Source: Planctomycetota bacterium (GTDB taxonomy: Bacteria; Planctomycetota; UBA1135; UBA2386). Taken from it: a DNA stretch of 64,000 bases. The position numbers and the translations under genes were made by a program. The stretch is from positions 448,001 to 512,000 of the forward strand of contig JBKAGP010000001.1 of assembly GCA_046290465.1 (NCBI GenBank), read 5' to 3'. Numbering within the stretch: the first letter of the stretch is position 1; every line of letters begins with the position of its first letter. The notes under the pieces were generated by a model. That model was not told the DNA's origin. It ran no database searches and worked only from the letters and a program-made list of their open reading frames with translations. This document shows, in pieces, positions 1 through 64,000 of the stretch.

Positions 1-1848
1 CTGGCCGCGCAGCGCGACGGTCGCGCGGCGCAGGTGTCGCACGGCCTCCTCCTCGTCCGGATCGCCCGCCTCGAACAGCTCGGCGACGGCCTGGTCGACG
101 CGATCGGCCCAGTCCTGCAGCGCGTGCGGCTGGCGCAGCGCCGCGACCTGCGCGAACAGCACGCGCGTGAAGGCGACGAAGCGGGCCAGCAGCTCGGCGC
201 GCGCCTCGGTGGTGTCGCCGACCGGAGCGCGGCCGCAGACGAGTTCGTCGAGCGGGCCGGTCAGCGTGCCGAGCAGCAGCCGTTCGAGGCCCGGCCGCCA
301 GGCGTTGTCGTCGAAGGCCGGCAGCTCGAAGTGCTCGCGGCGGCTGTCGCCGTCGAGGCCCCAGCGGATGCCGGCCTCGCGGCACAGGTGGCGCACGACC
401 GGCACGTCGCTCGGGAACAGGCCGAAGCGACGTTGGATCGCCGGCGTCTCGAGCAGATGCAGCACCTCGGCCAGCGTCAGCCGCGTGCGGGCCAGCTCCA
501 GCACCTGCAGCAGCGCGCGGCAGATCGGCAGTTCGCGCGCCGGGTGCCGGTCGGCGAGGTGGAACGGCAGGCGGTGCTGCAGCGGGCCGAACACCGCGTG
601 CGCGTAGGGCGCATAGCGATCGACGTCGGGCACCAGCACCATCACGTCGCGTGGCTGCAGCGTCGGGTCGGCGTCGAACGCCGCGCAGATCTGGTCGCGC
701 ACGACCTCGAGCTCGCGCTGCGGGCTGTGGCAGTCGTGGATGCGCAGGCTGTCGTCGTCGGCCCGCAGCACGAACGGCGCGGCGTCCCGTTCGCCGCGGT
801 CGAACGCCTGCACGAGATCCTGCTGCAGGCACGCCAGCAGCGTGTCGGGCACCCGGTCGTCGTCGACGAACGTGTCGAGCGGGTGTTGCTCGACCGGCAC
901 GTCGTGGTCCGAGCGCTCCTCGAGGTCGACCAGCATGCCCTGGAAGTCGCGGCTCTCGGCGCCGAACCGCGCCAGCAGCGCGTTGTCGCCGCTGCGCTTG
1001 CTGCGTTCGCGCAGGTCGCCGACGAAGTGCGGGGTCGGCTGCGGCACGAACAAGTGCACGTCGATGCGGTGGCCGATGCGGTGCAGCACGTCGAGGAAGG
1101 CCGGCGGCATGGTCGTGGTGCCGAACACCCAGAGCCTCGGCGGCAGGTGCTGGCGGCACCAGGCCTGGTCGTCGAGCCGCGCCCGCAGCGACGCGATCCG
1201 GTGGGCCTGCTCGCACGACGGCGGCGGCGGCGGTTCGGCCAGCTCGGCGAACAGCAGCGGCGTCGCGTCGTCGCCGCGGCGGGAACGGTCCTTCTTCTGG
1301 TCGGGCAGCTCGAGGCCGGCGTCGGCCAGCAGCGCGCGCCACAGCCGGGCCTGCCACGGGGCGTGCTCGGACAGCGCCTTGTGGTCGTCGCCGCGCGCGA
1401 ACGCGTCGAGCAGGTCGTCGCGGTAGAGCTGGTAGTCGTCGAAGCACGCGCTGAGCCGCGTGCACAGCTGCAGCCGCTTGCGGCCGTCGTGGTCGTTCTC
1501 GATGTAGTCGCTGGCGGCGCCGAAGCGGTCCTTGTCGGCGGTGGCCTTGCTGCGCTCGCCGAGCAGCCGCCAGAGTCGCCAGACCAGCACCTCGCGCGCG
1601 AACGGGTCGCCGTCGGGCCCCGACGGCTCGGTCAGCTGGTGCAGCCACGCGCCGAGGAACGGCGTCTCGACGCCGGCGGCGATGCCCAGCCGTTCGGCGA
1701 GCCGCAGCTCGAGCCAGCGCGCGATGCCCTGGCCCGGAACCAGGATGGTCTCGGTGGCCATCGGGTCCGCCGGCGACGACGCCAGCTGTTCGCACAGCGC
1801 GTCGAACAACGCCTCGAGTCGGTGCCCCGTGATGACCGTTACGCCCAC
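1..1848 (-). CDS. recC: Exodeoxyribonuclease V gamma subunit (5' part; runs off the window edge)
   Basis: Not in the ORF track (no stop in window). Manual translation from GTG 1848 gives MGVTVITGHRLEALFDAL...DPMATETILVPGQGIARWLELRLAERLGIAAG and later SLRIHDCHSPQRELEVVRDQI...DPTLQPRDVMVLVPDVDRYAPY, matching RecC signature segments. Confidence 0.92.
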   Translation of the reverse strand, partial: MGVTVITGHRLEALFDALCEQLASSPADPMATETILVPGQGIARWLELRLAERLGIAAGVETPFLGAWLHQLTEPSGPDGDPFAREVLVWRLWRLLGERSKATADKDRFGAASDYIENDHDGRKRLQLCTRLSACFDDYQLYRDDLLDAFARGDDHKALSEHAPWQARLWRALLADAGLELPDQKKDRSRRGDDATPLLFAELAEPPPPPSCEQAHRIASLRARLDDQAWCRQHLPPRLWVFGTTTMPPAFLDVLHRIGHRIDVHLFVPQPTPHFVGDLRERSKRSGDNALLARFGAESRDFQGMLVDLEERSDHDVPVEQHPLDTFVDDDRVPDTLLACLQQDLVQAFDRGERDAAPFVLRADDDSLRIHDCHSPQRELEVVRDQICAAFDADPTLQPRDVMVLVPDVDRYAPYAHAVFGPLQHRLPFHLADRHPARELPICRALLQVLELARTRLTLAEVLHLLETPAIQRRFGLFPSDVPVVRHLCREAGIRWGLDGDSRREHFELPAFDDNAWRPGLERLLLGTLTGPLDELVCGRAPVGDTTEARAELLARFVAFTRVLFAQVAALRQPHALQDWADRVDQAVAELFEAGDPDEEEAVRHLRRATVALRGQ

Positions 1849-1889
1849 ACGGCGAACCTAGCAGGGCGGCCGGTGCGTGTCATCCACAG

Positions 1890-3833
1890 TCAATGCCCAC
1901 CGCAGCAGCCGCCGTCGCTCGAAGGGTCTGCAGGTTCGGTGCCGGCAGCGTCGTGGTTCGCACCAGGGTCGCCGTGGTGATGGTGGTGGTGAGGATGGTG
2001 GCCGTGGCCATGGTCGTCGCCGCCTGGTCCGACGTTGGCGGGCGACTCGAACAGCCGTTCGAGGAATGGCCGCACGCCCTGGCGCAGCAGCGACCAGCCG
2101 AACACCGCGGCGAGCAGCCACAGCCACAGCCACGCGGTGGTCGAGGCGTGCGCGTGTTCGGAGAACGCCGCCATGTCGGGCACCGAGACCAGCCAGTTGG
2201 CGACGTAGCCGAGGCCGACCGCGCCGATCCACATCGACAGCGCGAACACCAGCGCGGTGCGCGTGCCGTGCAGCCGCGCCAGCACGCCGAACGTGGTGAC
2301 GTTGGTCGCCGGGCCGGTCAGCAGCAGCGCCAGCACCGCGCCGGGCGACAGGCCCTGCACCAGCAGCATCGCGGCGAGCGGCGTGCTGCCGGTCGCGCAG
2401 ACGTACAGCGGCAGGCCGATCAGCGCCGCGATCGGCACGTCGATGCCGGCCGGCAGCGACGCGATCCAGTCGCGGTCGACGTAGGGCATCAGCATCGCCG
2501 ACAGCAGCAGGCCGGTGAGGATCCAGGTCGCGGTGCTGTCGACCGCCGGGCCGTAGCCGAACCGGACGGCGGTCTTGAGGCGCCCGAGCAGGCCGGTGGC
2601 CTGTCCCGACGGCATCGTGCAGCAGTCTTCGCTGGCGGCGGCTGTATCGACCTTGCGGGCCCGCGCGAACGAGGCGACCAGCACGCCGACGGTGAGCGCC
2701 AGCGCGGCGGCCATACCGGCGCGGACCAGCGCGACTTCGCCGCCCATCAGCTGCCAGGTCAGCATCACCGCGGCCAGTTCGAGTTCGGGCGTGGCGACCA
2801 GGAACGCGATCGCCGCCGCGACGGCGGCGCCCTGCTTGATCAGCTCGCGGTAGATCGGCACGACGCCGCACGAGCAGACCGGCAGCGGCAGGCCGACGGC
2901 GACGCCGCGCAGCGCCTGCGACAGGCGCGAGCCGCGGGTCAGCGACTGCAGCCAGTTGGCCGGCAGGAACGCGTGGCACAGTCCGACCAGGAAGTATGCG
3001 AACAGCAGCGCCGGCGCGGACTCGAGCGCGAGCTGGGTGAAGACCTGCAGCGGGCCGCCGTGCTCGCTCTCGGGGAAGTGGTCGTGGATGACGAACCACA
3101 GCACCGCGACGCCGAGTGCGGCGCCGACCACCGAGGCGGGGCGGAGGCGGCTCTGTTCGCGCGGTGCAGGGATGTGGGCGTGCAGCACGACGTGCAGCAG
3201 CGAGCCGACCAGCAGCGACTGCAGCAGCGCCAGCGCGTTCTGCGAGTCCTCGGTCAGCACCTGGCCGCCGAGGAAGTAGCCGAACAGGGTCGCGCCGACG
3301 CTGGCTGCGGTGATCAGGATCGCGGCGCGCACCCCGAGGGTTCGCGGCACGATCCACCAGATGCCGAGGCCCTCGGGGATGCGGTGCAGGATCACGGCCC
3401 ACGCGGTCAGTTCGTGGGTGCCGGCGTGTTGGTGGCCTTCGTGGGCGCGGCCGCCGGCCTCGAGGAACAGGCCGTCGAGCGTTGCGTGCGCGGCGATGCC
3501 GAACACGGCCAGCAGGATCACCGTCTTGCGCATGCCCTCGTGGCCGTGGTGGATCGTGCGTTCGGCGATCGACGGCAGCACGAATCCGAACAGCGCCAGC
3601 GGCAGCACCAGCCAGCCGGCCTGTTCGGCCGACTCGGGCAGCAGGTGCAGCAGCGCGAAGCCGCTGATCGTGATCAGGCAGAAGCTGTCGAGCGCGACGG
3701 TCGACCACGCGTGGCTGCGCAGCAGGTAGACCATCAGCGGCCCCGCACACAGCGCCAGGAAGCCGAGCGCCAGATACCACTCCGACGACAGCGTCGCCGG
3801 CACGGCCGGCCAGAGCATGGAGAACGACAGCAA
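1890..3833 (-). CDS. Metal transporter fusion: N-terminal ZIP-like domain + ArsP/SO_0444-type permease, His/Cys-rich tail
   Basis: ZIP-type HATLDG...HRIPEG motifs; permease motifs LPVCSCGVVP and PLYVCATGSTP; tail HGHGHHPHHHHHH...GGCCGGH. Start is TTG 3833 or ATG 3818. Confidence 0.8.
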   Translation of the reverse strand: MLSFSMLWPAVPATLSSEWYLALGFLALCAGPLMVYLLRSHAWSTVALDSFCLITISGFALLHLLPESAEQAGWLVLPLALFGFVLPSIAERTIHHGHEGMRKTVILLAVFGIAAHATLDGLFLEAGGRAHEGHQHAGTHELTAWAVILHRIPEGLGIWWIVPRTLGVRAAILITAASVGATLFGYFLGGQVLTEDSQNALALLQSLLVGSLLHVVLHAHIPAPREQSRLRPASVVGAALGVAVLWFVIHDHFPESEHGGPLQVFTQLALESAPALLFAYFLVGLCHAFLPANWLQSLTRGSRLSQALRGVAVGLPLPVCSCGVVPIYRELIKQGAAVAAAIAFLVATPELELAAVMLTWQLMGGEVALVRAGMAAALALTVGVLVASFARARKVDTAAASEDCCTMPSGQATGLLGRLKTAVRFGYGPAVDSTATWILTGLLLSAMLMPYVDRDWIASLPAGIDVPIAALIGLPLYVCATGSTPLAAMLLVQGLSPGAVLALLLTGPATNVTTFGVLARLHGTRTALVFALSMWIGAVGLGYVANWLVSVPDMAAFSEHAHASTTAWLWLWLLAAVFGWSLLRQGVRPFLERLFESPANVGPGGDDHGHGHHPHHHHHHGDPGANHDAAGTEPADPSSDGGCCGGH

Positions 3834-3840
3834 AGCGCCG

Positions 3841-3875
3841 GCAGGTTAGGCCAAGCGCCCGCCCCGTTCTAGTTC
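3841..3875 (-). promoter_or_regulatory. Conserved upstream motif GAACT-N16-TTGGCCTAACCTGC (copy 1, before the permease)
   Basis: Same motif and spacing recur at 5001-5035. Confidence 0.55.
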
Positions 3876-3879
3876 ACGA

Positions 3880-3960
3880 AGGTTGCCGTACGGTACCTGG
3901 TTCATCCTCCAACGCGCTCGCGAACGCTGGCAGGATGAACCAGGTACCGTACGGCAACCT
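3880..3960. repeat. Perfect 29-bp inverted repeat (terminator/REP-like hairpin)
   Basis: Arms 3880-3908 and 3932-3960 are exact reverse complements with a 23-nt spacer, starting at the sigma factor stop codon. Confidence 0.85.
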
Positions 3961-4478
3961 CAGGACAGGGCTGCTTCGATGGTGGCGCGGGCTCGGTGGA
4001 GGCGCGAACGCACGGTGCCGATCGGCAGGCCGAGGCGGTCGGCGACGCCGGCGTAGTCGAGGCCGGTGCGCTCGTACAGTTCGAAGGCCTCGCGCTGCGG
4101 GCGGGGCAGCGTGTCCAGGGCACGGTGCAGGCGCTCGGCGGTCTCGTGCGCGACGGCGACGTGCAGCGGGTTGTCACAGCCCTGGTGCAGGTCGCAGTCG
4201 TGCGAGGCGACGTGCTCGTGGTGGCGACGCCGGCGGGCGGTGCGGCGGAGGTGGCGGCTGCGCAGCACGACGGCGCGCACCAGCCAGGCGCGCGCGTTCT
4301 GCGGCCGCTCGGCCTCGCGCCAGAGCGCGACCAGCGCTTCCTGCACGGCGTCGTCGGCGAGGTGGTTGCAGCCGAGCAGGCGGCGTGCGACCGCGCGAAC
4401 GGCCGGCAGGTGCGGGGTGGGATCGGGGAGGTGCGCGGGCGCCGCGGTGGCGGCGTCGGGCGGGGCGACGTGGGTCAT
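3960..4478 (-). CDS. ECF-family RNA polymerase sigma factor with His/Cys-rich linker
   Basis: Region 2 (ADDAVQEALVALW...AWL) and region 4 (LPRPQREAFEL...YAGVADRLGLPIGTVRSRLHRAR); linker HHEHVASHDCDLHQGCDNPLH. C-terminal part of ORF 3960..6137. Confidence 0.9.
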   Translation of the reverse strand: MTHVAPPDAATAAPAHLPDPTPHLPAVRAVARRLLGCNHLADDAVQEALVALWREAERPQNARAWLVRAVVLRSRHLRRTARRRRHHEHVASHDCDLHQGCDNPLHVAVAHETAERLHRALDTLPRPQREAFELYERTGLDYAGVADRLGLPIGTVRSRLHRARATIEAALS

Positions 4479-4566
4479 CGGAACGGAACAGATGCGGGTC
4501 TCGGCACAGCGCGGGGCTGCGGGCGGCACACCGGACGAGGCGGCGGGCCGCGCGGGATACGAGGAC

Positions 4567-4992
4567 TCAGACCGTTCGGTACGAGGGCGCGCGCGGCGGC
4601 GGCCGCACGCAGGTGGCGTCGACGTCGGCTTCGATGCAGATGGTGCGGAGCGGCGCCGCCGCGAGCGGGCCCGCGGGCACGACGACGACCGCGAGCGGGG
4701 CGCCGCCCGGACTCTGGTCCTCGAGCTGGCACGCCAGGCACGTCGAGCACGGCTCGCCGTCGTCCGGCTGGTGCTCGCCATTCGGATCGAGATCGCCCGA
4801 ATCCAGAGCACCCGAATCCACGTCATCGGCGTCGGTATGCACCACGCCGCACGCGCACACCTCGACCCCGCATGCCGCGCGGTGGTGGCAGTCGTGGCCA
4901 CCGTGCAGCAGCGGCAGCACCAGACGCAGGCACATCGCCAGCAGCGCTGCGAGCGCGGCGAGGCGGAGCTGGAATGGCGTGCGGCGGGACAT
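4567..4992 (-). CDS. DUF2946/CruR-like small protein (hydrophobic N-terminus, His/Cys-rich, CxxC, C-terminal PPRAP)
   Basis: MSRRTPFQLRLAALAALLAMCLRLVLPLLHGGHDCHH...CSTCLACQ...RPPPRAPSYRTV. Confidence 0.7.
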   Translation of the reverse strand: MSRRTPFQLRLAALAALLAMCLRLVLPLLHGGHDCHHRAACGVEVCACGVVHTDADDVDSGALDSGDLDPNGEHQPDDGEPCSTCLACQLEDQSPGGAPLAVVVVPAGPLAAAPLRTICIEADVDATCVRPPPRAPSYRTV

Positions 4993-5000
4993 CGAGCGAC

Positions 5001-5035
5001 GCACGTTATGCCAAATCCCGCGCACCCGCCAGTTC
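5001..5035 (-). promoter_or_regulatory. Conserved upstream motif GAACT-N16-TTGGCATAACGTGC (copy 2, before the DUF2946-like gene)
   Basis: Matches 3841-3875 at 5/5 and 12/14 positions with an identical 16-nt spacer length. Confidence 0.55.
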
Positions 5036-5059
5036 TGCCGAGCGCAAAGGGCGCCGCGG

Positions 5060-5746
5060 TCAGGAAGCCGCGGCAGCCGCCTCCTGCTGGGAGCGACGCA
5101 TCCGGCCGGCGTGTTCGGCGACCTTGGCGATCATCCGGCGCGCGCGCGCCTCGATGACGTCCCAGCGGCGCCGCTGGAGGTCGGTCGGCTCGAACAGCGA
5201 GCCGACGAAGCCGATCCCGAAGCTGCCGGCGTCCAGCCACTGCTCGCAGTTCTCCTCGGTGACGCCGTGCGTCGGGAAGATCCGCAAGAACGGCATCGGG
5301 CCGCGGATCGCCTTGACGAACTGCGCGCCGTTGGCCGGCCCCGGGAACAGCTTGACCATGTCGGCGCCGGCCTTGTGCGCGGTCATCATCTCGGTCGGCG
5401 TCAGCGTGCCCGGGATCGAGACCAGGTCGTGCTGGCGCGCGAACGTGATCATCTGCGGGTCGGTGACCGGCGAGACCAGGAACTGCGCGCCGGCGGCGAC
5501 CGCGTTCTTGGCGTCTTCGAGCGTCAGCACCGTGCCGGCTCCGACGACGAGGTCGGGCTGCTCGCGCAGCGCGGCGACATGGTCGAGCGCGTTGGGCGTC
5601 GTCAGCGTCACCTCGACGATGCGGAAGCCGCCGCGCACGGTTGCGTCGAGTGCGGGGCGCACCGCGGTCGGGTCGTCGGTGCGCAGGATCGCCGAGCAAC
5701 GGTGCGCGGCGAAGGAGTCGAGAACGGCAGCACGGGGGGAGAGCAT
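5060..5746 (-). CDS. eda: KHG/KDPG aldolase
   Basis: EVTLTTP, VGAGTVL, GAQFLVSP, PGTLTPTE and VKLFP (Schiff-base Lys) motifs. Confidence 0.9.
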   Translation of the reverse strand: MLSPRAAVLDSFAAHRCSAILRTDDPTAVRPALDATVRGGFRIVEVTLTTPNALDHVAALREQPDLVVGAGTVLTLEDAKNAVAAGAQFLVSPVTDPQMITFARQHDLVSIPGTLTPTEMMTAHKAGADMVKLFPGPANGAQFVKAIRGPMPFLRIFPTHGVTEENCEQWLDAGSFGIGFVGSLFEPTDLQRRRWDVIEARARRMIAKVAEHAGRMRRSQQEAAAAAS

Positions 5747-5916
5747 GGTCCGGCCTTGGTTCGGAGTACGAGGACGTAGAGACGGCATGATGGCCGAGCG
5801 CGCTGCGCGAAGCGAGGGGGCACGTGCGCGTTGTTTGCGTCGACAACTTTCCACATGTGGAAGGATGGTGGATGCCGTGCCGTGCGCGATGCGCGGTCCG
5901 GCAGTAGCCTGCTCGC

Positions 5917-7299
5917 GTGCAACGACCCTCCGCCAGCGTGCGCCTACTGCTCGCCGCCTGCCTGCTCGTGTGTGTCGGCCCGACGCCGGCGCAGGGCGCG
6001 ATCCCGATCGGCGACCCCGAAGGCCTGCCCGCGAAGCGGCGTGAGGTCGAACGGCACGGCATCACCTGGACGTTCGACAAGCCGTACGTCGTCGGCGCGT
6101 TCGCCAACGGTGATCCGTGGGTGATCGGGCCGGTCAAGGTGGTGGCGATCAGCCCGGAGACGACCGTCGAGGACGGCCGCGCGTTGCACGGCTCGATGGT
6201 CGATCCCGATCCGTCGACCGAGAACCAGGGCTACGACGGCGGCCTCTACGGCAACGGCACCAACGAACGTTACGTCGCGAAGCTCAACGTCGCGGTCGGC
6301 CTGTCCGCGAAGGCGCCGCTGCGGCTGCAGGCCGGCCAGAGCCTGGTCTCGGTCGAGAGCCGGCCGAAGACCGACGCGCCGCCGACGCTGCTGCGCGCGT
6401 CGGTGTTGACGGTGCTGGCGCGAAAGCCCGCGCCCGATGCCTTCCGGCCGCCGTACGTGAAGGGGGACGCCGCGACCAAGAAGCCGCGCTTCCGGGTCGC
6501 CGATCTCGACTTCCGCGCGCTGCAGAAGCTCGCTCCGGTCGGCGACGTGCCGCTGATCGAATCGGTCACGCGGCGGTTCGAGAAGCTGTGGCTCGACCAC
6601 GTGCCGGCGTGGGTCGCGCGCTACATGCACCCGCTCGAGAACATGCCCGACTACGGTCGCGACATCGCCGCGTTGGTCGGCAGCGCCGGGCTGATGCTCA
6701 ACCTCGACCTGCCGAAGAAGCGCAAGCAGGAGCTGTTGGTGCACTTCACGCAGCTCGGCATCGACAACCACGCCAAGCTGCTCGCCGGCTGCCGCTGGCA
6801 CGGCCTCGGCGGCCACGGCCACGGTCGCAAGCTGCCGATCCTGGTGGCCGGCCGCGTGCTCGGCGACGAGCGCATGCTGGCGGTCGGCAAGGACTACGTC
6901 AGCAAGCCGAAGCAGGCCGGCGGCAACGGCGGTTGGTTCGGCGAGGACACGCAGACGTTCTACGTGCGACGCACCGGCGACCGCGAGTGGAACTGGGGCT
7001 TTGGCAACTACACCGAAGAACACGAGGACCTGCCCGAATGGGGCTTCGCGCACGCCGACTCGCCGGACCGCGACGACCACCGCTGGGAGGGCAATCCCTA
7101 CCGTCGCTGCTGCACGGCCAATGGCTGGGTGGCGCAGTGCCTGACCGTTCGTGCGATGGGGCTGGTCGACGAGTGGAACCACCCGGCGTGGTTCGACTAC
7201 ATGGACCGCTACCAGCAGCACGAGCACGCCGAGGACTGGCACCGCAGCTGGGTGCCGTGGCACCCCGCGATGTGGGCGGCCTACCGCGACAAGTTCTGA
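5917..7299 (+). CDS. Secreted hypothetical protein, 460 aa, Trp/His/Tyr-rich
   Basis: Signal peptide ...GPTPA|QG and coding-like composition; no family recognised. Confidence 0.8.
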   Translation: MQRPSASVRLLLAACLLVCVGPTPAQGAIPIGDPEGLPAKRREVERHGITWTFDKPYVVGAFANGDPWVIGPVKVVAISPETTVEDGRALHGSMVDPDPSTENQGYDGGLYGNGTNERYVAKLNVAVGLSAKAPLRLQAGQSLVSVESRPKTDAPPTLLRASVLTVLARKPAPDAFRPPYVKGDAATKKPRFRVADLDFRALQKLAPVGDVPLIESVTRRFEKLWLDHVPAWVARYMHPLENMPDYGRDIAALVGSAGLMLNLDLPKKRKQELLVHFTQLGIDNHAKLLAGCRWHGLGGHGHGRKLPILVAGRVLGDERMLAVGKDYVSKPKQAGGNGGWFGEDTQTFYVRRTGDREWNWGFGNYTEEHEDLPEWGFAHADSPDRDDHRWEGNPYRRCCTANGWVAQCLTVRAMGLVDEWNHPAWFDYMDRYQQHEHAEDWHRSWVPWHPAMWAAYRDKF

Positions 7300-7330
7300 G
7301 GCGCGGGCGATCCGACCGAGCGGGCCGGGC

Positions 7331-8248
7331 CTACGGCGCCGCCGCTTCGTCCGAAGGTCCGCGGCCGTGCGGGTGGGCCTGGTCGTAGACGTTGCGCAGC
7401 CGGCCGATCGAGACGTGGGTGTAGATCTCGGTGGTGACCAGCCGCGCGTGGCCGAGCAGTTCTTGCACGGTGCGCAGGTCGGCGCCGCGGTCGAGCAGGT
7501 GGGTGGCGAACGAGTGGCGCAGGCCGTGCGGCGTCAGCCGGGTCTGCAGGTCGGCCTGCCTGGCGCGCGCGACCACGGTCTCGAAGATCCAGCGCGCGCT
7601 GAGCCTCGTGCCGAGCCGGTTGAGCCACAGCGCGCCGTGGTCGGTGCGGCGGTTGTCGAGCAGGATCCGGCGCCGTGCCGGCAGCCACTGCCGGATCGCG
7701 TCGAGGGCCGGACCGCCGAGCATCGCGATGCGTTCCTTGCGGCCCTTGCCGAGCACGCGCGCGGTGCCTTCGTCGAGGTCGATCGCGCGGAGCTCCATGC
7801 CGGCGCACTCGCTGACGCGGCAGCCGGTCGAATACAGCGTCTCGAGGATGGCGCGGTCGCGCAGGCCCTGTGGCGAGTCGTCGAACGGCTGCGCCAGCAG
7901 CTTGTCGACCTCGGGTGTGGTCAGGAAGCGCGGCACGCGCTTGGGCGCCTTGGGCCCCTTGATCAGCTTGGCCGGGTCCTTGTCGATGTGCTCGTGCTGG
8001 TGCAGCCACGCGAACCAGCCGCGCACGCTGGCGAGCTTGCGCTGCACGCTGGTCGCCGCCAGCCCCTGTTCTTCGAGCTCGACCAGGTAGCGGCGCAGCT
8101 GCGTGCGGCGCACCGACGTCACCGGGGTCTGCTGCTGTTCGAGCCACTGCGCGAAGCCGCGCAGGTCGGCGCCGTAGGCGCGCAGCGTCGCGGCGCTCTT
8201 CTTGCGTTCGTTCTTCAAGAACGCCAGGTACGGGTCGAGCAGTTGCAC
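7331..8248 (-). CDS. xerC: Tyrosine recombinase XerC/XerD family
   Basis: LYSTGCRVSE, GKGRKER, TPHGLRHSFATHLL, VQELLGH, TTEIYTH. Probable GTG start 8248; the ORF extends to 8275. Confidence 0.88.
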   Translation of the reverse strand: MQLLDPYLAFLKNERKKSAATLRAYGADLRGFAQWLEQQQTPVTSVRRTQLRRYLVELEEQGLAATSVQRKLASVRGWFAWLHQHEHIDKDPAKLIKGPKAPKRVPRFLTTPEVDKLLAQPFDDSPQGLRDRAILETLYSTGCRVSECAGMELRAIDLDEGTARVLGKGRKERIAMLGGPALDAIRQWLPARRRILLDNRRTDHGALWLNRLGTRLSARWIFETVVARARQADLQTRLTPHGLRHSFATHLLDRGADLRTVQELLGHARLVTTEIYTHVSIGRLRNVYDQAHPHGRGPSDEAAAP

Positions 8249-8292
8249 GTTGTGTCGGTCGCAACAGACTGGCACACTCCCGCGCCCTTTGC

Positions 8293-9222
8293 ATGCCCTA
8301 CCTCGGTGAGATCGCGGCGCTGTCGACGGCGCTGTGCTGGCTCGGCAGCAGCCTGGCGTTCGCCGTCGCGGGGCGCGAAGCGGGGGCGCAGCCGCTGAAC
8401 CAGTTCCGGCTCTACGCGGCGCTGCCGATGCTGTGCCTGCTCGGCTTTGCGATGACCGGTGCGGTCTGGCCGGGCGACGCGTCGTGGTCGCGCGTCTCGC
8501 TGCTCGCGCTGTCCGGCGTGGTCGGGCTGGTGGTCGGCGACTACGGCTACTTCCACTCGCTGGCGACGATCGGGCCGCGGCTGGCGTCGGTGATCATGGC
8601 GCTGTGGCCGGCGTGCACGGTCGGCATCGATGCGCTGCGCGGCGAGGCGCCGTCGCCGGAGCAGGGCCTCGGGGTGCTGCTGACCGTGGTCGGGGTGACG
8701 CTGGTGCTGGCGCGCAGCCGCGGCGGGTCGTGGCGTCCGGACCTCAGCAGGCGGCAGTGGACGATCGGCGTGCTCGGCGCGCTGGTCGGCGCGCTCGGCC
8801 AGGCGGCGGGCTTCGTGATGGCGCGCGCGGCGATGGCACCGGCTGCGGACCTGCCGACGGGGGTCGACCCGCTGCTGGCGACGATCGTGCGCATGGGCGC
8901 GGCGACGGTGGGCATGCAGCTGGTCGTGGTGCTGCAGCGCCGGCCGTTCGCGATGCGCAAGATCTGGCAGGTCCGCAAGGCGCTGGGGGCGGCGCTGGTC
9001 GGCACGCTGTGCGGTCCGGTCGTCGGCGTCTGGATGTCGATGGTCGCCGGCGCCAACGCGCGGGACGCCGGCGTCGCCGCCGCGCTGATGGGCACCACGC
9101 CGGTGTTCATGCTGCCGGTGACGGTGTGGCTCTACCGCGCGCGGGTCGGTCCGCTCGGAGTGATCGGCACGCTGCTCGCAGTGGCCGGCGTCGCAGTGTG
9201 CTTCGTGCGCGGCGGCGGCTAG
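8293..9222 (+). CDS. DMT/EamA family transporter
   Basis: About 10 hydrophobic helices in two repeats; MPYLGEIAAL, SGVVGLVVGD...IGP. Confidence 0.85.
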   Translation: MPYLGEIAALSTALCWLGSSLAFAVAGREAGAQPLNQFRLYAALPMLCLLGFAMTGAVWPGDASWSRVSLLALSGVVGLVVGDYGYFHSLATIGPRLASVIMALWPACTVGIDALRGEAPSPEQGLGVLLTVVGVTLVLARSRGGSWRPDLSRRQWTIGVLGALVGALGQAAGFVMARAAMAPAADLPTGVDPLLATIVRMGAATVGMQLVVVLQRRPFAMRKIWQVRKALGAALVGTLCGPVVGVWMSMVAGANARDAGVAAALMGTTPVFMLPVTVWLYRARVGPLGVIGTLLAVAGVAVCFVRGGG

Positions 9223-9305
9223 GAGCGTGTCCATGTAGTGGACGCGCTGCCGACCGTGATCGCGGAAGCGGCGTGTACGCCTGCGGACGGGGCTTTGCCC
9301 GCTAG
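9219..9305. repeat. 87-bp dispersed element, CTAG-bounded (copy 1)
   Basis: 83/87 identical to 56870-56956. Confidence 0.9.
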
Positions 9306-9337
9306 GAAGCGGCCCGCAGCCGCGTGGCCGCAGCGGT

Positions 9338-10204
9338 CTACAGGCGCAGCGACAGCAGCCGTTCGATGCGGGCCTCGGTCGGCGGGTGGGTCGAGAACAG
9401 GTTGGCGAGGCTGGCGCCGCGGCCGCGCAGGTTGGCCAGCGGGTTGACGATCGCGAGGCTGGTCGTGACCGGCTCGGGGCGGCCGGCGCCGCGCTGCACG
9501 ATCTGCTGGCCGTAGCTCTGCAGCTTGCGCAGAGCGTCGGCGAGCGCCTGCGGGTCGCGCGTCAGCCGCGCCGCGTACTCGTCGGCGTGGAACTCGCGCG
9601 AGCGGCTGATGCCGGCCTGGATCATCACCGCGCCGATCGGCGCCACCAACGAGAACAGCAGCGCGCCGAGGCCGCCGCCGTCGTCGTCGTCCGAGGACAT
9701 GCCGCCGAGCAGCGCGTTCCACTGCACCATCTGGGCGACGAACGAGATCGCGCCGGCGCCGGCCGCGGCGATCGTCGCGATCAGGGTGTCGCGGTGCTTG
9801 ACGTGGGCGAGTTCGTGCGCGATCACGCCGCGCAGTTCGCGCGCGTCGACCAGCTGCATCAGGCCCTCGGTGACGGCGACCACGGCGCGCTCGGGGCTGC
9901 GGCCGGTGGCGAACGCGTTGGGGGTCGCGTCGGGCACCACGGCCACCCGCGGCATCGGCAGGCCGGCCTTGGTGGCGAGCTCCTCGACCATGCCGAACAG
10001 GGCCGGCGCCTGGTGGCGTTCGAGGACCTGGGCGCGGCTCATGCGCAGCACGAGCTTGTCCGAGTAGAGGAACGCGCCGACGTTCATCACGATCGCGATG
10101 GCGGCGGCGAGGTAGAGCCCGGCCGGACTGATCAGTCCGCCGATCGTGATGATCAGCGCGGACAGCGCGCCGAGCAGCAGGATGGTCTTGAGCTGGTTGG
10201 GCAT
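9338..10204 (-). CDS. htpX: Zinc metalloprotease HtpX (M48)
   Basis: PNAFATGR, HELAH (HExxH), SRSREFHAD, FSTHPP. Confidence 0.93.
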   Translation of the reverse strand: MPNQLKTILLLGALSALIITIGGLISPAGLYLAAAIAIVMNVGAFLYSDKLVLRMSRAQVLERHQAPALFGMVEELATKAGLPMPRVAVVPDATPNAFATGRSPERAVVAVTEGLMQLVDARELRGVIAHELAHVKHRDTLIATIAAAGAGAISFVAQMVQWNALLGGMSSDDDDGGGLGALLFSLVAPIGAVMIQAGISRSREFHADEYAARLTRDPQALADALRKLQSYGQQIVQRGAGRPEPVTTSLAIVNPLANLRGRGASLANLFSTHPPTEARIERLLSLRL

Positions 10205-10250
10205 GTGCCCGGTCCTGTTAGGTCGGGCGGCGCGAGGATTCAAAGATCGT

Positions 10251-10337
10251 CGCGCTGGCTGCGTCGTCGCGAAGCGCCGCGCTTGGCTGCGTCGTCGCAG
10301 AGCGCCGCGCTGGCTGCGTCGTCGCTCAGAGCGCCGC
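10251..10337. repeat. Tandem repeat, 3 x 27-29 bp, overlapping the aminotransferase stop codon
   Basis: Unit CGCGC(T)TGGCTGCGTCGTCGC..AGCGC at 10251, 10278 and 10306. Confidence 0.85.
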
Positions 10338-11393
10338 CAGGAAGGCCTCGAGGCGGGCCTGGTCGTGGTCGCCCATGTGGCCGACCCGGAACGCCTTGCC
10401 CTTCAGGTCGCCGTAGCCCTTGTCCATCTTGAAGCCCGCGGCGGCGGCGCGTTCGGCCATCGCGCCGACGTCGGCGCCGTTGGCGTCGATGCAGCTGACG
10501 GTCGGCGAGCGGTGGGCGGCCTCCTGCACGAACGGCGTGTAGCCGCGGCCCTCGGCCCAGCCGAGCGTGTGCGCCTGCAGGTCGAGGTGGCGCTGCCAGC
10601 GGTTCTCGAGGCCTTCTTCGTGGATGCGCTGCAGCTGGCGCTGCAGCGCGTAGACCAGCGGCACGCACGGCGTCGCGGTCGGCTTGCCCGAGACGGTGTC
10701 CGGCACCGCCTGGACCAGGTCGAACAGGAAGCCGCGCTCGTCGACCGTCGCGGCGCGCTGCAGGGCGCGGTCGCTGGCGGCGTAGACGCCGAGGCCGGGG
10801 GGCAGCGCCAGGCACTTCTGGGTGCCGGCGAACGCCCAGTCGAGGCCCCAGTCGTCGAAGCGCAGCTCGGCGCCGGCGAGGCTGGTGACGACGTCGACCA
10901 TGAGCATCGCGTCCGGTGCGTGTTCGCGCGCGGTGGCGGCGAGGTCCCGCAGCGGCTGGATCACGCCGGTCGAGGTCTCGTTGTGGGTGATGCAGACCGC
11001 GGCGGTGTCCGGGTGCTGCTGCAGGTGCTGCGCCAGTTCGTCGGTGCTGTGCGCCTGGCCCATCGGGCGCTCGATCGCGACCGCCTCGCGACCGCACGCC
11101 TTGCTGACCTTGTGCCAGCGCTTGCCGAACGCGCCGCCGACCAGGTGCAGCGTCTTGCTGCCGCGCGGCACGAAGTTGCGGATGCCGGCCTCCATCAGCG
11201 CGGTGCCGGGGCAGGTCTCGAACGCCGCGTTCTGTTCGGTCAGGAACAGCGGCTGCAGGTACTTGCAGACGTCCTGCACGGTCGCGACGAACTTCGGGTC
11301 GCGATGGCCGAGCAGCGGCATCGACATGATCTGTCGGAGTTCTTCGTCGACCTCGGTCGGACCGGGGATGAACAGCACGGGGGAGTCGCCCAT
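10326..11393 (-). CDS. Class V PLP aminotransferase (AGT/serine-pyruvate type; probable phosphoserine aminotransferase by context)
   Basis: LFIPGPTEV, HNETSTGV, VDVVTS, GTQKCLALPPG, FRVGHMG. Confidence 0.88.
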   Translation of the reverse strand: MGDSPVLFIPGPTEVDEELRQIMSMPLLGHRDPKFVATVQDVCKYLQPLFLTEQNAAFETCPGTALMEAGIRNFVPRGSKTLHLVGGAFGKRWHKVSKACGREAVAIERPMGQAHSTDELAQHLQQHPDTAAVCITHNETSTGVIQPLRDLAATAREHAPDAMLMVDVVTSLAGAELRFDDWGLDWAFAGTQKCLALPPGLGVYAASDRALQRAATVDERGFLFDLVQAVPDTVSGKPTATPCVPLVYALQRQLQRIHEEGLENRWQRHLDLQAHTLGWAEGRGYTPFVQEAAHRSPTVSCIDANGADVGAMAERAAAAGFKMDKGYGDLKGKAFRVGHMGDHDQARLEAFLAAL

Positions 11394-11415
11394 GCCGCAA
11401 GCTTCTTGCTTCGGC

Positions 11416-12138
11416 TCACGAAAGCAACGAAGTGAAGCGCGGTTCGGCGCGCAGCTTCGCCTGTTCGTCGTCGCTCAGCAGCAGCGGCAGGATCGCGGCC
11501 AGCGACGGGCCGTCGACGAAGTGCTCGGCGCCGGCGCGCACCGCGTCGCGTGCGACCACGCCGCCGAAGCCGACGAAGCGGGCCACGTGGTCCTTGGTCT
11601 CGAGGTCGGTGATGCCGTCGCCGACGAACGCCATCGGATGGTGGGCGGCGGGGGCGTTCTCGACGACCGGGATCTTGCCGCCGTTCTGCCACAGCGGCGA
11701 GTCGTGGTCGAAGTCGACGTAGTCGCCCTGCTGGTCGAAGATCAGCGGCACCGCGTGCACGTGTTCGGTCGGCACGCCGAGGTGGCGCGCGAGGTGCTGC
11801 ACCGGCACCAGCAGGCCGCCGGAGACGATGCCGACGTGCTTGCCGCAGAACTGCAGCGCCGCGATGGTGGCCTCGCCGTCCGCGACGACGTTGGCGACGT
11901 AGTGGCCCCCGACCTCGTCGAGCTGCGCGCGCTTGGGCGCGAGCTTGCGCAGTCGGGTCTCGTAGACCTCGGCAAGCGGCAGCGTGCCGTCCATCGCCTG
12001 CGAAGTCAGCTCGGCGATGTCCCGCCGCAGCGCCGGATCGGCGAACTGCAGCAGCTCGTCGACCCCTTCGATCGACGACAGCGTCGAATCACAATCGAAG
12101 TAGACAGCAGCAAACGGCGGCCCGGATCGAGTTCCCAC
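11416..12138 (-). CDS. serB: HAD-IB phosphoserine phosphatase
   Basis: FDCDSTL..IEGVDEL, AMDG, VSGG, GDGITD; adjacent to serA. Confidence 0.85.
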   Translation of the reverse strand: MGTRSGPPFAAVYFDCDSTLSSIEGVDELLQFADPALRRDIAELTSQAMDGTLPLAEVYETRLRKLAPKRAQLDEVGGHYVANVVADGEATIAALQFCGKHVGIVSGGLLVPVQHLARHLGVPTEHVHAVPLIFDQQGDYVDFDHDSPLWQNGGKIPVVENAPAAHHPMAFVGDGITDLETKDHVARFVGFGGVVARDAVRAGAEHFVDGPSLAAILPLLLSDDEQAKLRAEPRFTSLLS

Positions 12139-12285
12139 CCCCGCACCCTACCGTCGGCACGTTCGGTTCCGCGACAAATCCTCGCGGATCCACCCGTCGC
12201 GTTCTCCAGGGACAGAGGCCGTCGGATCCGCCGAGCAGGTCGGGGGCGCGTGGTCCGCAAGGGGTGCTCCCGGAGCCAGGCTGTT

Positions 12286-12355
12286 GGACCGGACTATCGG
12301 ACCGGACTATCGGGCTGGGTTATCGGACCGGGTTATCGGACCGGGTTATCGGACC
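12286..12355. repeat. Tandem repeat, ~5.4 x 13 bp (GGACCGGGTTATC), includes the serA stop codon
   Basis: Units at 12286, 12299, 12312, 12325 and 12338. Confidence 0.9.
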
Positions 12356-13920
12356 AGGCGGGCTTGTTCGATGGAGTCGATGGCGCGGACCTGCTCGACC
12401 AGGGCGTCGGTGGCGTCGCCCTCGAGGTTGAGGATGCCCAGTGCGGTGGTCTTGTCCTTGCTCTGGCCGATCTGCATGCGCGAGATGTTGCAGCCGGCGT
12501 TGCCGATGACGGTGCCGAGCTTGCCGACGACGCCGGGCTCGTCCTTGTGGAACGTCACGATCATCGGCCCTTCCGGGATGGCGTCGAGCACGTAGTCGTC
12601 GAGCTGCACCATGCGGCCGTGCTTGTGGCCGAGCACCGTGCCGCTGGCGAAGTGGCGCTGCTCGTCGATCACGCACTCGACCCGCAGCAGGCTCATGAAG
12701 TCGCGCTTCATCGTCGACGCGTCGCAGTGGGTGCGCACGTTGCGCTCCTCGGCGATGCGCTCGGCGTTGACCGGCGTGACCGGGCCGGTCGTCGACGGCT
12801 GCAGCGCGCCGGCGAGCGTCGCGACGGTCAGCGCCTTGTGGGCCGAGGCCGGCACGCCGCCCTGCACCGTCAGGCGCACCGACTGCAGCTGGCCCGAGAA
12901 CGTCTGCGTCAGCACCGACGCGAGGTTGCGCGCCAGGTCCATGTAGGGGCCGATCTGGGCGGCGTCGGCCGGCGACACGCGGGCGACGTTGACGCCGTTG
13001 AGCACGACGCCCTTCTTGACCACCAGTTCGATCTGCCGCGCCATGTCGCGCGACACGTAGCGCTTGGCCTCGGCCGTGCTGGCGCCGAGGTGCGGCGTCA
13101 GCACCAGGTTGGGCGCCGAGCGCAGCGGGCTGTCCTCGGCCAGCGGCTCGGACTCGAACACGTCGAGCGCGGCGCCGGCGAGGTGGCCCTCGGTGAGCGC
13201 CTCGACCAGACCCCGCTCGCAGACGATGCCGCCGCGCGCGGCGTGCACCAGCCGGGCGCCCTTCTTCATCGCGAACAGGCGATCGCGGTCGAGCAGGTGG
13301 CGGGTCTTGTCCATCAGCGGCACGTGCACCGTGACGAAGTCGCTGGTCGCCAGCAGCTCGTCGAGGTCGAGCATGCGCACACCCTCGGGCGCGTTGGCCT
13401 GGGTGACGAACGGATCGTACGCCGCGATCGTCATGCCGAGGCCGCGGCACTTGTCGGCGGCGATCCGCCCGATGCGGCCGAGGCCGACCACGCCGAGCTG
13501 CTTGTCCTGCAGCTCGACGCCGGTGAACTTCGACTTCTCCCACTTGCCGGCGCGCACCGACGCGTCGGCCGCCGGGATCTTGCGCGCCAGGCTCATCAGC
13601 AGCGCGACCGCGTGCTCGGCGGTGGTGACGGTGTTGGCCTCGGGCGTGTTCATCACCGCGATGCCGCGCGCGGTGCAGGCCGGCACGTCGATGTTGTCGA
13701 CGCCGATGCCGGCGCGGCCGACCACCGCCAGGTCGTCGGCCAGCTCGAGGCTCTTCGCGGTGACGGTCGTCGCCGAGCGGACCACCAGCACCTGGTAGCC
13801 CGGCAGCGTCTCGCGCAGGGTCGCTTCGTCCATGCCGGTCTTGAGCGTCACGTCGCCGCAGTCGCGCAGCATCGCCATGCCTTCGTCGCCCAGATCGTCG
13901 GCAACCAGGATCTTCGTCAT
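12346..13920 (-). CDS. serA: D-3-phosphoglycerate dehydrogenase (long type with ASB+ACT domains)
   Basis: VVRSAT, GRAGIGVDNID, GLGRIG, TPHLGAST; C-terminal HKDEPGVVG ACT domain. Confidence 0.95.
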   Translation of the reverse strand: MTKILVADDLGDEGMAMLRDCGDVTLKTGMDEATLRETLPGYQVLVVRSATTVTAKSLELADDLAVVGRAGIGVDNIDVPACTARGIAVMNTPEANTVTTAEHAVALLMSLARKIPAADASVRAGKWEKSKFTGVELQDKQLGVVGLGRIGRIAADKCRGLGMTIAAYDPFVTQANAPEGVRMLDLDELLATSDFVTVHVPLMDKTRHLLDRDRLFAMKKGARLVHAARGGIVCERGLVEALTEGHLAGAALDVFESEPLAEDSPLRSAPNLVLTPHLGASTAEAKRYVSRDMARQIELVVKKGVVLNGVNVARVSPADAAQIGPYMDLARNLASVLTQTFSGQLQSVRLTVQGGVPASAHKALTVATLAGALQPSTTGPVTPVNAERIAEERNVRTHCDASTMKRDFMSLLRVECVIDEQRHFASGTVLGHKHGRMVQLDDYVLDAIPEGPMIVTFHKDEPGVVGKLGTVIGNAGCNISRMQIGQSKDKTTALGILNLEGDATDALVEQVRAIDSIEQARLVR

Positions 13921-13966
13921 CTCGTCGGGTGGTGGGGTCTCGGTGCGTGGGTGGTCTCGGTCGGGC

Positions 13967-15406
13967 TCAGCGCGCGCCCTTGCCGCGCAGGATCACGGTC
14001 ACGGTGCGCAGCATGATGTTCAGGTCGAACAGCAGGCCCATGTTCTTGATGTAGTAGAGGTCGTAGCGCAGCTTTTCCTGCGCGTCCTCCATCGAGGCGC
14101 CGTACGGGTGGCACACCTGCGCCCAGCCGGTCAGGCCCGGCTTGACCGTGTGCCGCAGCGGATAGAACGGGATGTCCTTCTGCAGCTGCTCGACGAAGTG
14201 CTGGCGCTCCGGCCGCGGCCCGACGAACGACATCTGGCCGCCGAGGATGTTGAGGAACTGCGGGATCTCGTCGATGCGCGTCAGCCGCAGGAACTTGCCG
14301 ATCGGCGTGACGCGGCTGTCGTTCTTCTGCGCCCACACCGGCCCCGACTTGGCCTCGGCGTCGGGCGTCATGGTGCGGAACTTGGTCAGCCGGAACACCT
14401 CGCCGTCCTCGCCGACGCGCTCCTGCGTGAAGAACACCGGACCCTTGCTCGTCAGCTTGATCAGCAGCGCCGTCAGCACGCAGATCGGGAACGACAGCAC
14501 CAGCCCGATCGACGACGCCAGGATGTCGAGCACCCGCTTGAGCGCCATCGTCAGCGGGTCCTTGGCGAAGCCGCGGCCGTAGATCAGGTAGCTCGGCCGC
14601 ATCGACTCGACCGCCAGCTTGCCGGTGAGGCGCTCGTACATCGCCTCGCGCTCCTCGATGATGACCCCGTCCATGCGGCACTTCAGCAGCGCATCGACCG
14701 GGAACTTGCCGCGACGTTCCTTCAGCGAAACGATCACGCGGCTGATGCCGTCCTCGCGGCAGGTCTTGTGCAGGCACTCGAGGTTGCCGAGCAGCGGCGC
14801 GTCGTCGGCGGTGGTCTCGAGCGGCGGCTGGCCGACCTCCTCGATCAGGCCGCGGACCTCGAAGCCCGCCATCGGGTTCTCACGCAGCATGCGGCTGAGG
14901 TTGAGCGCCTCGGGCGACGAGCCGAGCACGATCACCCGTTCGCCGAACCGCCACTTGTAGAAGAACCAGTGGAAGAAGTGGCGCAGCACGAACACCAGCG
15001 CGAACGCGATGCCGACCAGCACGATCAGCTTCCAGGTCTCGCCGTTGATGTTCTGCAGACCGGGCAGGTAGAACAGCGAGCCGGCGACCAGCGCCAGGAA
15101 GCCCAGCATCACCAGCGCGTAGCCGTAGCTGTGCACCAGCCGGTTGGCCAGTTCGGCGCGGTTCTGCGCGACCTTCCAGTCGTAGAGGTCGTTGTAGCTC
15201 AGCGCGGCCTGGCAGAAGATCGCGATCGCGAAGCTGGTGACCAGCCCGCGCATCAGGTCCTCGGACATCTCGAGCAGCAGGAAGCTCTTGCTGCTGAGCG
15301 GCGGCACGCTGGTCCCGATCAGGATCACGGCGGCGAACAGCACGTTCTCGCTGAGCAGCAAGAGCATCTTGCGCCGCGGGATGATCTGTTCGGCTAGGGT
15401 GACCAT
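13967..15406 (-). CDS. Exopolysaccharide polyprenyl glycosylphosphotransferase (priming sugar transferase)
   Basis: N-terminal TM helices; KRVLDI, FTQERVG, KFRTM, RIDEIPQ, MSFVGPRPER, KPGLTGWAQV, DLYYI. Probable own ATG at 15406. Confidence 0.92.
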   Translation of the reverse strand: MVTLAEQIIPRRKMLLLLSENVLFAAVILIGTSVPPLSSKSFLLLEMSEDLMRGLVTSFAIAIFCQAALSYNDLYDWKVAQNRAELANRLVHSYGYALVMLGFLALVAGSLFYLPGLQNINGETWKLIVLVGIAFALVFVLRHFFHWFFYKWRFGERVIVLGSSPEALNLSRMLRENPMAGFEVRGLIEEVGQPPLETTADDAPLLGNLECLHKTCREDGISRVIVSLKERRGKFPVDALLKCRMDGVIIEEREAMYERLTGKLAVESMRPSYLIYGRGFAKDPLTMALKRVLDILASSIGLVLSFPICVLTALLIKLTSKGPVFFTQERVGEDGEVFRLTKFRTMTPDAEAKSGPVWAQKNDSRVTPIGKFLRLTRIDEIPQFLNILGGQMSFVGPRPERQHFVEQLQKDIPFYPLRHTVKPGLTGWAQVCHPYGASMEDAQEKLRYDLYYIKNMGLLFDLNIMLRTVTVILRGKGAR

Positions 15407-15934
15407 GGATGAGGGGAGCGTCCGGAAGCCGTTGGAATAACTCGGCGTCTGAAGAAAGTCTGCTGGAGCGGTGCGGGAGAACCCTATGCCATCGGCGGCA
15501 AGGCGCAGCCGACGGATCCCGCGAAAGTGGTGAAGATCGGCCGGCCGTCGGCCAGATCTGTCCGGGTCGCGCCAACGCACCGTGACGACGTCGATGCGCA
15601 GCTCGCGCGGCCGCGGTCGCAGCGACGGCGCGAGCGTTTGCAACGACGCTTCGATGCGGTCCAACTGGTCGGCGCGCACGGTCCGTTCGGGCGCCGGATG
15701 GTCGCGTCGCGCCTTGACCTCGACCGCGATCCAGACGCGCCCGCGCCGGCAGAGCAGGTCGATCTCGCCGTGTCGCGTACGCACGTTGCGTGCGTGCACG
15801 CGCAGGCCGAGGCGCTGCAGCGCGCGGCAGGCGAGGTCCTCACCGTGCCGTCCCGAGGTCTGCGGGGCGCGCTTGCCGGCATGTCCGCCCGGGTCAGCTG
15901 GCCTTCGGCGCGGCGTTGTCGGCCGCCGGCTCAC
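15407..15934 (-). CDS. yraN: YraN/UPF0102 nuclease-like domain, in frame with the sugar transferase and lacking its own stop
   Basis: GRHGEDLA...L, RNVR...GEIDL, VEVKAR, RIDVV. Confidence 0.75.
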
Positions 15935-16355
15935 GCTCGACCCGCGCGACCGCGGTGCGATCGAACGTCATGTTGATGCTGTCGACGCGCAGCGTGACGG
16001 TCTTCTCGGTCAGCGAGTCGACGACGCCGTGCATGCCGCTGATCGTGACGACCTTGTCGCCCTGCTTGATCGACGACAGTAGCGCCTGCTGCTCCTTCTT
16101 CCGCTTCTGCTCGGGGCGGATCATCATGAAGTACATCAGCACCAGGAACACCGGCATCATCCACAGCATGGTGTCGTTGGCGCACGGGCCCTGCGGCGCG
16201 GCGTTGGGGTCCTGCTTGGGGCCGGTCGGCTCGCCGGTGCCGGTGCTGCCGGCCGCGCCCGGGTTGCTGTTGCCGCCCGTCGGCGCGTCCGAGCGCGAGG
16301 TCGGATCCTGGAAGCGAACGAACGGGACGGGAACGAAGTAGGTCGTCTGCGACAT
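15894..16355 (-). CDS. yajC: Preprotein translocase subunit YajC
   Basis: MYFMMIRPEQKRKK, GDKVVTISGMHG. Start uncertain (16355 or 16373). Confidence 0.92.
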   Translation of the reverse strand: MSQTTYFVPVPFVRFQDPTSRSDAPTGGNSNPGAAGSTGTGEPTGPKQDPNAAPQGPCANDTMLWMMPVFLVLMYFMMIRPEQKRKKEQQALLSSIKQGDKVVTISGMHGVVDSLTEKTVTLRVDSINMTFDRTAVARVEREPAADNAAPKAS

Positions 16356-16561
16356 CTGGGGGTCTGCGATCACCCGGCGACGGCCGGGCGAGGTCGGGAG
16401 TGGCCGACGGGCGGGTGACGGTCGTCGGGCCGGCTCGGAAGTTCGGCCGCAAGCTGGGCCGGAAAATGGGCCAGCAGTATAGGGACAGGGCGGCTTGCGT
16501 TGCAGCCAAAGAAGCCCATCCTGTCTGCCCCGAGGTTCCGACCGGGTCCCGGGAGCCCATC

Positions 16562-17605
16562 ATGCGAGTCCTTACGGCGATGTCCGGCGGTGTCGACAGC
16601 AGCGTGGTGGCCCTCATGCTGCAGCAGCAGGGCCACGACGTGGTCGGCGTGTTCATGCGCAACGGGGTGGCCGGAAAGTCCGCCCAGGAGAAGTCGTGCT
16701 GCTCGGCGAGCGACGCGCGCGACGCTTCGGTGGTGGCGGATCGTCTGGGCATCCCGTTCTACGCGGTCGACTACGAGCAGGAGTTCGCCCGGCTGATGGA
16801 CCACTTCGCGGCCGAGTACCGCGCCGGCCGCACGCCGAACCCCTGTGTGCTGTGCAACCAGCACCTGAAGTTTGGCCACCTTTTCGACCTCGCCGACGAC
16901 GTCGGCGCCGAGATGGTCGCGACCGGACACTACGCGCAGGTGCGCGACGGCCAGCTGCACACGGCGGTCGACGGCAACAAGGACCAGACCTACTACCTGT
17001 TCGGGATCGATCGCACGGCGCTCGACCGCACGCTGTTCCCGCTCGGCGGCATGACCAAGGACGAGGTCCGCAAGGTCGCCGAGCAGAACGGCCTGGTCAC
17101 CGCGCAGAAGCCGGAGTCGATGGAGATCTGCTTCGTGACCAGCGGCGACTACCGCGACGTCGTGCGCGCGCGCGGCGGCACCGGGCGGCCGGGGTCGTTC
17201 GTCGACGTCGAGGGCCGGCAGCTCGGCGAACACGACGGCGTCGACGGCTTCACGGTCGGGCAGCGCAAGGGCCTGCCGGCGCTGGGCACGCCGCACTACG
17301 TTGCCGCGATCGATCCGGAGTCGGGCGACGTGACGCTGGTGCCGCGCGATGGCCTGCAGCGGCGCACGATGTTCGTCAGCGGTGTGCACTGGCTGGCGGA
17401 CGCGCCGGCGGACGGCGACGAGGTGGTCGGCGAACTGAAGGTGCGGGCGCGCCATCGGCCGGTGCCGGGCCGGATCGTCGCGACCGGCGACACCGCGCGG
17501 GTGACGTTCGACGAGCCGGTGGACGCGATCACGCCCGGTCAGGCGGCGGTGTTCTACCGCGACACGCGCGTGCTCGGCGGCGCGTGGATCGACGGCTCGG
17601 CTTGA
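16562..17605 (+). CDS. mnmA: tRNA 2-thiouridine(34) synthase
   Basis: AMSGGVDSS, TPNPCVLCN, ATGHYA, KDQTYYL, ESMEICF, TPGQAAVFY. Confidence 0.96.
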   Translation: MRVLTAMSGGVDSSVVALMLQQQGHDVVGVFMRNGVAGKSAQEKSCCSASDARDASVVADRLGIPFYAVDYEQEFARLMDHFAAEYRAGRTPNPCVLCNQHLKFGHLFDLADDVGAEMVATGHYAQVRDGQLHTAVDGNKDQTYYLFGIDRTALDRTLFPLGGMTKDEVRKVAEQNGLVTAQKPESMEICFVTSGDYRDVVRARGGTGRPGSFVDVEGRQLGEHDGVDGFTVGQRKGLPALGTPHYVAAIDPESGDVTLVPRDGLQRRTMFVSGVHWLADAPADGDEVVGELKVRARHRPVPGRIVATGDTARVTFDEPVDAITPGQAAVFYRDTRVLGGAWIDGSA

Positions 17606-17726
17606 TCCTGGCCGTTCGTTCTCATCCGTTCGGCGTGCGCGTCGGTTCGGACCGGAAGGCGCCCGTGTGGTCGACGGCGGCATCGCTGCCTGGGGGATAG
17701 CCGACTGCGGCGTGGCGCGCGGCCAG

Positions 17727-17778
17727 GTGGCGCAACCTGAACCGTGGCGCAACCTGAACCGGGTTCGGTATGCGGTGG
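17727..17778. repeat. REP-like 32-bp dispersed repeat plus a 2 x 17-bp tandem
   Basis: 17747-17778 is the reverse complement (31/32) of 38362-38393; GTGGCGCAACCTGAACC is duplicated at 17727 and 17744. Confidence 0.8.
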
Positions 17779-18096
17779 TCAGGCTTCGGCGGTGTGTTCG
17801 TGGCCGGGGTCGTCGGGGCGGGCGACGGCGCTGCGCAGGCCGGTGCCGGCGCGGAAGCCGACGGAGCGGCTGGCGGCGATCTGCATCGGCTCGCGGGTCT
17901 GCGGGTTGCGGCCCATGCGCGCGGCGCGCTCCTTCACCTGGAAGGTGCCGAAGCCGACGATCTGCACCTCGCCGTCGACCTGCAGGCCGCGCTCGACCGC
18001 GCTGAGCACGGCGTTGACGGCGCGTTCGGCGTGCGCCTTGGAGCACTCGACCCCGAGGTGCTTCTGGACTTCGGTGATCAGGTCGGCCTTGTTCAT
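17779..18096 (-). CDS. hup: HU family DNA-binding protein
   Basis: MNKADLI, VQIVGFGTF, RAARMGRNPQT. Confidence 0.95.
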   Translation of the reverse strand: MNKADLITEVQKHLGVECSKAHAERAVNAVLSAVERGLQVDGEVQIVGFGTFQVKERAARMGRNPQTREPMQIAASRSVGFRAGTGLRSAVARPDDPGHEHTAEA

Positions 18097-18316
18097 GGGG
18101 GTGTCGCTCCGGTGGTGCTGGCGGCTCGCGCCGACGGGGTTCCTGGTCCGTGCGACTCAAGCAGACCGGGGCCGCGCCCGCAAGCGTTCGCGGTCGGGGT
18201 CGCATTTCCGCGACGATTCCCGCGCATGCCGCTCAAGTCGTCCTTGGCAGCGGTCGATGAACCGGGCAACCGGGGCAGACGGTCCCGGACCCCCGAATCA
18301 TTCGACGAGGATACCC

Positions 18317-19357
18317 ATGAGGATCGCGGCCGCCGCAACCCTGCTGTTCGCTCTGGCTTCGTGCTCGACCACGAACACCGACACGGTCAGCCCTTATCAG
18401 CAACCGAACCAGCTGATGGGCAACGAGATCAACCAGCGCATCGAGCAGATTCCCTACCAGCACCGCGAGGAGCTGGTGCAGAACCTGCTGTGGCTGGCAC
18501 AGACCGGCGAGCAGACCATCCCGGCGCTGCTGCAGGGCCTCAACAGCGACAACCCGAAGGTGCGTTCGTCGTGCTGCTGGGTGCTCGGTCGCCTGCGCGA
18601 TCGCCGCACGGTCCCGAGTCTGCAGCGGCTGACCAGCGACTCGGAGACGAGCGTGCGCATGGAAGCGTCGCGTTCGCTGGTGCTGATGGGCGACATCGAG
18701 CAGGCTCCGAAGCTGATCGAAGGCCTCGACAGCGACCGCAAGGAGGTCCGCTACATGTGCCACGAGGCACTGAAGAGCGCCACCGGCCATGACTTCGGCT
18801 ACGACCACCTGAACCAGAACCAGCAGGAGCTGCAGGTCGCGGTGCTGCGGTGGCGTCAGTGGTGGGGGGAGTACTCGGGCGACCAGTTCTTCGCCCAGAG
18901 CTACGAGCAGCAGCACAACCTCAACAACCTGGCGGCGCCGGGTGGCGAGACCCGGCCGATGCAGGACGCCGGTCCGAAGCCGGAGGGCAACCCGGGCAAC
19001 GGCAACGCGTCGAACGGCACGCAGCCGGAGGCGGTCCAGCCCCAGAGTGGCCAACCTCAGAGTGGCCAACCTCAGAGTGGCCAACCACAGAGTGGCCAAC
19101 CGGGCGGCGGCCAGCCGCAGAACGAGCAGCCGAACAGCAGCCAGTCGAACGGTGCCGCCGCGGGCGAGCCGCAGAGCGGCACGACCCCCGAGCAGCCGTC
19201 GCCGACCCCGACGGGCACCAGCGGCAAGCCGGCCACCACGCCGGTGATCCAGCCGCCGGTCGTCGACGCCCCGAAGCCGGGTGCGAACGGCAGCCAGAAC
19301 GCCGGCAGCCAGAAGGCCGGCAGCACGGGCGCGACCGGCACCGGCAGCGACAACTGA
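18317..19357 (+). CDS. HEAT-repeat lipoprotein with low-complexity Q/P/G/S tail
   Basis: Lipobox LAS|C; HEAT-like units (IPALLQGLNSDNPKVR, VPSLQRLTSD..VR, LIEGLDSD..VR); QSGQP x4 at about 19043-19102. Confidence 0.82.
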   Translation: MRIAAAATLLFALASCSTTNTDTVSPYQQPNQLMGNEINQRIEQIPYQHREELVQNLLWLAQTGEQTIPALLQGLNSDNPKVRSSCCWVLGRLRDRRTVPSLQRLTSDSETSVRMEASRSLVLMGDIEQAPKLIEGLDSDRKEVRYMCHEALKSATGHDFGYDHLNQNQQELQVAVLRWRQWWGEYSGDQFFAQSYEQQHNLNNLAAPGGETRPMQDAGPKPEGNPGNGNASNGTQPEAVQPQSGQPQSGQPQSGQPQSGQPGGGQPQNEQPNSSQSNGAAAGEPQSGTTPEQPSPTPTGTSGKPATTPVIQPPVVDAPKPGANGSQNAGSQKAGSTGATGTGSDN

Positions 19358-19463
19358 TCGCTGCGCCCTCCGCGGGGGATTCGCCGCCGGCCGTTCCCAA
19401 CGGCCGACGCCGGCACTAGACTGGCGGGGTCCCACAGACCCCTGACCCGCGAGACCGCTTCCT

Positions 19464-20111
19464 ATGCGCCGAACCCAGTCCGGCTTCACCCTGATCGAAC
19501 TGCTCATCGTCATCAGCATCATCGGGGTGCTGGCCGCGGTGCTGCTGCCGCGTGCGCTCGAGTCGCGCACGGCCGCCAACATCTTTGCCGACGCACGGCA
19601 GATGGGCACCCACTATGGCTGGTTCGAGCTCTACAAGTCGAAGCACAAGAAGGCGCTGCCCAACAAGGGCGGCTACAAGTTCGTGATGTCGACGTGGACG
19701 TCGAAGGTGTTCCCGCACAGCGAGGAGAACCTCGACTTCTTCTTCACGCCGGGGGCCCGCGACAACGACCCCGACTACCGCACCGCACGCGAGCGCATGG
19801 AGATCGGCGAGGACCCGTGGCCGTCGATCGACGACACCCGCTCGACCGATACCCACTACGTCGGGCGCGCCCGCGGCTCGTTGCGCAAGGCCAACTCCCC
19901 GGAGCAGGCCTGGATGGCGACCGACAACGAGGGCCTGTGGGTGTTCGACGACGGCACCGTCAACGTGCTGTTCAGCGACGGCAAGACCCGCACCTACAGC
20001 TACCAGGACCTGCAGCAGCGCTTCGGCCTCGGCGACTTCGACCCGGACCAGCCGATCGAGACCTACGGGCCGAACTCGCCGATCCCGGAGTGCCAGAAGC
20101 TCGACAACTAG
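19464..20111 (+). CDS. Prepilin-type N-terminal cleavage/methylation domain protein (paralog 1)
   Basis: SG|FTLIELLIVISIIGVLAAVLLP; C-terminal GTVNVLFSDG. Confidence 0.88.
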   Translation: MRRTQSGFTLIELLIVISIIGVLAAVLLPRALESRTAANIFADARQMGTHYGWFELYKSKHKKALPNKGGYKFVMSTWTSKVFPHSEENLDFFFTPGARDNDPDYRTARERMEIGEDPWPSIDDTRSTDTHYVGRARGSLRKANSPEQAWMATDNEGLWVFDDGTVNVLFSDGKTRTYSYQDLQQRFGLGDFDPDQPIETYGPNSPIPECQKLDN

Positions 20112-20221
20112 TCGGGTCCGGCCGGTCCGGCCCTCGGCACGCTCCGCGGGGAAGGTAACGCCTCCGGGAACATGCCCGCGCTCCGCTGACGGCGTCGAGC
20201 GCGCCGGGGTCCGAAGCGTCG

Positions 20222-20905
20222 ATGAGTCACGACGCCTCTGCCGTTCCTCCCGCCGGCCGCGCTGCGCGCAGCGCCGGCTTCACGCTGATCGAGCTGATGA
20301 TCGTGATGGCGATCCTCGGCGTGCTGGCCGCCGTGCTGCTGCAGAGCACCGGCGGCGTCCGGCTGGCGGCGCACCAGTTCGCCGACCTGGCGCAGCTGCG
20401 CACGCACGAGACCTGGCTCGAGCTCTACGAGTCCAAGCACCAGCGTGCCCTGCCGCAGGAGTCGGGCCACCGGCTGATCCTGTCGACCTGGACGTCGGGC
20501 GTGATGACGAAGACCGAGGAGAACCTCGACTACTTCTTCTCGCCGGGTGCGCGCGACAACGATCCGGCCTACCGCGCGGCGCGCGAACAGATCGAGGTCG
20601 GGCAGGATCCGTGGCCGTCGCTGGCGCGGGTCGACTCGCTGCAGACCGACTACGCCGGCCGCGCGCGGCGGCACCTGCGCAACGCGCGGCACGCGCGCCA
20701 GGCCCTGATGGCCACCGACAACGAACTCGGCCACGTCTGGTCGGACGGCACCGTGCACGTGCTGTTCGGCGACGGCCGCACGCGCGCCTACAGCTACCAG
20801 GACCTGCAGGCCCGCTTCGGCCTGCCGGACTTCGATCCCGACGTGCCGGTCGCCACGACCGGTGCGGAGTCGCCGATCCCCGAGTGCCGGCAGCTGGTGT
20901 TCTGA
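20222..20905 (+). CDS. Prepilin-type N-terminal cleavage/methylation domain protein (paralog 2)
   Basis: AG|FTLIELMIVMAILGVLAAVLL; colinear with the upstream paralog (EENLDxFFxPGARDNDP, YSYQDLQ, SPIPEC). Confidence 0.88.
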   Translation: MSHDASAVPPAGRAARSAGFTLIELMIVMAILGVLAAVLLQSTGGVRLAAHQFADLAQLRTHETWLELYESKHQRALPQESGHRLILSTWTSGVMTKTEENLDYFFSPGARDNDPAYRAAREQIEVGQDPWPSLARVDSLQTDYAGRARRHLRNARHARQALMATDNELGHVWSDGTVHVLFGDGRTRAYSYQDLQARFGLPDFDPDVPVATTGAESPIPECRQLVF

Positions 20906-20965
20906 TCGCGACCGGCGCCGCCGGCGGGGGATCAGCCGCGCCGGCGGCGCCGGGATCGCCCGCGC

Positions 20966-22045
20966 CTAGAAGAACGCCATCACCGGCACCGACGAGCTGA
21001 CGCTGCCGGTCGCCGACGCGACGTTGCTGCCGTTGGCGATGCGGGCGCACGGGATCGGCAGCTGGCCGTACGGCGGCGTCACCAACGTGACGGCGTCGCT
21101 GAACGACATGCCGGTGGTGGCCAGGTCGATCGAGCCGGCCTGGCACCACAGCCGGTGGCCGGGCGGCAGCAGCGGCAGGTTGGGCAGCGTGCCGTCATAG
21201 CGACCGTTGGTCGTCATCGTGCCGGGCAGCGCGTACCAGAGCTCCGACGAGCTGTAGAACGGGCAGTCGCTGCGCAGCGGCCACGGCGTGCCGTCGAGGC
21301 TGGTGCCGAGCGTCAGGAACGCGCGGGTCGTGTTGCTGCCCGGGTCTGGCACGCCGTTGCGGATCGACACGTCGAACTCGCTGCTGCCGTTCTGCAGGCG
21401 CCACAGGTCGAGGTTGGCGTAGCAGTCGGCGGTCGCGCCCGGTGCCGGGCAGCCCTGCATGGTGCGAAAGCCCGGCTGCATCGCGCGGCCGTCGGCGAAC
21501 TGCTGCTGGGCGTCCAGGTAGACGCTGAAGTTCTGGTCGGGACCGTTGGGCGACTGGTTGCCGAAGATCTCGACGTCGACGCACAGCGTGCCGCCCTGCG
21601 GCGGCACCACGAACGGCACCGCGTACGGGATCACCAGCTCGAAGGTCGGCGACGGGTCGAGCGACGGCCGGTCGGTCGACGGGAACGTCACGACCTGGCG
21701 GGGCAGCACGACCACCGGGTTGGCGCCGGTGTTGTTGGCGAACGTGCCCGAGGCGCTGTCGGCGGGGTTCGGCGACATCGACAGCGTCACCTGCAGGTCG
21801 CACGAGAAGCCCGGCACGATGCCGCGCACGCCGATCGCGTCGCGGCGGTAGGCGTGCGCGGCGATCACCGTGCCGCCCGGCACGTCGTCGTGCAGCGTCT
21901 GCATGCGCGCGCTCTTGCGACCGAGCGGGTAGTGCGAGTAGCTGCTGCCCTCGAGTGGGCCGCGGTCGTTGGGGGACACGACGTTCTGGCAGAGTGCCGT
22001 CGGCACGACGGCGAGGAACGTCAGGACGAACCGTTGGATACGCAT
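20966..22045 (-). CDS. Secreted hypothetical protein
   Basis: Signal peptide MRIQRFVLTFLAVVPTALC|Q; beta-rich, P/T/S/N-rich body. Confidence 0.78.
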   Translation of the reverse strand: MRIQRFVLTFLAVVPTALCQNVVSPNDRGPLEGSSYSHYPLGRKSARMQTLHDDVPGGTVIAAHAYRRDAIGVRGIVPGFSCDLQVTLSMSPNPADSASGTFANNTGANPVVVLPRQVVTFPSTDRPSLDPSPTFELVIPYAVPFVVPPQGGTLCVDVEIFGNQSPNGPDQNFSVYLDAQQQFADGRAMQPGFRTMQGCPAPGATADCYANLDLWRLQNGSSEFDVSIRNGVPDPGSNTTRAFLTLGTSLDGTPWPLRSDCPFYSSSELWYALPGTMTTNGRYDGTLPNLPLLPPGHRLWCQAGSIDLATTGMSFSDAVTLVTPPYGQLPIPCARIANGSNVASATGSVSSSVPVMAFF

Positions 22046-22267
22046 TGGCAAAGTTCTCCACAACGAGCCGCCGGCCTGTCCGGCGGGTCGCCAGGGCAGT
22101 GGGGGCCCGGCGCGCATTCCGCGCCGAGAAAATGGCCGTCGAGTGGTTTGCTTTGCCGATGGGGCGTCGCTAGCCTGCTTGCCGCTTGTCGGGCTCGCTG
22201 GCGCGAGGATGACGAGCAACCGAAAACCAACCTCGTTCTCACCACGCACGATCGTTCGCGGAGCGCA

Positions 22268-22567
22268 ATGACGAGCAACGGCGACAACGGGGCCGGTCCA
22301 TCAGGGAGCGGGCGGTCTCCGAGCGGCCAACGGGCCATCGGCGCAGGTCTGACCCTGGCGGTTTCGGTTGGTGTGTTCGCCTATGGCGGAATCTGGCTCG
22401 ACCGGCAGTTCGGAACCAAACCGTGGCTCCTGCTGCTGCTGGTCCTGCTCGGCATCGTCGGCGGCATGCTGCATCTGATCCGGGAGGTCGCACCTGAGCT
22501 GTGGCCGTTCGGAAAGCCAGCGGACCGGCACGACCAGAACGACGCCTCGAAGCAGGCACCGAAGTAA
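22268..22567 (+). CDS. AtpZ/AtpI family protein (ATP synthase gene 1)
   Basis: GxWLDxxFGTxPW motif with two TM helices at the head of the atp operon. Confidence 0.85.
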   Translation: MTSNGDNGAGPSGSGRSPSGQRAIGAGLTLAVSVGVFAYGGIWLDRQFGTKPWLLLLLVLLGIVGGMLHLIREVAPELWPFGKPADRHDQNDASKQAPK

Positions 22568-22569
22568 CG

Positions 22570-22621
22570 CGTCTGACAACCGATCGTCTGACCAGCCCCG
22601 TCTGACCAGCCCGTCTGACCA
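22570..22621. repeat. Tandem repeat, 4 x 13-15 bp (CGTCTGAC core)
   Basis: Cores at 22570, 22585, 22599 and 22612. Confidence 0.8.
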
Positions 22622-22648
22622 CCAGCGCCGCCACCCCCCTCGGCCTGC

Positions 22649-23185
22649 ATGCCCGACACCCCCTCGACCACGCACACGGAGCAGCCCCTGCAGCAGCAGG
22701 GCGCGGTCTCGACGTCGACGGGCACCGTCACCATCCACCGCGGCATGCTGCTGCGCGCGCTGGGCACGATGATCGTCGTGCTGGCGATCGTCGGCACCGG
22801 CGTCGGCTTGCTGCTGTTCGGCGGCGACGAGCTGCTCGAAGCGTCGGCGCTGCGCTACTACGTGGTCGGTCTGGTGCTGGCCGCGGCCGCGATGATGCTG
22901 ACGATCTGGGTGCACGGCCGCTTCGCCGCGACCCAGATGCCGGGCGCGACCAGCCACGCGGTGTCGGCGCGGCTGACCGGCCTGCTGGCCGCCGGCATGG
23001 GCGTCAAGATGGCGCTGCTGGTGCTCGGCTTCCTGGCCCTGAAGCAATTTCCTCTCAGTGAGGAAGCCACGAAATTCTCGGACATCACGACCTTTGCCGT
23101 GACGTTCGTGGGGGCGGCCCTGCTGTGCCAGACCGGCACGGCGCTGATCCTCGCGCGCGCGCTCGGTCGACGGATCGCCGGATAG
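22649..23185 (+). CDS. 4-TM membrane protein, probable ATP synthase protein I
   Basis: Four hydrophobic segments; position between the atpZ-like gene and atpB. Confidence 0.65.
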   Translation: MPDTPSTTHTEQPLQQQGAVSTSTGTVTIHRGMLLRALGTMIVVLAIVGTGVGLLLFGGDELLEASALRYYVVGLVLAAAAMMLTIWVHGRFAATQMPGATSHAVSARLTGLLAAGMGVKMALLVLGFLALKQFPLSEEATKFSDITTFAVTFVGAALLCQTGTALILARALGRRIAG

Positions 23186-23226
23186 TCGCCTCGACCAACC
23201 AACCCACTCGAACTCCTCCGACGAAC

Positions 23227-24213
23227 ATGCTCGCCAAGCGAATCCTGATCACGGTCTGGTTGTGCCTCGTGGCGGCCGTCGCGCTGCCGGCTCAAGAAGG
23301 TGGCCACGGCGGCGGCAACGAGCAGCAGCCGGAGGCCCACGCGACGGAAGGCGGCGAACAGCACGCTGGCGGCGATCACGGCCACCACGCTCCGTCGCAC
23401 ACGATGGAGATGACCGCGTCGGACATCTTCAAGTGGCAGTTCGACCACAGCGTCACCTACCCGATCGCGGGCGAGAAGGACGGCTGGTTCACGGTCTGGA
23501 ACATCCAGCCGTGGCAGGGCGTCTGCCTGCTGCTGATGCTGCTGATCTTCATGCCGGTCGTCGGCTCCTTCAAGAAGGGCAACGTCGGCTGGTTCACGCG
23601 CGTCATGCGGGGCTTCTGCCTGTGGGTGCGCGACGAGATGGTCTACTCGGTCATGGGCAAGGAAGAGGGCCGGCAGTGGGCGCCCTTCTTCATGTTCATG
23701 TTCTTCTTCATCGTGTTCATGAACGTGATCGGCCTGATCCCCTCGGCCGGCCACGGCTTCCCGCTCGCGATCTACACCGCCACCGGCACGCCCTACGTGA
23801 CCGGCGCGCTGGCCGTCATCACGCTGCTGATGATGCTCGGCTGCGGCATCAAGAAGAACGGCGCGGTCGGCTTCTTCAAGGGTCTGGTCCCGCACGGCCT
23901 GCCGCTGCCGCTGATCCCGATCATGTTCCTGATCGAGGTCGTGTCGCTGCTGGTCAAGCCGTTCGCGCTGACGATTCGTCTGTTCGCGAACATGCTCGCC
24001 GGCCACCTGGTGATCGCCTCGGCGATCGGCCTGATCTTCCTGTTCGCCCGCCTGCAGGAAGGCGCCGCCACCAGCTACCTCACCGCGATCCCGTGCTTCG
24101 GCATGGCGGTGTTCATCTACATCATCGAGGCCTTCATCACCCTGCTGCAGGCCTACATCTTCACGTTCCTGAGCATCAACTTCATCCACCAGTCGATCCA
24201 CCAGGATCACTAG
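23227..24213 (+). CDS. atpB: ATP synthase F0 subunit a
   Basis: KPFALTIRLFANMLAGH, LQAYIFTFL; N-terminal signal-like and His-rich extension. Confidence 0.96.
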   Translation: MLAKRILITVWLCLVAAVALPAQEGGHGGGNEQQPEAHATEGGEQHAGGDHGHHAPSHTMEMTASDIFKWQFDHSVTYPIAGEKDGWFTVWNIQPWQGVCLLLMLLIFMPVVGSFKKGNVGWFTRVMRGFCLWVRDEMVYSVMGKEEGRQWAPFFMFMFFFIVFMNVIGLIPSAGHGFPLAIYTATGTPYVTGALAVITLLMMLGCGIKKNGAVGFFKGLVPHGLPLPLIPIMFLIEVVSLLVKPFALTIRLFANMLAGHLVIASAIGLIFLFARLQEGAATSYLTAIPCFGMAVFIYIIEAFITLLQAYIFTFLSINFIHQSIHQDH

Positions 24214-24284
24214 GCGAAGTCGCTCCGGCACGTTTCGTCAGCTTCAGTTCCAACCCTTCCCTTTCGTCAGTAACGGAGAATCCA

Positions 24285-24548
24285 ATGATCGCTTTCTTCC
24301 AGGATGCCCTCGCTCAAGCGACCGCCTCGAACATCGGCCTCGGCATCGGTGCCGGCCTTGCCGCTGGCCTCGCCGCCGTCGGTGCGGGCATGGGCATCGG
24401 CAAGATCGGTGGCTCGGCCGGTGAGGGCATCGCCCGTCAACCGGAAGCTGCCGGCGACATCAAGGGCAACGCGCTGATCCTCGCGGCCTTCGTCGAAGGT
24501 GTCGCGCTGTTCGCCGCGGTCATCGGCCTGCTGCTCGCGAACAAGTAG
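24285..24548 (+). CDS. atpE: ATP synthase F0 subunit c
   Basis: GAGMGIG, ARQPE loop, ion-binding Glu in FVEGVALF; GGAG SD upstream. Confidence 0.96.
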   Translation: MIAFFQDALAQATASNIGLGIGAGLAAGLAAVGAGMGIGKIGGSAGEGIARQPEAAGDIKGNALILAAFVEGVALFAAVIGLLLANK

Positions 24549-24625
24549 TTCGCGGGTAGGCCGCGGGCACGTCGTCCGCGGCTCCAGGTGCCAGTCGACC
24601 CATTGATCCGTACGCGGAGGTAATC

Positions 24626-25174
24626 GTGCCGTTCGCCAATACTCTGACCATTCTTGCAGCCGAGGACGGCCCGAAGCCGCTCGGCGCGCTGCTGGACTTC
24701 CAGCCCGGCGCGATGATCTGGACGTTCCTCGCGTTCGGCGTCGGCCTCATCTTCATGTGGAAGTTCGTCTACGGGCCGATCACCGCGGCCCTGGAGGAGC
24801 GGGACACGAAGGTCGAGGACGCCATCAAGGCTGCCGAGGTCGCCCGTCAGGAAGCCGAAGCGCAGATGCAGAAGGCGCAGGCCGAACTCGCCGAAGCCCA
24901 GGCCAACGCCAAGCGCATGGTCGAGGAGGCGATGGGTCGCGCCGAGCGCCAGGCTGCCGAAGCCGTGCGTGAGGCCGACGAGCGCGCCAAGGCCGAGCTG
25001 CAGAAGGCCCGCGACACGATCGCGGCCGAGAAGCGCCAGGCCGTGCAGGAGATCCGCGCGATCGCGGTCGACCTGACGATCACCGCGACCGGCAAGCTGC
25101 TCGGTCAAGAGGTCGACGCCGCCAAGAACAAGCCGCTGGTCGAGTCGTTCGTCAGCGGCGCGGAGAACGTCTGA
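24626..25174 (+). CDS. atpF: ATP synthase F0 subunit b
   Basis: Single TM, then KFVYGPITAALEER and a long Ala/Glu coiled coil. Confidence 0.93.
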   Translation: MPFANTLTILAAEDGPKPLGALLDFQPGAMIWTFLAFGVGLIFMWKFVYGPITAALEERDTKVEDAIKAAEVARQEAEAQMQKAQAELAEAQANAKRMVEEAMGRAERQAAEAVREADERAKAELQKARDTIAAEKRQAVQEIRAIAVDLTITATGKLLGQEVDAAKNKPLVESFVSGAENV

Positions 25175-25707
25175 TGACGCTGCTCGCCAAACGCTACGCC
25201 TCGGCGCTGTTCACGCTGGCCAAGGACAAGGGCGCCGTCGATGCGGTGGCCAGCGACCTGGCCGCGCTGCACGGCGAGCTGCACGCGCCCGGCGCGGCGG
25301 CGCTGCTCGACAGCCCGGACGTGGCCGCCGACGAGCGCACCCGGATCCTCGGCAAGCTGACCGAGGGTCGTCACGAGCTGGTCGCAAACCTCGCGGGCGT
25401 GCTGCAGTACCGCCGCCGCCTCGAGGTGCTGAAGGACCTGCCGACGGCGTTCCGCGAGCTGCTGATGCAGGATCGCGGTGAGGTCGAGGGCGTCGCCGAA
25501 TCGGCGCACCCGCTCGGCGAACAAGAACTGGCGGGCCTGACCGACCTGGCCTCCCGCCTGACCGGCAAGAAGGTCGTGCTGACCGCCGCGCACAAGCCCG
25601 AGCTGATCGGTGGCGTGCGCCTGGTCGTCGGCAACGTGCTCTACGACGGCTCGCTGCGGGCCGCGTTGGAACAGCTCGAAAGCAAACTGCAGCATTCGTC
25701 CGTCTGA
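25174..25707 (+). CDS. atpH: ATP synthase F1 subunit delta
   Basis: AKRYASALF, PELIGG...YDGSL. Confidence 0.93.
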   Translation: MTLLAKRYASALFTLAKDKGAVDAVASDLAALHGELHAPGAAALLDSPDVAADERTRILGKLTEGRHELVANLAGVLQYRRRLEVLKDLPTAFRELLMQDRGEVEGVAESAHPLGEQELAGLTDLASRLTGKKVVLTAAHKPELIGGVRLVVGNVLYDGSLRAALEQLESKLQHSSV

Positions 25708-25809
25708 ATCCAGGCGTCGCCGTCCGGCGCGCCCGGGTTGCCGGCGCGCGCCGCGAGGCTCGCGCCACCTACTGATCGCACAACTCCACAGCCACCTTAC
25801 GAAGTCATC

Positions 25810-27351
25810 ATGGACCTCAAACCATCCGAAGTCGCCACCGTCCTCAAGGCCGAGATCGAGGGCTTCCAGGGCAAGATGCAGAAGTCGAACGTCGGCACCG
25901 TCCTGATGGTCGGTGACGGCACGGCCCGCGTGCACGGCCTCGACGACTGCATGATGAACGAGATGCTCGACTTCGGGAACGGCATCTACGGCGTCGCCCT
26001 GAACCTCGAAGAGGACAACGTCGGCGCGGTGCTGCTCGGCTCCGACCGCGAGGTCAAGGAAGGCGACACCGTGCGCACGACCGGCCGCATCATCTCGGTG
26101 CCGACCGGCCTGCAGATGTGTGGCCGCGTGGTCGACTCGCTCGGTCGCGCCGTCGACGGCAAGGGTGACATCAAGGTCGACGAGTCGGACTACCGTCCGA
26201 TCGAAGGCCGTTCGCCGTCGGTGCCGGAGCGCCAGCCGGTCACCGAGCCGCTGCAGACGGGCATCAAGGCGATTGACGCGATGATCCCGATCGGCCGTGG
26301 CCAGCGTGAGCTGATCATCGGCGACCGCCAGACCGGCAAGACCGCGCTGATCATCGACACGTTCATCAACCAGAAGCAGACCGGCGGCGGCGATCCGAAC
26401 AACAAGGATCAGGTCATCTGCATCTACGTCGCGGTCGGCCAGAAGCAGTCGACGGTCAAGGGCGTGGTGCAGAAGCTCGAGGAGAACGGTGCCTTGCCGT
26501 ACACGATCGTCGTGTCGGCGCCGGCGTCGTCCGAGGCCTCGATGCAGTTCCTCAGCTGCTACGCCGGTGCCGCGATGGGTGAGCGACTGCGCGACGAAGG
26601 TCGCCACGTCGTGATCGCCTACGACGACCTCTACAAGCAGGCGCTGGCCTACCGCCAGGTCATGCTGCTGCTGCGTCGTCCGCCGGGTCGTGAGGCCTTC
26701 CCGGGTGACGTGTTCAACCTGCACTCCCGCCTGCTCGAGCGCGCCGCCAAGCTGTCGGACGCGATGGGTGGCGGCTCGATGACGGCGCTGCCGGTCGTCG
26801 AGACGCAGGAAGGCGACGTGTCGGCCTACATCCCGACCAACGTGATCTCGATCACCGACGGCCAGATCTTCGTCGAGTCGTCGCTGTTCAACGCCGGCCA
26901 GCGCCCGGCCGTGAACGCCGGCATCTCGGTCTCGCGCGTCGGTGGCGCCGCACAGATCCCGGCGATGAAGAAGAACGCCGGTGGCCTCCGCATCCAGCTG
27001 GCGCAGTTCCGCGAGCTGGCGGCGTTCGCCCAGTTCGGCAGCGACCTCGACAAGGCGACCCAGGACGCGATCACCCGCGGCCAGCGCATGACCGAGGTCC
27101 TCAAGCAGGCCGAGTACGAGCCGCTGCCGGTCGAGGAGCAGATCGTCATCATCTACGCCGGCACCTCGGGCGGTCTCGACGAGGTCCCGGTCGACCAGGT
27201 CGCCGAGTTCGAGAAGAAGTACCTCGCGTTCGTTCGCGCCAGCCACGCCGACGTGCTCACCGACATCCGTGAGAACAAGAAGTGGACGGACGAGCTGAAG
27301 GCGAAGTGCGACGAGATGGTCAAGACGTTCAAGGGCGAGTTCCTCGCCTAG
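25810..27351 (+). CDS. atpA: ATP synthase F1 subunit alpha
   Basis: [33 protein letters not shown]. Confidence 0.98.
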
Positions 27352-27418
27352 TCCGGACCTCTTCGCGCGCACCCGCAGCACTCGCAGGCTAACCACGAAC
27401 TCCCCGAGCAACTGAACC

Positions 27419-28300
27419 ATGGCGAACCTCAAGGAACTCCGCGGCCGCATCAAGTCGGTGGCCAGCATCGCGCAGATCACCGGCGCGATGGAGATGGTCG
27501 CGTCGATGAAGCTGCGCAAGGTCCAGGCCAAGGCGCAGGGCTTCGCGCCCTACACGGCCGAGATCCGCGACATGATCTTCCGCATCGCTGCCAAGGTCGC
27601 CGGTGAGGAGGACGTGCCGCTGTTCATGGCCCGCGAGGTCGAGACCGTCGGCATCTTCCTGATCAGCTCGGACCGCGGCCTGTGCGGCTCCTACAACAGC
27701 AACCTGCTGCTGGCGCTGCGTCGCAAGGTCGACGCGCTGAAGGCCGAGGGCAAGCAGGTCAAGTTCTGGGTCTACGGCCGCAAGGGCTACGCCTGGCTGC
27801 AGCGCCGCGGCTTCGAGGTCGAGCGCTTCTTCGTCGAGCCGCCGCTCGACAAGGCCGACTTCACGTCGGCCAAGCTGGTCGCCCAGGAGCTGGTCGATGC
27901 GTTCACGTCGGGCAAGGTCGACGAGATGCGCATGTTCACCACGCGCTTCCAGTCGATGGTCAAGTTCGTGCCGACCGACGCGGCGTTCCTGCCGATCAAG
28001 ACCATCGCGGTCGGCGACGACGCCGAGCAGCAGAAGATGGAGCTCGACTTCCTGATCGAGCCGGACGCCACCACGGTGTTCAACGCGTTGATGCCGCGCT
28101 ACCTGGAGACGGTCGTGTTCGACGCGATGCTCCAGTCGCTGACCAGCGAACACGCTTCTCGCCGGATGGCGATGAAGGGCGCGACCGATGCCGCCGGTCG
28201 CATGCAGAAGGACCTCAAGAAGATCTACAACCGCGCCCGTCAGGAGAGCATCACCAAGGAGCTGCTCGACATCGTCGGTGGCGCGAGCGCCGTCAGCTGA
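27419..28300 (+). CDS. atpG: ATP synthase F1 subunit gamma
   Basis: ITGAMEMV, SDRGLCGSYN, NRARQESITKEL. Confidence 0.97.
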   Translation: MANLKELRGRIKSVASIAQITGAMEMVASMKLRKVQAKAQGFAPYTAEIRDMIFRIAAKVAGEEDVPLFMAREVETVGIFLISSDRGLCGSYNSNLLLALRRKVDALKAEGKQVKFWVYGRKGYAWLQRRGFEVERFFVEPPLDKADFTSAKLVAQELVDAFTSGKVDEMRMFTTRFQSMVKFVPTDAAFLPIKTIAVGDDAEQQKMELDFLIEPDATTVFNALMPRYLETVVFDAMLQSLTSEHASRRMAMKGATDAAGRMQKDLKKIYNRARQESITKELLDIVGGASAVS

Positions 28301-28319
28301 GGCTGACCACACCCTTTGA

Positions 28320-29834
<1,515 letters not shown>

Positions 29835-29876
29835 GTCGACCCGCACGCCGCAACCCAACGTTCCCACCCGCTAGCC

Positions 29877-30308
29877 ATGGCCGAAATCCACCTGCGCATC
29901 GTCACCCCCGACCGCACCATCGTCGACCGCAAGGTCGCCTCGGTGTCGTTCGTCGGCACCGACGGCCGCTACGGCATCCTGCCGCGCCACGCGCCGCTGA
30001 TGACCGGCATCGCGCAAAGCGGCACGGCGACGATCGTCGAGACCGACGGCAAGTCGGCCGAGATGTTCATCAGCGACGGCTTCGCGCAGGTGCAGCACAA
30101 CGTGCTGACGCTGGTCTGCGAAGCCGGTGAGTTCGCCCACGAGATCGACATGGATCGCGTCAAGGCGAAGGAGCAGGAGGCGCGCGAGAAGCTCGCCAAC
30201 CTCGACAAGCTCAGCGAGGAGTTCCTGAAGGCCGAGGCTTCGCTCCGCAAGGCGCTCGCTCGCGAACGGCTGGCCCGCCGGGCCTCGGGCACCGGCAGCC
30301 TCAGCTAG
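29877..30308 (+). CDS. atpC: ATP synthase F1 subunit epsilon
   Basis: LRIVTPDR, GILPRHAP, ISDGFA. Confidence 0.95.
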   Translation: MAEIHLRIVTPDRTIVDRKVASVSFVGTDGRYGILPRHAPLMTGIAQSGTATIVETDGKSAEMFISDGFAQVQHNVLTLVCEAGEFAHEIDMDRVKAKEQEAREKLANLDKLSEEFLKAEASLRKALARERLARRASGTGSLS

Positions 30309-30531
30309 GCAGCCCTCACAGCAGCCGCGCACGGTCCGCATCGCAGCGGGCATCGCAGCTGGTTTGGTCCTTCGGCGTGGGGGGGCCTTCATCGTGGGGA
30401 ACTTCCCGCAGCCGTGCCCCCGCGACCACGGCCGCCGGAGGCCGCGCGGGACCTCGTTGACGTCGGGAATTCCCGCAGGTTCGCGGTGCGTATGCAGGCC
30501 GGCCAACGCCCGGGCCGATAAGGGGCCGGGC

Positions 30532-31620
30532 ATGACTTCTCGCGCTGCAAAGATCCGGGTCCTGGTGGTGGATCGCGATCCGGAACTGCGGCACGGCCTG
30601 GCGACGAGACTGGGGAGACACCCCTACCTCGAAGTGATCGGCACGGCCTCCGGTGCGCAGACCGCGCTGCCGAAGATCGCCGCCTACCGACCGGACTGGG
30701 TGATCATCGACCTGTCCGAGGACCCGCAGGGCGGCCTCGGCATGCTCGAGGTCATGCAGGAGGCCCGCGTCGACTCGCGCCGCGCGGTGATCACCGGCCA
30801 GGTCGGGACCCAGGCCGCCGAACTGGCCGCGCAGGCGCGCGCCTGCGGGGTCGCCGCGGTGGTGCGCCGCGAGCCGCATCTGGTCGGACGCGACCTGACC
30901 GAACGGCTCGGCAGCGACCTGCTGACGCCGATCCTGCGCGCGGCCGGGGCGCGGCCGTTCCAGGGCCAGGACGCCGGCGGGTCGGCCGGTCGCAGCGCCG
31001 GCCGCCACGGGACGAGCCCGTCGGAGGTGGTCGTGCCGAGCCGCGAGGTGCGGGTCGTCGGCCTCGGCGTCAGCACCGGCGGCCCGGTCGCACTCAACGA
31101 ACTGCTGCCGCAGCTGCCGGCGTCGTTCCCGGTGCCGATCGTGGTCGTGCAGTACATGCCGCCCGGCTTCACCAAGAGCCTGGCGGCATCGCTCGACAAG
31201 ATCTGCGCGCTGTCGGTTCGCGAACTGCAGGGCGGCGAGCCGCTGGTCGGCGGCCAGGTGCTGATCGCGCCCGGTGGCCGCCACGCGCGGGTCGCGCGCG
31301 GCAATCCACAACCGGTCGTGCGCGTCACCGACGACCCGCCGGAGTGCTCGTGCCGGCCGTCGGTCGACTACCTGTTCCGTTCGCTCGCCGACACCTACGG
31401 CCGCGCGGTGCTCGGCGTGATGCTGACCGGCATGGGCGAGGACGGCTGGATGGGCTCGCGCGCGATCCACGACGCGGGCGGCGTGCTGCTGGCGCAGGAC
31501 GAGGCCAGCTCCGCCGTCTACGGCATGCCGCGCGGGCCGATCGAAGCCGGCATCGCGCGCGCCGTGCCGCTGTCGCAGATGGCGCAGGCGATCTTCGACC
31601 AGCTCGGAGGTGCGCGATGA
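30532..31620 (+). CDS. cheB: CheB-like protein (degenerate REC + methylesterase domain; catalytic His replaced by Tyr)
   Basis: GVSTGGP, QYMPPGFT, RPSVDYLF, LTGMGEDG, AQDE..VYGMP. Confidence 0.88.
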   Translation: MTSRAAKIRVLVVDRDPELRHGLATRLGRHPYLEVIGTASGAQTALPKIAAYRPDWVIIDLSEDPQGGLGMLEVMQEARVDSRRAVITGQVGTQAAELAAQARACGVAAVVRREPHLVGRDLTERLGSDLLTPILRAAGARPFQGQDAGGSAGRSAGRHGTSPSEVVVPSREVRVVGLGVSTGGPVALNELLPQLPASFPVPIVVVQYMPPGFTKSLAASLDKICALSVRELQGGEPLVGGQVLIAPGGRHARVARGNPQPVVRVTDDPPECSCRPSVDYLFRSLADTYGRAVLGVMLTGMGEDGWMGSRAIHDAGGVLLAQDEASSAVYGMPRGPIEAGIARAVPLSQMAQAIFDQLGGAR

Positions 31621-32471
31621 AGCTGCGCGCCGGCGAGATGAAGTTGATGGAGCAGCTGGTGCTGCAGCTGTCCGGCGTGTCGCTCGACGCGTCGAAGGCC
31701 TATCTGATCGAGACGCGCCTCGGCCACCTCGCCGATCGCGCCGGGTGCAGCAACTTCAACGAGCTGTACTTCCGGCTGCGCCACGGCGGCGACCCGGCGC
31801 TGGTTTGCGAGGTCGTCGACGCGATCACGACGCACGAGACCACCTGGTTCCGCGACGGCGCGCCGTTCGACGCGCTCGAGCAGCGGCTGTTGCCCGACCT
31901 GATCGAACGGGCCCGCGGCCGCGGCTCGCGGCGGCTGCGCATCTGGAGTGCCGCCTGCAGCTCCGGCCAGGAGCCGTACTCGCTGGCGATGCTGCTGCAC
32001 GAACGGCTGCCCGACGCCGCCGACTGGGACGTGCAGATCCTGGCGACGGACATCAGCGAAGGCACCCTGGAGCGCGCCCGCGAGGCGGTCTACTCACCGC
32101 TCGAGATGGGCCGCACGAGCCGGCCGCCGCTGATGCGCCGCTACTTCGAACGCGCCGGCTCCGGCAGCCGGCCGATCGCCTCGGTGCGCGCGATGGTCGA
32201 CTTCCGCCAGCGCAACCTGCTGCTGCCGATCAGCGGCATCGGCCCGTTCGACCTGGTGCTGCTGCGCAACGTGCTGATCTACTTCGAGCCCGACACCCGT
32301 CGCAGCATCGTGCAGCGCGTCGCGCGCGTGATGGCGCCGCACGGCTACCTGATGGTGGGCGGCTCCGAGAGCCTGCGCGACTGCGGCCCGCAGTTCCAGC
32401 CGCGGAGCTGCTGCGGCGCGGCCGTCTACCAGCCCAACGCGCAGCCGCCGGCGCCGACGAACGGCCGCTGA
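31617..32471 (+). CDS. cheR: Protein-glutamate O-methyltransferase CheR
   Basis: TTHETTWFRD, IWSAACSSGQEPYS, ATDIS, RNVLIYF; ATGA overlap with cheB. Confidence 0.92.
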   Translation: MKLRAGEMKLMEQLVLQLSGVSLDASKAYLIETRLGHLADRAGCSNFNELYFRLRHGGDPALVCEVVDAITTHETTWFRDGAPFDALEQRLLPDLIERARGRGSRRLRIWSAACSSGQEPYSLAMLLHERLPDAADWDVQILATDISEGTLERAREAVYSPLEMGRTSRPPLMRRYFERAGSGSRPIASVRAMVDFRQRNLLLPISGIGPFDLVLLRNVLIYFEPDTRRSIVQRVARVMAPHGYLMVGGSESLRDCGPQFQPRSCCGAAVYQPNAQPPAPTNGR

Positions 32472-32555
32472 GCGACCTGAATCGGAGCCCAGGCGCCGCG
32501 ATCCGTGACCCATCGGCGCACAGCCGCTAGATTGACCCGCCCGAACCCGCGATCC

Positions 32556-33725
32556 ATGACCATGAATCTGATCAGCAACGTCACCCGCACCTGCCTGCTC
32601 GCCGCGACCGGCCTGCTCGCCTCCCATGCCATCTGCCAGGACGCCACCGACGCCAAGCAGGGCGGCATCCCGGAGTGCAAGGAGATGAAGAAGACCGAGT
32701 CCGGACTCGAGTGGGGGATCCTGAAGAAGGGCTCTGACGAAGCCGGACCGGTAGACGGCGACACGGTTGAAGTGCACTACACCGGTTGGCTGACCAACGG
32801 CACCAAGTTCGACAGCTCGCGCGACCGCGGCGAGCCGACCCGCTTCGGCGTCAACCAGGTGATCCCGGGCTGGACCGAAGGCCTCAAGCTGATGAAGCCG
32901 GGCATGCGCTGCAAGTTCGTGATCCCGAGCGAACTCGGCTACGGCGACCGCGGCGCCGGCGCGCGCATTCCGCCGAACTCGACGCTGGTGTTCGACGTCG
33001 AGCTGATCAAGGTGATCCGGATGCCGAAGATGAAGCCCGGCAACCCGGACAACCAGAAGACGCTCGAGAACGGCAGCAAGTTCGAGGTCGTCAAGGCGGG
33101 CACGGGCGAAGGGATCGCCGACGGCGACGGCGTGTCGCTGCGCTACGCGATCTGGAAGGCCGACGGCACGCTGCTCGACTGCACCGAGAAGAGCGGCCGC
33201 AAGATGGGCGGCACGCTCGAGTCGCTGCAGTGGCCGTTTTTGAAGGACTTCGTGCAGGGCATGAAGGTCGGCGGCGTGGTCCGCGCCGAGGTGCCGGAGA
33301 AGCTGCTGCCGCAGGCGCGCGCCGACACCGTCTGGGAGATCGAGCTGGTCGCGACCACCAAGCTGCCGAAGTTCCGCCAGCTCGCCAAGGACAAGGTCGT
33401 CACGACCCAGTCGGGCCTGCAGTACGAGGTGATCGAGCAGGGCGAGGGCGACTCGCCCAAGGCGTTTGAGACGGTCGTCGCGCACTACACCGGCTGGCTG
33501 ACCGACGGCACCACGTTCGACAGCTCGCACGCCCGCGGCGAGCCGACGTCGTTCCCGCTCAACCGCGTCATCGGCGGCTGGACCGAAGGCCTGCAGCTGA
33601 TGAAGCCGGGCGGCAAGTTCCTGTTCCAGATCCCGCCGGAGCTCGGCTACGGCGCCCGCCAGAGCGGCAAGATCCCGCCGAACTCGACGCTGATCTTCCT
33701 GGTCGAGCTGGTCGAGGTGAAGTAG
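32556..33725 (+). CDS. Exported FKBP-type peptidyl-prolyl isomerase with three FKBP-like domains
   Basis: Two intact HYTGWLT.GT.FDSS...GWTEGL..M...IP.ELGYG domains around a degenerate middle one; signal peptide. Confidence 0.92.
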   Translation: MTMNLISNVTRTCLLAATGLLASHAICQDATDAKQGGIPECKEMKKTESGLEWGILKKGSDEAGPVDGDTVEVHYTGWLTNGTKFDSSRDRGEPTRFGVNQVIPGWTEGLKLMKPGMRCKFVIPSELGYGDRGAGARIPPNSTLVFDVELIKVIRMPKMKPGNPDNQKTLENGSKFEVVKAGTGEGIADGDGVSLRYAIWKADGTLLDCTEKSGRKMGGTLESLQWPFLKDFVQGMKVGGVVRAEVPEKLLPQARADTVWEIELVATTKLPKFRQLAKDKVVTTQSGLQYEVIEQGEGDSPKAFETVVAHYTGWLTDGTTFDSSHARGEPTSFPLNRVIGGWTEGLQLMKPGGKFLFQIPPELGYGARQSGKIPPNSTLIFLVELVEVK

Positions 33726-33747
33726 CGACCAGCCGACGGGCCTGCTG

Positions 33748-33779
33748 GTCACGACGGCCCGTCACGACGGCCCGTCACG
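33748..33779. repeat. Tandem repeat, 2.5 x 13 bp (GTCACGACGGCCC), includes the stop of the rlmN-like gene
   Basis: Units at 33748 and 33761, partial at 33774. Confidence 0.75.
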
Positions 33780-34836
33780 CCAGCTCGGTACCGCCGAGCT
33801 GCCCGCAGCCGCCCATCACCGAACGGCCCTTGGTGATCCGGCGACGCACGGCGACGCCGTGCGCGCGCAGCCAGCCGGCGAAGCGCGCGATCTCCACTTC
33901 CGTCGGCGGCCGCGCGATCGGCGCGCTGCCCGGGTTGTAGGGGATCAGGTGCAAGAACGTGCGGCCGAGCGGCTGCACGAACGCGGCGATGCGGGCGGCG
34001 TCGGCTTCGGTGTCGTTGATGCCGGGGAGCAGGCACCAGTGCACGCCCAGGGCCGTGTTCTTGCGGCGGCGGAAGCGCACCAGCGCCTGCTGGATCTCGG
34101 CCAGCGAGTAGCGCACCGAGTGCGGCATGATCGCCGCCCGCTGCCGGTCGTCGGCGTGGTTGAGGCTGAGCGACAGGTTGAGGCGCTTGTAGCCGAGTTC
34201 GCGCAGCGCGTCGATGCCGGGCACGTGGCCGACCGTGCAGACCGTCAGTTTGTCCTGCGCGAACGCGAGGCCGCGCGGGTCGGTCAGCACCGCCAGGGCC
34301 GGCAGCAGGCCGTCGAGGTTGTCGAGCGGTTCGCCCATGCCCTGGAACACGATCGTGTCCGGCAGCGTGCCGGTGCATCGCCGGTCGACCACGACCTGCG
34401 CGACGATCTCGGCGGCCGACAGGTTGCGCAGCAGCGAGAGGCGGCCGGTCTCGCAGAACGTGCAGGCGCGGGCGCAGCCGACCTGGGTCGACACGCACAG
34501 CGAACGGCGGCCGCGGCCCATCGGCAGCGACACGCTCTCGATCGTGCGCCCGTCGCGCAGCCGCAGCGCGCGCTTCTGCAGGCTGCCGTGCTCGGCCTGC
34601 TCGCGCTGCTCCGCGACGACCTCGGGCAGGGCCAGCGTCGCGTGGCGGCGCCACACCGACGCCGCCCGCGGGCCGGCGCCGAGCCGTTCGGGATCGAACC
34701 TGCCGTGCTGCACCGCGGTGCGGTGCACGTCGGCGGCGAAGCCGGCTCCCTTGGCGTCGCCGAACCACGTCGCCGCCGCCTCGCGCAGCGCGGCGGAGGT
34801 CGTTCCGAGCAGGTCGAGGGGGCAGGATCGGGTCAT
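33775..34836 (-). CDS. rlmN: RlmN/Cfr-family radical SAM RNA methyltransferase
   Basis: IESV, LCVSTQVGCARACTFC, QGMGEP, PGIND, LIPYN, CGQL. Confidence 0.85.
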   Translation of the reverse strand: MTRSCPLDLLGTTSAALREAAATWFGDAKGAGFAADVHRTAVQHGRFDPERLGAGPRAASVWRRHATLALPEVVAEQREQAEHGSLQKRALRLRDGRTIESVSLPMGRGRRSLCVSTQVGCARACTFCETGRLSLLRNLSAAEIVAQVVVDRRCTGTLPDTIVFQGMGEPLDNLDGLLPALAVLTDPRGLAFAQDKLTVCTVGHVPGIDALRELGYKRLNLSLSLNHADDRQRAAIMPHSVRYSLAEIQQALVRFRRRKNTALGVHWCLLPGINDTEADAARIAAFVQPLGRTFLHLIPYNPGSAPIARPPTEVEIARFAGWLRAHGVAVRRRITKGRSVMGGCGQLGGTELA

Positions 34837-34982
34837 CGATTCGCACGCAAGGATCGCGGCGCCAGAGGATAGCGACCGCAGCGCCGATGCGGTCCTCCGC
34901 TCAGCTTGGGATGGCAAAGTAATCGCTGTTCCGAAGAAAAAGGTGCCCACGGCGGGTCGGCGATCGGGCAAGATCCGCGGCC

Positions 34983-35789
34983 ATGGCGACGACTCCTGAG
35001 TCGAGTGCGGCGCCCGGCGACGAAGCCGGGGCCGCTCCTCCCGACGCGGCGGCGGTGCTCGAGGCCCGTTCGGTGTTCCGGCTTCGGCACGTCGAGGGGC
35101 GCGAGATGCCGATCGTGCGCGACGTCAGCTTCACGCTGCAGAAGGGCGAGTTCGCGACGATCATGGGCCCGTCGGGCTCGGGCAAGTCGACGCTGCTGCA
35201 CCTGCTGGCAGGTCTCGATCGGCCGTCGGCCGGCCAGGTGCTGGTCGGCGGCGAGGACCTCGGCGGCGGCGACGAGGAGTACCGCGCCGCGGTGCGACGC
35301 CGCAAGATCGGCTTCATCTTCCAGTTCTTCCACCTGCTGCCGGACCTGACCGTCGAGGAGAACATCACGCTGCCGCTGCGCATCCTCGGCCAGAGTCCGC
35401 GCAAGCACCGCGAACGCGTCGACAGCCTGTGCGACCTGCTCGGCGTCGAGAAGCTGCGCGGCCGCCAGCCGTCGGCGCTGTCGGGTGGCGAGATGCAGCG
35501 CGTCTCGATCGCGCGCGCGCTGGTCACACAGCCGCCGCTGGTGCTCGCCGACGAGCCGACCGGCAACCTGTCGAGCAAGGCCGGAGAAGAGGTGATCACG
35601 CTGCTGCGCGACGTCTGCACGCGGCTCGGCGCGACGATCCTGTTGGTCACGCACAACCCGCGCGATGCCGCCGCCGGCGACCGCGTGTTGTTCCTGCACG
35701 ATGGTGCGCTGCTGCAACAAGCCGAACTGAAGGGTGGGCCGTTCGATGTCGCTGACGTCTTTCATCGTCTCCAGGAACTGGGCGTCTAG
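34983..35789 (+). CDS. ABC transporter ATP-binding protein (LolD/MacB-like)
   Basis: GPSGSGKST, LSGGEMQRV, LADEPTGNL, VTH. Confidence 0.93.
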   Translation: MATTPESSAAPGDEAGAAPPDAAAVLEARSVFRLRHVEGREMPIVRDVSFTLQKGEFATIMGPSGSGKSTLLHLLAGLDRPSAGQVLVGGEDLGGGDEEYRAAVRRRKIGFIFQFFHLLPDLTVEENITLPLRILGQSPRKHRERVDSLCDLLGVEKLRGRQPSALSGGEMQRVSIARALVTQPPLVLADEPTGNLSSKAGEEVITLLRDVCTRLGATILLVTHNPRDAAAGDRVLFLHDGALLQQAELKGGPFDVADVFHRLQELGV

Positions 35790-38352
35790 CTGGCTGCGCA
35801 TCCTGCTGACCCTGGTCGGCATCGCGCTCGGCGTGGCGATCGTGGTGGCCATCTACGTGATGGACTTCAACACGATCCAGAGCCGGCTGCTGCAGCAGGA
35901 TCCGCAGCGTGGCTGGGTCGATCTCGAGGTGCTGCCGAAGGCGGCCGACGTCGCGGTCGCCGACGTGCGCGCCGACCTGCTCGCCCACGAAGGCGTGCAG
36001 GACGTCGCGACCTGGCGCGAGGCGCGCGGCGTCGCGGTCGGACCGGGGCTGCCGCTGCCGCTGTCGGTGTTCGGCCTCGGCCCGCTGCCGGCCAGGTCGT
36101 TCGCGCACTACGCCGTCAACCGCGGCCGGGACCTCGACGAACGCGATGCGCAGGCCGAACGGCCCGGCATCCTGCTCGGCGGCGAAGCCGCGCACCTGCT
36201 CGGCGTCGACGTCGGCGACGTGCTGGAGCTCGGCGAACCGCCGCCGCAGCAGCGCGTCGAGTGCAAGGACGGCGAACTGGTGCCGGTCCCGGTGCCGGCC
36301 GGACGGCAGCGGTTCGCGGCCCGGGTCGAGGTCGTCGGCGTGCTCGAGCACCAGAAGCTCGGCAAGCGCGCGGCCGGCCTGATGGCGGTCACGGCGCTGC
36401 CGCTGGCCGAGCAGCTGCGGCCGGTCGGCGGCAGCCTGTTCCACATCCTGCGGCGACCGGGCACCGACCTCGATCGGCTGCGCCAGGACCTGCGCGGTGA
36501 CTACACGGTGCAGGACGTGCGCGGCGCGATGATCGGCGAAGGCGCCGACGAGCGTGCGTTCCGCAACGGCCTGAAGGTGCTGGGCGGGCTGGCGCTGCTG
36601 CTCGGCATGTACGTGGTGTTCCAGACGCTGTCGCACTCGCTGGTCGCGCGCATCCGGCAGCTCGGCCTGCTGCGCTGCCTGGGCACCGGCACCGGCGCGA
36701 TCACCCGCATCTTCCTGCTCGACGCGCTGATGCTCGGCGTGATCGGTTCGCTGATCGGGGTCGGCCTCGGCCTGGTGCTGGCGCTGTGGCTGCAGAGCAA
36801 GCGCGTCAGCTCGCTGGGCCTGGGCAAGGAGTGGGCGACGTTCGACGTACCGTGGTTCCCGGTGCTGTGGACCGCCGGGCTCGGCGTGCTGTTCACGCTG
36901 GCCGGCGCGATGTTCCCGCTGGTGCGCGCCCGCCAGGTGCCGGCGCTCGACATCCTGCGCGCGCGCGGCATGGCGCCGGGCAACGACGACGGCGTCGACC
37001 TGCTGAAGGGCGTGCACCTGTGGATGTTCGGCCTGCTGGTGCTGGCGCTGCCGCTCGCATACCTGGCGATGACGCCGCTGGCGGTCGAGGAGGGCAAGGA
37101 GACCCGCACGGTGTTGCTCGAACTGGCCGGCATGCTCGGCCTGTTCGGCGGCGTGCTGCTGCTGGCACCCGGGCTGACGACGATGCTGGGGCGGGCGATG
37201 CTGCTGCCGTTCCGCGCGTTCTCGCCGATGGCGACGTGGCTGGTCGACAAGGTGCTGAAGCGCGCCGGTGGTCGGGTGTCGGCGGCGGTGTGTGGCCTGT
37301 CGGCGGTGATGCTCGCGACGCTAGGCCTCAAGACGCTGACCGGTTCGCTCGAGGCCGAGGTGCGGCAGTTCGGCGGCGCGGCGCTGCGCGACGTGCTGAT
37401 CGTGCAGTGCGAACCGACCACCGCCGAGAACGCGCAGCAGCTGGCCGAGGTCGACGGCGTGCGGCGCGTCGACGCGTTCGAGGGCGAGGTGCGCAGCGGC
37501 GGCTTCCTGCTGCGCGGCCTGTCGGTCGAGAGCGCCGGGGGTGCCGATGGGCCGCTCGAGGGCCACGCCGGCGCGCTGCGTCGCTACGTCGATCCGCGCG
37601 TGCGCACGCTGGTCGCGAGCCAGCGGCTGGCCCGTTCGCGCGAGTGGCGGCAGGGCGACCTGGTAGCGCTGCGCGACAAGAACGGCACGCCGGTCAGCTA
37701 CGAGGTGCTGCTGCTCAGCGACCGGGCCGGCTTCGACAGCGACGAGCGCGCGTTCGCGATCTGCTCGCCGCACTGGCTGCGACGCGACTTCTGCATCGGC
37801 GATCGGTGCGTCGAGCTGATCACGCTGCGGCTCGATCCGGCCGCCAACGTCGACAAGGTGCGCGCGGCTGCGCGCGCGACCCTGCCGGACCTGCGTCGCA
37901 ACAAGACCGGCAAGGAGATCGAGTCCTACCTGTTCCGCGACGTCGGCCGCGACTTCAAGCTGTTCGACCTGCTGTTGCTGCTGATGCTGGCGCTGGCTGG
38001 CGTCGGCCTGCTCAACGGCATGACGATCGCCGCGCTCGGCCGCGCCCGCGAACTCGGCGTGCTGCGCGCGCTCGGCATCCAGCGCAACGCGCTCGGCGGC
38101 AGCTTCCTGATCGAGGGCGCCGTCGTCGCCGGCCTCGCCAGCGTGCTGTCGCTCGGACTGTGCGTGCCGCTCGGCAAGGTCCTGGTGTTCGGCATGAACG
38201 CCGTCGCCCGCCTCGACGCGCCGCTGACGGTGCCGTGGGACTGGTTCGTCTACGTGCCCCTGCTCGGCTTTACGACCGCCGTGCTCGCGGCACTCGTGCC
38301 CGCCTGGCGCGCCCTCCGCCAGAGCCCCAGCGAGTCCGTGCGCTACGAGTGA
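35746..38352 (+). CDS. ABC transporter permease, duplicated FtsX/MacB-type domains
   Basis: LTLVGIALGVA; two R.RQ/ELG.LR.LG motifs; C-terminal PAWRA....P...RYE. Confidence 0.9.
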   Translation: MSLTSFIVSRNWASSWLRILLTLVGIALGVAIVVAIYVMDFNTIQSRLLQQDPQRGWVDLEVLPKAADVAVADVRADLLAHEGVQDVATWREARGVAVGPGLPLPLSVFGLGPLPARSFAHYAVNRGRDLDERDAQAERPGILLGGEAAHLLGVDVGDVLELGEPPPQQRVECKDGELVPVPVPAGRQRFAARVEVVGVLEHQKLGKRAAGLMAVTALPLAEQLRPVGGSLFHILRRPGTDLDRLRQDLRGDYTVQDVRGAMIGEGADERAFRNGLKVLGGLALLLGMYVVFQTLSHSLVARIRQLGLLRCLGTGTGAITRIFLLDALMLGVIGSLIGVGLGLVLALWLQSKRVSSLGLGKEWATFDVPWFPVLWTAGLGVLFTLAGAMFPLVRARQVPALDILRARGMAPGNDDGVDLLKGVHLWMFGLLVLALPLAYLAMTPLAVEEGKETRTVLLELAGMLGLFGGVLLLAPGLTTMLGRAMLLPFRAFSPMATWLVDKVLKRAGGRVSAAVCGLSAVMLATLGLKTLTGSLEAEVRQFGGAALRDVLIVQCEPTTAENAQQLAEVDGVRRVDAFEGEVRSGGFLLRGLSVESAGGADGPLEGHAGALRRYVDPRVRTLVASQRLARSREWRQGDLVALRDKNGTPVSYEVLLLSDRAGFDSDERAFAICSPHWLRRDFCIGDRCVELITLRLDPAANVDKVRAAARATLPDLRRNKTGKEIESYLFRDVGRDFKLFDLLLLLMLALAGVGLLNGMTIAALGRARELGVLRALGIQRNALGGSFLIEGAVVAGLASVLSLGLCVPLGKVLVFGMNAVARLDAPLTVPWDWFVYVPLLGFTTAVLAALVPAWRALRQSPSESVRYE

Positions 38353-38361
38353 CCACCATTG

Positions 38362-38422
38362 CCACCGCATACCGAACCCGGTTCAAGTTGCGCAACTTGC
38401 ACCTGCGGTTCGGTATGCGGTG
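38362..38422. repeat. REP-like repeat forming a 16-bp-arm hairpin
   Basis: 38363-38378 pairs with 38407-38422; the 32-mer matches 17747-17778. Confidence 0.8.
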
Positions 38423-38487
38423 CTGCGGCCGTCGGTGGGGGCGGTTGCTGGAATGCGGTTGCGATCGCGGATACGAACGTCCGCGAA

Positions 38488-40299
38488 ATGGCCCACGAAC
38501 GTGCTCCCTGGCAGCGTACCCACACCTGCGGCGACCTGAACCTCTCCAACGAGGGCGAGATCGTCGTGCTGAACGGCTGGATCGAGAACCACCGCGATCA
38601 CGGCCAGCTGGTGTTCGTCGACCTGCGCGACCGCTACGGCGTCACCCAGGTCACCGCGCACGGGGAGAACGAGGGCATCGTCGACGGCGCGCTCGAGCTG
38701 CTGCAGCGCCTCGGCGCCGAGGACGTGGTGTCGATCCGCGGCAAGGTCCGCCGCCGCGAGGGCGACAAGGTCAACAAGGCCCGTTCGACCGGCGAGATCG
38801 AGGTGCTGGTGCAGGAGGTCACGATCCTCAACGAGTCGCAGACGCCGCCGTTCGAGGTGCTCGACGACGTCGAGGCCAACGAGGAGCTGCGCATGCGCTA
38901 CCGCTACCTCGACCTGCGCCGCCGGCCGCTGCAGGAGGCGCTGATCAAGCGCTCGAAGTTCACCACCGCGGTGCGAACCTACCTGCAGGAGAACGGGTTC
39001 ATCGACATCGAAACCCCGATCCTGACCAACTCCACGCCCGAAGGCGCGCGCGACTACCTGGTGCCGAGCCGCGTGCACCCGGGCAAGTTCTACGCGCTGC
39101 CGCAGAGCCCGCAGGTGCTCAAGCAGATCTGCATGATCTCGGGCGTCGACCGCTACTACCAGATCGCGCGCTGCTTCCGCGACGAGGACCTGCGCGCCGA
39201 CCGCCAGCCGGAGTTCACCCAGGTCGACCTCGAGATGTCGTTCGTCGAGGAGGACGACGTGCTCGACCTGGTCGAACGCACGGTCGTGCACGCGTTCAAG
39301 GAGGGCTTCGACATCGACCTGCCGACGCCGTTCCCGCGCATGAGCTTCGAGGAGGCGATCGAACGCTACGGCAGCGACAAGCCCGACCTGCGGTTCGGCA
39401 TGGAGCTGGTCGACCTGACCGAGCACGCCAGCAACTCGGCGTTCAAGGTGTTCGCCGGCGCGGTCGAGACCGGCGGCATCGTCAAGGGCATCTGCGCCAA
39501 GGGCGCCGCCGAAGGCTACAGCCGCAAGAAGATCGACGCGCTGACGAAGCACGCGCAGGAGTACGGCGCCAAGGGCCTCGCGTGGGCCAAGATCTCGGAC
39601 AAGGGCGTCGAAGGCTCGATCGCCAAGTTCTACGAGGGCGAGGCCGGCCAGGAACTGATCCGCCTGATGGGGGCCGAGCCCGGCGACCTGCTGCTGTTCG
39701 GCGCCGACCAGGACAAGGTCGTGCACCGCGCGCTCGGCGAGGTGCGCCTCAAGGTCGGCACCGACCTCGGCCTGCGCGACCCCAAGACGTTCCGCTGCGC
39801 CTGGGTGCTGAACTTCCCGATGTTCGAGTGGAACGAGGACCACCAGCGCTGGCAGTACGCGCACAACCCGTTCTCGGCGCCGGTCGACTGGGACAACACC
39901 GACTTCGAGACCGACAGCGAGTCGCACCGCAGCCGCGCCTACGACTTCGTGATGAACGGCTGGGAGCTCGGCTCGGGCTCGATTCGGATCCACCGTCCGG
40001 AGATCCAGAAGAAGGTGTTCGACTTCCTCGGCATCAGCGAGGCGGAGCAGCAGCGCAACTTCGGCTACATGCTCGAGGCCTACAAGTATGGCGGCCCGCC
40101 GCACGGCGGCATCGCGCTCGGCCTCGACCGCATGGTCGCGCTGGCGCTCGGCCGCGACGGCATCCGCGACGTGATCGCGTTCCCGAAGACGTCGATGGCG
40201 GTCGACCTGATGAGCCAGGCGCCGAGCCGCGTCTCACCGGAGCAGATGGCCGAGCTGCAGATCCTCAGCACGGCCAAGAAGGACGGCGAGGAGTCGTAG
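38488..40299 (+). CDS. aspS: Aspartate--tRNA ligase (probably non-discriminating)
   Basis: RTHTCG, RDHG..FVDLRD, RYRYLDLR, TPEGARDY, FRDEDLRADRQPEF, PPHGGIALGLDR. Confidence 0.97.
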   Translation: MAHERAPWQRTHTCGDLNLSNEGEIVVLNGWIENHRDHGQLVFVDLRDRYGVTQVTAHGENEGIVDGALELLQRLGAEDVVSIRGKVRRREGDKVNKARSTGEIEVLVQEVTILNESQTPPFEVLDDVEANEELRMRYRYLDLRRRPLQEALIKRSKFTTAVRTYLQENGFIDIETPILTNSTPEGARDYLVPSRVHPGKFYALPQSPQVLKQICMISGVDRYYQIARCFRDEDLRADRQPEFTQVDLEMSFVEEDDVLDLVERTVVHAFKEGFDIDLPTPFPRMSFEEAIERYGSDKPDLRFGMELVDLTEHASNSAFKVFAGAVETGGIVKGICAKGAAEGYSRKKIDALTKHAQEYGAKGLAWAKISDKGVEGSIAKFYEGEAGQELIRLMGAEPGDLLLFGADQDKVVHRALGEVRLKVGTDLGLRDPKTFRCAWVLNFPMFEWNEDHQRWQYAHNPFSAPVDWDNTDFETDSESHRSRAYDFVMNGWELGSGSIRIHRPEIQKKVFDFLGISEAEQQRNFGYMLEAYKYGGPPHGGIALGLDRMVALALGRDGIRDVIAFPKTSMAVDLMSQAPSRVSPEQMAELQILSTAKKDGEES

Positions 40300-40334
40300 G
40301 GGCGCGGACCGAGCTCGGAATGGCTGAGCTCGTG

Positions 40335-40398
40335 GTTGCCCAGATCGGAGTGGCCCAGATCGGAGTGGCCCAGATCGGGGTCACCAGATCGGAATTGC
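40335..40398. repeat. Tandem repeat, ~4 x 15 bp (GGCCCAGATCGGAGT)
   Basis: CCAGATCGG cores at 40340, 40355, 40370 and 40384. Confidence 0.85.
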
Positions 40399-40448
40399 CG
40401 CGCTCGCAGGCGCCTGGATCGGAGCGCTGCTGGCGGCGGCCGGAAAGC

Positions 40449-40631
40449 TCAGAAGCGCGCCAGGAACAACGTCGCCCAGACGGCGAGCGTCGCGAGCACG
40501 GCGATGTCGCCGAGCTTGTCCTGGAGCGCCTCCACGGCGTCACGCCGCGCTTCGTCGCGGGCGTCGGCGGCCGTGCGGATGCGGGTGTCGTCGGTGGGAG
40601 GTGCGTGCATCATCGTGTCCTTGGCCAACAC
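40449..40631 (-). CDS. Small hypothetical protein with one C-terminal TM helix
   Basis: ...KLGDIAVLATLAVWATLFLARF; start uncertain (ATG near 40613). Confidence 0.5.
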   Translation of the reverse strand: MLAKDTMMHAPPTDDTRIRTAADARDEARRDAVEALQDKLGDIAVLATLAVWATLFLARF

Positions 40632-40727
40632 TTCACATTGGCAGGGTGGGTTTCTTCAATCGGGGGAGCCATGTTATCGGCGTTATCCCGAAAGAAAGAA
40701 AGCAAGAAAGTGAGAAAGGCGACCTAG

Positions 40728-41153
40728 ATGGGCCAGAAGCAGTTGTCGTTCGGGATCTCACCGCCGCTGCACGGCCTGCTGCAGTTCGCCGCCAAAGACC
40801 GCAAGGTGCGGCGGTTGTGGCCGTGGAAGCAGAAGGAGATCGCCGCGGTCGCGCTCGGCGGCTGGGTCTCGCAGCGCGGCGGTAAGGGCCTCGATCGGGA
40901 CGCGCTGGTCAAGCACCTGCCGCAGCCGCCGGAGGAGATCGAGCCCGGCGGCCCGCCGCTCGTGTTCGACCGCGAGCGCTTCGAACCCGGCACCGGCACG
41001 CTGTCGTTCAAGCTGGCTCGTTCGGTCGAGGCTGCGTTCGAGCGGGTCTGCCACGACGTCGGCAGCAAGAAGGGCAAGGCCGTCGCCAAGGCGCTGCGCA
41101 GCTGGCTCGCGGCGAACGGCTACGAAGCGCACCTGGCGGAGTTGGACCTCTGA
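40728..41153 (+). CDS. Hypothetical protein, possible tandem ribbon-helix-helix DNA-binding protein
   Basis: Two strand-helix-helix patterns: KQLSFGISPPLHGLLQFAA... and GTLSFKLARSVEAAFERVC..VG.KKGKAVAKALRSWL. Confidence 0.6.
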   Translation: MGQKQLSFGISPPLHGLLQFAAKDRKVRRLWPWKQKEIAAVALGGWVSQRGGKGLDRDALVKHLPQPPEEIEPGGPPLVFDRERFEPGTGTLSFKLARSVEAAFERVCHDVGSKKGKAVAKALRSWLAANGYEAHLAELDL

Positions 41154-41219
41154 TCGCCGCAGGCGGGGGCCTGTCGCGGTGGTCCAGGGACGACTAGGAT
41201 CCGAGCCGGAAGGAACGCC

Positions 41220-42776
41220 ATGCAACCAAGCTCCGTCGTCCCGGCCGCCCTGCTCGCCCTGGCGGCCACGCACGCGGCCGCCAGCTCGCTGTGCGCGCAG
41301 AGCGTCTACCAGACCCTGCCTCGGCACGGCGTGCCAGCGAGCGCGAACGTCGTCGCCGACGTCGGATCGGCCGTGGTGCCGCTCGACATCGACCAGGACG
41401 GCGACCTCGATCTGTTCGTCGCGCGGCGCCAGGGCACCAGCGGCGCGGCGCAGAACCGGCTGCTGCGCAACGACGGCCAGGGTCGCTTCGAGGACCGCAC
41501 CGCGGCGGCGTTGCCGGCCGTGCTCGACCGCTCCTATGACGCCGTGGCCGGCGACGTCGACGGCGATGGCGACGTCGACCTGGTCACGATCTCGCGGTTC
41601 GGACCGGGGCTGACCGTGCTGCGCAACGACGGCACCGGTGTCTTCACCGCCAGCACGCAGGCGGGCGTCGGCGAAGCGCTGGCGCTCGGTGATGTCGATG
41701 GCGACGGCGACCTCGATGTGGTGGTGGCACCCGACGAAGCCGTGCTGGCCAACGACGGCACCGGCACGTTCACCGCGGTGCCCAACGCGATGCCGGTTCG
41801 CGCCGACGATTCGAGCGACGTGGTGATGGGGGACTTCGACGGTGACGGCGACCTCGATCTGGCGTTCTCCAACCGGATCTACCCCGGCTACTACTATCCG
41901 TACGTCGCCACGCCCGGCACGACGTCGCTCTACCTCAACAACGGCACCGGCACCTTCGTCGACGCGACCGCCGCCAGCGTGCCCGCCCACGGCGGCCGCA
42001 ACGCGGCGCTGGTCGCCGGCGACTGGGACGGCGACGGCGACCTCGATCTGGCGGTGGTCGGCGGCGACCTCTGCGGGCCCGGCTACGGCTGCGGCGAGCA
42101 GATCCGGATCCTCCGCAACGATGGCGCGGCGGGCTTCTCGACGACGACGCTCGGCTTCGCGCGGGCCGGGGACGTGGCGGCTGGGGACATCGACGGCGAT
42201 GGCGACCTCGACCTTGTCGTGGCCGCCGAGCTGGCCTACTACGGCGGCGGCCAGAACCGCGTGCTGCGCAACGACGGTGCCGGCAACTTCGCCGACGTCA
42301 GCCAGGCGTGGTCGCCGAGCACGGCGGTCTGGTCGGCGAGCTGCGCGCTGGCGGATCTGGACGGTGACGGCGACCTCGATCAGGTGGTCGGCAACTGGGG
42401 CGGGGACGAGGTGCTGGTGCACACCCAGCACCAGCTGCACGCGCCGGCCGCACCGCGCCTCGGCCAGACCTACGCGCTCGACGCCTACCTGCGGCGCTGG
42501 CCGTCGAGTCCGCTGGATCGGGCGTGGATCTGGCTGTCGACGCTGCCGGCCCAGCTCCAGCTGCCCTCGTTGGGAACGCTCGGCATCGACCCCAACACCG
42601 CCGCGCCGCTGCCGGCGGTCGCGATCCAGGCCTCGTCGCGCAGCGGCTCGAGCGGATGGCCGATCCCGAACCAGCCGAGCCTGGTCGGCGTGCCGCTGTA
42701 CGCGCAGGCGCTGCTGCTGCACGATCCGTTCGACCTGCGGTTGAGCAACGTCGTGCGCGACGTGATCGGTCCGTAG
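41220..42776 (+). CDS. Secreted FG-GAP/VCBS repeat (beta-propeller) protein
   Basis: Seven D.DGDGD.D repeats, mostly followed by L.NDG.G.F; signal peptide. Confidence 0.92.
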   Translation: MQPSSVVPAALLALAATHAAASSLCAQSVYQTLPRHGVPASANVVADVGSAVVPLDIDQDGDLDLFVARRQGTSGAAQNRLLRNDGQGRFEDRTAAALPAVLDRSYDAVAGDVDGDGDVDLVTISRFGPGLTVLRNDGTGVFTASTQAGVGEALALGDVDGDGDLDVVVAPDEAVLANDGTGTFTAVPNAMPVRADDSSDVVMGDFDGDGDLDLAFSNRIYPGYYYPYVATPGTTSLYLNNGTGTFVDATAASVPAHGGRNAALVAGDWDGDGDLDLAVVGGDLCGPGYGCGEQIRILRNDGAAGFSTTTLGFARAGDVAAGDIDGDGDLDLVVAAELAYYGGGQNRVLRNDGAGNFADVSQAWSPSTAVWSASCALADLDGDGDLDQVVGNWGGDEVLVHTQHQLHAPAAPRLGQTYALDAYLRRWPSSPLDRAWIWLSTLPAQLQLPSLGTLGIDPNTAAPLPAVAIQASSRSGSSGWPIPNQPSLVGVPLYAQALLLHDPFDLRLSNVVRDVIGP

Positions 42777-42785
42777 GCGGTCGGT

Positions 42786-43697
42786 TCAGCCGTGGGCCTG
42801 GCCGTGGCGGCCGGGTTCGACCAGCAGCGGATCGCGGCCGAGCTGCCGTTCGCTCAGGGCGCGCTCGATCGTCTCGAGCACCTGCTCGACGCCGATGTCG
42901 GTCATGCAGCGGCCGCGCGGGTTGGCGGTGCAGCCGGTCTCCTGCATCGCGGCGAAGCAGCGACTCATGCAGTGCAGGCACGGCAGGCCGCTGGCCTCGA
43001 CCGGGTAGACCCTGGCGCCCGGGTGCACGAAGCGCGTTGGCGTGGCCAGCGAGAACAGCGTCACGCACGGCAGGTTGGCGGCCTGCGCGTAGTGGAACGG
43101 CCCGCTGTTGTTGCCGACGAACAGGTTGCAGGCCGACAGCACGGCGGCGGTCTCGCGCATCGTCAGCTTGCCGACCAGGTCGGTGCCGATGCCGAGGCGA
43201 TCCTGGACGCCGATCTCGATCACCTGGGCGCCGGCGTCGTGCAGCGACTGCGCAACCACGCGCCAGTGGTCGAGCGGCCAGTGCCGCAGCGGATCGACGA
43301 AGTCGACGCACAGCGCGACGCGCGGCTTGCCGAGCAGCGGCACGCGCCGCAGCACCTCGAGGTCGTCGGCGGTCAGGTGCAGCCGGGGGCGGCGGTCGCT
43401 GGGCGACACGTCGGCGTAGCTGCACATGTGGTCGATCAGGCTCGGCATCGCCTCGAGGCGTCCGTAGGCCTCGCGGTCCATGTGCGTGAACAGGCGGACC
43501 TCGACGACGTGGTCGAACTGCTGGCCGGGCTGGGCGGGGCCGCTGACCCGCGGGTTGTGCAGCACGTTGCCACACTTGCCGTTGACGAAGATGCGCGTGT
43601 CGTGGCCGAAGCGCTCGACCAGGCCGAGCATCATCGGATCGCTGCACAAGAGGTCGCCCAGGCCCCAGGCGCCCTGGTAGTCGACGAGCACGTCCAC
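42786..43697 (-). CDS. Glycosyltransferase family 9 (heptosyltransferase-like)
   Basis: GLGDLL, RHWP...W, DLVGKLTMRETAAVL, FVGNNSGPFH.A.A, C-terminal Cys cluster. GTG start 2 nt after the upstream stop. Confidence 0.85.
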   Translation of the reverse strand: MDVLVDYQGAWGLGDLLCSDPMMLGLVERFGHDTRIFVNGKCGNVLHNPRVSGPAQPGQQFDHVVEVRLFTHMDREAYGRLEAMPSLIDHMCSYADVSPSDRRPRLHLTADDLEVLRRVPLLGKPRVALCVDFVDPLRHWPLDHWRVVAQSLHDAGAQVIEIGVQDRLGIGTDLVGKLTMRETAAVLSACNLFVGNNSGPFHYAQAANLPCVTLFSLATPTRFVHPGARVYPVEASGLPCLHCMSRCFAAMQETGCTANPRGRCMTDIGVEQVLETIERALSERQLGRDPLLVEPGRHGQAHG

Positions 43698-43699
43698 GC

Positions 43700-45031
43700 T
43701 CAGGCTCCGGTCGGCGATGGCGGTGCCGGGGCGTCGATCGGCTGGGTCGCGTCGATGGCCTGCTCGATGCGGGACAGCACCTGGGCCGGCACGTAGCGCA
43801 GGATGGTCTGCTTGGCGTGCTCGACCATGCCGAGTTCGCGCGCGACGACCAGCGCGCTGGCGACCGTCTCGGTGCGGGTGATGCCCGCCTCGACGGCGTG
43901 CAGCAACGCCGCCAGCGACTGCTTCTTCTTGTTGGACTCGTAGAGCGTCACGCCGAGGTCGGCCCAGGTCTCCGGATCGTCGGCGCCCAGCTCGCGGTGC
44001 TTGCCGATCGCGGCGAGCAGCGCGTGCTCGGCCTCGTCGAGGTTGCCCTGCGCGAAGTAGCGGCGCGCCACGTCGCGGATCGCCTGGGGTTCCATCCACT
44101 GCAGGTAGACGCGCGCGTCGTTGTCCGTGCGGCGGAAGATGTTGCCCTGCTGGTCGCGGAACGCGCCGTGGCCGGAGTTCTCGTGGCACGGATCGCAGTA
44201 GCCGAAGTCGGTGCAGCTGAAGAACTCGCCCATCCGGGGCAGCGGCCGGCACGCGTCGATCTGCGTGATGTTGCCGAACGCGTTCTTCCGTTCGGTCAGG
44301 TGGTACTGGCAGTTGTAGACGTTGCCCTCGGGGTCGATGTTGACCCACGCGCTGGTGCAGTCGATCCGGTACTTGTGGTCGCGGTTGAAGCCCTCGCCCA
44401 TGTGGGTGCCGCGAAACTCGTTGAACTGGTAGATCAAGCCGCGTCGGTCGGCGAGCTGCAGCAGCTTGCGCACGTTGGCGTCGTGCTCGTCGTCGCGGAA
44501 GTGCGGGAACTGCTCGAGGTTGACCATCGAGAAGGTCGGCTCGTCGACGATGCCGCTGTCGCGCAGGCGTTCGGCCTGGTCGAGCCACTTCTCCGGCGCG
44601 CTGAACTTCGGGTGGTAGGTGTGGAAGCTGGTCTTGAACGTCTTGCCGTGCGCGCGCATCTCCTTCGCGAACGCATCGATGTCGAACGTCAGGTTCGACG
44701 TCATGTCGAGGTCGTAGCCCTCGAGGCGGCTGGCGATGAACGCGAAGTCCTTGTGCAGCGACGGCTCGCCACCGGTCAGGATCAGCGGGTGCTCCGGGCG
44801 CACGGGGTAGGCGTTGAGCGACTCGACCCACTCGCGGCCGGACAGCTCCTGGTAGCGACCCCACGGCTTGCGCCGCTGGCCCGGAACCATCTTGGGCTTC
44901 TGGATGCAGTAGTCGCAGGCGAAGTTGCAGCGCGCGGTCAGGTAGGCGACCCACACGTGGATCTCCGGCGTCGGCAACGGGAACTGGGCGGCTGGTGCCA
45001 TAGCGGGGGGTGACTTCTCCAAGTCACCCAT
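43700..45031 (-). CDS. Radical SAM protein with SPASM/twitch-like Cys domain and C-terminal TPR-like helices
   Basis: CNFACDYC, LTGGEPSL, CTSAWVNIDPEGNVYNC, C..FGYCDPC; helical tail WADLGVTLY. Start may be ATG 45001. Confidence 0.85.
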   Translation of the reverse strand: MGDLEKSPPAMAPAAQFPLPTPEIHVWVAYLTARCNFACDYCIQKPKMVPGQRRKPWGRYQELSGREWVESLNAYPVRPEHPLILTGGEPSLHKDFAFIASRLEGYDLDMTSNLTFDIDAFAKEMRAHGKTFKTSFHTYHPKFSAPEKWLDQAERLRDSGIVDEPTFSMVNLEQFPHFRDDEHDANVRKLLQLADRRGLIYQFNEFRGTHMGEGFNRDHKYRIDCTSAWVNIDPEGNVYNCQYHLTERKNAFGNITQIDACRPLPRMGEFFSCTDFGYCDPCHENSGHGAFRDQQGNIFRRTDNDARVYLQWMEPQAIRDVARRYFAQGNLDEAEHALLAAIGKHRELGADDPETWADLGVTLYESNKKKQSLAALLHAVEAGITRTETVASALVVARELGMVEHAKQTILRYVPAQVLSRIEQAIDATQPIDAPAPPSPTGA

Positions 45032-45151
45032 GCCATCGGCGCCCGTGCGGGGCGGACTTGAGGCGAGGCGCAGCCAACCTCCGTTGGCAACGGGCGGCCG
45101 GGGAACGCACGCCGCCGCCGCGCCGGGCGGGATGGCGGCTAGACCGGCGCG

Positions 45152-45952
45152 TCACTCGACGCGCACGTTGCCCTGCCCGTTGTTGTCGATCCGGTTGTCC
45201 TGGTTCAGCACCGCGAGGTCGACGGCTGTGTCGCGGATGCGCACGCCATACTCGACGTTGTCGACGACGTCGTTGTCGAACACGAGCACCATCGCGCTGT
45301 CGCGCAGGCGCACGCCGCTCTGGGCGTTGTCGCGCACGACGCTGGTGCGCAGCGTGACGTCGAGCGCGTCACGCACCTCGACGCCGTGGTCGAGGTTGGA
45401 GGCGACCAGGCAGTCCTCGACGAGCACGTTCTGGGACGCCTCGCGCACCCTCACACCATGGCCGACGTTGTCGACGGCGTCGCAGTTGCGCACGACCACG
45501 TCCGACGAACTGCGCACCTCGATGCCGGTGTCGCCGTTGTCGCGGGCGACGACGCCTTCGACCAGCACGTCGACGCAGCCCCGGACCCGGATGCCGCCGT
45601 CGGGAGCCGACAGCGTCACGTTGCGGACCTCGACTCCCATGGTGTCACGCACCTCGATGGCCGCGTCGTCGAGACCGGCGACGCCGGTCAACACGGTCGC
45701 GCTGCCCTGGCCGACCAGGATGAGCGGTTTGCGGACGACGAGCCGGCCGGAGAACGTGCCTGCGCCGATCGCGACGGTGTCGCCGGCGGCGGCGTCGTTG
45801 ATGGCGCGCTGGACGTCGGCGAGGTCGCCGGCGCGCGCCGGGTCAGTGGACAGGCTGGTCGGCTCGGTCGCCGAGGAACTGCCGCCCGAGCACGCCGGGA
45901 TCAGCAGGAGCAGCAGCGACACGGAACAGGTGGCGAGGATGCGGTTCTTCAT
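45152..45952 (-). CDS. Right-handed parallel beta-helix lipoprotein
   Basis: Lipobox IPA|C; DVQRAINDAAAGDTVAIGAGTF cap; ~23-aa repeats DN...G(I/V).VR. Confidence 0.85.
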   Translation of the reverse strand: MKNRILATCSVSLLLLLIPACSGGSSSATEPTSLSTDPARAGDLADVQRAINDAAAGDTVAIGAGTFSGRLVVRKPLILVGQGSATVLTGVAGLDDAAIEVRDTMGVEVRNVTLSAPDGGIRVRGCVDVLVEGVVARDNGDTGIEVRSSSDVVVRNCDAVDNVGHGVRVREASQNVLVEDCLVASNLDHGVEVRDALDVTLRTSVVRDNAQSGVRLRDSAMVLVFDNDVVDNVEYGVRIRDTAVDLAVLNQDNRIDNNGQGNVRVE

Positions 45953-45967
45953 GGTCGCCGGTCCTCG

Positions 45968-46049
45968 AGCAAGCAACGTGCCGCGACCGAGGCGGCGGTC
46001 GAGCGACCGGAATCCGGGCGCCGCAGGCCGCCGTGCGCCCGGAATCCGG
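45968..46049 (-). promoter_or_regulatory. Sigma54 (-24/-12) promoter CGGCACG-TTGC-TTGCT with two upstream CCGG-N3-CCGG boxes
   Basis: Promoter 45968-45983; boxes 46007-46017 and 46039-46049. Confidence 0.75.
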
Positions 46050-46064
46050 ACACGCCTGCTCTGC

Positions 46065-47744
46065 TCAGCGGGAGACCTGCTGTTCGGGCGCGACCCAGCC
46101 CCACTCGGGCCGGATCCCGAACCGCCCCGGCTGACAGCCCCGCACGCGGCGGTGCATCAGCACGGCGGCGCGCGGATGTGCGACCAGCGCAGCCGGCGCG
46201 AGCTCTGCGGAGCGGGCATGCGCCTGCCGCCAGAGTTCGTTCCGCAGCTCCGGGTCGGGCTGCCGACGCGCCTGCTCGAGCAACGCGTCCAGGGCCGGAT
46301 CGGCGAAGCCACCGTGGTTGTTGGTGCCCTGCGAGTGCAGGAAGCGATGCGGATCCTGCGACGGCAGGAACGACTCGAGCACCAACAGGCCGTCCCAGGC
46401 ACCGGCCCGCAGTTCGGCCAGCAGCGGCGTCAGCGCGCGTTCGCGGACCTCGAGCTGCACGCCCGCGGTGCGCGCCGCGTCGCGGACGAGGTCGACGATC
46501 GCCTCGAGCACCTCGGTGCCGGACAGCGCGAGCAGGCGCAGGCGCAGCGGCGTGCCTGCGCCTGCGTCGAAGCCCGCTCGCCGCAGCTCCGCGCGGGTCG
46601 CGGCGGGATCGAAGGTGCTGGTCGGGCACCCCTGCAGCGCATCGGCGTACGGCTTGGCGTGGCCGCGCGCCGGCTCGAGGTCGCCAAAGCGCTGCTGCAG
46701 CGCCTGGTGGTCGACCAGGCCGGCGAGGGCCCGGCGCACCTCCGGGCGGTCGAACGGCGCGTGCCGTGCGTTCCAGACGATCCGGTAGACGCCGAGCTGC
46801 GGGTAGTCGTAGCGGTGGCGCACGTAGTCGCGGCGGACCTGCTGGTGGGCGGTGAGCAGCGCGTCGAGGTCCTGGCCCGAGTACCAGTCCAGTTCGCCGC
46901 GCAGCAGCGCGTTGCGGGCCGCGGCCTGGTCGCGGAACCGCACCCGCATCGCCGCGAAGTTCCAGCTGCCGGGGCGCACCTGTCGGTGCCAGCTCTGCTC
47001 GTGCCGCACCATCGTGACCCGCTGGCGCGCGCGCCACAGCGAGGTCCCGTCGGCATACATCGAGTACGGCCCGGTGCCGGGACCGGTCTCGCGCCGCAGC
47101 TGGGCGACCAGGTCGGCGAACCGACGGGAGGCGACCGGCGGCATCGACTCGCCCGCGTCGAGTCGTTCGCGGATGCGTTCGAGCAGCCAGGCGCGGCACG
47201 GCACCAGCCAGTTCTCCCCGACCACGCTGGCCGCGTCGAAGTGGTCGCCGGCGAACCGCACCCGCAGCGTGCCGTCGACGACCTCGGCGCTGCGCACGTG
47301 CTGCATCGCGTCGCCGACGAAGCCGAGTTCGAGATGGCCGCCGCGGTGCAGTTCGAACGGCAGCAGCACGTCGTCGGCGGTCAGGGGCGAGCCGTCGCAA
47401 AAGCGCACGCCCGCACGCAGCGGGTAGTCGCAGCCGTGGCCGTCGTCGTGCAGGCGGTAGCTGGTGGCGAGGGCGCCGCGCAGGCTGCCGTCGCGACCGT
47501 CGCGGTCGAGCAAGGTGTCGTGCGTGACCCTGAGGATCAGGTTGCGGGCGGCTGGGCCGCGGCAGGTCAGCGGGTGCACGTCGGCCGGCTCCTCGGCGGC
47601 ACTGGTGTAGACATGGCCCTGCGGTCGCCCGCCGAGCGTGCGCGGGTGGGGGGCGAGGGGCAGGCCGTCGGCGGGGCCGCGCAGCAGCGCGAAGCCGACC
47701 ACCAGCAGCGCCAGTGCCAGCAGGCAGACGAGCACGAACCGCAT
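46065..47744 (-). CDS. ABC transporter substrate-binding protein, family 5 (peptide/nickel type), orphan
   Basis: LRAGVRFCDGSPLTADDV, PGTGPY, PFDRPEVRRALA; N-terminal hydrophobic anchor. Confidence 0.85.
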   Translation of the reverse strand: MRFVLVCLLALALLVVGFALLRGPADGLPLAPHPRTLGGRPQGHVYTSAAEEPADVHPLTCRGPAARNLILRVTHDTLLDRDGRDGSLRGALATSYRLHDDGHGCDYPLRAGVRFCDGSPLTADDVLLPFELHRGGHLELGFVGDAMQHVRSAEVVDGTLRVRFAGDHFDAASVVGENWLVPCRAWLLERIRERLDAGESMPPVASRRFADLVAQLRRETGPGTGPYSMYADGTSLWRARQRVTMVRHEQSWHRQVRPGSWNFAAMRVRFRDQAAARNALLRGELDWYSGQDLDALLTAHQQVRRDYVRHRYDYPQLGVYRIVWNARHAPFDRPEVRRALAGLVDHQALQQRFGDLEPARGHAKPYADALQGCPTSTFDPAATRAELRRAGFDAGAGTPLRLRLLALSGTEVLEAIVDLVRDAARTAGVQLEVRERALTPLLAELRAGAWDGLLVLESFLPSQDPHRFLHSQGTNNHGGFADPALDALLEQARRQPDPELRNELWRQAHARSAELAPAALVAHPRAAVLMHRRVRGCQPGRFGIRPEWGWVAPEQQVSR

Positions 47745-47820
47745 CGACGCCACTATGCAGCAGCCCGGTCGTCGGCGACACCTGTTCGGTGCCACGTCCG
47801 CCCGGTAGCCTCGGCCGGCG

Positions 47821-51588
<3,768 letters not shown>

Positions 51589-51622
51589 GGCGCGGGTCGG
51601 CCCGACGGGACCCCGGTTGGAG

Positions 51623-51706
51623 CGTCCGGGTTCCGGGCACGGCCGCGGCCTCTGTGTGCGGATCCCGGACGTTCCATGCCGTCTTTGAGGTTGGCACGCT
51701 CGTTGC
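51623..51706 (+). promoter_or_regulatory. Sigma54 promoter TGGCACG-CTCG-TTGC with two upstream CCGG-N3-CCGG-type boxes
   Basis: Promoter 51692-51706; boxes 51626-51636 and 51658-51668; AAGGAG SD before ATG 51754. Confidence 0.82.
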
Positions 51707-51753
51707 GCTGGCGGGTTCGTCCACGAAACGAATCGAAACGAAAGGAGTCCGAC

Positions 51754-52335
51754 ATGCGTACCGCCATCATCCTCGCCGCCACGTTCGCCGCCGCCGCCGC
51801 CCTGCCCGCGCAGACCACGATCCGCGGCAAGGTCGAAGACGTGCAGAACACCAACAACCAGTTCTACCTCGACGGCACCGACATTCCGGTCGTCAGCAAC
51901 GTGCTGAACCTGAACCTGTGGCAGGGCCAGCAGGCGCTGCTCGACGTCGTCAACGTCGGCACGGCGGCCGCGCCGGTGCTGCGCATCGACGCCGCCACGC
52001 CGACCAACAAGGTGATGGACATGGGCAACCTGCGCCTGGGCGAGACCAAGACGTGGGAGGTGTTCGCGCCGACCGGCGCGGCGGCCTTCGTGTTCATGGA
52101 CTGGACCAGCAACACCGGCTTCACGCCGCTGCCCGGCATCGGCGGCGCCTGGCTGATGGGTGGGGCCCCGTTCCTGCTGGCCGGCGGCTTCACCCAGGGC
52201 GGTATGTTCCAGACCACGTTCACGACCCCGAACGATCCTGGCCTCGTCGGCCTGATGGTCACCAGCCAGGCACTGGTCGGTAGCAACGGCGGCTGGGAGT
52301 TCTCCAACGTCGACGGCAAGACCGTCGAGAACTGA
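51754..52335 (+). CDS. Secreted hypothetical protein
   Basis: Signal peptide ...AALPA|QT; strong SD and highly biased codons. Confidence 0.85.
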   Translation: MRTAIILAATFAAAAALPAQTTIRGKVEDVQNTNNQFYLDGTDIPVVSNVLNLNLWQGQQALLDVVNVGTAAAPVLRIDAATPTNKVMDMGNLRLGETKTWEVFAPTGAAAFVFMDWTSNTGFTPLPGIGGAWLMGGAPFLLAGGFTQGGMFQTTFTTPNDPGLVGLMVTSQALVGSNGGWEFSNVDGKTVEN

Positions 52336-52384
52336 TCCCGCCCCGACCGCACGCCCGCTCCAGCCCAGCTACACTGCAACCGAC

Positions 52385-54040
52385 ATGTCCAAGCGTCTCG
52401 CCGTCGCTTCCCTCGCCCTGGCCGGCCTCGCGCCGGCGCAGGCCATCTGCTTCGCCGAAGGTTCGCCGAACTCGCTGGCCGTCGTGACGGTCCCGCAGGT
52501 CACGCCCAACGCGGCCGGAACGGTCGTCGTGCAGGGCATCGAGCTGCTGCCGATCGAGATCACCGGCCGCTACCTCGGCCAGGACAACGACCCCAGGCGC
52601 AGCCGGCTGGTCGATCGCCACGGGATCTCGCGGGTCGAATTGCCGGGCAACGGTCGCCTGCTGCGCTACCGCCGGGCCGGCGGAGCGCACTTCGGGTTCC
52701 TGCACGTCGCCGCCGACGGCGAGGCGGCGGTCGTGCTCGAACGGCCCGCGTTCGCTGGCCAGGACCCGTTCGAGGATCGGGTCGGCGTCGCGCGCGACGG
52801 CAGCCACTTCGCGGTGCCCGAACTGCAGGGAGGCCTCGACATCGTGCGGCTCGACGGCCAGGTCTACGCGAGCACCAACGCGCCGTGGCGACGGGTCTCG
52901 CCCGCCTCGCAGCTCGAAGCGCAGTCGGTGATGGTCGGCGACCAGGTCGTCTGGTACCAGACCGAACAGCAGCAGGTGCTGCGCTGCGGCCTCGTCGACG
53001 GCGCGACGCCGGCAGACGTGTCGCCGGCGCCGATCGCCAACGCGGACCTCAAGGACCAGATGGCGATGAGCGGCGACGGGTCGTCGGTGGTGTTCCTCTA
53101 CGGGCCGCAGCAGCTGCAGCGGCTCTACTTCGCGACGCTGACCCAGAACGCGGTGGTGTTGCCGCCGCCGCCGTCGAAGTACGAGGAGCCGGACTACCTG
53201 CCCGAAGGCGCGGGCTCGCAGGAACTGCTGCTCGACGAGGACGGCTCGCGCCTGCTCTACGTCGACTCCGAAGTCCGTGACGAGCTCTACCTGCTCGACA
53301 CCGCGGGCGTGCTGCCCCAACTGCACATCACCGACGACCCGGTGTTCCAGCCGTACATCGGCGTGCACATCCTGCCGGGGTTCGCCGCCGACGTGCTGAC
53401 CGTGGCGATCGGCGATCCCAACCTGATGGACTGGTTCCGTGCCGAACTGCAGCCGACCGGCGGGGTCGTCGTCAACCTGACCGCGACCGGCTCGGCGACG
53501 ATGCCGTTCCCGGAGGGCACGATCGATCCCGTCGACGGCATCGAACGCGCCGGCGAGCGCCTGCTGGTCGAGCAGGTCGGCGGCCTGCAGCGGCTGCGCA
53601 CGGTCGACCCGGTGACCGGTGCCGGAGCGGTGCTGCACGACCAGGTGGTCGGTGCGGTTCGCGTCGCCAGCGTCGTCGACGGCGCCCAGGTCGTCGATGC
53701 CGACTTCGTGGTGCCGACGCTCGTCGGCGACGTGCTGCACGTCGGCGCCAACACCGGGCTGCTGCCGGCGGGCTTCGACCTGCGCGCGCCTGCCGTCGGC
53801 CCGTACTACCGGGCGTCGACGGTCGACTTCTCGGCCTGGTCCGTGCCGGTGTTCTACCTGCCGACCGGCGAGACGCTGTTCAGCACGATCTTGCCGCAGG
53901 TGCTGCAGGTCTGCCCGCAGTCGGGTGGCGGCTCGGTCGTGGTCGGCTCGCAGCTGCAACACATCGGACCGGCCGGCTCGACCACGCTCAACCGGCCGAC
54001 CGTCGCGTTCCGTCGCTGCCTGTCGGGCGCCGGCGTCTGA
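52385..54040 (+). CDS. Secreted hypothetical protein (possible beta-propeller)
   Basis: Signal peptide; blade-like motifs VARDGSHFAV, MSGDGSSVVF, LDEDGSRLLY. Confidence 0.78.
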   Translation: MSKRLAVASLALAGLAPAQAICFAEGSPNSLAVVTVPQVTPNAAGTVVVQGIELLPIEITGRYLGQDNDPRRSRLVDRHGISRVELPGNGRLLRYRRAGGAHFGFLHVAADGEAAVVLERPAFAGQDPFEDRVGVARDGSHFAVPELQGGLDIVRLDGQVYASTNAPWRRVSPASQLEAQSVMVGDQVVWYQTEQQQVLRCGLVDGATPADVSPAPIANADLKDQMAMSGDGSSVVFLYGPQQLQRLYFATLTQNAVVLPPPPSKYEEPDYLPEGAGSQELLLDEDGSRLLYVDSEVRDELYLLDTAGVLPQLHITDDPVFQPYIGVHILPGFAADVLTVAIGDPNLMDWFRAELQPTGGVVVNLTATGSATMPFPEGTIDPVDGIERAGERLLVEQVGGLQRLRTVDPVTGAGAVLHDQVVGAVRVASVVDGAQVVDADFVVPTLVGDVLHVGANTGLLPAGFDLRAPAVGPYYRASTVDFSAWSVPVFYLPTGETLFSTILPQVLQVCPQSGGGSVVVGSQLQHIGPAGSTTLNRPTVAFRRCLSGAGV

Positions 54041-54070
54041 GCGGTCGCCGGTCCGGATCTCTGGCCGCGG

Positions 54071-56836
54071 CTACAGCTTGAACGCCTCGTCCGTCGGCCG
54101 GCAGACCCGCTTGAGGTGCAGCGGACGGCGCAGGCCGTCCTGGCCGTGTTCTCTGGCGGGGCGGGTGCGCGCCTGCCACTCCTCGAACACCTGCATCGAC
54201 TTCTCGATGTCGGTGTAGACGTCGCCGTAGCGATCGCCGGGCTCGGCCTTGGTGACGGTCACGACCTGGTGCCAGCAGTGCATGCCGCTGATCGGGTCGG
54301 GCTGGGCCGGGAACGTCATGTTCTGGTGCACGCCGCCGCTCGACCACCAGACCTTGTCGCTGTCCTGGTCGTCCGACGCGAACTGCTGCACGTTCTTGGT
54401 GCGTCGCATCAGGTACGCGCTGTCGCTGACCTTGCGCAGGTCGACGTCGTGCAGCTGCCAGTGGTTGCCGGAGACCTGGTCGCCGGAGACCGTCCAGCGG
54501 CCCATGTGGTGGCTGCAGGCGATCACGCCGGGGCGCACGCCCTCGGTCACCCAGACGGCATTGACGTAGTAGCCGATGCGGGTCGTGACGCGGATCAGGT
54601 CGCCCATCTCGACGCCGATGCGCCGGGCGTCCTCGGGGTGCATCCAGACCGGGTTGGTGTTGGACAGTTCGCTGAGCCACTTGCTGTTGGCCGAGCGCGT
54701 GTGGATCAGCGTCGGCAGCCGGAACGTCGGCACCAGTGCCATCTGGCCGGCCGCGCGGTCGAGCTTGTTCTCGTCGATGTGGCTCTCGAGGTAGGTGGGC
54801 GTGGCGTGCTCGGGCCAGCCCCACTCGGCCATCGTCGGCGAGTACAGCTCGAGCTTCTTCGACGGCGTGTGGAAGCCCTGCATGCAGCGCTCGCCGTCGT
54901 AGACGCCGATCACGCTGCCGTCCTTGTGCACGACGCCGAGGTCGGGGTCGACGGCGTAGTCGCCCGGCGGCAGCTCGGTCTCGTGGGTCTTGTAGACCTG
55001 GTCCTTGACCAGGAAGCAGCCGTGCCGGCGCATGTACTCGAGCGGCGTCTGGCCTTCCTTCTCGGCGGCTTCGGGCAGGCCCGGCACCGAGTTCTCGAAG
55101 ATCCAGCGGTAGTACTCGTCGATCGTGATGCGCTCGCCCTCGCGGTACGGCGACTCGAAGTGCTCCCGCACGCCGAGCGAACCGTCGGGGTCGATCGCCC
55201 ACGACAGCGCGATCCAGAACTCGTCCTCCTCCCAGACCTCGCCCGGGTTGACCTCGTAGGTCCAGGTGAACTGCTTGCCCTGGCGCTGCGCGAGCACGCG
55301 GTGCACCGGCTGACGGAAGCCGATCCACGTCGCCGCGTGGGTCTCCTGGCTCATCAGGTCGTGGCGTTCGGTCGCGTGGCCCATCGGCAGCACGAAGTCC
55401 GCCCAGCGCGCGGTCTCGTTCCAGGTCGGCGACAGCATCACGTGGCAGCCGACGGCGTCCGGGTCCTCGAACATGTCGATCCACATCGCGCCGTCCGGGT
55501 TGGTCCACACCGGGTTGTAGACGCGCGCGAACCAGGTATCGATCTTGCCGCGGCCGCTCTTGACCAGGTGCGGCAGGCAGAAGCTCAGCTCGTGGTGGGC
55601 CAGCGGCCACTCGTTGGGGTAGAGCAGCTCGCTCCAGACCTCCTGCGGGCGCGGCTTCTTGAACGGTGCCGGCACGAACTTGTTGGTGCCGCTGCCGGCG
55701 GTGCCGCCGACCGATGCGACCGCGCCGACCAGCACGCTGACGAACTGCAGGTTGCGCGCAACGGCCCAGCCGCCTTCGTTGCCGGCCGCCGCGTTGCGCC
55801 AGACGTGGCTCGCGAACCGGCTGCCGGCCTTGCCGATCTCCTTGCCGACCTCCTCGATCGTGCTCGCCTCGAGGCCGGTGATCGACGCGGCGTGCTCGGG
55901 CGTCGCGAACGCGTAGTCGTCGCGCAGGCCCTGCTGGAACGCAGCGAAGTCCTCGGGCCGGCCCTTGGCCTTCTGGTAGGCGCGCCACTCGACCCAGGTC
56001 CGCACGAACTCCCAGTCGACCAGGTCCTCGCGCAGGATCACGTGCGCGAACCCGAGCAGCATCATCGCCTCGGTGCCTGGCCGCGTCGCGAGCCAGTAGT
56101 CGCCCATGCTCGCGGTGTTCGACAGGCGCACGTCGCAGACGGCCAGCTTGCCGCCGTTCATCTTGGACTCGATGATGCGCTGCGCGTGCGGGTTGAAGTA
56201 GTGGCCGGTCTCCAGGTGCGCCGAGATCAGCAGCGTGAACGTCGCGTTCTCGTAGTCGGGCGACGGGCGGTCGTAGCCCGACCAAAGCGTGTAGCCGAGG
56301 CGCGCCGCGGCGCTGCAGACGTTGGTGTGGCTGTTGTGGCCGTCGACGCCCCAGGCCTGCAGCACGCGCTCGACGTAGCCGTCGTGACCGGGCCGGCCGA
56401 CGTGGTACATGACCTCGGTCTTGCGGTCCTCGACGATCGCCTTGCGGATCCGGGTCGACAGCGTCTCCAGCACCTCGTCCCACGACAGGCGTTCGAACTT
56501 GCCGCTGCCGCGCGGGCCGACCCGCTTCATCGGGTAGAGGATGCGCTCGGGGTCGTCGATCTGGTTGACGGTCGCCGGGCCCTTGGCGCAGTTGCGGCCG
56601 CGCGAGCCGGGGTGGTAGGGGTTGCCCTCGACCTTGCGGATCTTCTGCGTGTCCTTGTCGACGTAGGCGACCAGGCCGCACGCCGCCTCGCAGTTGAAGC
56701 AGATCGTCGGGACCAGCGCGTAGTTCTTCTGCACGCGCTTCGGCCACGCCTTGGCGTCGAGCTCGGTCCAGTCGTCCCACTTCTCGGGCGGTGGGAAGTT
56801 CTCCAGCGGCGTCGTGCGCATCGTGTCCGGCGTCAT
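54071..56836 (-). CDS. Molybdopterin (Mo/W-bisPGD) oxidoreductase catalytic subunit, no Tat signal
   Basis: CFNCEAAC...NCAKG FS0 cluster, ERILYPMKR, SHTNVCS, ADFVLP....ER, C-terminal VWMHPEDA. Start 56836 preferred over 56848. Confidence 0.92.
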   Translation of the reverse strand: MTPDTMRTTPLENFPPPEKWDDWTELDAKAWPKRVQKNYALVPTICFNCEAACGLVAYVDKDTQKIRKVEGNPYHPGSRGRNCAKGPATVNQIDDPERILYPMKRVGPRGSGKFERLSWDEVLETLSTRIRKAIVEDRKTEVMYHVGRPGHDGYVERVLQAWGVDGHNSHTNVCSAAARLGYTLWSGYDRPSPDYENATFTLLISAHLETGHYFNPHAQRIIESKMNGGKLAVCDVRLSNTASMGDYWLATRPGTEAMMLLGFAHVILREDLVDWEFVRTWVEWRAYQKAKGRPEDFAAFQQGLRDDYAFATPEHAASITGLEASTIEEVGKEIGKAGSRFASHVWRNAAAGNEGGWAVARNLQFVSVLVGAVASVGGTAGSGTNKFVPAPFKKPRPQEVWSELLYPNEWPLAHHELSFCLPHLVKSGRGKIDTWFARVYNPVWTNPDGAMWIDMFEDPDAVGCHVMLSPTWNETARWADFVLPMGHATERHDLMSQETHAATWIGFRQPVHRVLAQRQGKQFTWTYEVNPGEVWEEDEFWIALSWAIDPDGSLGVREHFESPYREGERITIDEYYRWIFENSVPGLPEAAEKEGQTPLEYMRRHGCFLVKDQVYKTHETELPPGDYAVDPDLGVVHKDGSVIGVYDGERCMQGFHTPSKKLELYSPTMAEWGWPEHATPTYLESHIDENKLDRAAGQMALVPTFRLPTLIHTRSANSKWLSELSNTNPVWMHPEDARRIGVEMGDLIRVTTRIGYYVNAVWVTEGVRPGVIACSHHMGRWTVSGDQVSGNHWQLHDVDLRKVSDSAYLMRRTKNVQQFASDDQDSDKVWWSSGGVHQNMTFPAQPDPISGMHCWHQVVTVTKAEPGDRYGDVYTDIEKSMQVFEEWQARTRPAREHGQDGLRRPLHLKRVCRPTDEAFKL

Positions 56837-56869
56837 GTGCCGGACCATAGATGGGCGCCGGGGCGGGGT

Positions 56870-56956
56870 CTAGGAGCGCGTCCATGTAGTGGACGCACTG
56901 CCAACCGTGATCGCGGAAGCGGCGTGTACGCTTGCGGACGGGGCTTTGCCCGCTAG
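56870..56956. repeat. 87-bp dispersed element, CTAG-bounded (copy 2)
   Basis: 83/87 identical to 9219-9305. Confidence 0.9.
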
Positions 56957-57143
56957 CGCGAGGTGCGGCGCCTTGGGGGATCGCGCCGCGCGGCCTTCAT
57001 GCGGGGGCCGCGGTGGCGCGAAAGTTCCACGCTTGCCGCCCGGTGGCGGCGCGCGGCTGGCGTCCGTCGGATCGCCAGCTGGAGAACGGGTCGAGGTCCA
57101 GGTCGAGGTCGAGTCGCGGTCGGCTCGGTTCGGGTCGGGTCGG

Positions 57144-57614
57144 CTAGTGCTGGCCCTGCCGCAGCGACAGCCGTTCCTGCATCTGCTCGTACTTGTTGGG
57201 CTGCCGGGACGGGAACGTCCGCCGCAGCGCCTTCAGCACGTCGCCGCGCGAGATGATCCCGAGCAGCCGGCGTTCCGTGTCGACCACCGGCACCCGCCGG
57301 ATCGGCTGTCTCTGGAACACCGACGCGACCTCGAAGACGTCTGCGTCGGCACTGACGACGGCGAAGTCGCGGCGCATGTGTTGGGCGACGGTGCCCGGGG
57401 GTTCGTCCTCGTAGTGGGCAGCGGCGATCGCGGCGAGCGCGTCCCGTTCGCTGAACACTCCGACCAGCCGGCCTCGATCGGTGACGGGAGCGCCGGAGAA
57501 TCCGCGCTGGATCAGGTCATCGACAGCGTCGACGACCTGGCGGTCCTGGCGGAGGACGAAGACGGCCCGCTGCATGACGGTGCGGGCCAAGAGCACATTT
57601 CGGCTCGTGTCCAT
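57144..57614 (-). CDS. CBS domain pair protein
   Basis: FSGAPVTD.GRLVGVFSERD and IRRVPVVD...LLGIISRGD. Confidence 0.9.
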   Translation of the reverse strand: MDTSRNVLLARTVMQRAVFVLRQDRQVVDAVDDLIQRGFSGAPVTDRGRLVGVFSERDALAAIAAAHYEDEPPGTVAQHMRRDFAVVSADADVFEVASVFQRQPIRRVPVVDTERRLLGIISRGDVLKALRRTFPSRQPNKYEQMQERLSLRQGQH

Positions 57615-57623
57615 CCCCGCATG

Positions 57624-57872
57624 TTACGCGGACGGCGTGCCTCCCGATACCCCTCCCGGCCCCAAGCGAAGTGCGTGCCGTGCGCGGTCGACGGCGCGTC
57701 CCAACGTCGTGACGCACGGATCGCAGTTGCTGCCGCAGCACCAGCGCCACGAGGCGTCCTCGGCATCGAGGTGTCGGGCGACGAAGCTGGCGTAGCTCTC
57801 GTCGATGCCCTCGTGGGCACAGATCTCGGCCAGCTTCTGGCGGGCGTCGGCATCGAGGTCGAACAGGTCCAT
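57624..57872 (-). CDS. Small Cys-motif protein (CCGSNCDPC; oxidoreductase-like motif)
   Basis: MDLFDLD...WRWCCGSNCDPCVTTL; start inferred. Confidence 0.65.
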   Translation of the reverse strand: MDLFDLDADARQKLAEICAHEGIDESYASFVARHLDAEDASWRWCCGSNCDPCVTTLGRAVDRARHALRLGPGGVSGGTPSA

Positions 57873-57990
57873 GGCGCGGAGGAGGGCTTGCGCGGGCTGC
57901 GCGCAACTGCGGCGCTGGCATGGGACAAGCCAGCTGTTCGGCAAGGCCGAACGGGCGAACATGGTAGCCCGAGTGGGTATCGTCGGTGCC

Positions 57991-60000
57991 ATGGCGAACT
58001 CGTTCTCCCGCTGGTTCTGTGCGCTGCTGCTGCCCGCCGCGATGCTCGCGCAGGGCCCCCTGACCGTGACCGAGGCGCTCGCTCTGCGTCAGGTCGTCAA
58101 CCCGCAGATGGGCGACGGATTCGTCGCCTTCCAGTTGGTGGTGCCGCGCCCGATCGAGGACGGCCCGGGTGGCAGCTACCTGCATGTCGGCGTGCACGAG
58201 AACGGCAAGGTGCGCATGCTCGTCGACGGCAAGCGCTCGGCCGGCTCGCTGGCGGTGCGGCCCGGCAAGCGGCAGGTGTCGTTCAAGGGACGCGCCGACG
58301 GCCGCACCCAGGTGCTGCTGATGGACCTCGACCGCGGCGACGTGTCGCTGTTCGCCAGCACGCCGTCGGTGGCGAGCTACCGCTGGCGGCCCGACGGCAA
58401 CGCGATCGCGTTCACCGCACTGGACCCGATGCCCGAGCCGCGCGCGGCCGCGCAAGAACGGGGCTTCCGGCCGGTGGTCGTCGACGAGGACTGGCGCCAT
58501 CTGTCGCTGTGGGTGCAAGAGCAGGGCGGCGAGCCGAAGCGGCTGACCGAGGGCGTGACCGTGTTCGACTTCCAGTGGTCGCCCGACGGCAAGCAACTCG
58601 CCTGCGCGATCGCGCCGCGCAACACCGTCGACGACAGCTACATGATGAAGCGCCTGCACCTGGTCGACGCAGCCAGCGGCGCGCGGCACAAGCTGGTCGA
58701 CAATCCCGGCAAGCTCGGCGACTTCGCGTTCTCGTCGGACGGCGCGCGGTTGGCCTACGTGTCGGCCGCCGACCGCAACGATCCGCACGCGGGGTCGCTG
58801 TTCCTGGCCGACGTCGGCGACGGCGCGACGCGTCCGCTCAGCCACGGCTTCCTCGGCATGGTGCAGCACCTGCAGCCGATGCGCGGCGGCTTCCTGGTGC
58901 AGGAGAGCGTCGGCGTGCGCACGCGGCTGCGCGGCCTCGGGGACGACGGCAAGCACCTGTGGATCCACGAACCGAAGTCGCAGCAGCTGGCGATCAGCGG
59001 CATGAGCTCGCACGGCGGCCGGTTCGTCTACACGGCGAGCCACGCCAACCACCCGGCGGAGCTGTTCGCGCCGCTGCCCGACGACGACTCGGGCGAGGAC
59101 CGCGCCGAGCGTTGGACCGACAGCAACGCGATCCTCGGCGACAAGCAGTTCGGCGAGCAGCGCGTCGTGCGCATCCGGACCCGCGACGGCGTCACCGTCG
59201 AGGGCATGCTGGTGCTGCCGATCGGCTACCGGGAGGGCCAGCGCTACCCGCTGGTGATCGTCGCGCACGGCGGTCCGGAGGCGCACCACAGCAATGGCTG
59301 GCTGACGACCTACTCCAACTGGGGCCACCTGCTGGCCGCGCGCGGCATGGTCGGGTGGTTTCCGAACTACCGGTCGTCGACCGGCTACGGGGTCGCGTTC
59401 TGCAAGCACGACCACGGCGACCCGATGGGCAAGGAGTTCGAGGACCACCTCGACGCGATCGAGCGCTTCGTCGCACAGGGGCTGGTCGACCGCGATCGCG
59501 TCGGGGTCGGCGGCGGCAGCTACGGCGGCTACACGGCGGCGTGGGCGGCGACGCGGCACAGCCCGCACTTCGCGGCGGCGGTCAGCTTCGTGCCGTTCGT
59601 CGACATCCGCACCAAGTGGATGACCAGCGACATCCCGATGGAGTTCTACTACGTGCACTACCAGGAGAAGTGGCCGTGGCAGCAGCCGGGGCTGCTGGCC
59701 GACCGCAGCCCGCTGAGCTGGGCGGATCGCTGCACGACACCGACGCTGCTGCTCGGCGGCACCAGCGATCCGCGCGTGCACCCGAGCCAGCCGTTCATGC
59801 TCTACCGCGCGATCAAGTTCGCGACCGACGCCAAGGTGCGCTACGTGCAGTACGAAGGCGAGGGCCACGGCAACCGCGTCAACGTCAACCGGATGGACTA
59901 CTGCCTGCGCACGCTGCGCTGGTTCGAGCACTACCTGAAGGGCGACGGCGACCGGCGCAGCAAGCCGCGGCCGCCGATGGACGTTCCGTACCCGAAGTAG
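57991..60000 (+). CDS. S9 family peptidase (prolyl oligopeptidase/acylaminoacyl peptidase), exported
   Basis: WSPDG propeller repeats, HGGPE, GGSYGG nucleophile, DPRV, EGHG. Confidence 0.93.
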   Translation: MANSFSRWFCALLLPAAMLAQGPLTVTEALALRQVVNPQMGDGFVAFQLVVPRPIEDGPGGSYLHVGVHENGKVRMLVDGKRSAGSLAVRPGKRQVSFKGRADGRTQVLLMDLDRGDVSLFASTPSVASYRWRPDGNAIAFTALDPMPEPRAAAQERGFRPVVVDEDWRHLSLWVQEQGGEPKRLTEGVTVFDFQWSPDGKQLACAIAPRNTVDDSYMMKRLHLVDAASGARHKLVDNPGKLGDFAFSSDGARLAYVSAADRNDPHAGSLFLADVGDGATRPLSHGFLGMVQHLQPMRGGFLVQESVGVRTRLRGLGDDGKHLWIHEPKSQQLAISGMSSHGGRFVYTASHANHPAELFAPLPDDDSGEDRAERWTDSNAILGDKQFGEQRVVRIRTRDGVTVEGMLVLPIGYREGQRYPLVIVAHGGPEAHHSNGWLTTYSNWGHLLAARGMVGWFPNYRSSTGYGVAFCKHDHGDPMGKEFEDHLDAIERFVAQGLVDRDRVGVGGGSYGGYTAAWAATRHSPHFAAAVSFVPFVDIRTKWMTSDIPMEFYYVHYQEKWPWQQPGLLADRSPLSWADRCTTPTLLLGGTSDPRVHPSQPFMLYRAIKFATDAKVRYVQYEGEGHGNRVNVNRMDYCLRTLRWFEHYLKGDGDRRSKPRPPMDVPYPK

Positions 60001-60018
60001 CGGGCGGCCGCCGGCCGG

Positions 60019-61023
60019 CTACTTGCCGCCGTCGGCTGCCTTCTTCTTGCCGCTCGCGGCCGCCACCGCGTCCTTGCCCGACAGCGCTTGCCCGACGAAC
60101 GTCAGCGAGAGCGCGACGTTGTCGCGCATCTTCGGGCTGCTCCACGCGTGGCCGCCCTCCTCGACCGGGCGGAACACGAAGCGGTGGCCGTTCTTCCGCA
60201 TCGCGGCGGCCAGGTTCCGGTTGGGCTCGAAGAAGCCGTAGTGGTCGTCGGTGCCGGCGTCGAAGTAGATCTGCAGGCCCTTCAGCTGTTGCGGCTTGCG
60301 GCGCGCGACCAGGCCCATCGGCATCTGCTCGGCCCACTTGTCGGGGTCGATCGGGTCCCCGAGCAGTTCGGCGAGGCCACCGCGCAGGTAGCGGTAGACG
60401 ATGTTCTCCGCCGAGCCGGCGAGCTCGTCGGGGTGCGCCGGCAGGATCGCCGCCGAGTGCGTCGCGACCGCGCCGAACACGTCGGGGTGGCGCAGCGCGA
60501 TCTTCATCGCGCCGAAGCCGCCGGCGCTGACGCCCATGATCGCGCGCTGCTTGCGGGTGTTGCCGAGCCGGTAGCGGCCTTCGAGGTGCCGGACCAGGTC
60601 CTCGACGATCAGGTCCTCGATGTCGCCGCCGGCCTCGCCGTTCATGTAGGTGGTGCGGCTGCGCCGGCCCGGCGCGCGGAACACCACCAGCGCCAGCTCG
60701 GGGATCTTGTCGGCCCCGCGCAGCCGGTCGAGCGTGCTGGCGCCGCCGCGGGTCTGGAAGTCGTCGGGGCCGCCGAAGCCGGGGCACCACAGGATCCACG
60801 GGAACTTGCGGTCCTTGTTCTTCTCGTGGTCGTGCTCCTTGGGCAGGTAGATCGAGTAGCGGACCTCGCCGCCGGCCGCGTGCTCGCTGTCGAACGTCCA
60901 GTTGTCGTAGTAGAAGTGCTCGAGCTTCGGCGGCTCGCTGCGGCGGCCGAACTGGGCGGAGAGGGGAGCGGCGCTGAGCGCGAGCGCGGCGGCGACGCCG
61001 ACGGTGGGGAGGACGCGGTGCAT
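60019..61023 (-). CDS. Exported alpha/beta-hydrolase (putative esterase family)
   Basis: YSIYLP, RAIMGVSAGG, DAGTDD, GGHAW; signal peptide. Confidence 0.88.
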   Translation of the reverse strand: MHRVLPTVGVAAALALSAAPLSAQFGRRSEPPKLEHFYYDNWTFDSEHAAGGEVRYSIYLPKEHDHEKNKDRKFPWILWCPGFGGPDDFQTRGGASTLDRLRGADKIPELALVVFRAPGRRSRTTYMNGEAGGDIEDLIVEDLVRHLEGRYRLGNTRKQRAIMGVSAGGFGAMKIALRHPDVFGAVATHSAAILPAHPDELAGSAENIVYRYLRGGLAELLGDPIDPDKWAEQMPMGLVARRKPQQLKGLQIYFDAGTDDHYGFFEPNRNLAAAMRKNGHRFVFRPVEEGGHAWSSPKMRDNVALSLTFVGQALSGKDAVAAASGKKKAADGGK

Positions 61024-61149
61024 CGGGAGCTTCGGGGCTGGATCCAACGGAGGCCTGGTCCTCCGAAGGCCGGAGCCAGCAACGGCTGGGGCCACCGGGG
61101 AACCAGCCGGAGCCTGACGCAACGCAGCGCCCGCAGAGCGCCCACGGAT

Positions 61150-61230
61150 GTCCTGCGTTTGTCTGCCCTGCGTTGCCAGCTCTGCGTTGCCAGCTCAGAG
61201 TTGCCAGCCCTGCGTTGCCAGCCCCGCGTT
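61150..61230. repeat. Tandem repeat, ~5 x 14 bp (GCCCTGCGTTGCCA)
   Basis: Units at 61165, 61179, 61193, 61207, partial at 61221, degenerate at 61150. Confidence 0.85.
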
Positions 61231-61258
61231 CCTGGGGCGTGGCGCGGGCGCGGTGCCG

Positions 61259-62779
61259 CTACGACAGCGGCGGCAGCTGGCCGGCGCGCACATAGGCCTG
61301 CTCGTAGAGGAACAGGCCGGCCTGGCCGACGACCGCGCACAGCGCCAGCAGCGCCGCGTTGGGGGCGCCGGTCAGCACCAGCAGCATGCCGAGCAGGGCC
61401 GCGACGGTGGTCGTTCCCATGCCGAAGTGGAACGCCGACAGGCCCGAGCCCGGCCACGCCTTGATCGTCGGCAGCAGCGCCGCGGCCATCTTGGCGTTGT
61501 GGGTCTCGTGCTTGCCGTGGCGCTCGAGCAGGCCGAACAGCTGGTGCACGACGGCGAGCACCAGCACCGCGACGGCGAGCTTGGTGTCCGGCACGAACGG
61601 CAGCAGCACCGCGCCGCCGACCATCAGCGCCTGCACCAGCAGGTGCGGCAGCAGCAGCCGCGTGTTCTGCCACAGGTCGCGGCCCTCGCACTGCGCGAAC
61701 AGGAACGCCGTGTAGGCGGCGGCCAGCGACGCGGCGATCAGGTTGGGCCAGCGCATCGCGTCGGCGACTTCGGTCATGCCGAGCACGCGCGCACCGAGGC
61801 TCGCGGTCGTCAGTCCGCCGAACGCCATCAGCACCCAGGCGCCCTTGACCAGCCAGCTCTTGGTCTGCGGCCGCAGCACGATCGACAGGAACTGCTTCGG
61901 CCGCTTGAGGTCGGCGACCAGCAGCACGTTGGTGACCGCGAGGAAGAACAGCGCCAGCAGCTCGGGCAGGTAGTCGCGCGCGAAGTCGCTGCCGATGCCG
62001 GTGGTCGCCAGGAACGGCGCCCACAGCGCCGCGCCGGCCGCGACGCCCTTGGTCAGCAGGTAGGCCGAGACCTTCCAGCCCCAGTGCACCTTGTGGTCGG
62101 CGTCGTAGGCGACGCGCGCGTCGCTGCGGACCAGCTTCTGCGCGTCGGCCGCGGGCAGCTCCGCCTTCGGGATCTTGCGATCGCTCCAGACGTACATGTC
62201 CTCTTCCTTCGCCGTGCCGGGCTGCAGGTTGGCCTCGTGCGCGCCGAGGTAGAAGACGTTGGGGCTGGTGCCCTGTTCGGGCCGGCGCACCTCGCTGCCG
62301 GAGACCTCCGACAGGATCTTGCTGACCGGGCTCTCGGGGTCGTGCAGGTCGCCGCTGATGATCGCGGTCTCCGGGCACACGACTTCACAGGCGGGCTTCA
62401 GGCCCTGCTCGACCCGGTGCGCACAGAAGTGGCACTTCTCGGCGCCGCCGGTGTCGGTGTTGAGGTAGAGCGCGTCGTAGGGGCACGCCTGCATGCACGC
62501 CTTGCAGCCGATGCAGACGTCCTTGTCGAGGTCGACGATGCCGTCGTCGCGCTTGTGCAGCGCCGTCACCGGGCAGATCGTGACGCACGGTGCGTTGGTG
62601 CACTGGTTGCAGCGCAGCACCGCAAAGTGCCGCTTCACCGCCGGGAACTCGCCGACCTCGGTGTACTTCACCCAGGTGCGGAAGTCGCCGACCGGCACTT
62701 CGTTTTCGGACTTGCAGGCCACGGTGCACGCGTGGCACCCGATGCAGCGACGTTGGTCGAGGACGAAACCGTATTGCAT
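61259..62779 (-). CDS. 4Fe-4S dicluster (NrfC/PsrB-like) fused to an NrfD/PsrC-like membrane anchor
   Basis: CIGCHAC..AC, CNQC..APC..ICP, CIGCKACMQACP, KCHFC..R....PAC..VCP; then WGWKVSAYL, DLKRP, SWLVKG, YTAFLF. Confidence 0.92.
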   Translation of the reverse strand: MQYGFVLDQRRCIGCHACTVACKSENEVPVGDFRTWVKYTEVGEFPAVKRHFAVLRCNQCTNAPCVTICPVTALHKRDDGIVDLDKDVCIGCKACMQACPYDALYLNTDTGGAEKCHFCAHRVEQGLKPACEVVCPETAIISGDLHDPESPVSKILSEVSGSEVRRPEQGTSPNVFYLGAHEANLQPGTAKEEDMYVWSDRKIPKAELPAADAQKLVRSDARVAYDADHKVHWGWKVSAYLLTKGVAAGAALWAPFLATTGIGSDFARDYLPELLALFFLAVTNVLLVADLKRPKQFLSIVLRPQTKSWLVKGAWVLMAFGGLTTASLGARVLGMTEVADAMRWPNLIAASLAAAYTAFLFAQCEGRDLWQNTRLLLPHLLVQALMVGGAVLLPFVPDTKLAVAVLVLAVVHQLFGLLERHGKHETHNAKMAAALLPTIKAWPGSGLSAFHFGMGTTTVAALLGMLLVLTGAPNAALLALCAVVGQAGLFLYEQAYVRAGQLPPLS

Positions 62780-63127
62780 GACTGGGAGAGCGCCGGCCAC
62801 CTTAACGATCGGCCCTGGCAGTGCGAGCGAACTCGCCCGGATCTGTCGCACGGTTGCAAGCCCTTGCCCGCGAAAGCGCTCCCGGATGGGGCCCGGGCCA
62901 CCCTCGGACCCCGTGAAATTCTCGGGGCCGCTTGCGCCCGAGGCGATCATGCTGGATGGTTCGCGCGTCTGCGAAACCTCCGCGGGCCTGTTGGTCTGGC
63001 CAAACCTGCACGATCAGTCGGCTGTAGAGAAACTCGCGCTTTCCGTTCGAAGCTGCCCGGGGACTTCTCCCTTTGACCCCCGGCAAGCGCATGACTGAGC
63101 AAAGGGGGAAGAGATCGTGAGAACCCG

Positions 63128-63700
<573 letters not shown>

Positions 63701-63835
63701 TCGGCAGGTCGCGTCCGGCTCGCGGGCCGTGCACGTGATCCCGACCAGCTGAATGCGACGCGTCCCGGGGCACCGACTGCGTGCCCGCGCGGACGTTCGA
63801 TGTCGTTGCGCACGCCCGCAGGTAGACTGCGCGGC

Positions 63836-64000
63836 GTGAGCGAACGTTCGTCCCGCATCGAATCGATCGACGCGCTGCGCGGCCTGGTGATGGTCGTGAT
63901 GGTGCTCGATCACGCGCGACACTCGCTGACGTTGTTCGGCAACCCCGAGAACGTCGCCACGACCACGCCGCTGCTGTTCCTGACGCGGTGGGTGACGCAC
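63836..64000 (+). CDS. DUF1624/HGSNAT-like membrane acyltransferase (5' part; runs off the window)
   Basis: Manual translation MSERSSRIESIDALRGLVMVVMVLDHARH...LFLTRWVTH. Confidence 0.82.
   Translation, partial: MSERSSRIESIDALRGLVMVVMVLDHARHSLTLFGNPENVATTTPLLFLTRWVTH

Follow-up and report, generated by a model that had tools for sequence, protein, structure and literature searches.

Peptides encoded ahead of another gene, some of them arresting the ribosome at a C-terminal RAPP motif, are among the closest described parallels to the locus analysed here. In Bordetella pertussis the copper-linked CruR (Bp2923; DUF2946/PF11162) carries a CxxC 45 residues ahead of RAPP, according to the accessible part of PMC9426467; its arrest of the ribosome has been shown (PMC12992588), and the next gene encodes a TonB-dependent transporter. 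CutF of Rhodobacter capsulatus (PMC9973294), an exported leader resembling DUF2946, has CxxxC as its Cys motif and an end rich in Pro, and acts in cis on the gene behind it: copper switches expression on, unmasking the Shine-Dalgarno sequence of a multicopper oxidase gene. SLIV_33595 and SLIV_33605 of Streptomyces lividans are encoded upstream of ECF sigma genes and show RAPP-type arrest in vitro and in vivo (PMC12992588).

Two further systems lack such a peptide in their descriptions. CorE and CorE2 of Myxococcus xanthus (ECF238, former ECF44) are metal-activated ECF sigma factors with linker Cys and no anti-sigma; no arrest leader is described in the accessible parts of PMC8999054 and PMC7826278. 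Zur is a zinc-bound repressor, whose regulon includes, in the accessible part of PMC2770081, a znuABC-type operon, COG0523 subfamily 1 (ZigA/YciC), DUF1826 and an outer-membrane receptor.

Here we analyse a locus in a window of 64,000 nucleotides (the whole stretch of planctomycete DNA under study). On balance we think it probable that a CruR-like leader serves as a zinc-sensing arrest switch, so that an ECF sigma factor is made when zinc is scarce and activates a scattered zinc-limitation regulon.

Organization of the locus

The preliminary description proposed three co-directional genes – a leader, an ECF sigma factor and a permease – and all three were found, on the minus strand. The features are as follows.

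5003..5008, minus strand: housekeeping-type -10 element (TAnnnT), 10 nt ahead of the leader ATG
4567-4992, minus strand: CruR/DUF2946-like leader ORF, 141 aa from ATG; a called gene with coding-type GC3
4906..4962, minus strand: hydrophobic signal/TM segment, leader residues 11-29 (Kyte-Doolittle 19-residue mean 2.41)
4729..4740, minus strand: CxxC (CLAC, residues 85-88), a predicted metal site 45 residues ahead of the arrest motif
4582..4593, minus strand: arrest motif, leader residues 134-137; RAPS in the assembly, RAPP in sequencing runs (base 4584)
4479..4566, minus strand: pyrimidine-rich, A-poor spacer of 88 nt, with no Shine-Dalgarno sequence and no -10 of its own
3960..4478, minus strand: ECF sigma factor, 172 aa, no C-terminal extension; Sigma70_r2, r4_2 and TIGR02937 all above cut-off
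4146..4223, minus strand: His/Cys-rich sigma2-sigma4 linker, residues 86-111 (H87-E88, C95, H98, C101, H106)
3880..3960, no strand: REP-like repeat pair with perfect 29-bp inverted arms, not locus-specific
3843..3848, minus strand: housekeeping-type -10 (TAACCT) of the permease gene itself, 9 nt ahead of TTG 3833
1890..3833, minus strand: ZIP-like/ArsP (DUF318, SO_0444-like) fusion permease, 647 aa, with a His-rich tail (ArsP_1 match and ZIP-fold evidence)

The leader resembles CruR in length (about 140 aa), in a putative N-terminal export segment (the hydropathy peak at residues 11-29), in a CxxC-to-RAPP distance of 45 (within the 45 +/- 2 expected of the family), and in being the first gene of its unit, with its own -10 and a long spacer (88 nt) behind it. 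It differs in that the next gene encodes an ECF sigma factor instead of a TonB-dependent transporter, control being predicted in trans for this reason, in that its context suggests zinc and not copper, and in scoring below the DUF2946 cut-off. CutF shares the exported leader, Cys motif, Pro-rich end and, as predicted here, control of the next gene in cis; the present locus departs from it in its CxxC/RAPP, its lack of a Shine-Dalgarno sequence and its sigma target. The Streptomyces peptides, with four predicted TM helices and no metal motif described, are alike in placing a RAPP-type arrest peptide ahead of an ECF gene. The preliminary description knew of no such arrangement among described systems; RAPP peptides ahead of ECF genes have, however, been published in Streptomyces (PMC12992588), with no link to a metal. 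Literature searches on the combination, with subscription papers outside their coverage, returned nothing relevant, and sigma does not occur as a term in three supplementary files of PMC9426467 or three small files of PMC9973294, the latter apparently without the neighbour table of that paper.

The leader and its arrest motif

The leader has 10 Cys and 6 His residues in clusters, and the hydrophobic segment, His/Cys clusters, CxxC and C-terminal RAPS previously reported are each present in the assembly. RAPS had been noted as a deviation from RAPP. It is so in the assembly, but three of three sequencing runs covering position 4584 carry the RAPP allele; in run X1 (near-identical, depth 108, possibly the source of this DNA) this base is the sole difference across 801 nt. 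Both other members of the leader's 90% cluster likewise have RAPP. The source of RAPS is almost certainly an error in the assembly, which illustrates that one such error can conceal a key motif. With the runs, the leader ends like CruR in RAPP near the stop, followed by four residues.

Among 141 homologues of the leader, 136 have an R[AG]PP ending and 133 a CxxC-to-RAPP spacing of 43-47 residues; the spacing is 44-45 in 22 of the 23 CxxC-type leaders at sigma loci. Retention of so exact a spacing implies selection.

Family assignment by the DUF2946 profile (Pfam PF11162, cut-off 23.7 bits), which the preliminary description had suggested as a check, gave a divided result: there is no match to the leader or elsewhere in the whole genome, and the RAPP allele reaches 15.1 bits, which counts against our reading, but a 52%-identical orthologue (L022) passes with 26.6 bits. 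Of 54 leader homologues, 12 score above the cut-off and 30 match at E<=0.1. Comparison at this level supports the leader as a putative divergent uORF of the DUF2946/CruR type, not a direct member of the family. No second CruR-like leader is present among the called genes of the genome.

The leader transcript is predicted to be leaderless or nearly so. In this genome TAnnnT elements are most frequent 6-12 nt ahead of starts (432 of 2822 genes), and they precede 19 of 24 leaders of the same family, several candidate starts being allowed for each.

The spacer between leader and sigma factor

The spacer comprises 41 C, 26 G, 16 T and 5 A, reproducing the C and G counts given previously. Its pyrimidine and YC content places it in the top 3% of co-directional spacers of the genome. 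The C>G skew is matched in 16% of 617 co-directional spacers of the same genome, which counts against our reading; being no stronger than this background, it was rejected as proof of a Rho site. The genome encodes a Rho homologue (441 bits against a cut-off of 509), and Rho-dependent termination at the spacer is possible, but is not singled out. Scans for sigma-70 promoters and intrinsic terminators found none, and the gap from leader to next gene ranges from 58 to 174 nt in 24 CxxC-type loci.

Folding predictions pair the 3' end of the spacer with the last codons of the leader, and open the start of the sigma gene a little when the ribosome footprint is blocked. As in CutF, pairing across the start that follows is predicted here, though weakly. 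The unmasking is small (mean 1.2 vs 0.2 kcal/mol), a point against our reading. A conserved strong hairpin in the spacer was also considered and rejected: z values are mostly 0 to -2 and no common structure was established.

Conservation of the leader-sigma pair

Linkage of leader and sigma gene, a check put forward earlier, is conserved: the leader lies upstream at 66 of the 96 sigma loci and, elsewhere in the phylum, at 12 of 18, related genomes being non-independent samples in these as in all counts. The trio for which synteny had been proposed does not share this conservation, being adjacent in 10/96 loci. The 96 loci leave out L044 and L046, which belong to other ECF families, and L045, on the second short contig of genome G004. 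Two observations count against our reading: the leader is missing from 30 of the 96 loci, so the sigma factor can function without it, and 39 loci have no marker neighbour within about 5 kb. A -10 element of its own precedes the sigma gene at none of the 66 loci with a leader, compared to 9 of the 30 without.

The sigma factor has sigma2 and sigma4 domains only, at under about 200 aa, and its model matches ECF sigma structures. Its clade is a distinct one, present in 87 of the 251 genomes of the class, and, as had been stated, no anti-sigma gene adjoins it. The loci without a leader suggest an alternative in which, in the manner of CorE, metal is sensed mainly by the sigma factor via its His/Cys linker, and the leader is a secondary or dispensable tuner. 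CorE-type factors sense metal without an anti-sigma (accessible part of PMC8999054), and a 37-residue linker window contains at least two Cys in 78 of 96 orthologues, including 39/39 of the factor's own family. Against this, the remaining 18 have fewer than two, and the two hallmarks of CorE are missing: the linker has C95-x5-C101 instead of CxC, which some distant orthologues do carry, and the protein ends at sigma4 with no C-terminal Cys-rich domain (51/96 orthologues have no Cys after sigma4, and 4/96 have three or more). Across the 96 orthologues E88 is invariant, H87 is found in 86, C95 in 34 and C101 in 41. Given also the exact spacing kept in the leaders, we judge sensing chiefly by the sigma factor to be quite improbable; the two forms of sensing are compatible, as two layers that do not exclude one another.

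A candidate promoter and regulon

A conserved ECF-type motif, GGAACY-N12/13-YGGCAY, precedes 18 of 22 porin/znuABC-type operons at sigma loci, compared to 1 of 21 in genomes lacking the sigma factor (background rate 11/4991 windows). In those sigma-less genomes the leader stands directly ahead of the porin in 16 of 21 cases, and seven of these 16 leaders match the sigma-leader profile at E<1e-5. In the present genome the motif precedes a DUF1826-zigA operon, a merC-like gene, a Tad secretin gene and a Flp pilin operon; its four sites there have the form GGAACY-N13-CGGCAC (G000:C1:1005892, 1010059, 1010086 and 1245418). It is found ahead of 6/7 merC-like orthologues, 6/11 pilin genes and 6/7 assessable close DUF1826/zigA operons, compared to 0/5 distant COG0523 paralogues. 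The COG0523 target scores above the ZigA cut-off, and DUF1826 occurs in Zur-regulated COG0523 clusters (accessible part of PMC2770081); the two Fur-family genes found in the genome are assigned by best score to Fur and PerR, neither of them to Zur. Taken from sequence, these associations predict that the output is a zinc-limitation regulon scattered in the genome. It would share the outputs of Zur listed above and differ in including Tad pili and in being activated by a sigma factor gated by a nascent peptide.

Three results count against this reading: the motif is weakly over-represented genome-wide (19 vs 12.6 expected), it precedes 1 of 7 porin genes located away from sigma in sigma-bearing genomes, and no match to ZnuA or a porin was found in this genome. 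Whole-genome motif counts over 41 genomes were set aside as too noisy, a reversed-pattern control being similar in size, and a fifth candidate target (a 613-aa gene, G000:C1:216591) was dropped, with the motif missing in 10/10 homologous loci.

The identity of the targets bears on the metal and on the direction of the switch. With the same two-tier wiring, Cu, Co, Ni or excess Zn might instead prolong the stall and turn sigma on, as in CutF. The predicted opening of the sigma start under a ribosome footprint would fit, as would the SO_0444-like C-half of the permease and one leader-less lineage in which an ArsR-type repressor and a His-rich protein stand beside sigma. The motif-bearing targets are however uptake and starvation genes (a ZnuA/ABC-3 operon, ZigA above cut-off, DUF1826), and copper-handling genes were not seen among annotated neighbours, which makes another metal or polarity rather unlikely.

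Tad genes are the commonest neighbours of sigma loci (25/96). Together with the export-type N-terminal segment of the leader, and with the many RAPP peptides that monitor Sec/YidC (accessible part of PMC10987492), they raise the alternative that the leader monitors export or envelope assembly in the manner of SecM/ApdP. Its Cys/His residues would then be structural, and it would tie the making of pili and porin to the capacity for secretion. This explanation we hold to be highly improbable: a CxxC at a fixed distance from RAPP is the mark of metal sensing in CruR, the promoter is shared with genes for cytoplasmic zinc proteins (zigA, DUF1826), and the annotated neighbours included no sec or yidC gene.

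A model for the proposed switch

If the leader is a zinc-sensing arrest switch, then a single housekeeping transcript would begin at the leader and continue into the sigma gene. By analogy with CruR, the ribosome would stall at RAPP while the CxxC/His domain is metal-free, this domain, at 45 residues from RAPP, lying just outside the exit tunnel during the stall. The stalled ribosome would permit sigma expression by shielding the spacer from Rho, by keeping the sigma start unpaired, or both; metal binding would fold the nascent domain, release the stall and turn sigma off. The sigma factor would then read the GGAACY-N12/13-YGGCAY promoters of the four predicted targets here and, in relatives, those of the outer-membrane porin and znuABC-type operon. 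The two-tier switch envisaged by the preliminary description survives as an idea, with the zinc-limitation regulon, and not the adjacent permease, as its predicted output.

More tentatively, at somewhat short of even confidence, a zinc-sensing arrest peptide may have replaced Zur-type repression in a planctomycete lineage: once wired straight to porin-znuABC, it would now gate an ECF sigma inserted behind it, so that an attenuator of one operon would have become a zinc-starvation switch acting across the genome, with Tad pili among its products, and sister leaders ending in AP[KH][QHN]SPP would represent a new arrest motif. The order of events, with sigma inserted between leader and porin, is one we infer. 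If the zinc switch itself is borne out, the leader would be the first arrest peptide that responds to zinc, and the first of the metal-sensing kind shown to control a transcription factor; anti-sigma-less ECF factors would have a further mode of control, in which a nascent metal sensor gates their synthesis; a planctomycete ECF clade that is uncharacterised would gain a promoter and a regulon; and Tad pilus production would be tied to zinc supply.

The permease and the intervening repeat

The C-half of the permease matches ArsP_1 above cut-off (143 vs 32 bits, residues 262-546) and scores 209 bits on the SO_0444 equivalog profile (cut-off 300); it resembles a family labelled Cu/Zn efflux, which counts against our reading. 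The N-half falls below the Pfam Zip cut-off (26.8 vs 35.1 bits), with weak matches in 17/22 homologues, and a sequence-profile search of the PDB gave no ZIP match. Its structure model (pLDDT 81) has the ZIP fold: in a Foldseek search, BbZIP structures take the first ten places, with a best E of 2.4e-4 and a TM of about 0.5.

A local cascade ending in this permease was the version first proposed. The trio is adjacent at the ten loci noted above, 3/22 permease homologues have the ECF motif in the intergenic stretch ahead of them, and read-through is possible since the terminator scan gave no intrinsic terminator from sigma to permease. Here, however, the permease gene has no motif, has its own -10 (as do 14/22 homologues, with a similar element) and is separated from sigma by a REP hairpin; moreover, sigma is retained at loci without the permease, and the inferred targets lie elsewhere. 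We therefore consider a local cascade very improbable, and the permease to be at most a read-through target.

The 29-bp inverted repeat between sigma and permease had escaped the preliminary description. The pair is missing from the homologous intergenic regions compared, and a role as a dedicated regulator was ruled out because it belongs to a genome-wide REP-like family, its arms having 49 matches in 42 clusters across the genome.

Conservation of the leader–sigma pair

The preliminary description proposed a two-tier switch in which an arrest-peptide leader gates a sigma factor and ends in the adjacent metal permease. Comparison of sequences indicates that this idea is right in outline, its mechanistic steps being predictions: the leader–sigma module is a real, conserved and new variant of the CruR kind, with a likely output – a zinc-limitation regulon – other than the adjacent permease. 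The three open reading frames are present as claimed, with a spacer between two of them:

1890–3833, minus strand: permease, a ZIP-like/ArsP fusion
3960–4478, minus strand: ECF sigma gene
4479–4566, minus strand: 88-nt spacer between leader and sigma
4567–4992, minus strand: CruR/DUF2946-like leader

The most likely start of the leader is ATG 4992 (giving 141 aa), with a TAnnnT element 10 nt ahead of it. In the window's genome (G000) this element peaks at 6–12 nt before starts (432 of 2822 genes), and, where a gap lies upstream, ~15% of genes carry it 5–12 nt ahead of the start: a placement that points to many leaderless mRNAs.

The sigma consists of sigma2 and sigma4 domains, with nothing further; its named close homologues, among the matches listed, are from Planctomycetota assemblies. 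By similarity it clearly forms a distinct clade, with matches in 87 of the 251 genomes of the class and in 23 of the 301 phylum genomes, the weakest class match scoring ~120 bits vs at most 92 for other ECFs in five control genomes. A leader lies directly upstream of the sigma at 66 of 96 loci (64 by script, 2 by eye) and at 12 of 18 sigma loci elsewhere in the phylum. The whole trio is adjacent at 10/96 loci. The sigma's own -10 element was found at 0/66 loci with a leader vs 9/30 without, which fits co-transcription from the leader. Neighbors at the 96 loci include Tad pilus genes (25), porin/Znu genes (23) and the permease (23); 39 have no such marker.

The frame around the trio is also conserved, with recC downstream (1–1848) and a KDPG aldolase gene upstream (5060–5746). 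Genomes G005 and G007 retain the sigma, with leader and permease missing from the locus. In one lineage lacking the leader (L248, L250, L254, L256, L258–L260), an ArsR/SmtB-like repressor gene, which we presume to resemble zinc-sensing SmtB, is divergent from the sigma; Tad genes stand beside the sigma, and in some loci there is also a small protein very rich in His, or an FKBP-type gene.

CruR and CutF are the defining cases of this kind, and the neighbors that the sections consulted name for such leaders are transporters, chaperones and oxidases (PMC9426467, PMC9973294). The sigma differs from CorE in having neither of the hallmarks described in the CorE text consulted (PMC8999054). In S. 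lividans, two RAPP peptides encoded upstream of ECF genes are reported, in the portion consulted, to arrest; they have four TM helices and no assigned function (PMC12992588). The literature searched held nothing relevant on a leader–sigma combination with zinc, Tad or Planctomycetes.

Candidate arrest motifs of the leaders

The CxxC of the window leader lies 45 residues upstream of the candidate arrest motif, the spacing also given for CruR in the text consulted (PMC9426467), and the spacing is 43–47 in 133 of 141 leader homologues. These homologues, found with a profile of 15 leaders that by construction favors such C-terminal ends, finish in RAPP (92), RGPP (44) or otherwise (5); none has the RAPS of the assembly, and the best match is identical to the window leader apart from RAPP. 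Four sequencing runs were compared, as contigs, at position 4584, the base deciding between RAPS and RAPP: all three that cover it carry the RAPP allele, which in run X1 (depth 108, near-identical and possibly the source) is the sole difference across 801 nt. The simplest reading is an assembly error, although there may be a minority allele, since the compared run sequences are contigs. The doubt first raised over RAPS is resolved toward RAPP. HMM scoring places the window leader below the DUF2946 cut-off, which is reached by 12 of 54 homologues tested and by a 52%-identical orthologue.

Of the 66 leaders upstream of the sigma, 24 are of the CxxC-R[AG]PP type and the other 42 of a second type, in most of which HxxC-like residues go with a C-terminal AP[KHG]xSPP. 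Leaders of this second type lie upstream of the sigma at L041, L043, L208–L245, L252 and L261–L264, and upstream of porin at L298 and L300. The end AP[KHG][QHNG]SPP (38 automatic cases, HxxC-like residues ~50 residues upstream) is a candidate new arrest motif. In the part of PMC10987492 consulted, RAPS itself is known from ApcA-like uORFs, and no xSPP variants other than RSPP were found. APKTSPP was seen as well among the loci elsewhere in the phylum. At L030 (G004:C6) the leader end is degenerate (TAPP) and the permease gene broken by frame changes, through decay or assembly error.

Possible coupling of leader to sigma

Rho is encoded in G000. The C>G skew of the spacer, noted in the preliminary description, does not stand out from background (top 16% of 617 spacers, all from G000); its pyrimidine and YC content falls in the top 3% of the same set, and CxxC-type loci exceed the background mean at 22/24 (pyrimidine) and 19/24 (YC). 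When a ribosome is placed at RAPP, its footprint makes the sigma start cheaper to open by a predicted 2.3 kcal/mol in the window and by a mean of 1.2 kcal/mol across loci (kin, not independent) vs 0.2 in 150 control gene pairs. Rho and opening of the sigma start are both candidate routes. A second sensing layer in the sigma's His/Cys linker is possible, because the linker is well kept in its own family and variable beyond.

A candidate zinc-limitation regulon

Upstream regions of sigma-neighboring genes share the motif GGAACY-N12/13-YGGCAY, which we infer is read by this sigma. It precedes 18 of 22 porin genes at sigma loci (with one-mismatch variants at 3 of the remaining 4), vs 1 of 21 porin genes in genomes that gave no match to the sigma, 1 of 7 sigma-remote porin genes in sigma-bearing genomes, and 11 of 4991 equal background windows. 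Genome-wide enrichment in G000 is only mild (19 found, 12.6 expected), and it is position and conservation that carry the argument.

Among the 21 sigma-less genomes, 16 have a leader directly before porin – the classic CruR layout – and 7 of these 16 leaders hit the profile of the sigma leaders at E<1e-5. The sigma may have been inserted behind a leader that once preceded porin; the order this predicts (leader, sigma, porin, ZnuA, ABC genes, all co-directional) is that of L040, L041, L208 and L211.

ZnuA and porin have no match in G000, a 94%-complete single-contig genome. Its intergenic motif copies stand before the Tad secretin, the Flp pilin operon, DUF1826-COG0523 and a MerC-domain gene, the last of a kind presumably linked to zinc. 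The motif recurs ahead of 6/7 merC-like orthologues, 6/11 pilin genes and 6/7 assessable close DUF1826/zigA operons vs 0/5 distant paralogues; the G000 COG0523 protein scores above the ZigA cut-off. Zur-regulon genes, in the part of the source consulted, include COG0523 subfamily 1, DUF1826 and znuABC (PMC2770081). The two Fur-family proteins found in G000 score best as Fur and PerR.

The exception among the close DUF1826/zigA operons is L135 (G023:C89), where DUF1826-zigA lacks the motif and adjoins an ABC ATPase and a Fur-family gene. This suggests that sigma and repressor control may have been exchanged. The complete Tad/Flp cluster of G000 (L127, G000:C1:1005926-1019377) holds DUF1826-zigA between secretin and pilin, in opposite orientation, with back-to-back ECF-type promoters. 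A ~520-aa secreted protein family without Pfam or NCBIfam match, downstream of the sigma at L042 and many f10 loci, is a possible further target.

The permease

No copy of the motif lies ahead of the window permease, which has TAACCT 9 nt before TTG 3833; of its 22 homologues, 14 are preceded by a -10 of their own, and the motif occurs in the intergenic region of 3. A REP-like pair separates sigma and permease (3880–3960, a perfect 29-bp inverted repeat; the family has 49 arm matches in 42 clusters genome-wide). The protein is a fusion whose C-half is ArsP_1 and, below cut-off, like the efflux-labelled SO_0444 family; the N-half scores under the Pfam Zip cut-off, while the top 10 Foldseek rows for its model are BbZIP, so that signals of transport direction differ.

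Elsewhere in the window, 5917–7299 encodes a secreted protein matching neither Pfam nor NCBIfam, whose paralogue family numbers 4 copies in G000 and has matches in 19/24 genomes of the family.
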